In this document: positions 1 to 30,458 of the stretch, one piece after another
Layout of the letters: every line of letters begins with the position of its first letter
Numbering within the stretch: the first letter of the stretch is position 1
NCBI GenBank assembly: GCA_024763595.1
Contig: JANTFK010000001.1
Coordinates: 1-30,458, forward strand
Source: Bacteroidales bacterium
GTDB taxonomy: Bacteria > Bacteroidota > Bacteroidia > Bacteroidales > GCA-2748055
Length of the DNA: 30,458 nucleotides
Direction: 5' to 3'
Translations under genes and position numbers: made by a program
The notes under the pieces: generated by a model
Seen by the model: only the letters and a program-made list of their open reading frames with translations
Database searches by the model: none
Told to the model about the DNA's origin: nothing

Positions 1-733
1 CAGATGTCATATTAAATGTCACGTCCCCTCCCAGCCAGGGGGCATAGTGGGAATAGGCTCCTTTTATAAATACCCCTTTGTTGGGTGTAAAAATGTTATC
101 CCGGTAATCCAGTAACAGCAGGGGACCCAGTCCGCCGAGCCTGTTTTTCAGTTCCCACGGCTCCACATTGGGAATATCCAGAATATGGTCAAAAGTGACT
201 GTCGTAGAAGAAAACTTATAGCGAAATCCACCATACAGCTTGATCTGGCCAAGCCTGAAAGCGATCTGTTGAATAATCCCCATGGTTTCCAGGTTAAAGC
301 TGAACTCACCGGATAGCCGTGGTGGATAGTACGTTAGATTCAGGGAACCATAATATAGCCCTCCCACATAGCGGATATGATCATTTTTCCATACACCTGA
401 ATGGCCTCCCACCAATCCCCAGCTGCCATTTTCGGTATACATACCACCCACCATGGAAAGACTGGGAGGTGCATGTTCCCCCCTCTTCAGTGCTTCTATA
501 TCCCTGTGAATAAAGATGGGCCCGCCGGCCACTCCATATCCCACGGCCGGTTCTGTAACCGGCATTACAAAGGGCAGAAAGCCATATACGCTGGCCAGGA
601 AATAACTGAGATCCAGGGCTCCGTCCGCCGAATCCTTAAACGGGATCTTCTGCTTCTCCTGGGCATTTACCAGGTTGGTTGTGTTAAAAAGGGTAACTGT
701 CGCGACAAAAAGTACAGGGATAATCTTTTTCAT
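1..733 (-). CDS. BamA/TamA-like (Omp85 surface-antigen) outer-membrane beta-barrel protein; 3' end runs off the window
   Basis: Missing from the ORF track because it is truncated. Hand translation from ATG at 733 gives MKKIIPVLFVATVTLFNTTNLVNAQEKQKIPFKDSADGALDLSYFLASVYGFLPFVMPVTEPAVGYG...LLLDYRDNIFTPNKGVFIKG..., open to the window edge. It has a Sec signal peptide and the DxRDNxxxPxxG motif typical of Omp85-type barrels. Confidence 0.75.
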   Translation of the reverse strand, partial: MKKIIPVLFVATVTLFNTTNLVNAQEKQKIPFKDSADGALDLSYFLASVYGFLPFVMPVTEPAVGYGVAGGPIFIHRDIEALKRGEHAPPSLSMVGGMYTENGSWGLVGGHSGVWKNDHIRYVGGLYYGSLNLTYYPPRLSGEFSFNLETMGIIQQIAFRLGQIKLYGGFRYKFSSTTVTFDHILDIPNVEPWELKNRLGGLGPLLLLDYRDNIFTPNKGVFIKGAYSHYAPWLGGDVTFNMTS

Positions 734-756
734 CTGCAAATATTTTACTTTTCTTG

Positions 757-1782
757 TCAGAATCCGAACCTGTAATTAAGTGACAGCAGGAACGATTTCC
801 TGTTCCCGATGATCCCCCCTTCGGCCCTTAACTGCCATGACTTGTTATACTGGTACTGTCCGCCAATAATTATGTTCCATTCCTGCTGTGGTTCTTTCAG
901 CAGCCTGTATTCCACAGTGCCGTCACCATTTGCATGCTCCAGGTTTTCAACGATGGGATTCAGTATCCGGTTGGCAACAGGCCTCAAAGGGTCAAGCGGT
1001 CCCAGGTTATCGTACCAGATCCAGTAATCCTCCACGATCTCATCTCTTCGCTCCCATGTCTCCGGTGGAAGAACCTCATTCAGCACAATGGTCCCCTGGG
1101 TAATATTCCCCATTTTTAACCGCATGCCTCCAACCCAGAATGCAACATTGCTTTCCGGGTTTTTTCCAATCTGGAAAGCACGCCCAATTCGCTGTGAGAA
1201 GACACCACTCTGCACCGGATCCTCAAAATTGGACATTTTTGTCCATACCCAGTTTCCGTCAAGCACCAGGAAATATTTTCCCAATCCGAATGCCCCGGTG
1301 GTCCCAACACCATAGCTGAATCCCTCCAGCTCGGCCACGGTAGTCATCTGAACCGGGGAGGAAAGCTTCACACTCGTGGTGGCAAAAGTTTTCCCGATAA
1401 TTCCGTATACATTCAGGAAAGGAAAGATCCAGACATCGGGCCGGAAGGTAACAGAGTTGGCCACTGCATGCACCTCCTCAAACCGGATGATTTCTGAAAT
1501 GTCAGTCAAAGGAACATTTTCGAGGATCCCTCCTTCCACAGCTCCCTGGAACCCCACAGAAATTTCGGGGATCACCACATCCTGGCTTGCCCAGAAATAG
1601 TTGAGCATGATACCGGCCGGTTTGGGAATATCAAAGCCTTTCTCATAGGCTGCTTTACCCATGAAGGGCAGAACATAAGGGTATCCGGGCTTGATGGTAT
1701 CACCCGGTTGTAATTGGGAATACTGGGCTGATAACAAAGAGGTTACGACAATAAAAATAATGAAAAGCAAGGTCCGGTTCAT
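757..1782 (-). CDS. Outer-membrane beta-barrel protein of unknown function
   Basis: Track ORF 757..1821; the more likely start is ATG 1782 (MNRTLLFIIFIVVTSLLSAQ, a signal peptide). It has amphipathic strands and a C-terminal YRFGF ending in Phe, the Bam insertion signature. Confidence 0.7.
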   Translation of the reverse strand: MNRTLLFIIFIVVTSLLSAQYSQLQPGDTIKPGYPYVLPFMGKAAYEKGFDIPKPAGIMLNYFWASQDVVIPEISVGFQGAVEGGILENVPLTDISEIIRFEEVHAVANSVTFRPDVWIFPFLNVYGIIGKTFATTSVKLSSPVQMTTVAELEGFSYGVGTTGAFGLGKYFLVLDGNWVWTKMSNFEDPVQSGVFSQRIGRAFQIGKNPESNVAFWVGGMRLKMGNITQGTIVLNEVLPPETWERRDEIVEDYWIWYDNLGPLDPLRPVANRILNPIVENLEHANGDGTVEYRLLKEPQQEWNIIIGGQYQYNKSWQLRAEGGIIGNRKSFLLSLNYRFGF

Positions 1783-1884
1783 GGTTGCGGCAGTTCTACG
1801 GATAGTCAGTTCCGGTATCAAAACAATGCAGTTTAAACAACTATGATCCGCAGATTGTTTTCCTATTTACTGATGTTGTGCCAT

Positions 1885-2847
1885 TCAGGATAATTTCTCC
1901 CAGGGAAGGTCCGGATATTTCTGCTTCAGATCCATCAGTTTATCTTCTCGTTTACGGATCAATTTTGTATGGGCCTCTCCCTCTTTGATCATGGGGCGGT
2001 GCTCCAGCATCTTTAGCAGTGGTTCCATCTGCCGGATGATCTTCCTGCTTTCATCACTGAGCAGTGACCGGCTGAAACGTTCCCATATAAAATCAGTTGC
2101 CAGGGTACTGATATGCAGCATATCACCGGCATAAAAGCGATAATCGCGCAGTTCATCCATCACCAGTTCATAGGAGGGAAAATAGAAGAAGTGGCCGGGG
2201 AACTGATGCTGCAGTGCATCTCCTGCCAGCAGAAGGGCTGACTTGCTGAGTTGATTCCCGTGCGCCCCGTCTTTCCAGTGCCGTATGGGACTAATGGTAT
2301 AGATGATCTTCAGTTCCGGATGTGCATCAAATAACCGGGGTAACAGCTTTTCATATGCAACAATGATCTCCCGGGCGGAGAGCCGCTCCCTGGTGAACCG
2401 GTCCGCAGGGATTTTATGGCAGTTGGATACCACCTGCCCTGTTGCCATATACCTGTATAGCCAGGCAGTACCCCAGGTGAGTAACAGGAACTGTGCACCG
2501 GAAAAAATGGTGCCGGCATCTTTGCATGCCCGGTTGATCTTTTGCAAGGTAACGCCGGGATCAGTGGAAGAAAACAGTGTGTAATGATCGAAGGAAAACC
2601 ATAGATCATTATACCGTGACAGGTCAGATTTGGTATACTGCTTTTTCTGCATCAGTACTTCCAGCACTTTTTTCACCGATAAGGGATTATAGGTCACTCC
2701 GAATGGGTTTACCGAAACCGGGAAGAGGTACCTTTCCAGCATCCTGCCCACATGCTCGGTAAAGCATGATCCCAGCAGGAGTGTGGGTGACCGGTGGCCA
2801 ATCCTGAAGGGATAGGATGGCAGATCAATTTCTGTCCGGAAATTCAT
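1885..2847 (-). CDS. GSCFA domain-containing protein (SGNH-like)
   Basis: LLLGSCFTEHVG namesake motif, NPFGVTYNP, TISPIRH and YFPSYE. Likely start is ATG 2847 (MNFRTEID); the track's 38-aa N-terminal extension looks non-coding. Confidence 0.9.
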   Translation of the reverse strand: MNFRTEIDLPSYPFRIGHRSPTLLLGSCFTEHVGRMLERYLFPVSVNPFGVTYNPLSVKKVLEVLMQKKQYTKSDLSRYNDLWFSFDHYTLFSSTDPGVTLQKINRACKDAGTIFSGAQFLLLTWGTAWLYRYMATGQVVSNCHKIPADRFTRERLSAREIIVAYEKLLPRLFDAHPELKIIYTISPIRHWKDGAHGNQLSKSALLLAGDALQHQFPGHFFYFPSYELVMDELRDYRFYAGDMLHISTLATDFIWERFSRSLLSDESRKIIRQMEPLLKMLEHRPMIKEGEAHTKLIRKREDKLMDLKQKYPDLPWEKLS

Positions 2848-3072
2848 GTAAATGTCGTTTTTAACCCCACAACGAATATACAGAAAATGCGGCGAAGTTT
2901 TCAGATACCTCTCTCTTCCCGGGCACTGCCGGAAAATCAAAGAAACTGACAGAAAATCCATGGATTGAACAAAGATATTATTGCATAAGAGAGTAAATCT
3001 GTGTAATTTATACAGTTATACTGCTGAATAACAGGGATGCAATAATAGCTGTTTTTAAAATGTGAGACCGTA

Positions 3073-3315
3073 ATGAAGCGACAGAGATATATCATGCCAT
3101 CGGATATTGAGAAACAACTGGTAGTTCATGGTGTCATGGAGGATTATAAGCAACGTCCTGAATATCAGCAAAATGATTATATTGGTTGGATAGAAAGAGC
3201 AAAGCGGGAAAATACCAGGCAGACACGTATCAAACAGATGGTGGAAGAATTAATAACGGGGGGTGTTTATATGAAAATGGACCATCCGCCATCAAGGAAA
3301 ACTCAGGATAAGTGA
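3073..3315 (+). CDS. YdeI/OmpD-associated (OmdA, bacteriocin-protection) family small protein
   Basis: 80 aa; YQQNDYIGWIERAKRENTRQTRIKQMVEEL matches the family pattern Y..WI..AK...TR..RI..M...L. Confidence 0.8.
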   Translation: MKRQRYIMPSDIEKQLVVHGVMEDYKQRPEYQQNDYIGWIERAKRENTRQTRIKQMVEELITGGVYMKMDHPPSRKTQDK

Positions 3316-4316
3316 AAGTTAGAATTGGTATTGTACAAATGCAATCTGAACCATTGAAGGTCGATAGGAACCTTGCATTGGCAGAGCGCCTTATTGCAGA
3401 GGTATCTGATGCAGGCGCACAGATTGTGGTATTACCTGAACTGTTCAATGTTGGTTTTTATCTTGGTGAAGAACTCATGAAGCTTGCTGAAACACTGGAT
3501 GGAAAGACAGTCCGCCGGCTAAAGTCTATTTCCTCAAATCGAAAGATCTACCTGACCACAAGCATCTATGAGATCTATCAGGGGCACTACTACAACACAA
3601 TGGTGATGGTAGGTTACGATGGCAGTGTACAGCATTACCGGAAACGTAACCCCACATGGTTTGAAACATCTGTCTGGAGGAGAAGTGATAAAGCGGGTCC
3701 GGGAATATTCGAGACTCCTTACGGGCGCGTTGGCGGTGTCATTTGCTTCGATTCATTTTCCATGGAGACATTTCAGGGTTTCAAAAAGAGCGCTGTTGAT
3801 CTGGTTATTATTGTTTCTTGCTGGGGCACATCTGACAGCTGCAAAAAGCGGTTTGACGTGATGCTTGCCCGTCCGGCACTGAGAAAATTTTCTGTATTGG
3901 CCACAGAAACTGTACCACTGAATTATGCTACTCGACTGGGTGTCCCCACTGTCCTTGTCAATCAGGGAGGTGCAACGCATACTCCCGGTCAGGTACCGCG
4001 TTTTTATCCATTACCACCTTTAAAGAACATTAAATACGAGTTCATTGGAAATTCGAGTATTCGTAATGCGTCAGGTAAGGTTCTGGTGCAGGCAGTAGGG
4101 AATGTAAGCGAATTTTGTGCGGTGGAAGAAGTTGAGGTGGAGCCAACCGTCCCACCTCCCGGGCATAAACGAACGGACATTGCCAACAGGTATCTGGCCT
4201 CTGAATACTATTTTGTGAAACCGCCTCTGATGGCCCGAATCTTTCAGGCCTACTTTTACTCCGGGCTTCAAAAAATTTATGAAAAAAACAGAAAAAAATA
4301 TCAGCCTCATTTCTAA
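3312..4316 (+). CDS. Carbon-nitrogen hydrolase (nitrilase superfamily) protein
   Basis: Glu-Lys-Cys triad contexts are present: VVLPELF, HYRKRNP and VICFDS. The GTG start overlaps the upstream stop (GTGA), implying translational coupling. Confidence 0.9.
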   Translation: MKVRIGIVQMQSEPLKVDRNLALAERLIAEVSDAGAQIVVLPELFNVGFYLGEELMKLAETLDGKTVRRLKSISSNRKIYLTTSIYEIYQGHYYNTMVMVGYDGSVQHYRKRNPTWFETSVWRRSDKAGPGIFETPYGRVGGVICFDSFSMETFQGFKKSAVDLVIIVSCWGTSDSCKKRFDVMLARPALRKFSVLATETVPLNYATRLGVPTVLVNQGGATHTPGQVPRFYPLPPLKNIKYEFIGNSSIRNASGKVLVQAVGNVSEFCAVEEVEVEPTVPPPGHKRTDIANRYLASEYYFVKPPLMARIFQAYFYSGLQKIYEKNRKKYQPHF

Positions 4317-6019
4317 GGTACAATGATTAATGGATGAAGAATCCGGTCATACCTAGCTGATATATCGCTAAAATCAGGATCGCTCCCCTTGCCGGAACTA
4401 AACGGGAACAGGACCATCTTTTCATACATGGTTGTGCCTTCATGCAACGGTGTTATCAATGTATAAATATCAGAGAGGTAAGTGAGATTGGCAGCACGAA
4501 TGGTATAGACCCCCTTGTCACGGTAAACACTGACATAGCTTTTCGTCCGGCTTCTGTTCGGGTGCTGGCCTTTATTATTGAACAGTGCACTCCCGGCTGT
4601 AACAATGGCCATGCCATAACCCTTTTCTGTGTTATAAAGCGCCATCCAGGGAGTATTGACAGGCGCATTGGCTATCGGGGGAGATCCCGTATCATTCCCT
4701 TTTGCAAGCTCCAGTGAGATCGTTTTTATCTTTCCGTTTGGTAAGGGCCAGGCAGCATGGGTAAACATATGATTTGAAAATATCATTCCCTGATTGCGAA
4801 GTGCGTAAGCACGGCAATCCTCAACGATTCGAACAGACGACTCTAAATGAATTTCAGGACGATCAGCGTAGAACCGGTAGCGAACATGGGCTTCAGCTTC
4901 GGGAACATTGTGCATGCTTCCCCAGCGAATATTCTCACAAAAGACCGGTCCTTTGATCGAACGGACCATATATTCACCGGGATTCCAGTCAAAAGCATGA
5001 CTCCATTCCCGGCCTTCCACAAAAATTCCCGGTGTGCGGTTGATTGGCCTTATATCGTCGGGAAGATCCCTTGGATCATCATATCTGTATTCCATCGACC
5101 GTTGTTTATCGAACCAGGAAAACAACTGGCCTGACTTTGGGCTTAATCGCACACGGTAGAAATCATTTTCAACCAGCGTATCAGTCGTTACGGCAGATTT
5201 CATTGTAATGTTATTTTTTATCCGGGGGGAAGGATCGTCAGGACAATCCCATAACACAACCATCGCCTCAGCACGGGCTTTTAGTGAAAGTTGTACGGTG
5301 GCCCTGAAACGCACAACCGGTTCCTGGCTCCACAACCCGGTACAACCGAAAAGATGCTCCACATCGTAAACCTGGCATGGTATTTCCTGGTATGTTCCCG
5401 GTGAAGTCATCAAAGTAGCACGCAAATTTAGATCAGGGTCCCTGAAAACCGATTCTTGAATGGTAATATCGAATTCAACCGGTTCGTTCCTGCGGTCCAG
5501 TCCGGCCTCTTCACAAACCCTGAAAATCTGGTTACCGCCATTTGACTTCTCCCAGAAACCTCCTTTCCCGGGTGCCGGGGCTTCAAATACCAGGCTTCCG
5601 AGATCAATACCACATTGATACATCAATGTAATTGAATTTATTTCACCACTGCTCCAGGCAAAAGGTATATAGAGCTCTACCTTCTTCTTATTAACATGAT
5701 GAATGGCATTATCATCAAACCGAACCCCATCTACTATCCAGTATGTGTAAAGTGGTTCTTTTCCGTTAACAAATACGGTATAAGGTTTTAACAGCTCGTC
5801 CTCTGCAAACTGATCGGTATTCAATGTAACATGTATATGCAACTCCCGGATCTCTGGCGACCAGTACCCGTATTCATATTTAGCAAGATTGATTCCAAAA
5901 TCACCTTTTCCCGGGTTTGTTCTTTCCGCAGCCGGAAGAGGCACTGTTATAACAAAAAGTACTGTCAATTGCAGGTACAAAATGCATGATTTTTTAAATC
6001 TGTTTACGGGTTTTATCAT
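4313..6019 (-). CDS. Large secreted hypothetical protein, possibly with a supersandwich (galactose-mutarotase-like) carbohydrate-related module
   Basis: 578-aa track ORF from TTG 6049; ATG 6019 is more likely because it gives the signal peptide MIKPVNRFKKSCILYLQLTVLFVITVPLPA. Beta-rich; VENDFYRVRLSPKSGQL resembles the start of GH38-C-type supersandwich domains. The function call is weak. Confidence 0.7.
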   Translation of the reverse strand: MIKPVNRFKKSCILYLQLTVLFVITVPLPAAERTNPGKGDFGINLAKYEYGYWSPEIRELHIHVTLNTDQFAEDELLKPYTVFVNGKEPLYTYWIVDGVRFDDNAIHHVNKKKVELYIPFAWSSGEINSITLMYQCGIDLGSLVFEAPAPGKGGFWEKSNGGNQIFRVCEEAGLDRRNEPVEFDITIQESVFRDPDLNLRATLMTSPGTYQEIPCQVYDVEHLFGCTGLWSQEPVVRFRATVQLSLKARAEAMVVLWDCPDDPSPRIKNNITMKSAVTTDTLVENDFYRVRLSPKSGQLFSWFDKQRSMEYRYDDPRDLPDDIRPINRTPGIFVEGREWSHAFDWNPGEYMVRSIKGPVFCENIRWGSMHNVPEAEAHVRYRFYADRPEIHLESSVRIVEDCRAYALRNQGMIFSNHMFTHAAWPLPNGKIKTISLELAKGNDTGSPPIANAPVNTPWMALYNTEKGYGMAIVTAGSALFNNKGQHPNRSRTKSYVSVYRDKGVYTIRAANLTYLSDIYTLITPLHEGTTMYEKMVLFPFSSGKGSDPDFSDISARYDRILHPLIIVP

Positions 6020-6313
6020 GATGAAAAAGTTTTTTGACTTACACTTCAAGCGATTTCAGGAATCCCCGGGAGATCCGGATGGTAGCGTGACGAGGGCCTG
6101 GTATTCAGTTTTATAACTGCCTTGCCTCTTGTCTGCCGGGTACGTATACCCAGTGCACTGACAGGTAGCGCTGCGAGGGATGCCAGGCCGATTCGGAGAA
6201 AATTTAGTCTGCTGATGATGCGTTCCCTATTTTGTATTTTATGGTTTAAAAAAATTAAAGATATGAATTAATTACTTTCGTGCTCGTGCACATTGAATGA
6301 AAGCGTTCCAGAT

Positions 6314-6424
6314 ACGGCCTTTACGACATCACTCGCCAGGTGGAGGCAATCGTAGCTGAATCCGGTGTTCAGGCCGGCCTTGTCAATGTCTATGCCCAGG
6401 GAGCCACTACCGGAATTATGATTC
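6314..6424 (+). pseudogene. yjbQ: yjbQ 5' fragment, copy 1
   Basis: Encodes GLYDITRQVEAIVAESGVQAGLVNVYAQGATTGIMI, then diverges and stops. By hand count it matches intact yjbQ (10514-10621) at 85 of 108 nt. A possible eroded start lies at 6297 (ATG AAA GCG TTC CAG ATA), out of frame. Confidence 0.9.
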
Positions 6425-6520
6425 TTGTCATTTGAATATACCCTCTTTTCGTCATTGCTGTATCAACTTAATTGTACCTTATTTGGTAGTTTTATTAAAG
6501 ATGGATATTGCTAATTCGTA

Positions 6521-6549
6521 TTGACAAATACATACATATTGTATATATT
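6521..6549 (+). promoter_or_regulatory. Sigma70-type promoter of vapBC with an overlapping inverted repeat (candidate autoregulatory operator)
   Basis: TTGACA (6521-6526), 17 nt, TATATT (6544-6549). The inverted repeat ATACA-tat-TGTAT lies between the two boxes. The vapB ATG is 7 nt after the -10 box. Confidence 0.65.
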
Positions 6550-6555
6550 GCAGAC

Positions 6556-6753
6556 ATGAAAACAACATTAAATATAGATGATCAGATTCTCAGAAAAGCT
6601 TCCATGCTTACTGGAATATCTGAAAAAACCACTCTGGTAAGAAAAGGATTGGAAGCATTGATCGCCCAGGAGAGTGCCAAAAGGCTTGCTGCTCTTGGAG
6701 GAAGTGAAAAGCAACTGAAAAGCATTCCCAGGAGAAAATCGATCACTGAATGA
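6556..6753 (+). CDS. vapB: Type II antitoxin, VapB family (ribbon-helix-helix type)
   Basis: 65 aa from ATG 6556: MKTTLNIDDQILRKASMLTGISEKTTLVRKGLEALI... Its stop overlaps the PIN-toxin start (ATGA at 6750-6753). Confidence 0.85.
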   Translation: MKTTLNIDDQILRKASMLTGISEKTTLVRKGLEALIAQESAKRLAALGGSEKQLKSIPRRKSITE

Positions 6754-7157
6754 TATTGGTGGATACATCTGTTTGGATTGATCACTTTCATCATTCCGAT
6801 GAGGATTTAAAAGAATTGCTTCTTTCAAACCAGGTTTGCATTCATCCTTTTATTCTTGGCGAATTGAGCTGTGGGAATATTTCGAATCGAAAAGAAGTTC
6901 TATCACTTCTCAGGACACTCAGGATGATTGATCCGGTGCTGGATGAAGAAGTCTTCATTCTTATTGAAGAAAGAAAACTGTTTGGCAAGGGATTGGGATT
7001 TATTGATGTTCATTTACTTGCTTCATCATTGGTACATCATGTCCCTATTTGGACAAGAGATAAATCTTTAAAGCGGGTAACCGGAGAATTGAGTATCCAC
7101 TACGGACCACAACGGCTTCTACGACATAACCAGCCAGGTGGAAGCCATTGTCCCTGA
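6750..7157 (+). CDS. vapC: Type II toxin VapC, PIN-domain ribonuclease
   Basis: MILVDTSVWIDHF N-terminus with PIN acidic residues in VDT, GEL, FIDVHL and WTRDK. The last ~20 codons are read out of frame from the yjbQ fragment. Confidence 0.92.
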   Translation: MILVDTSVWIDHFHHSDEDLKELLLSNQVCIHPFILGELSCGNISNRKEVLSLLRTLRMIDPVLDEEVFILIEERKLFGKGLGFIDVHLLASSLVHHVPIWTRDKSLKRVTGELSIHYGPQRLLRHNQPGGSHCP

Positions 7158-7224
7158 ATCCGGAGTGCAGGCCGGCCTTGTCAATGTCTATGCCCAGGGA
7201 GCCACGGCGGGGATCATGATCCAG
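7093..7224 (+). pseudogene. yjbQ: yjbQ 5' fragment, copy 2
   Basis: Encodes VSTTDHNGFYDITSQVEAIVPESGVQAGLVNVYAQGATAGIMIQ, with no start codon. It shares an exact 38-nt block with copy 1 (7168-7205 = 6370-6407) and matches intact yjbQ at 84 of 108 nt by hand count. Confidence 0.92.
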
Positions 7225-7278
7225 TTCAAATTCATAGCCCCCAATTGACCTTCCAATCTGGCATGGGTCGAATATCCT

Positions 7279-8025
7279 CTAGTAGAATACCCAACCGAAA
7301 ATGATTGCAGTTCCATACCCCTGTCCTGTCGGACTGATGGCAGGGTTGTTTTCTGCTGCAGTATAGATGATTGCGATCTCCCAGCCTCTGGCTCCTTCAA
7401 AACAACCGGTACTTTGATCTCCAATATAACGGCCGTTTCGACGAAACCAGGAGTTTCCTTCTTCGTCAAATTGAAAGGGCAGATTCTCTGCTTCCATTTG
7501 AAGAGTGCCACACTCCAGTTCATAGAATCCCTCTCCATAGCCGTCATGGTCAGGAAGACAGAACACAGGAACATATTCACTGTAGACGGATCTGCAGAAC
7601 CATTCACCTTCTGCAATTGCTATACCAGTTATACCTCCAGGACCTTCTGGACAAGCCCCTGTTGGGGTTCCATCCAAATTAAAGCAGGGGATCCCCTGTC
7701 CTGGTTCGCAGGAACTTACAGGATAGAATTGCAGGTCGTATCCCAGTTTCATCAGTACAGGATGCCATCTGCCTTGCCATTTGCTACGCCATTTGTTTGA
7801 AGATTTTAAAGCTGGTTCAGAGAGAAATGCCTCACCGGGTCCCTGATTGAACAGGGCCATATCCTCCTCGGTCATAAATGAGGCAATCTCTTCAGGGATC
7901 TCAGGAATGGTGAATTCCGACTCCAGATCTTTGATTTCCTGATCGGTTGCAAGGTCCTTTTTTTCACAAGAGACCACAAATGCACACATCAGGAGGAATG
8001 CAAGAAAAATTCCGGGTGTTTTCAT
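7279..8025 (-). CDS. Hypothetical lipoprotein, Cys-rich
   Basis: 248 aa; signal peptidase II signal MKTPGIFLAFLLMCAFVVS-C followed by an acidic stretch (EKKDLATDQE). Seven further cysteines occur in the mature part. Confidence 0.8.
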   Translation of the reverse strand: MKTPGIFLAFLLMCAFVVSCEKKDLATDQEIKDLESEFTIPEIPEEIASFMTEEDMALFNQGPGEAFLSEPALKSSNKWRSKWQGRWHPVLMKLGYDLQFYPVSSCEPGQGIPCFNLDGTPTGACPEGPGGITGIAIAEGEWFCRSVYSEYVPVFCLPDHDGYGEGFYELECGTLQMEAENLPFQFDEEGNSWFRRNGRYIGDQSTGCFEGARGWEIAIIYTAAENNPAISPTGQGYGTAIIFGWVFY

Positions 8026-8102
8026 GATTATAATGTGAGATGAATAATTGGTGTATCATCTAACCAAATTATAATCAGCTCAAGTTGGGTGCTTTGGTAT
8101 GC

Positions 8103-8129
8103 GTCTCAAAGAATTTTCTCTCAGTCTCA
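8103..8129 (-). promoter_or_regulatory. Direct repeat TGAGAC x2 with 21-bp period; candidate AraC-domain binding site upstream of the lipoprotein gene
   Basis: GTCTCA at 8103-8108 and 8124-8129 on the + strand, in the gap between the regulator stop and the lipoprotein start. Confidence 0.45.
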
Positions 8130-8143
8130 TTACTCAGATAATC

Positions 8144-10306
8144 TCATTTTTTGCACGCTCGCGGATTTATACCATACGTTTCAGTGAACAGCTTACTAAA
8201 ATGGGAAAGATTTCTGAAACCGCTGGCGAAAGCTGCGTCAGACACATTGCTTTCTGTTTCTTCAAGCAATTTCTTTGCGTTCTGCAAACGCATGGTGCGG
8301 ATGCAATCATAGACAGATTTATCGGCAAGTGCCTGAAATTTCCTGTATAGCTGTGCCCTGCTCATCCCTACCGAAAGACAAATTTCTGCTATGCCAAAGG
8401 ATTCGTTGTGAAGATTTGCTCCAATGGTATCAAAAACCTTTCTCATAAATGAATCTTCATTATTTCCTGATTTTAACTTAGCTAACATCTCATACCCTGG
8501 CATAGAATACCTCTCCTGAAGACTTTTTCTTAAGTTAATTAACTTCTGCACTCTCATTTTTAACTCCTCTTCAGCAAAAGGTTTGGACAGGTAAGCATCG
8601 GCTCCCAGGTCGAGTCCTGCAAGCTTGGAGGGTAAATCTGCTTTCGCCGTAAGGATGATAATGGGAATATGGCTGGTTCTGAAATCCGATTTAAGCTGTT
8701 TTACCAGAGCGTAGCCATCCATTACAGGCATCATCAGATCCGTTATAATAATATCCGGAATCGTTTCGGTGGCCCGGTCAAGACCATCCTGCCCGTCTGA
8801 AGCTACTATAATACTGTATTCTGATTCGAGGATGGAACTGACATAAGATATCATATCCCTGTTGTCTTCGACGAGTAACAGGAGGGGGAAACGCTTCTCT
8901 GTATCCATCCATGTATCAGGGAAAGTCCCAGGTGATTGAAAACTCTTTGTTTCACTGCCATCTCCCTCCTTGAAAATGAAATCTTCTGTATTTATTTTAG
9001 ATGCATATTTCGTAACTGGTAACCGGACCGTAAACCTGGAACCTTCACCCACCTTGCTTTCGACCTGGATCTTTCCTCCCAGAAGATACACCAGCTCCCT
9101 GGTGATGGTAAGGCCTAACCCGGTACCCGCCTGATCTGCATCATGGTCTGTTCCTGCCTGGTAGTAGCTATCAAAAACATAAGGGATATTCTCCTCCGGT
9201 ATACCTGCACCATTATCCTTTACCTTTATAAAAAATTCCTCACCCGATCTGTCCTGTTGCGTGAATGATTGCACCGCAATATCCCCACCAGGAGAAGTGA
9301 ATTTAACGGCATTTGATATCAGGTTCGAGATAATGGCTCCCAGTTTGTCCCTGTCGAAGTCCATGATCATCCTGTCTGTATCAGCCGAGAAAGTTAGATT
9401 GATCCCTTTCGGGAGTGCGAGGGATTGAAAAGATTCGATCATGACCCTCATGAAATCAACGATATTTCCCTGCACCAGGTGGACAGGCATCGATCCGGCC
9501 TCAATCCTCGACAGATCCAGCATCTGATTAATCTGTTTTAGTACCTGTCTCCCGTTCCGGATGATCATTTCATGCTTCTCACTGTCCTGCCTATCCGGCC
9601 TGTTCTTTAATTGTTCAGCAGTACCAAGGATTATGGTCAGGGGAGTTCTGCATTCGTGGGATATATATGTGAAGAGCCTTGTACGGGTCTCATCCAGCTC
9701 TTTCAGCCTGGCCATTTCAGCCTCCTCCTCTCTGATCCTTGCACGGATATAGTTCACCACAAACAAAAAAATATACCCTGATATCCAGACCGCATTTACA
9801 GTGAAAAAGAGATGATTGATCTGCGGGGTCAATTCGTCCGGTATCTGCAGGAAGGGCTGAAGTATACCTGCAGCGATGATGGTCATGGAATACAATACCG
9901 CAAGGCTTAAAGTAATCCTGACTTTCTGGAAAACCACCGAAAAAACCACTGCGGCCAGTCCGACGAACACAATACCTATGGAAGTCGCAATGCCTCCAAG
10001 GAATAGAATACAGATGAAGGAAGAGAGTATTAGCAAAGCCTGGGCCATGATCCCAAACCACTCCATGTTCCTTTTCATCAAGCCAAATACCAGCGCATTG
10101 GCTGAATATAAGATCAATAGGAAAAGGCCGTAAATAACAAGGACCTGCAGCTGTAGAAAATACATGATTAGGGTCAGGCATCCCACAAAAACAACAACAA
10201 CAACAGAACCCAGGACAATTGTTCTTCTTGTAATAACAGAAGGCCCTTCCGAAGTCTTTGATCTCAGAAAGATATCCAAGCGGTCTATAACATTCCCAAG
10301 GGGCAT
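8144..10306 (-). CDS. Hybrid two-component regulator: ~6 TM helices, histidine kinase, receiver domain and AraC HTH
   Basis: H-box FTYISHECRTPL, N-box IISNLISNAVKF, G-boxes VKDNGAGI and GTGLGL, receiver LLVEDN...IITDLMMPVMDG, and C-terminal AraC HTH (MSRAQLYRK...SGFRNLSHFSKLF). Confidence 0.93.
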   Translation of the reverse strand: MPLGNVIDRLDIFLRSKTSEGPSVITRRTIVLGSVVVVVFVGCLTLIMYFLQLQVLVIYGLFLLILYSANALVFGLMKRNMEWFGIMAQALLILSSFICILFLGGIATSIGIVFVGLAAVVFSVVFQKVRITLSLAVLYSMTIIAAGILQPFLQIPDELTPQINHLFFTVNAVWISGYIFLFVVNYIRARIREEEAEMARLKELDETRTRLFTYISHECRTPLTIILGTAEQLKNRPDRQDSEKHEMIIRNGRQVLKQINQMLDLSRIEAGSMPVHLVQGNIVDFMRVMIESFQSLALPKGINLTFSADTDRMIMDFDRDKLGAIISNLISNAVKFTSPGGDIAVQSFTQQDRSGEEFFIKVKDNGAGIPEENIPYVFDSYYQAGTDHDADQAGTGLGLTITRELVYLLGGKIQVESKVGEGSRFTVRLPVTKYASKINTEDFIFKEGDGSETKSFQSPGTFPDTWMDTEKRFPLLLLVEDNRDMISYVSSILESEYSIIVASDGQDGLDRATETIPDIIITDLMMPVMDGYALVKQLKSDFRTSHIPIIILTAKADLPSKLAGLDLGADAYLSKPFAEEELKMRVQKLINLRKSLQERYSMPGYEMLAKLKSGNNEDSFMRKVFDTIGANLHNESFGIAEICLSVGMSRAQLYRKFQALADKSVYDCIRTMRLQNAKKLLEETESNVSDAAFASGFRNLSHFSKLFTETYGINPRACKK

Positions 10307-10362
10307 ATTCCCAGGATTAATCTGGAGTTAAATGTCTGAGAACTAATACAAATAAAGATATG

Positions 10363-10392
10363 AAAAAAAAGGGAATAATATCTCTATTCCCT
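10363..10392 (-). terminator. Putative intrinsic terminator on the minus strand, upstream of yjbQ
   Basis: 8-bp stem AGGGAATA (10370-10377) / TATTCCCT (10385-10392) with a 7-nt loop; the A-run at 10363-10370 gives a U-tract on the minus strand. Confidence 0.55.
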
Positions 10393-10471
10393 GCTCACTC
10401 AATATGCGCATTTCCGGAGGATTGGTTAGTTTTGTGTGTACGATCTCGATCAATACCACATTATATCCATT

Positions 10472-10879
10472 ATGATGCAGCGCACCATCCAAATATCCAC
10501 ACCCGCCCATAACGGCCTCTATGACATCACCCGTCAGGTGGAGACCATCGTAGCGGAATCCGGCGTGCACACCGGTATGGTGAATGTTTATGTCCAGGGC
10601 GCCACAGCAGGGATTATGATCCAGGAGAACTGGGACGATTCGGTGCAGCAGGATGTGATCACCCTGCTCAATAAACTGATTCCTTCAGGTGTCTGGGAGC
10701 ATGATCACCAGGATAACAACGGCGATGCCCATCTGAAAGCAGGGATCGTGGGGCCGCAGGAGACCATCCCCGTTGTGGATGGCAAACTGGGGCTCTCCAC
10801 CTGGCAGAATATTTTCTTATGTGAATTTGACGGGCCCCGTAACCAGAGAAAAATTTTGGTTACCGTCACTCCTGAATGA
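10472..10879 (+). CDS. yjbQ: YjbQ/UPF0047 family protein (annotated as secondary thiamine-phosphate synthase)
   Basis: HDHQDNNGDAHLKA and GKLGLSTWQNIFLCEFDGPRNQRKI motifs. Start is ATG 10472 or 10475 rather than the track's 10436. The 3' end overlaps queG by 14 nt. Confidence 0.92.
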   Translation: MMQRTIQISTPAHNGLYDITRQVETIVAESGVHTGMVNVYVQGATAGIMIQENWDDSVQQDVITLLNKLIPSGVWEHDHQDNNGDAHLKAGIVGPQETIPVVDGKLGLSTWQNIFLCEFDGPRNQRKILVTVTPE

Positions 10880-11804
10880 AACGTAAAGTGCGCTTGATTT
10901 TGTCGTATCCTGCCCTTTGCAGGGGAGAATCCCGAAACATGTGCTGATACCGGCCATGGTCCAGGTTGTTCCAGTCAGATGTTGTCATTTCCAGTAGCTC
11001 CGGGTGTGGATCAAATGCCGGTTCACGATGCTGCAAAGCCTTCTTGTTCCAGGGACACACATCCTGGCAGATATCACATCCGAAGATCCGGTTGTTAAGT
11101 TTTCCCTCCAGATCACTTGAGATCTCTCCCTTGTTTTCGATGGTCTGGTAGGAGATGCATTTTTTTGCATCCAGCGTCCGGTTATCCAGAATGGCCCCGG
11201 TGGGGCATGCATCAATACATCGGGTGCAGGTTCCGCAATGATCTTCTTCCCGGAAGGTATTGTAATCCAGTTCAAGGTTCAGGATGATCTCGCCTATAAA
11301 CAGGAAAGAGCCTGCACACCTGGATATGAGGCTGGAATTTTTACCGATCCATCCCAAACCGGCCCTTTGTGCCCAGCTCCGTTCCAGCACCGGGGCCGAA
11401 TCAACAAAAACCCTGCCTGTGGCTCCAGAATGTAATGATTTGATATAATCAAACAGCTCATACATTCTCTCCTTCATCACCAGGTGGTAATCCCTCCCAT
11501 AGGCATATTTAGACAGCACCGGGGCCTCAGGATCTGTCTGTTTCCTCTCGGTATAATAATTATAGAGCAGCGAGATTACTGTACGGGCCCCTTCCACCAG
11601 TCTGGTCGGATCGGTACGTTTTTCGAAATGGTTGGCCATATAGCCCATGCCGGCATGGTATCCCTGTTTCAGCCACTTTCCCAGCCTTTCTGTATCTTCC
11701 TTAAGCACTTCAGCCCTGGAAAATCCGCAATCGGTAAACCCCAGACGTACCGCCTCCTCCCTGATGGTCCTGGATATTTCCGGTATAGATTTTTGGTTTC
11801 CCAT
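10866..11804 (-). CDS. queG: Epoxyqueuosine reductase
   Basis: SKYAYGRDYH, VDSAPVLER, GLGWIGKNS, and two Fe-S cysteine clusters CGTCTRCIDACPT and CDICQDVCPWN. Confidence 0.95.
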   Translation of the reverse strand: MGNQKSIPEISRTIREEAVRLGFTDCGFSRAEVLKEDTERLGKWLKQGYHAGMGYMANHFEKRTDPTRLVEGARTVISLLYNYYTERKQTDPEAPVLSKYAYGRDYHLVMKERMYELFDYIKSLHSGATGRVFVDSAPVLERSWAQRAGLGWIGKNSSLISRCAGSFLFIGEIILNLELDYNTFREEDHCGTCTRCIDACPTGAILDNRTLDAKKCISYQTIENKGEISSDLEGKLNNRIFGCDICQDVCPWNKKALQHREPAFDPHPELLEMTTSDWNNLDHGRYQHMFRDSPLQRAGYDKIKRTLRFIQE

Positions 11805-11856
11805 GAACTAAATACGCTGTACTGTGTACTGTCCACTGAGCACAATGAATTGTGCA

Positions 11857-12180
11857 CTACAAAAATCCCAGCTCCAGTTTGGCTTCCTCGCTGAGCATCG
11901 ATTTATCCCACGGTGGATCAAAAACCAGGTTAACATTTGCTTTTTCCACACCCTCTACCGACTTCACTGCATTTTCCACATCCATGATCAGCATGTCCAC
12001 AAGGGGACAGTTGGGTGCGGTGAGGGTCATCGTGATATTGGCCTCTTTTTTATCGGTGTAATCTATTTCATAAATAAGCCCCAGATCATATACATTGACA
12101 GGTATTTCCGGGTCAAATACCTGCTTCAATGCCTCTACGATTTTTCCTTCTATCTCTAAAAAATCAATTGGTTCACTCAT
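11857..12180 (-). CDS. sufT: DUF59/SufT-like Fe-S cluster assembly protein
   Basis: DPEIPVNVYDLGLIY and MTLTAPNCP motifs; directly follows sufE. Confidence 0.9.
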   Translation of the reverse strand: MSEPIDFLEIEGKIVEALKQVFDPEIPVNVYDLGLIYEIDYTDKKEANITMTLTAPNCPLVDMLIMDVENAVKSVEGVEKANVNLVFDPPWDKSMLSEEAKLELGFL

Positions 12181-12616
12181 GGTCCTTATTTTTTAATTCC
12201 CTGGCCTGGTAGGCCATGGCATACAGGCGCATCTTTTTTACCATGGCCAGCAATCCGTTCGAACGTGTGGGCGAGAGGTTCTGGCTCAGCCCGATAGCAT
12301 CTATAAAGGTGAGTTCATTCTCCAGAATCTCTGCCGGTGTATGTCCGTTAAGCACTTTGACCAGCAGTGCAACAATACCCTTTACGATAATAGCATCGCT
12401 GTCCGCCTGATATACCATCTTTCCATCCACCAGGTCTGCATGGAGCCATACTTTTGACTGGCAGCCATTGATCAGGTATTCAGTTGTATGATACCGGGGG
12501 TCAATGGACGGAAGCTCGTTCCCCAGTTCGATCAAGTAATTGTACCTGTCGATCCAGTCCTCAAATACTGAAAACTCATCTACAATATTCTGTTGTATAT
12601 CTTTCAGGTTTGTCAT
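12173..12616 (-). CDS. sufE: Cysteine desulfuration protein SufE
   Basis: INGCQSKVW with the acceptor Cys, ADSDAIIVKG and LSPTRSNGL. Confidence 0.95.
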   Translation of the reverse strand: MTNLKDIQQNIVDEFSVFEDWIDRYNYLIELGNELPSIDPRYHTTEYLINGCQSKVWLHADLVDGKMVYQADSDAIIVKGIVALLVKVLNGHTPAEILENELTFIDAIGLSQNLSPTRSNGLLAMVKKMRLYAMAYQARELKNKDHE

Positions 12617-12628
12617 GATATAAGCATG

Positions 12629-13849
12629 TTACGAAAGCATCGCTATGCATTTCTTAATTCCATCTATCAGCATATCAACCTCTTCCCTTGTATTATAGAA
12701 CACCAGGGATGCCCGGATGGTTCCGGGAATGCCGAAATGATCCATCACCGGCTGAGTGCAGTGTGTTCCGGTGCGGACCGCTATACCCATTTTATCGAGG
12801 ATCATGCCAGCATCATAGGGATGTATATTCGCCAGCAGGAAGGAGAAAACAGATATGCGTTCCTGCGCACTCCCCACCAGCGTCAACTCCCCGATCTTTT
12901 CCAACTGCTCCCTGGTGTACCTGATCAGCGCTTTTTCATATTGCACAATCTCGTTGATACCCACATTGTTCAGGTAGTCAATAGCTGCGGCAAGGCCGAT
13001 GGCACCTGTAAAATTGGTGGTGCCTGCCTCAAACTTAAATGGCAATGTATTGTAAGTGGTGCCCTCCAGGGTTACCTGGTCCACCATATCGCCGCCCCCC
13101 TGGTAAGGGGGAAGGGTATCCAGCAGCGATTCTTTTCCATACAGTATCCCTGAACCGGTTGGACCGAATACCTTATGAGCCGAAAAGAGATAAAAATCGC
13201 AATCCAGTTCCCGTACATCCACCGGCCCATGCTGAATCATCTGTGCCCCGTCCAACAGAACCGGGATCCCCCTTGCATGGGCCATGCGAATCACCTCTTT
13301 TACAGGATTGATGGTTCCCAGGGAGTTGGACGCATGCACCAGTGCAACGATCCTGGTTTTTTCATTGAGCAGACTATCCAGTTCATCTGTCTTCAACTCG
13401 CCCTGTTCATTGAACGGGATCACCCTCAGGTGTGCGCCTTTTCTTTCGCACAACATTTGCCAGGGTACAATGTTGGAGTGGTGCTCCATTTCGGAAATGA
13501 TAATCTCATCACCCGTTTTTACATATCTTTCTCCGAACGAGAAAGCCACAGTATTGATGGAGCCTGTTGCCCCGCTGGTGAAAATAATCTCACCGGACGA
13601 AGCGGCATTGATAAAACTTCTGACACGCTCCCTGGCAGCTTCATAACGGGCGGTCATCTGGTCACTGAGGAAATGAATGCCCCGGTGAACCGAACTGTTG
13701 TGCATTTCCTGGAGTTCCCGGACAGTATCAATGACCACCTGTGGTTTATGGGTGGTGGCGCCATTGTCGAGATAGACCAGGGGCTTGTTGTATACCCGCT
13801 GCTTCAGGATGGGAAAATCATTGCGTATTTGATCGACAGGGAAACTCAT
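12629..13849 (-). CDS. sufS: Cysteine desulfurase SufS
   Basis: YLDNGATT, SAHKVFGPTG (PLP lysine) and RTGTHCTQP (group II catalytic Cys). Likely start is ATG 13849 (MSFPVDQIR). Confidence 0.95.
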   Translation of the reverse strand: MSFPVDQIRNDFPILKQRVYNKPLVYLDNGATTHKPQVVIDTVRELQEMHNSSVHRGIHFLSDQMTARYEAARERVRSFINAASSGEIIFTSGATGSINTVAFSFGERYVKTGDEIIISEMEHHSNIVPWQMLCERKGAHLRVIPFNEQGELKTDELDSLLNEKTRIVALVHASNSLGTINPVKEVIRMAHARGIPVLLDGAQMIQHGPVDVRELDCDFYLFSAHKVFGPTGSGILYGKESLLDTLPPYQGGGDMVDQVTLEGTTYNTLPFKFEAGTTNFTGAIGLAAAIDYLNNVGINEIVQYEKALIRYTREQLEKIGELTLVGSAQERISVFSFLLANIHPYDAGMILDKMGIAVRTGTHCTQPVMDHFGIPGTIRASLVFYNTREEVDMLIDGIKKCIAMLS

Positions 13850-13856
13850 CTGCAGG

Positions 13857-15233
13857 TTATTCTTCGTCACAATGCATGGCACAGTTATTACACCGGGAAA
13901 GTTCGCCGCGAAGCCGCTTACCTACCAGATCTGTAATCCTGTCGCGCAGGGAAGGTTGCTTGATCTTTGAGAGTACATCCTGGGCAAAAGCATCCATCAG
14001 CATTAAACGGCTTTCGTCCCTGCTGATCCCGCGCGACTGCAAGTAAAAGAGTGCATCCTCATCCAGTTGCCCCACGGTGGCTCCGTGACTGCATTTTACA
14101 TCATCGGCATAGATCTCCAGCTGCGGTTTGGTATTCATTCTGGCTGTATCGGTGAGCAGGATATTGTTGTTGGCCTGGAAAGCCTCGGTCTTCTGGGCAT
14201 TGGGGTGCACATGGATCCTGCCATGAAATGCGCCGGTGGAGGCATCATCCAGCACCCCCTTGTAGTGCTGGTCGCTGGTGCAGTTCGGACTGGCATGTTC
14301 AATGACCGTATAGCTGTCCACATGTTGCAGTTTGTCAATCAGGAAGAGACCGAGTTCACGGGAAGAGGCGCCTTCCCCCTCCATTTTCACATGCAGGTTG
14401 TTCCGGACCATGCTGCCATGCAGTGTAATGTTGCCATGCTGGCAGTGGGACGCGCGCTCCTGCCTGATCCACGTATTGGTCACCTGGCACGAATTGTTAT
14501 GTTCATTCTGCAACCTCAACAGATCCAGGTCCGCATGTTCTCCCACACTCACTTCAGATACAGAATTGGTAAGGAACATATGGGGAGAGAGGGTGTGGTC
14601 ACAGATAATTACCTGGGCTGTTGTGTTTTTTTCAAGCACAAAAAGGTTCCTGTGATGCACCATCTGGTTCTTATCAGAGAGCAGCAGGTGGATGATCTGT
14701 ACCGGTTTGTCCATCTGCACACCTTCGGGTACATAGAGAAAAATGCCATCCTGTGCAAAGGCCGTGTTCAGGGAAACAAATGCTTCCTTGTCCAGCGGGG
14801 CAATTTTCCCCAGATGAGCCGATACCAGGTCTGGATAGCGGCGAATTGCCTCCCTGAGCCCCCCTACAATAATCCCGTTGTCCAGTTCATGCAGGGCGGA
14901 TTTACCGGGATGGTGGAAGACACCATTCAATACGGTTAACACATGGGCATCGAGCATGGGTACATCGCAAAGAAAAAGATCATTGTCATCGAAGGCTATC
15001 TTTCTCGGCGAGAAGTCGAATGAAAATTCACCATCAAACACCGGTTCCAGGTGTGTGTGTTTATATAACTCTGCTTTTCGCGCGGGAAAACCTGTCTTCT
15101 CAAATGACCGGATGCCCTGCTCTCTCAGATCTTTTACGAAATCAGGATCCCCATCCCCGATCTGTTCCCTGTTTGTCCGGAACAGTTCAAGATATTTCGC
15201 CGTGGTGGTCAGTGTCTCAATTGTATCTTTCAT
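13857..15233 (-). CDS. sufD: Fe-S cluster assembly protein SufD
   Basis: FVSLNTAF and TKPQLEIYADDVKCSHGATVGQLD; lies between sufC and sufS. Confidence 0.95.
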   Translation of the reverse strand: MKDTIETLTTTAKYLELFRTNREQIGDGDPDFVKDLREQGIRSFEKTGFPARKAELYKHTHLEPVFDGEFSFDFSPRKIAFDDNDLFLCDVPMLDAHVLTVLNGVFHHPGKSALHELDNGIIVGGLREAIRRYPDLVSAHLGKIAPLDKEAFVSLNTAFAQDGIFLYVPEGVQMDKPVQIIHLLLSDKNQMVHHRNLFVLEKNTTAQVIICDHTLSPHMFLTNSVSEVSVGEHADLDLLRLQNEHNNSCQVTNTWIRQERASHCQHGNITLHGSMVRNNLHVKMEGEGASSRELGLFLIDKLQHVDSYTVIEHASPNCTSDQHYKGVLDDASTGAFHGRIHVHPNAQKTEAFQANNNILLTDTARMNTKPQLEIYADDVKCSHGATVGQLDEDALFYLQSRGISRDESRLMLMDAFAQDVLSKIKQPSLRDRITDLVGKRLRGELSRCNNCAMHCDEE

Positions 15234-15244
15234 CCGGTTTCCCG

Positions 15245-16003
15245 TTATGCTTTCAGGTCCACCTCCTGTTTAATCCAGTCGTAACCGTGTTCTTCAAGCT
15301 CCTTTGCCAGTTTTTTATCGCCCGATTTCACAATTCGTCCCTTGTAAAGTACATGGACAAAGTCGGGTACAATATAATCAAGCAGACGCTGGTAATGAGT
15401 TATCACAATGGTTGCATTTTCCGGTGAACGCAGTTTGTTTACTCCATTGGCTACGATGCGCAGCGCATCAATATCCAGTCCGGAGTCGGTTTCATCCAGA
15501 ATAGCCAGTTTAGGCTCCAGGAGCGCCATCTGGAATATCTCATTCTTCTTTTTCTCTCCCCCCGAAAATCCTTCATTCACAGAACGGTTGGTAAGGTCAG
15601 AGTTGATTTCTACCACTTTTTTCTTCTCACGCATCAGTTTCAGAAAATCACCCGCCGGCAGCGGTTTCTCGCCCCTGTACTCCCGCTTGGAGTTAATGGC
15701 TGCACGCAGGAAGTTCACCATGCTCACACCCGGGATTTCCACCGGGTATTGAAAACCAAGGAAAATTCCTGCCCTTGCCCTGTCTTCCGGGGTCAGTTCG
15801 GTCAGGTCCTTCCCTTCATATAAGATCTTTCCGTGGGTGATGTCGAAATAATTACGCCCGGCCAGTGCCGAAGCCAGTGTGCTTTTACCTGATCCGTTGG
15901 GACCCATGATGGCATGTACCTCACCGGCACGGACCGAAAGATTAATCCCTTTCAGGATCTCCTTATCTTCAATTTTTACTCTTAAATCTTTTATATCAAG
16001 CAT
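15245..16003 (-). CDS. sufC: Fe-S cluster assembly ATPase SufC
   Basis: Walker A GPNGSGKST, FQYPVEIPGV, signature GFSGGEKK and Walker B ILDETDSGLDID. Confidence 0.97.
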   Translation of the reverse strand: MLDIKDLRVKIEDKEILKGINLSVRAGEVHAIMGPNGSGKSTLASALAGRNYFDITHGKILYEGKDLTELTPEDRARAGIFLGFQYPVEIPGVSMVNFLRAAINSKREYRGEKPLPAGDFLKLMREKKKVVEINSDLTNRSVNEGFSGGEKKKNEIFQMALLEPKLAILDETDSGLDIDALRIVANGVNKLRSPENATIVITHYQRLLDYIVPDFVHVLYKGRIVKSGDKKLAKELEEHGYDWIKQEVDLKA

Positions 16004-16026
16004 AATTCACTCATTATTATAAAGCT

Positions 16027-17472
16027 TTATCCCACACTCCCCTCAAGTGTAATGGCCAGCAGCTTTTGTGCCTCTACGGCAAATTCCATGGGGAGTTTAT
16101 TTAATACCTCTTTGGCATAACCATTTACGATCAGGCTGATGGCATTTTCTGTATCGATACCCCGCTGGTTACAGTAAAAGATCTGGTCCTCTCCGATCTT
16201 GGATGTGGTAGCTTCATGTTCCACTATGGCCGTTCTGTTATCCACCTCCAGGTAGGGGAAGGTATGTGCCCCGCATTTATCACCCAGTAACAGGCTGTCA
16301 CACTGGGAGAAGTTGCGTGCGTATTCCGCTCCCTTCAGGACCCTGACCAGGCCCCGGTATGAATTCTGGCTCCTGCCTGCACTGATCCCTTTGGAAATAA
16401 TGGTGGAACGGGTGTTTTTCCCGATATGTATCATCTTGGTACCCGTATCGGCCTGCTGGTAATTATTGGTGACGGCCACTGAATAAAACTCTCCCACAGA
16501 ATTGTGTCCTTTCAGAATGCAGGAGGGGTACTTCCAGGTGATGGCCGAACCGGTCTCCACCTGGGTCCAGGATATTTTGGAGTTATCGCCTTTACAGATC
16601 CCCCGCTTGGTAACAAAGTTGTAAATACCGCCTTTACCCGCTTTATCCCCCGGATACCAGTTCTGGACGGTTGAATACTTCACCTCGGCATTCTCCATGG
16701 CCACGATCTCCACAATGGCGGCATGAAGCTGGTTCTCGTCCCGCATGGGGGCCGTGCACCCCTCCAGGTAGCTTACGTAGGTATCATCTTCCGCAATGAT
16801 CAGGGTGCGTTCGAACTGTCCTGTATTGGCAGTATTGATGCGGAAATAGGTGGAAAGCTCCATGGGGCACCTTATCCCTTTCGGAATGTAGCAGAATGAT
16901 CCGTCGCTGAATACTGCAGAATTGAGTGCAGCAAAGAAGTTATCGGTATAGGGTACCACCGAACCCATGTACTTTTGTACCAGGTCGGGATGATTCTTTA
17001 CCGCTTCGCTGAAAGAACAGAAGATAATCCCCAGTTCCGCCAGGGTGTCCTGGAAGGTGGTTTTGACCGAAACACTGTCCATTACCGCATCAACCGCTAC
17101 ACCGGCCAGCTGTTTCTGCTCCTCCAGTGGTATACCCAGTCTGTTGAAGGTGTCGATCAGCTCCGGATCGACCTCATCCAGGCTCTGGTATTTGGCCTCT
17201 TTTTTGGGAGCGGCATAATAGATGATATCCTGGTAATCAATGTCCGGGATCTGCAGGTGCGCCCAGTCCGGCATGGTCATGGTCTGCCAGTGACGAAAAG
17301 CCTTCAACCTGGACTCGGTCATCCATCCGGGTTCCTCCTTCTTTGCTGAAATAAGACGAATAACATCTTCGTTCAGCCCTTTGGGGATGGTCTCGGTCTC
17401 TATCTTCGAATGGAATCCGAATTTATAATCGTTGTCCGTTACCTCATTTAATATCTTTTCCTGATCGGTCAC
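16027..17472 (-). CDS. sufB: Fe-S cluster assembly protein SufB
   Basis: GTG start; [30 protein letters not shown] and EHEATTSKI. No intein-sized insertion (481 aa). Confidence 0.97.
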
Positions 17473-17541
17473 AATAAATCACTTAATTTGATAAAGCTTT
17501 ACCCCCGGCAATTGTAAATTAGATTAATTTAAAATAGAGCA

Positions 17542-17571
17542 CAAATATACAAAAAGTTGTGTTTACATTTG
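17542..17571. promoter_or_regulatory. Back-to-back Bacteroidota -7 promoter elements for suf (minus strand) and thiL (plus strand)
   Basis: The minus strand at 17542-17549 reads TATATTTG and the plus strand at 17564-17571 reads TACATTTG; both match TAnnTTTG. Confidence 0.6.
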
Positions 17572-17575
17572 TCAT

Positions 17576-18622
17576 ATGACAGCTAAGAGACTTCGAACCA
17601 TAGAAGAATTAGGAGAATTTGGCCTGATCGACCATCTTACATCAGGTTTTACATGCAGGCAGGAGAGTACAAAACTGGGTGTGGGGGACGATGCCGCCGT
17701 AATTGATCATGGTACCTACTACCAGGTGATCACCACCGACCTGCTGCTGGAGGGTGTTCACTTTGACCTGGTCTATACCCCCATGAAGCACCTGGGATAT
17801 AAAGCGGTAGTAGTAAATCTTTCAGATGTTTATGCCATGAATGCCGCTCCCCGCCAGATCACAGTGTCTTTGGGGATTTCAGGTAAGTTTTCTGTAGAAG
17901 CCCTGGAAGCGTTTTACAGCGGGGTAAAACTGGCCTGTGAGCGTTACAATGTAGATATGGTGGGAGGTGATACCTCGGGGTCCATGACAGGTCTGGTGAT
18001 CACAGTAACGGCGCTGGGTACTGCACTGAAAGAGGAGCTGACCCTGCGGAGCGGGGCAAAGGCAAACCAGTTGATCTGTGTTACGGGAGACCTGGGTGCT
18101 GCCTACATGGGCCTGAAGATCCTGGAGCGAGAAAAACAGTTGCACGCTCAGGACCCGGAGATCCAACCGGAACTGACGGAATATAACTATGTTCTGGAAC
18201 GTTTCCTGAAGCCCGAAGCCCGGATCGAAATTTTGCTGACCCTGAAAGAGGCTGGAATCAGGCCGGGGGCCATGATCGACATTTCAGACGGCCTCTCCTC
18301 TGAACTGCTGCACATATGCAAGGCTTCCGGTTACGGGTGCCAGGTGTATGATGACCGTATCCCCATTGCGGATGAGACTGTCTCAGCAGCGGCCGAGTTC
18401 AATATGGAGCCCCTGGTATCAGCCCTGCACGGGGGCGAGGATTATGAGCTGTTGTTTACGGTTCCTCTTTCCGATTATGATAAAATCACTGCCATCGATG
18501 GTATCAGCGTAATCGGCAATATGACGGAGAAGAATGGAAAGGCGCTGCTGGTGGGAGGTGATGGATCGGCCATCCCCCTTCAGGCACAAGGATGGAGTCA
18601 CACCTTATCATCATCAAAATAA
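17576..18622 (+). CDS. thiL: Thiamine-monophosphate kinase
   Basis: GEFGLI, GVGDDAAV, NLSDVYAMNA, GGDT, MIDISDGL and GGEDYELLFT. Confidence 0.96.
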   Translation: MTAKRLRTIEELGEFGLIDHLTSGFTCRQESTKLGVGDDAAVIDHGTYYQVITTDLLLEGVHFDLVYTPMKHLGYKAVVVNLSDVYAMNAAPRQITVSLGISGKFSVEALEAFYSGVKLACERYNVDMVGGDTSGSMTGLVITVTALGTALKEELTLRSGAKANQLICVTGDLGAAYMGLKILEREKQLHAQDPEIQPELTEYNYVLERFLKPEARIEILLTLKEAGIRPGAMIDISDGLSSELLHICKASGYGCQVYDDRIPIADETVSAAAEFNMEPLVSALHGGEDYELLFTVPLSDYDKITAIDGISVIGNMTEKNGKALLVGGDGSAIPLQAQGWSHTLSSSK

Positions 18623-19389
18623 CCGCGGATAATTCCCCTTTTGGAGCCGCGGATAAAAAGAATGATCTCATCCCGTTCACCGGAGGCCGGCAGGTTAGCT
18701 TCCACGAACTCGATGGCATCTGAAATGTTCAATCCACGCTGATATATGATCCGGTAAATTTCCTGGATGGCATAGATGGTATTGTTATCATACCCCCTGC
18801 GCCTGAGCCCGATAGAGTTGATCCCGGTAAAAGATACCGGGTCCCTTCCGGCCAGTGCATAAGGTGGAACATCTTTTCCCACCTTGCTTCCCCCCTGGAT
18901 CATTACATGAGGACCTATCCTGACAAACTGGTGGACCAGGCTCCCCGGGCTCACAATGGCCCAGTTGTCCACTTCCACCTCACCTGCCAATCCGGCATAA
19001 CTGCCCATAATTACCCTGTCTTTTAATACACAGTCGTGGGCAATATGGCAATATGACATAATCATGCAGTGCGTGCCAATCACGGTCTTATTATTTGCCC
19101 GTGTGCCTTTATTGATGGTCACATATTCACGGATAATGGTATGGTCCCCGATCTCGGCTGTAGTATACTCTCCTTCATACTTCAGATCCTGTGGATCCCC
19201 GGAAATGACCGCTCCCGGAAAGACCTGAACATGTTGTCCGATCCGGGCTCCGTTCATAATCACTGCATTGGGTCCTATCCAGCTTCCGGTACCAATCACC
19301 ACATCCTCCTGGATAGTTGCAAAAGGTTCTACTATTACATCTTCTGCGATACTGGCTCCGGTATGTACATTGGCGAGTTTGCTAATCAT
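18598..19389 (-). CDS. lpxA: UDP-N-acetylglucosamine O-acyltransferase
   Basis: Hexapeptide repeats, PQDLKY, IREYVTINKGT, HIAHDC and NSIGLRRRG. Confidence 0.96.
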   Translation of the reverse strand: MISKLANVHTGASIAEDVIVEPFATIQEDVVIGTGSWIGPNAVIMNGARIGQHVQVFPGAVISGDPQDLKYEGEYTTAEIGDHTIIREYVTINKGTRANNKTVIGTHCMIMSYCHIAHDCVLKDRVIMGSYAGLAGEVEVDNWAIVSPGSLVHQFVRIGPHVMIQGGSKVGKDVPPYALAGRDPVSFTGINSIGLRRRGYDNNTIYAIQEIYRIIYQRGLNISDAIEFVEANLPASGERDEIILFIRGSKRGIIRGYFDDDKV

Positions 19390-20785
19390 TGCTTTTCGTT
19401 TTAACGATCTGGGCCATTAACTCTCCCTCCATCACAAGCTTGTTGCCCACGAAGATCTCTGCAAACATCAGTGCAATCCCCCTCCGGATCGGTTCCAGGA
19501 GATCCATTTTCAGGATCAGCGTATCACCCGGCACGACCTTCCTTTTAAACTTTACCTTGTCAATCTTCAGAAAATAGGTGGAATAGTTTTCCGGATCCGG
19601 AACAGTCCCCAGTACCAGAATACCCCCCACCTGTGCAGCTGCCTCTATCTGCAGTACACCCGGCATTACCGGCTCATCGGGAAAATGACCCGTAAAGAAG
19701 GGTTCATTGGTGGTAACGTTCTTGATGCCTACCACAGATTTCTCATCCAGCCGGATCACTTTATCTACCATTAAAAATGGGTAACGGTGAGGAAGTCTGC
19801 GTTTTACTTCGTTGATATCGATCAATGGTTCCAGATTGGGATTATAGACCGGTACCTGCTTTTGAAGGGCTGCCTTTTTCATCACCTGTCTCAGGGCCCG
19901 GGCAAATTCATTATTGCTCTGATGGCCGGGACGTGTGGCAATGATCTTTGCTTTGAACCACCTGCCCACAAGGGCCAGGTCCCCCATCAGGTCCATCAGT
20001 TTGTGCCGTGCAGGTTCATTGGAGAACCTGAGTTCAACATTGTTCAGGATCCCCTCGGGTTGCACCTTCATATGTGGTTTGTGAAAGAGATCAGCCAGGT
20101 GATCCAGTTCCTTCTGGGATATCTTCCTGTCTACAATCACTACAGCATTGTCCACGTCACCGCCTTTGATCAGGTCGTTCTTGATCAGGTATTCCAGTTC
20201 ATGCAGAAATACAAAAGTCCGGCAGGGGGCAATTTGATCCTTGAAATGTTCCAGATTATCCAGGGAAGCGTGCTGGTTGCCCAGCACTTTTGAATTGTAG
20301 TCAATCAGCACATTGATACTCTGTACTTTGTCGGGATATGCAATAATATGGATCCCCTGTTCCTGATCGTAATACTCCAACTTTTCTTTCAGTATGAAGT
20401 ATTTCCGGTCGGTGGCCTGTTCAACGGTGCCTGTTTCTTCAATGGCTTTCACATAGGCAAGCGCACTTCCGTCCAGGATGGGTGCTTCCGGGCCATCCAC
20501 TTCCACCAGTACGTTATCGATCCCCATACCGGCGAAGGAAGCCAGTACATGTTCTATGGTGGATATCCTGGCTCCATTCTCCTCCAGTGTGGTGCCCCTG
20601 GATGTCTGCACCACATTTTCGGCCAGGGCATTGATGACCGGTTCCCCGGGAAGGTCCATTCGTTTAAACACATAACCATGGCTGTCAGGAGCCGGTTTCA
20701 GGGTCATTTTAACATCGACGCCAGTGTGTAATCCTTTTCCTGTAAATGTAATGGGGGCCTTAAGGGTTCTCTGTTTTTCCGCCAT
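19382..20785 (-). CDS. lpxC-fabZ: Bifunctional LpxC deacetylase / FabZ 3-hydroxyacyl-ACP dehydratase
   Basis: LpxC motifs GLHTG, TIEHVL and RHKLMDLMGDL, followed by FabZ motifs LPHRYPFLMVD and HFPDEPVMPGVLQIEA. This fusion is typical of Bacteroidota. Confidence 0.96.
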   Translation of the reverse strand: MAEKQRTLKAPITFTGKGLHTGVDVKMTLKPAPDSHGYVFKRMDLPGEPVINALAENVVQTSRGTTLEENGARISTIEHVLASFAGMGIDNVLVEVDGPEAPILDGSALAYVKAIEETGTVEQATDRKYFILKEKLEYYDQEQGIHIIAYPDKVQSINVLIDYNSKVLGNQHASLDNLEHFKDQIAPCRTFVFLHELEYLIKNDLIKGGDVDNAVVIVDRKISQKELDHLADLFHKPHMKVQPEGILNNVELRFSNEPARHKLMDLMGDLALVGRWFKAKIIATRPGHQSNNEFARALRQVMKKAALQKQVPVYNPNLEPLIDINEVKRRLPHRYPFLMVDKVIRLDEKSVVGIKNVTTNEPFFTGHFPDEPVMPGVLQIEAAAQVGGILVLGTVPDPENYSTYFLKIDKVKFKRKVVPGDTLILKMDLLEPIRRGIALMFAEIFVGNKLVMEGELMAQIVKTKSND

Positions 20786-20827
20786 ACGTACCTATTTCAT
20801 TATCTGTAAGGTTTATGAAAAAGCGCC

Positions 20828-20835
20828 CAAATATA
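20828..20835 (-). promoter_or_regulatory. Internal -7 promoter element for lpxC-fabZ/lpxA
   Basis: The minus strand reads TATATTTG in the 72-nt gap between lpxD and lpxC. Confidence 0.5.
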
Positions 20836-20857
20836 CAAAATTAATGGTGAACCGGAT

Positions 20858-21898
20858 TTATGCCCGGGAAGTCAGGTCTGAAATTTTGTGTTCCAGATCA
20901 ATAAGCTGGTTTCGGATCTTTGGCAGGTTTCTGAAGATCGCATAGCTTCGCTGATAGGGCCCAAATTCAAAAGCCGGGGACCCCTGGACCACAAGGCCCT
21001 CCTCTTTGATATCTTTTGAGATTCCCGACTGTGCAGCGATTTTCACCCCGCTGGCAATATGGATATGGCCGATAAGCCCTACCTGTCCCCCGAACATACA
21101 GTTACTGCCAATTTTCGTGGAACCCGATATGCCGGTCTGGGCAGCCATTACCGTATTCTCACCCACTTCCACATTATGGGCGATCATGATCAGGTTATCC
21201 AGTTTTACCCCTTTACGCAGGATGGTGGCTCCCATGGTGGCCCGGTCAATGGTCGTATTGGCCCCAATTTCCACATGATCCTCCATGATCACTTTCCCAA
21301 CCTGGGGCACCTTTTCATAATTATTCTCCTGATTGGGAGCAAATCCAAACCCGTCACCACCGATGATGGCCCCAGCGTGAATAATACAACGGGCACCTAT
21401 CTCACATCCTTCATAGATCTTTGCTCCTGGATGAATAATGGTGCCCTCCCCGATCTTTACATGCTCTCCAATATATACCTGTGGAAAAAGCTGTACATGA
21501 TCCCCGATGGTTGCATTGTCGGAGATTACAGTGAACTCTCCAACATAGACTTGCGCACCCAGGGAGACCGATGATGCAACGGCTGCCAGTTTGCTTACCC
21601 CCTGCTTTTTGGGCTTTTGCTCCTCATACAGGCGTAGCAGGGCCCCGAATGCCTCATAAGCATTCTTTACCCTGATCAGTGTGGCGGTAATGGGTTGTTG
21701 CGGAACAAAATCCTCATTCACAATGACAATGGATGAAACTGTTGAGTAAATATATTTTTCATACTTGGGGTTGGCAAGAAAAGAGAGTGTCCCGGCCCGG
21801 CCCTCTTCTATTTTTGACACATCATGAACTGCCGCCTCCGGATTACCTTCCACCGAGCCTTTGAGCAATTCAGCAATGACCGCTGCAGTAAATTCCAT
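20858..21898 (-). CDS. lpxD: UDP-3-O-(3-hydroxyacyl)glucosamine N-acyltransferase
   Basis: SFLANPKY, hexapeptide repeats, [18 protein letters not shown] and [12 protein letters not shown]. Confidence 0.96.
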
Positions 21899-21921
21899 AC
21901 ATCTGTTTTGAGGCGTTAAAA

Positions 21922-23175
21922 CTATGACATTTCTTTAATAAAGCGTGGATAACACAGAAAATATTTCCTCACCGTTTTGGAGAGTACAGCAATATTGAGC
22001 ATATCGGAAGCATCGGCAATATCACGGGTATTCCCGTTCTTATCCATGATGGTAATCCGGTCATCCATATCGCTGTAGGCAAAATTACTCACACTATCTG
22101 AAACCACCAGATAGGTTGCCTCCTCCACTGAGATCCGCAAATGGTGTGACACTTTTTTTCGCAACGACACCACCCGTTCTTTTCCAAAAGGAAGGTCGCC
22201 CAGTTCCACAGAGAAGAGGTTCCGGTTTATCAGACCATCTGAAAGCATTGACAAAATTGTGTCGGGATGGTTGCACCACACCTTGGCCGAAGCCAGAATA
22301 TCCACATCATCCAGGGTTGCAAACTGCTCCAGGAAGCGGCTTTGTTGGGACGGAGCGAATTTCTCCGGCTCATATGAAAGGAAAAATGCAAGTGGTGGGG
22401 TTGCAAAGAGCTGTGTCCCCCCGGCAGTCAGGGCCTGGGCCCTTTTAAGCATCATGACCAGGAGCTGTTCTGAGCTAACCACGGTCCGGTGCAGGTAGAC
22501 CTGCCAGTACATGAGGCGGCGAGCTATCAGAAATTTTTCAATGGAGTAGATCCCTTTTTCATCCACCACCAGCTGATCATTCAGCACATTCAACATTTTG
22601 ATGATCCGGTCAGATCCGATCACCCCTTCGGTAACACCGGTAAAAAAGCTGTCACGCTTCAGGTAATCCAGGCGATCCATATCGAGCTGACTGGATACCA
22701 GCTGATGCAGGAACTTTTTAGGATAACGGTTGCGGAAGATCTCAATGGCCAGGCTCAATGCCCCGTTAAAAGTCTCGTTCAGCTGTTCCATATACAACAG
22801 GCTGATGGATTCATGGGAGATCTTCTCTATCAGACTGTGCTCCAGTGAATGAGAAAAAGGCCCGTGTCCGATATCATGTAACAGGATGGCAATGGTTACT
22901 GCCCTGGCCTCGTCATCAGTAATCTCGTGTCCTTTCGACCTGATCACCTCAATGGCCTGGCTCATCAGGTGCATGGCCCCCACCGAATGCTGAAAGCGGG
23001 TATGGTTGGCACCGGGATAGACAAAACTGGTGAGACCCAGTTGCCGTATCCGGCGCAAACGCTGGAAGAGTGGATGTTCAATCAGGTCGAATACCACATC
23101 ATACGCGATTTTGATGAATCCGTATACAGGATCATTGATGATTTTCAGCTTATTGGTAGAGAAATCAGTCCCCAT
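21922..23175 (-). CDS. HD-domain phosphohydrolase (dNTP triphosphohydrolase-like)
   Basis: [37 protein letters not shown] and LDMDRLDYL; usual position upstream of lpxD in this phylum. Confidence 0.9.
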
Positions 23176-23250
23176 ATGGGTCTTTTGTATCGTAAAATTA
23201 TGGTTTTATTGCTATAATCAGGTTTGTATCAGCGAAAAAACGCCACGGAT

Positions 23251-23281
23251 TTTGCTATATTAACGATTATTTGTAATTTTG
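23251..23281 (+). promoter_or_regulatory. Bacteroidota primary-sigma promoter of the rimP-nusA-infB operon
   Basis: TTTG (23251-23254), 19 nt, TAATTTTG (23274-23281), matching the -33/-7 consensus. Confidence 0.7.
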
Positions 23282-23306
23282 CGCTGTCGTTAGGAGAGTT
23301 GTGTTC

Positions 23307-23333
23307 TAGGGGGCTTTAGTCCCCTATTTTATT
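23307..23333 (+). terminator. rimP-leader attenuator-like hairpin
   Basis: TAGGGGGC-TTTA-GTCCCCTA stem (8 bp, one G-U pair) followed by TTTTATT, between the promoter and the rimP start. Confidence 0.65.
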
Positions 23334-23343
23334 AGCAGTAAGA

Positions 23344-23769
23344 ATGATAACGGTAGAAAATATTACGCATCTGATGGACCTCTTTTTAGAGGGAACCGAC
23401 GCTTTTCTGGTGGATGTAACGATCAAACCGGGAAATGCCATCCGGGTCCATGCAGATACACCGGAGGGGATCTCTGTTGACAGGTGTGCCGCTATCAGCC
23501 GTTATCTGAACGGAAAACTGGACAGGGATACGGAAGATTATTCCCTGGAGGTCTCCTCACCGGGCATCGGTGCGCCCTTTAAAGTGATGCAACAATACCG
23601 GAAGAACATTGGTCGTAGCATTGAAGTAAACTGTAACGATGGACGAAAGGCAACGGGGAAGCTTGTTTCGGTGGATAAAAATGGCATTGTCCTGGATGCT
23701 GGCCATAACCCTGAAGAATTTGGATTTGAAGAAATAAAAACAGCAAAAGCAATAATATCATTTAAATGA
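23344..23769 (+). CDS. rimP: Ribosome maturation factor RimP
   Basis: GISVDRCAAISR, DYSLEVSSPG and QYRKNIGR; first gene of the nusA-infB operon. Confidence 0.93.
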   Translation: MITVENITHLMDLFLEGTDAFLVDVTIKPGNAIRVHADTPEGISVDRCAAISRYLNGKLDRDTEDYSLEVSSPGIGAPFKVMQQYRKNIGRSIEVNCNDGRKATGKLVSVDKNGIVLDAGHNPEEFGFEEIKTAKAIISFK

Positions 23770-23782
23770 TTCAACTGCATTA

Positions 23783-25021
23783 GTGATGGAGAATATTAAT
23801 CTGATAGAGACATTTTCCGAGTTTAAGGAACTGAAGAATATTGACAGGGTCACCATGATGAGTGTCCTCGAGGATGTTTTCAGGGGGATGCTCCTTAAGA
23901 AATATGGTACGGATGAAAATTTTGATATCATCATTAACATCGACAAGGGAGACTTTGAGATATGGAGGAACCGTGAAGTAGTAATGGATGATGAGTTGGA
24001 AGATCCGGCTACTCAAATTACCCTCAATGAAGCCAAGAAGATTGATGAGGATTATGAAGTTGGAGAAGAAGTGACCGATGAAGTGAAACTTGGCGATTTT
24101 GGCCGCCGTGCTATTCTGGCCCTGCGTCAGAACCTCTCTGCACGCATCATGGAACTGGAGAAAAACCACCTTTACAATAAGTATAAAGACCGGATCGGAG
24201 ATGTGGTCACCGGTGAAGTCTACCAGGTCTGGAAAAGGGAGATCCTGATCCTAGATGATGAGGGCAATGAACTGATTCTTCCCAAAACTGAACAGATTCC
24301 ATCAGATTATTTCAGGAAAGGCGATACCATCAGGGCGGTTGTTGTAAAGGTGGATATGCGCAATGCCAATCCGCTGATCATCCTTTCGCGTACCTCTCCT
24401 GTGTTCCTGGAGCGGCTCTTTGAACTGGAGGTTCCGGAGATCTTTGACGGCCTGATCACCATTAAAAAGATTGTACGGGTCCCTGGTGAAAGGGCCAAAG
24501 TGGCAGTGGAATCGTACGATGAAAGGATTGACCCGGTCGGGGCCTGTGTTGGGATGAAGGGGTCACGGATCCATGGGATTGTGAGGGAATTGAAGAACGA
24601 AAACATCGATGTGATCAATTTTACCACCAATATTCAACTGTTTATCACCAGGGCGCTGAGTCCTGCCAAGATCTCCTCGATCAAACTGAATGATGAAGAG
24701 ATGCGCGCAGAGGTTTACCTGCAGCCCAAGGAGGTTTCCCTGGCCATTGGGAAAGGTGGACTGAATATCAAGCTTGCTTCGCAACTTACAGGTTACGAGA
24801 TCGATGTATACCGTGAATCGGATGAGGATGACGAAGATGTGAACCTGGAAGAATTTGCTGATGAAATTGAAGGCTGGATCCTGGATGAATTGAAAGCGAT
24901 TGGATGTGATACCGCAAAATCGGTATTGAATTTAAGTGTGGAGGACCTGGTAATCAGAACAGATCTTGAAGAAGAGACCATTAAAGAACTGGTCAATGTG
25001 CTAAAAGCAGAATTTGAATAG
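23783..25021 (+). CDS. nusA: Transcription termination/antitermination factor NusA
   Basis: S1 and KH domains with RVPGERAKVAV, DPVGACVGMKGSRI and LAIGKGGLNIKLA. Confidence 0.97.
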   Translation: MMENINLIETFSEFKELKNIDRVTMMSVLEDVFRGMLLKKYGTDENFDIIINIDKGDFEIWRNREVVMDDELEDPATQITLNEAKKIDEDYEVGEEVTDEVKLGDFGRRAILALRQNLSARIMELEKNHLYNKYKDRIGDVVTGEVYQVWKREILILDDEGNELILPKTEQIPSDYFRKGDTIRAVVVKVDMRNANPLIILSRTSPVFLERLFELEVPEIFDGLITIKKIVRVPGERAKVAVESYDERIDPVGACVGMKGSRIHGIVRELKNENIDVINFTTNIQLFITRALSPAKISSIKLNDEEMRAEVYLQPKEVSLAIGKGGLNIKLASQLTGYEIDVYRESDEDDEDVNLEEFADEIEGWILDELKAIGCDTAKSVLNLSVEDLVIRTDLEEETIKELVNVLKAEFE

Positions 25022-25027
25022 AACCAT

Positions 25028-27985
25028 ATGGCTGAAAGAAAGGCAACAAGGTTAAGTAAGGCTGCCAGGGAGTTCAATGTGGGGATTACTACCATCGTCG
25101 AATTCCTGAGCAAGAAGGGCTTTGAAATTGATTCCAACCCCAATACAAAGATGGCACCGGAACTGTATGATCTCCTGCTGGAGGAATACAGCACCGATCT
25201 CAACGTAAAGAAGGAGTCAGAAAAGCTTACCCTGAAAAACCTCAGGGAAAGACAAGAGTCCCTTACCCTGGAAGACATCCCTGCAACGACAGATCATGAG
25301 AACGGGGAAGAGTTGCTAATTACTGACCATACAGCAGCGGCAGAAAAAGCTGTACCCGACATTGAAAAACCCGCTCCTGTCGATGAAAAAGAAGAAGCTT
25401 CCCAGGGGACCGGGCCGGCTGCCCGGAAATCCAAAGCGGTGAAGGAGAAAGAGGCAGATACAGTGTCATCTGCTCCCAAAAAGGAGACTCCGGCAGCCAA
25501 AAAGGAGAAAAAGGAGGATGCCAAACAGGAAGTTGACGGCGGTGACAACGGGCCAAAGGTGGTTGGAAAGATCGACCTGGATTCCGTAAACCAGCGGACG
25601 CGTCCGTCTAAGACCAGGAAAGCGAAAACCGGTGGCAAAAAGAAGCCTGAGGCAGCGGAGGAAGCAGCCGTTGCACCTGAAGTGACCAAAGTACCGGAAG
25701 CAACACCTGCTGCGGAGGAGAAAGAAGAGCTTATAACCGGTGCAGAGGTTGCAGAAGTTGAGGAGAAAACCAGTGCGACTGCAGTCCCGAAGACAGAAGA
25801 GCAGGAAGCACAGAAAATACCTGAGGAACCGGAACTGATCCCGACACGGGTAGAGAAGTTGAGCGGTCCCACGGTTGTGGGAAAGATTGATCTTCCGGAG
25901 AAGAAGGAGACCAGGAAAAAGCCGGTTGCTTCAAGCAAGGACAATGATCTGCACCTGGATCAGAAAAAGAAAAGAAAACGTATCAGGAAGGAGGCCGGTC
26001 CGGTCGATATTGGAAAGAATAAGGCAGGAGCCCAAAGGGAAAAAGGAGGTAAGAAACGGAAAAGGGTTTCCAGGCCCGAAGTCAACGAAGAGGATGTTCA
26101 AAAGCAGATCAAGGATACACTGGCCAAACTGACGAGCAAGGGTACCAAGTCAAAGGCATCTAAATACAGACGTGAAAAACGTGATGCGGTACAGGCAAAG
26201 TTGCAGGAGGAAAGCGATCAGCTTGCACAGCAATTGAATGTACTGCGGGTAACCGAGTTTGTTTCTGTGAATGAACTGGCCACCATGATGAATGTGCCCG
26301 CCAATGAAGTGATACAGACCTGTATGAACCTGGGACTGCTGGTTTCCATCAATCAAAGGCTGGATGCGGAGACCATGGCCCTGGTAGCAGATGAATTTGA
26401 CTTCAAGGTGGAATTTGTGAGTGTGGATGTGGTGGAATCCATCAGGGATGAAGAAGATGATCCCGAGGATCTTCAACCCAGGCCTCCCATTGTTACAGTG
26501 ATGGGTCATGTAGACCACGGGAAGACAAAATTACTTGATGTAATCCGGCATGCCAATGTGGTTGCGGGAGAAGCAGGAGGTATTACCCAGCACATCGGGG
26601 CCTATAGCGTGAAACTGGAAGACGGGCGCAGGATTACTTTCCTGGACACCCCCGGTCATGAAGCATTTACGGCCATGCGTGCGCGGGGGGCTCAAATAAC
26701 CGATGTGGCTGTAGTTGTAGTTGCAGCCGATGACGGTGTAAAACCACAGACAGTTGAGGCCATTAACCATGCAGCAGCAGCTGGCGTTCCCATTGTTTTT
26801 GCCATAAATAAGATCGATTTGCCGGCTGCCAATCCCGAAAAGATCAAGGAAGAGCTGGCCAATATGAATTATATGGTGGAGGACTGGGGAGGTAAATACC
26901 AGTCGCAGGAGATTTCAGCCAAGGGCAATGTGAATATTGAGGAGCTTCTTGAAAAAGTGTTGCTAGAGGCCGAATTGCTTGAACTCAAGGCCAATCCTGA
27001 TAAACCGGCCCGCGGAACCATCATTGAGTCCACACTTGACAGGGGAAGGGGCAATATTGCTACGATCCTGGTGGAGTCGGGTACGTTGCAGGTAGGTGAT
27101 GTGGTACTGGCCGGACAATATTTTGGTCATGTTAAGGCCATGTACAATGAAAGGGGAAAAAAGATCCGGGAAGCGGGTCCTTCCACTCCGGCACTGATCC
27201 TGGGCCTGAATGGTGCTCCGCAGGCAGGTGAGAGTTTTAATGTTATGGAAACGGACAAAGAGGCCAAAGAAATTGCCAATAAGCGGGAACAGTTACAGCG
27301 CGAGCAGGAATTACGTACCACCAAACACATTACTCTGGATGAGATCGGGAGAAGGATTGCTATTGGAAACTTCCAGGAACTGAACGTGATCGTTAAGGGA
27401 GATGTGGACGGTTCCATTGAAGCACTTTCAGATGCATTGATCAAGCTTAGTACAGATGAGATTCAGGTAAACATCAAGCATAAGGCTGTCGGACAGATTT
27501 CCGAGTCGGATATCATGCTGGCAGCAGCCTCCAATGCAATTGTGATCGGTTTTCAGGTGAGACCGTCCCTGAATGCCAGGAAGCTGGCCGAGAAGGAGCA
27601 GATAGACATCCGCCTCTATTCCATCATTTATGATGCCATTGAAGAGATAAAAGCCGCCATGGAAGGTATGCTTACACCTGAGATCAAGGAGGAGATACTG
27701 GGGACACTGGAGGTTCTGGAGACCTTTAAAATAACAAGGGTGGGAACCATTGCCGGCTGTATCGTCCGGGAAGGCAAAATACGGCGTTCATCCAGGGTTC
27801 GGCTAATCCGGGACGGAATTGTCATATACAGTGGGGAGCTGGGTTCACTGAAGCGATTCAAAGATGATGTTAAAGAGGTGGTATCGGGGCTTGAATGCGG
27901 ACTGAACATTGAGAACTTCAATGATATCAAGGTAGGGGATATGGTGGAAGCCTACGAGGAAACAGAGATGAAAAAGACACTCTGA
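25028..27985 (+). CDS. infB: Translation initiation factor IF-2
   Basis: G-domain motifs [24 protein letters not shown] and NKID; long charged N-terminal region. Confidence 0.98.
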
Positions 27986-28031
27986 TCTTCTATTCCGAAA
28001 TTACTATCTTAGCATACCAAAATTGTTTGGT

Positions 28032-28613
28032 ATGTATGAGTTTATTGACGGGGAGTTTATCGAAAAAACACCTGCTCACGTAATTGTTAAAGCCGGCCCG
28101 CTGGCTTACCATATTCACATCTCACTGTTTACCTACAGTCAGATCAGCAAAATGACCGGTGGATTGCTCTATCTTCACTTTCTGGTCAGGGAAGATGCCC
28201 AGATTTTTTTTGGATTCAGCAGCAGGGAAGAGCGTGAGATCTTCAGGTTGCTGATCTCTGTTTCAGGGGTGGGTGCCAATACGGCCCGCCTCATACTTTC
28301 TTCCCTTTCGCCCGATGAAGTAATTCAATCCATACTGGCCGGGAATGTTGCTGTTTTACAGGGGATAAAAGGGATAGGCGCCAAATCGGCCCAGCGTATC
28401 ATTGTGGACCTGAAAGATAAAGTCGGGAAAGGAGCAGGAATTGATGAAATATTCATTTCCAAAGACAATACCAGCCGTGAAGAAGCGTTATCTGCTTTAG
28501 TGGCACTGGGATTTCAGAAAAAAACTGTTGAGAAGATCCTGACCCGAATTTTATCAGAGCAGCCCGAACTTTCTGTGGAAGAGGTAGTGAAGGCTGCCTT
28601 GAAGTTTATGTAG
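28032..28613 (+). CDS. ruvA: Holliday junction branch migration protein RuvA
   Basis: HhH motifs LISVSGVGANTA and IKGIGAKSAQRII, and EEALSALVALGF. ATG 28032 is preferred over TTG 28023. Confidence 0.96.
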   Translation: MYEFIDGEFIEKTPAHVIVKAGPLAYHIHISLFTYSQISKMTGGLLYLHFLVREDAQIFFGFSSREEREIFRLLISVSGVGANTARLILSSLSPDEVIQSILAGNVAVLQGIKGIGAKSAQRIIVDLKDKVGKGAGIDEIFISKDNTSREEALSALVALGFQKKTVEKILTRILSEQPELSVEEVVKAALKFM

Positions 28614-30458
28614 TGAACCATTGGTATAACCACATATCCCTGATTGTCATAGGTTTTCTGCTGGCATTAGGCGCCAATGCCCAGGATTCAACATTGCATT
28701 ACCCCTTTTCCGACAGGGGGAAATACCCCTTTTCAACATCGGGATTCAACTCCCCTCTTTATCTGAAGAATCCGTCCAATGTCCAGTCAAAGATTGTATA
28801 TGACCCGTCTACAGGGAAATATATATTGTCTGAAACCATTGGAAGCTGGAACTACAGAAATCCCACCATGATGACCATGGATGAGTACCAGCAGTATGAA
28901 TTCCGTCAACAGGTAAGGGATTACTGGCGGATGAAAGCCAATGGTGCTTCACTTGAACAGCAGCTCTCATTTATTCCGCCCATACAGGTGGGAGGAGAGG
29001 CATTTGACAAATTGTTCGGGTCCAACGTGATTAATATTGTCCCGTCGGGAAGCGCAGAGCTGATCTTTGGATTCAACCTGTCTAAACAGGATAATCCCAA
29101 TATCAGTGAACGGCTCAGGAGTGTCCCCTCTTTTACGTTTGATGAGAAGATCATCATGAATGTGGCCGGCTCCATCGGGGATAAGATGGCCATGGATATC
29201 AGCTATAATACGGAGGCTACATTTGACTTTGAGAACCAGACCAAACTGGAATACTCCGGAAAAGAGGATGAGATCATCAAAAAGATCGAAGCGGGTAATG
29301 TGAACCTGCCACTACCCGGGTCCCTGATCAGCGGGAGCCAGAGTCTTTTCGGGCTGAAAACCGAACTGCAGTTTGGAAAGTTGCGTGTAACCAGTGTCTT
29401 TTCCCAGCAACGTGGAGAATCTTCTGTAATCAATGTGCAGGGAGGGGCACAGCTAAGTGAGTATTCCGTTACGGTAGATGAATACGATGCCAATAAACAC
29501 TATTTTTTATCGGAGTATTTCCGGGATAACTACAACAGGGCCCTCTCCCGTTTACCCATCATTACCTCGGACGTGTCCATCACAAAGATCGAAGTGTGGG
29601 TAACCAACAAAACCATCAATTTCGAAAACTCAAGGAATATTATTGCTGTCAATGACCTGGGGGAGGCGAATCCCAGGGCCAATCTCTTTTCACGCGACCC
29701 GGCACAGGCTGGCGATTATCCGAGAAATGTCATTAATGATGCCTACAAACAGCTTACCGGTACTTATGCTTCCATCCGGGATATCAAAAATGCCACCGGG
29801 GATCTGGAGGATGCGGGGCTGGTACTGGGAGTCGATTTCGAAAAGGTGGAGAATGCCCGGTTGCTCTCACCCAGGGAGTATACTTTCAATGACAAACTGG
29901 GATATATCTCCCTGAACACGGCGCTTAACACGGATGAGATCCTGGCCGTGGCTTATGAATATACCTACCGTGGCCAGACCTTCCAGGTGGGGGAACTCTC
30001 CCAGTCCAGCGGTATCAGTGCTCCGTCGTCGCTCATTCTAAAATTGATAAAGCCTACCAATTTTACCCCTCACAGCTATACCTGGGACCTGATGATGAAA
30101 AACGTATATGCACTGGGGGCATACCAGGTGGGGCAGGAAGAATTTACACTGGATGTACTTTACCGTGACGATAAGACCGGGAATGCTGTTAACTACCTGC
30201 CAGATGGTAATTTGAACAAAACCATCCTGATCAGGCTCCTGAACCTGGATAACATGAACTCCCAGCGGGATCCCTATCCGGACGGTATATTCGACTTTTT
30301 GAGCGGGGTGACCATCAATCCTGCCAACGGCAGGGTATTCTTTCCCCTGCTGGAGCCTTTCGGGTCTGATCTTGAAAAGATATTGCGGGACAGCCTGGAT
30401 GGGGACGTGGCGGAGCAGGCAGTGGAGAAATATGTCTTCAGGGAGTTGTATGACTCCA
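28613..30458 (+). CDS. sprA: Type IX secretion system translocon SprA (Sov); 3' end runs off the window
   Basis: Missing from the ORF track because it is truncated. The GTG at 28613 overlaps the ruvA stop. Hand translation gives a signal peptide (NHWYNHISLIVIGFLLALGANAQ), LYLKNPSNV...YDPSTGKY, and SYNTEATFDFENQTKLEYSGKEDEIIKKIEAGNVNLPL...SQSLFGLKTELQFGKL. The ruvA-sprA linkage is typical of the phylum. Confidence 0.93.
   Translation, partial: MNHWYNHISLIVIGFLLALGANAQDSTLHYPFSDRGKYPFSTSGFNSPLYLKNPSNVQSKIVYDPSTGKYILSETIGSWNYRNPTMMTMDEYQQYEFRQQVRDYWRMKANGASLEQQLSFIPPIQVGGEAFDKLFGSNVINIVPSGSAELIFGFNLSKQDNPNISERLRSVPSFTFDEKIIMNVAGSIGDKMAMDISYNTEATFDFENQTKLEYSGKEDEIIKKIEAGNVNLPLPGSLISGSQSLFGLKTELQFGKLRVTSVFSQQRGESSVINVQGGAQLSEYSVTVDEYDANKHYFLSEYFRDNYNRALSRLPIITSDVSITKIEVWVTNKTINFENSRNIIAVNDLGEANPRANLFSRDPAQAGDYPRNVINDAYKQLTGTYASIRDIKNATGDLEDAGLVLGVDFEKVENARLLSPREYTFNDKLGYISLNTALNTDEILAVAYEYTYRGQTFQVGELSQSSGISAPSSLILKLIKPTNFTPHSYTWDLMMKNVYALGAYQVGQEEFTLDVLYRDDKTGNAVNYLPDGNLNKTILIRLLNLDNMNSQRDPYPDGIFDFLSGVTINPANGRVFFPLLEPFGSDLEKILRDSLDGDVAEQAVEKYVFRELYDS

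Follow-up and report, generated by a model that had tools for sequence, protein, structure and literature searches.

The window analysed here, a stretch of 30,458 nt, is a contig of a metagenome-assembled genome (MAG; 83% complete, 518 contigs) from an uncultured Bacteroidales genus. Its forward strand carries an intact yjbQ gene, and the 5' segment of this gene occurs three times in the same orientation (6314-6443, 7112-7241 and 10512-10641; repeat family D1, 79% and 72% identity). Repeat search, alignment and tblastn all recovered the three co-oriented segments that the initial annotation had reported. The annotation had described the two partial copies as the first ~45 codons of yjbQ; they are indeed 5' ends of the gene, but each lacks the beginning, as copy A aligned by tblastn to residues 12-50 (77% identity, E 2e-14) and copy B to residues 8-54 (E 2e-16). 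In this they are unlike most partial yjbQ copies in relatives, which begin at ATG. The copies delimit two segments, segment 1 (6423-7220, 798 bp) with vapBC as cargo and segment 2 (7221-10620, 3400 bp) with a gene for a lipoprotein-like protein and a hybrid kinase gene. Both segments have a short core and a conserved arm at the left end and a core at the right end, and neither contains recombination or transfer genes. Coordinates are given in the table.

Table. Features of the yjbQ locus, in window coordinates.
Feature	Position	Strand	Basis
yjbQ 5' copy A, putatively the oldest displaced gene start; no start codon	6306..6422 (about)	+	codons ~12-49; tblastn, alignment
core A, ATTATGAT	6415..6422	+	sequence
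22-nt conserved arm, left end of segment 1, 4 nt past core	6427..6448	+	PWM score 30.0
vapB antitoxin, segment 1 cargo	6556..6753	+	PF09957, E 1.6e-12
vapC PIN toxin, segment 1 cargo	6750..7157	+	PF01850, E 2e-9
yjbQ 5' copy B, putatively the second displaced gene start	7093..7220 (about)	+	codons ~8-49; tblastn
core B, ATCATGAT, perfect palindrome	7213..7220	+	sequence
conserved arm (subtype 2), left end of segment 2	7225..7246	+	PWM score 20.5
248-aa lipoprotein-like protein, no Pfam match, segment 2 cargo	7279..8025	-	ORF, Pfam scan
hybrid histidine kinase + receiver + AraC regulator, segment 2 cargo	8144..10306	-	HisKA, HATPase_c, Response_reg, HTH_18
TAnnTTTG motif, ~40 nt 5' of intact yjbQ	10427..10434	+	sequence motif
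yjbQ (UPF0047), intact; core at 10613-10620	10472..10879	+	PF01894, E 1.5e-41, match spans whole model

Homology among the three copies stopped at a single place, no more than 2 nt from the breakpoint first assigned to it. Here all three share the 8-bp core AT(C/T)ATGAT, which corresponds to yjbQ codons 48-50, and in each of the two partial copies the core is followed by four variable bases and then by the 22-nt arm. The arm was absent from the initial annotation and was found in the follow-up analysis. By eye, the inverted halves of the core abut with no spacer, unlike the dif-like layout of 11 + 6-8 + 11 bp expected of Xer-dependent elements (IMEX, dif modules). An Rfam search returned no match, and the idea of an attC-like or IS200-like hairpin was dropped, as the sites in single-stranded form folded no better than shuffled sequences (z +0.5 to +1.6). 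A palindromic core has no polarity, yet every insertion was co-oriented; this observation counts against the explanation that we prefer below.

Breakpoints in other genomes of the genus were not scattered along yjbQ. Of 48 partial 5' copies, spread over 23 genomes, 42 stop at residues 49-60, i.e., at the core, and with a PWM score of 14 or above as the threshold for calling an arm, one was present after 37 of 45 partial copies. All 63 copies (48 partial and 15 intact) were co-oriented. A single genome held up to eight displaced ends or cassettes, and some copies were degenerate, with identities as low as 44%. Arms adjoining a core were essentially confined to yjbQ loci in the source genome and likewise across 49 genus genomes. 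Searching 185,579 species for the exact arm pattern yielded 12 stretches, ten of them yjbQ 5' fragments in these same MAGs and two chance matches, and a DNA search of the family found multiple yjbQ copies in this genus only. A loose form of the arm pattern gave only noise over the genus. Viral contigs contained no yjbQ relative and no arm pattern; a short attP-like pattern had 69 chance matches there, none with real arms.

The incompleteness and fragmentation of the MAG would suit a chimeric assembly of strain variants, as would the fact that Logan contigs end where copies A and B are identical over 38 nt. The exact repeat between the two is only this long, and Logan contigs from the source run cover the region with uniform depth and show no other joint. 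An independent study from 2017 contains the same pieces with 0 mismatches, and the same architecture recurs across the 23 genomes, including relatives with contigs of 754 kb and 880 kb. The misassembly that had been raised as an alternative was thus checked, and the assembly is sound. Duplication of the yjbQ start in situ, followed by decay, is another form of this alternative. The copies have, however, diverged under purifying selection: pS was 0.5-0.75 within arrays with pN/pS of about 0.05-0.3, and 0.5-0.6 among A, B and the intact window copy with pN/pS of 0.13-0.18. Since the within-array differences are mostly synonymous, the copies diverged as working genes and not as local duplicates, and a recent local duplication is excluded. 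We give an artefact or a local rearrangement next to no weight.

Comparison of the two halves of yjbQ also favours the integrative explanation given below. Among intact yjbQ genes, identity in the 5' half was uncorrelated with identity in the 3' half (r = 0.015), and between genomes G001 and G084 the 5' half was 100% identical and the 3' half 86%. TAnnTTTG upstream of the intact gene presumably represents a Bacteroidota -7 box and thus a putative promoter; the longer context GATTGSTTAnnTTTG precedes many yjbQ 5' copies in relatives as well. We read this promoter-like motif as moving together with the newest yjbQ 5' end. From the intact open reading frame, the promoter-like motif and the low pN/pS, the integrated element appears to supply a functional replacement for the 5' end.

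Junctions of the opposite kind were found in three relatives (G001, G007 and G020), in which an inverted arm and a core precede a yjbQ 3' fragment. An arm-core-arm site, attP-like in layout, was present once, in G018. With the 5' junctions and the intact site, these bring all four att forms into view. In G001 (5.2 kb) and G020 (2.7 kb), a complete element bounded by arms lies between the two halves of the host yjbQ; it contains an intact yjbQ and has the same 8 bp on either side. In G007 the two ends of the element lie on separate contigs. The parts seen of these three two-armed elements contained no integrase.

We therefore consider it probable that codons 48-50 of yjbQ serve a family of integrative elements in this genus as their attachment site, and that serial insertion built the array. 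The locus is a real site-specific integration hotspot with decayed or trans-mobilised elements; the shared breakpoints, the arms, the 3' junctions, the arm-core-arm site and the variability of the cargo all bear out the hotspot inside yjbQ that was first suggested. The elements would end in inverted arms of ~22 nt, each 4 nt from the 8-bp core. Insertion would leave the host 5' part of yjbQ, a core and the left arm on one side, and the right arm, a core and the host 3' part on the other. Incoming DNA would carry its own yjbQ, or at least a 5' end with a promoter, so that the gene stays whole and presents the next target. With repeated insertion, displaced 5' ends would stack up at the left, the newest adjoining the gene, and the window would record two such events, segment 1 and segment 2. 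Nested insertion may then have been followed by loss of the right-hand parts as the repeated 3' ends recombined with one another, a sequence of events that fits the complete elements of two relatives, in which the arms enclose a whole yjbQ. The proposal of successive integrations made at the outset is supported, the serial or nested order of events being inferred, and the route proposed with it, crossover of circles carrying a 5' end alone, possibly does not apply, given the whole yjbQ in the G001 and G020 elements.

Inverted arms at both ends and the identical 8 bp flanking the G001 and G020 elements could also describe a target-specific transposon family, with the arms as terminal inverted repeats, ATCATGAT as an 8-bp target-site duplication and a transposase acting in trans. 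Transposon termini normally abut the duplication, whereas four variable bases lie between arm and 8 bp here, and some 50 events have all fallen on one site in one gene. One-armed segments bearing a gene end are not expected from transposition, the arrays have no associated transposase, and nowhere in the 49 genomes did an arm-bounded copy occupy an unrelated site flanked by a different 8-bp duplication. We regard a transposon family as very improbable.

Cargo differed strongly between relatives, as expected of an integration site, and did not amount to one gene order without variation. Across arrays it comprised toxin-antitoxin pairs, regulators, transporters, enzymes and an osmolyte-synthesis-like set. 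The conservation of the arm across such unrelated cargo, the small size of the cassettes, which often hold a single toxin-antitoxin pair, and their number per genome would also fit an active, integron-like platform. Here a host or plasmid recombinase would exchange circles of arm, cargo and yjbQ 5' end with the intact gene (hybrid site x attB) in a living process of gene capture. The same 5-kb cassette occupies different array positions in G033 and G004, and displaced and current 5' ends are near-identical in G018 (99%), G011 (96%) and G033 (94%), which suggests recent events. Against this, no conserved recombinase adjoins the locus, copies A and B are 5'-truncated and other copies have degenerated, and complete two-armed elements make hybrid-site circles unnecessary. 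Contigs of four runs contained no circle or empty-site junction; since rare variants are lost from such contigs, the absence is no evidence of immobility. An active platform of this kind is in our view unlikely. Doubtful but conceivable is a gene-embedded, integron-like cassette system with codons 48-50 as its capture site, in which a trans-acting recombinase on a plasmid or conjugative element, usually missed by MAG bins, would carry units of arm, cargo and yjbQ gene end from one species of the genus to another. If so, the host yjbQ would serve as attI and expression platform, and toxin-antitoxin cassettes would stabilise the array.

Returning to the family of integrative elements, we searched for the enzyme. 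As first noted, no recombinase is encoded in the window; moreover, a scan of ~50 proteins encoded within the arrays or next to them found none, nor any transposase. The initial annotation had advised looking for a tyrosine or serine recombinase beside such loci in relatives: no recombinase adjoined any arm, with G018 as the one exception. There, an inverted arm and core lie 338 nt past the stop of a tyrosine integrase gene, and the attP-like site lies 4.9 kb downstream of that gene. The supposed G018 element had no recognisable left end within 50 kb, and transposase fragments occurred only in a decayed region to the right of the site. Homologues of this integrase were present in only 4 of 36 genus-mates, none adjoining arms, and seven metagenome loci with a 78-93% identical integrase share the gene alone and have no arms. 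The G018 integrase is a tentative candidate for acting at the site. A free attP was not seen in the sequences searched, viral contigs and the 49 genus genomes included.

Other recombinases in the genus were placed elsewhere. The source MAG (G000) encodes only a 309-aa Xer-like recombinase and two partial tyrosine-recombinase matches, all on other contigs, and this MAG, at 83% completeness, had no PF00239 or PF07508 match. Of the 49 genus genomes, 10 contained large serine recombinases (PF07508), at 11 loci in all; these loci, with ~1.5 kb of flank each, hold no arm or yjbQ fragment, and a large serine recombinase was rejected on this count as a resident of yjbQ. For the enzyme itself we favour a tyrosine recombinase, at a little under an even chance, over a large serine recombinase, which is less likely, the remainder falling to enzymes of another or unknown kind. 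Large-serine-integrase elements that split genes (SPbeta in spsM, skin in sigK) resemble the present elements in that their joined ends are near-palindromic. They differ in that none of the arms here has a serine recombinase nearby, and eight identical bases with a palindromic centre would be unusual for serine-integrase sites.

Known integrative elements offer the closest parallels. SXT/R391 in prfC and the dusA islands likewise insert at a single fixed position within the 5' third of a conserved gene, and their incoming DNA also provides a new promoter and 5' coding end while the old 5' end is left upstream. They encode a tyrosine integrase beside att, whereas none was found at yjbQ apart from the G018 case; also unlike them, up to eight displaced ends pile up at yjbQ loci, and a whole yjbQ is part of some elements, which leave a 3' fragment as well. 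Cis-mobilisable elements (CIMEs) are att-bounded segments without integrase or transfer genes, stacked at one attachment site. The window segments are like them in each of these respects, and since segments 1 and 2 have no recombinase we liken them to CIMEs, as probable decayed or trans-mobilised remnants. CIMEs and tandem accretion beside ICEs, e.g., in the ICESt1/ICESt3 family, are reviewed in PMC5704250; unlike in that family, none of the 49 genomes showed a resident ICE or IME with an integrase to match, and the yjbQ site is intragenic with the gene rebuilt every time. Vibrio superintegrons share with the yjbQ arrays the rows of small co-oriented cassettes, many of them toxin-antitoxin, the repeated recombination site between cassettes, and the position of the newest cassette nearest the capture site. 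Unlike integrons, the yjbQ arrays have no intI, no attI and no site that folds as single-stranded DNA; their cassettes carry promoters and can be multi-gene, and the repeated unit is the start of a protein-coding gene.

The initial annotation knew of no precedent for yjbQ as an attB site; a preprint on Vibrio cholerae (bioRxiv 10.1101/2024.07.25.605194) does list it as a recurrent insertion hotspot for small islands. That hotspot belongs to another phylum, and its entry there names it by the flanking gene and gives no intragenic core or array structure. With this report, recurrent targeting of yjbQ extends to another phylum, Bacteroidota, which raises the question of why yjbQ attracts unrelated recombinases. 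Site-specific integration is naturally recorded at this locus in unusual detail: from about 50 independent junctions within a single genus, the core, two arms and the four att forms can all be defined without experiment, and a dispensable conserved gene has been kept whole while gathering accessory genes. The recombinase, if found, would give a new defined attB/attP pair.

The junction of segment 1 with copy B has a peculiarity of its own. A deletion of ~60 bp that joined vapC to copy B removed the start of copy B, and VapC has lost its native stop and reads on into the copy, giving 135 aa compared with 118 aa in relatives. The exact VapC sequence had no match in public assemblies because the fusion is unique to the window. 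The yjbQ 5' copies linked to vapC did not form a group (0.737 vs 0.732), giving no sign that cargo and 5' end are inherited together. In at least 10 genomes, a yjbQ 5' copy has a neighbouring VapC homologue of 118 aa that is 77-90% identical.

The window is the whole of contig C1 from an 83%-complete MAG of 518 contigs, derived from a hydrothermal-vent metagenome. Two partial 5' copies of yjbQ (copies A and B) lay upstream of the intact gene and in its orientation, and in an alignment the similarity of all three copies stopped at one shared point. The repeat search, the alignment and the 8-bp core common to the copies agreed with the initial annotation, which had described three co-oriented 5' ends with a single breakpoint, to within 2 nt. 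It had also taken the partial copies for the first ~45 codons of yjbQ; the start codon was absent from both in the window. A deletion of ~60 bp cost copy B its first 7 codons and vapC its last codons and stop (7060-7110). VapC in the window was consequently 135 aa long, compared with 118 aa in relatives, and its PIN domain remained intact despite the fused foreign tail of ~20 aa.

The longest exact repeat between copies A and B measured 38 nt. In the source run, Logan contigs covered 5000-12000 at an even depth of 10-12 and broke only at this repeat, and an independent 2017 study contained identical vapBC, cargo and core-spanning pieces with 0 mismatches. No alternative joint was found. The array is thus not an artefact of misassembly, a possibility that the initial annotation had raised.

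Features of the yjbQ array in the window and of related loci (L, local coordinates of fetched loci; G, compared genomes)
Feature	Position	Strand	Description
Intact yjbQ	10472-10879	+	Pfam UPF0047, full model, E 1.5e-41
yjbQ repeat copies	6314-6443, 7112-7241, 10512-10641	+	repeat search of window, family D1
Copy A		+	yjbQ residues 12-50, tblastn
Copy B		+	yjbQ residues 8-54, tblastn
Core AT(T/C)ATGAT	6415-6422, 7213-7220, 10613-10620	+	common to copies A, B and intact yjbQ
Arm, left end of segment 1	6427-6448	+	
Arm, left end of segment 2	7225-7246	+	
Segment 1 cargo	between cores A and B		vapB, vapC
Segment 2 cargo	core B to intact yjbQ core		248-aa lipoprotein-like protein, hybrid kinase-receiver-AraC regulator
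G018 contig 8 locus	L052:10636-17711		in order: hicAB, tyrosine integrase, inverted arm + core + yjbQ residues 48-96, five cargo genes, arm-core-arm
G018 arm-core-arm site	L052:17652-17711		
Truncated or split yjbQ	L060:6188-6331 (G006), L053:12105-12242 (G030), L055 and L056 (G007)		
Aminomutase segment, G033 and G004	L039:9401-13949, L041:1095-5682		

In a yjbQ search of relatives, the intact gene of many genus-mates was preceded by one to several fragments covering residues about 2-50. In the loci compared, 23 genomes together contained 48 partial 5' copies, all co-oriented with intact yjbQ. For 42 of these copies the protein alignment ended within residues 49-60, where the core lies; the remaining six stopped earlier because they are degenerate. 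Breakpoints were therefore not scattered along the gene, and cargo varied as expected of the hotspot first proposed, with all DNA to the left of yjbQ variable and the right flank (queG, suf operon) conserved. When the 91 genomes of the family were searched at the DNA level, multiple copies turned up in this genus only. With the query used, 8 of 36 genus-mates had no intact orthologue, several have a truncated or split yjbQ at this locus, and most genomes carry paralogues at 30-40% identity, so the gene looks dispensable. In the window, yjbQ overlaps the convergent queG by 14 nt (10866-10879), without the 167-aa gene that intervenes in 14 related loci.

Of 45 partial copies, 37 had 4 variable bases after the core and then a 22-nt arm (consensus TTCATTTGAATGTACCCTCTTT, three subtypes), irrespective of cargo; the initial annotation had not noted this arm. 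The window's own genome had the arm beside a core only at the left ends of its two segments. Good matches in the 49 genus genomes were confined to yjbQ loci and one further locus, in G018. Searching one genome per species (185,579 species) with the exact pattern matched 12 stretches: ten belonged to MAGs of uncultured Bacteroidales or Bacteroidota and were yjbQ 5' fragments, and the other two, inside unrelated genes, were chance matches.

Right-hand junctions, consisting of an inverted arm, 4 nt, a perfect ATCATGAT and a yjbQ 3' fragment, were found in three genomes. In G001 the junction followed an intact yjbQ and two cargo genes; G020 was arranged likewise, its 3' remnant being decayed. In G007 yjbQ was simply split by the junction, and a search there for an intact orthologue found none. 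In G001 and G020 two arms bounded complete elements (5.2 and 2.7 kb) that each held a whole yjbQ, and the host-gene halves on either side would rejoin in frame. The arm-core-arm site of G018 looks like an attP; 4.5 kb to its left was a further inverted arm and core with a yjbQ 3' end, and to its right were IS fragments. We read the locus as an attP-like site next to an integrase that in turn became the target of a segment with a yjbQ 3' end. Junctions of the attB, attL, attR and attP types thus all exist.

Integration most likely takes place at the core, through site-specific recombination of elements with inverted arms. Incoming DNA would supply its own yjbQ, or a 5' end with a TAnnTTTG promoter-like motif, so the gene would be rebuilt as the next target, and displaced 5' ends and left arms would stack up on its left. 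Most of the matching right-hand junctions have been lost. Homologous recombination between the 3' parts, which are direct repeats, would be a simple way to lose them; it would also delete a recombinase gene at the right end and yield mosaic 3' halves. Alternatively, circles of only arm, cargo and 5' end may integrate directly into intact yjbQ.

Local duplication and decay as the source of the copies was contradicted by their divergence. Within arrays, pS was 0.5-0.75 and pN/pS 0.05-0.3 (0.13, 0.16 and 0.18 for the window copies), values which indicate that the copies diverged as working genes in different lineages. Displaced and current 5' ends were near-identical in G018 (99%), G011 (96%) and G033 (94%), indicating recent events. 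Identity of 5' and 3' halves was uncorrelated among 15 intact yjbQ (r = 0.015). Two species, G001 (L040:10281-10500) and G084 (L084, contig 91), had in common a yjbQ block that began exactly at the ATG and was 100% identical as far as 15 nt beyond the core; the next 54 nt held 1 mismatch, and identity over the rest of the 3' half was about 86%. The DNA upstream was unrelated. Judged from these alignments, the block is a recent recombination tract limited by a homology edge, and yjbQ in the genus is a mosaic.

No recombinase or transposase was found among ~50 proteins scanned in and beside arrays. The only link to an enzyme was the 442-aa Bacteroidota-type tyrosine integrase of G018 (Arm-DNA-bind_5, Phage_int_SAM_5, Phage_integrase), 338 nt upstream of an inverted arm. 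Its close metagenome homologues shared the integrase gene alone and had no arms beside it, nor were arms found near distant homologues in three other genus genomes (one a partial match) and one genome of another family. The same 8 core bases stood at all sites, the non-coding attP-type site among them, which would suit the overlap region of a tyrosine recombinase; the ~60-bp near-palindromic attP would suit a large serine integrase. No serine recombinase of the genus lay near yjbQ or an arm, and none was found in the window's 83%-complete MAG. All genomes with known record titles were MAGs, from which plasmids and conjugative elements tend to drop out, so the absence of a recombinase is weak evidence.

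In its 5'-end replacement the array behaves like SXT/R391 at prfC and the dusA islands, and in its integrase-less segments bounded by att sites like CIME-type accretion. It looks like an integron array but has no intI and no folding attC. The initial annotation knew of no yjbQ attB site; as a target the gene is not new, a V. cholerae preprint having named it an insertion hotspot (10.1101/2024.07.25.605194). New here are a Bacteroidales system with a defined core and arms, an array depth of up to 8 displaced ends, two-sided accretion and the lack of a recognisable recombinase.

A 5' copy had VapBC as its neighbour in at least 10 genomes. MNT/HepT pairs were present in 4-5 genomes, and there was one UPF0175/DUF3368 pair. 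Other cargo included regulators (two-component, sigma-54), transporters (FtsX, ABC-2, sodium:solute), hydrolases and others. A 5-kb segment with lysine-2,3-aminomutase, a GNAT acetyltransferase and a sodium:solute symporter was common to two species, G033 and G004, at different array positions, and may be an N-acetyl-beta-lysine osmolyte set.

A 578-aa protein without a Pfam match (4313-6049, minus strand) lies between the array and the GSCFA gene of the conserved left flank. In G015 a yjbQ fragment directly adjoins the GSCFA gene, so 3073-6049 may represent inserted DNA of even earlier date that has lost its gene-start marker to decay. Read toward the core, the arm resembles a ribosome-binding site and start codon (AAAGAGGGTACATTCAA ATG AAn nnn ATC ATG ATC; for example 6427-6448, minus strand, L055:9852-9873 and L040:12673-12694). 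This could mean either that a truncated YjbQ is made or that the resemblance is accidental; at right-hand junctions the arm's ATG shares its reading frame with the yjbQ 3' fragment.
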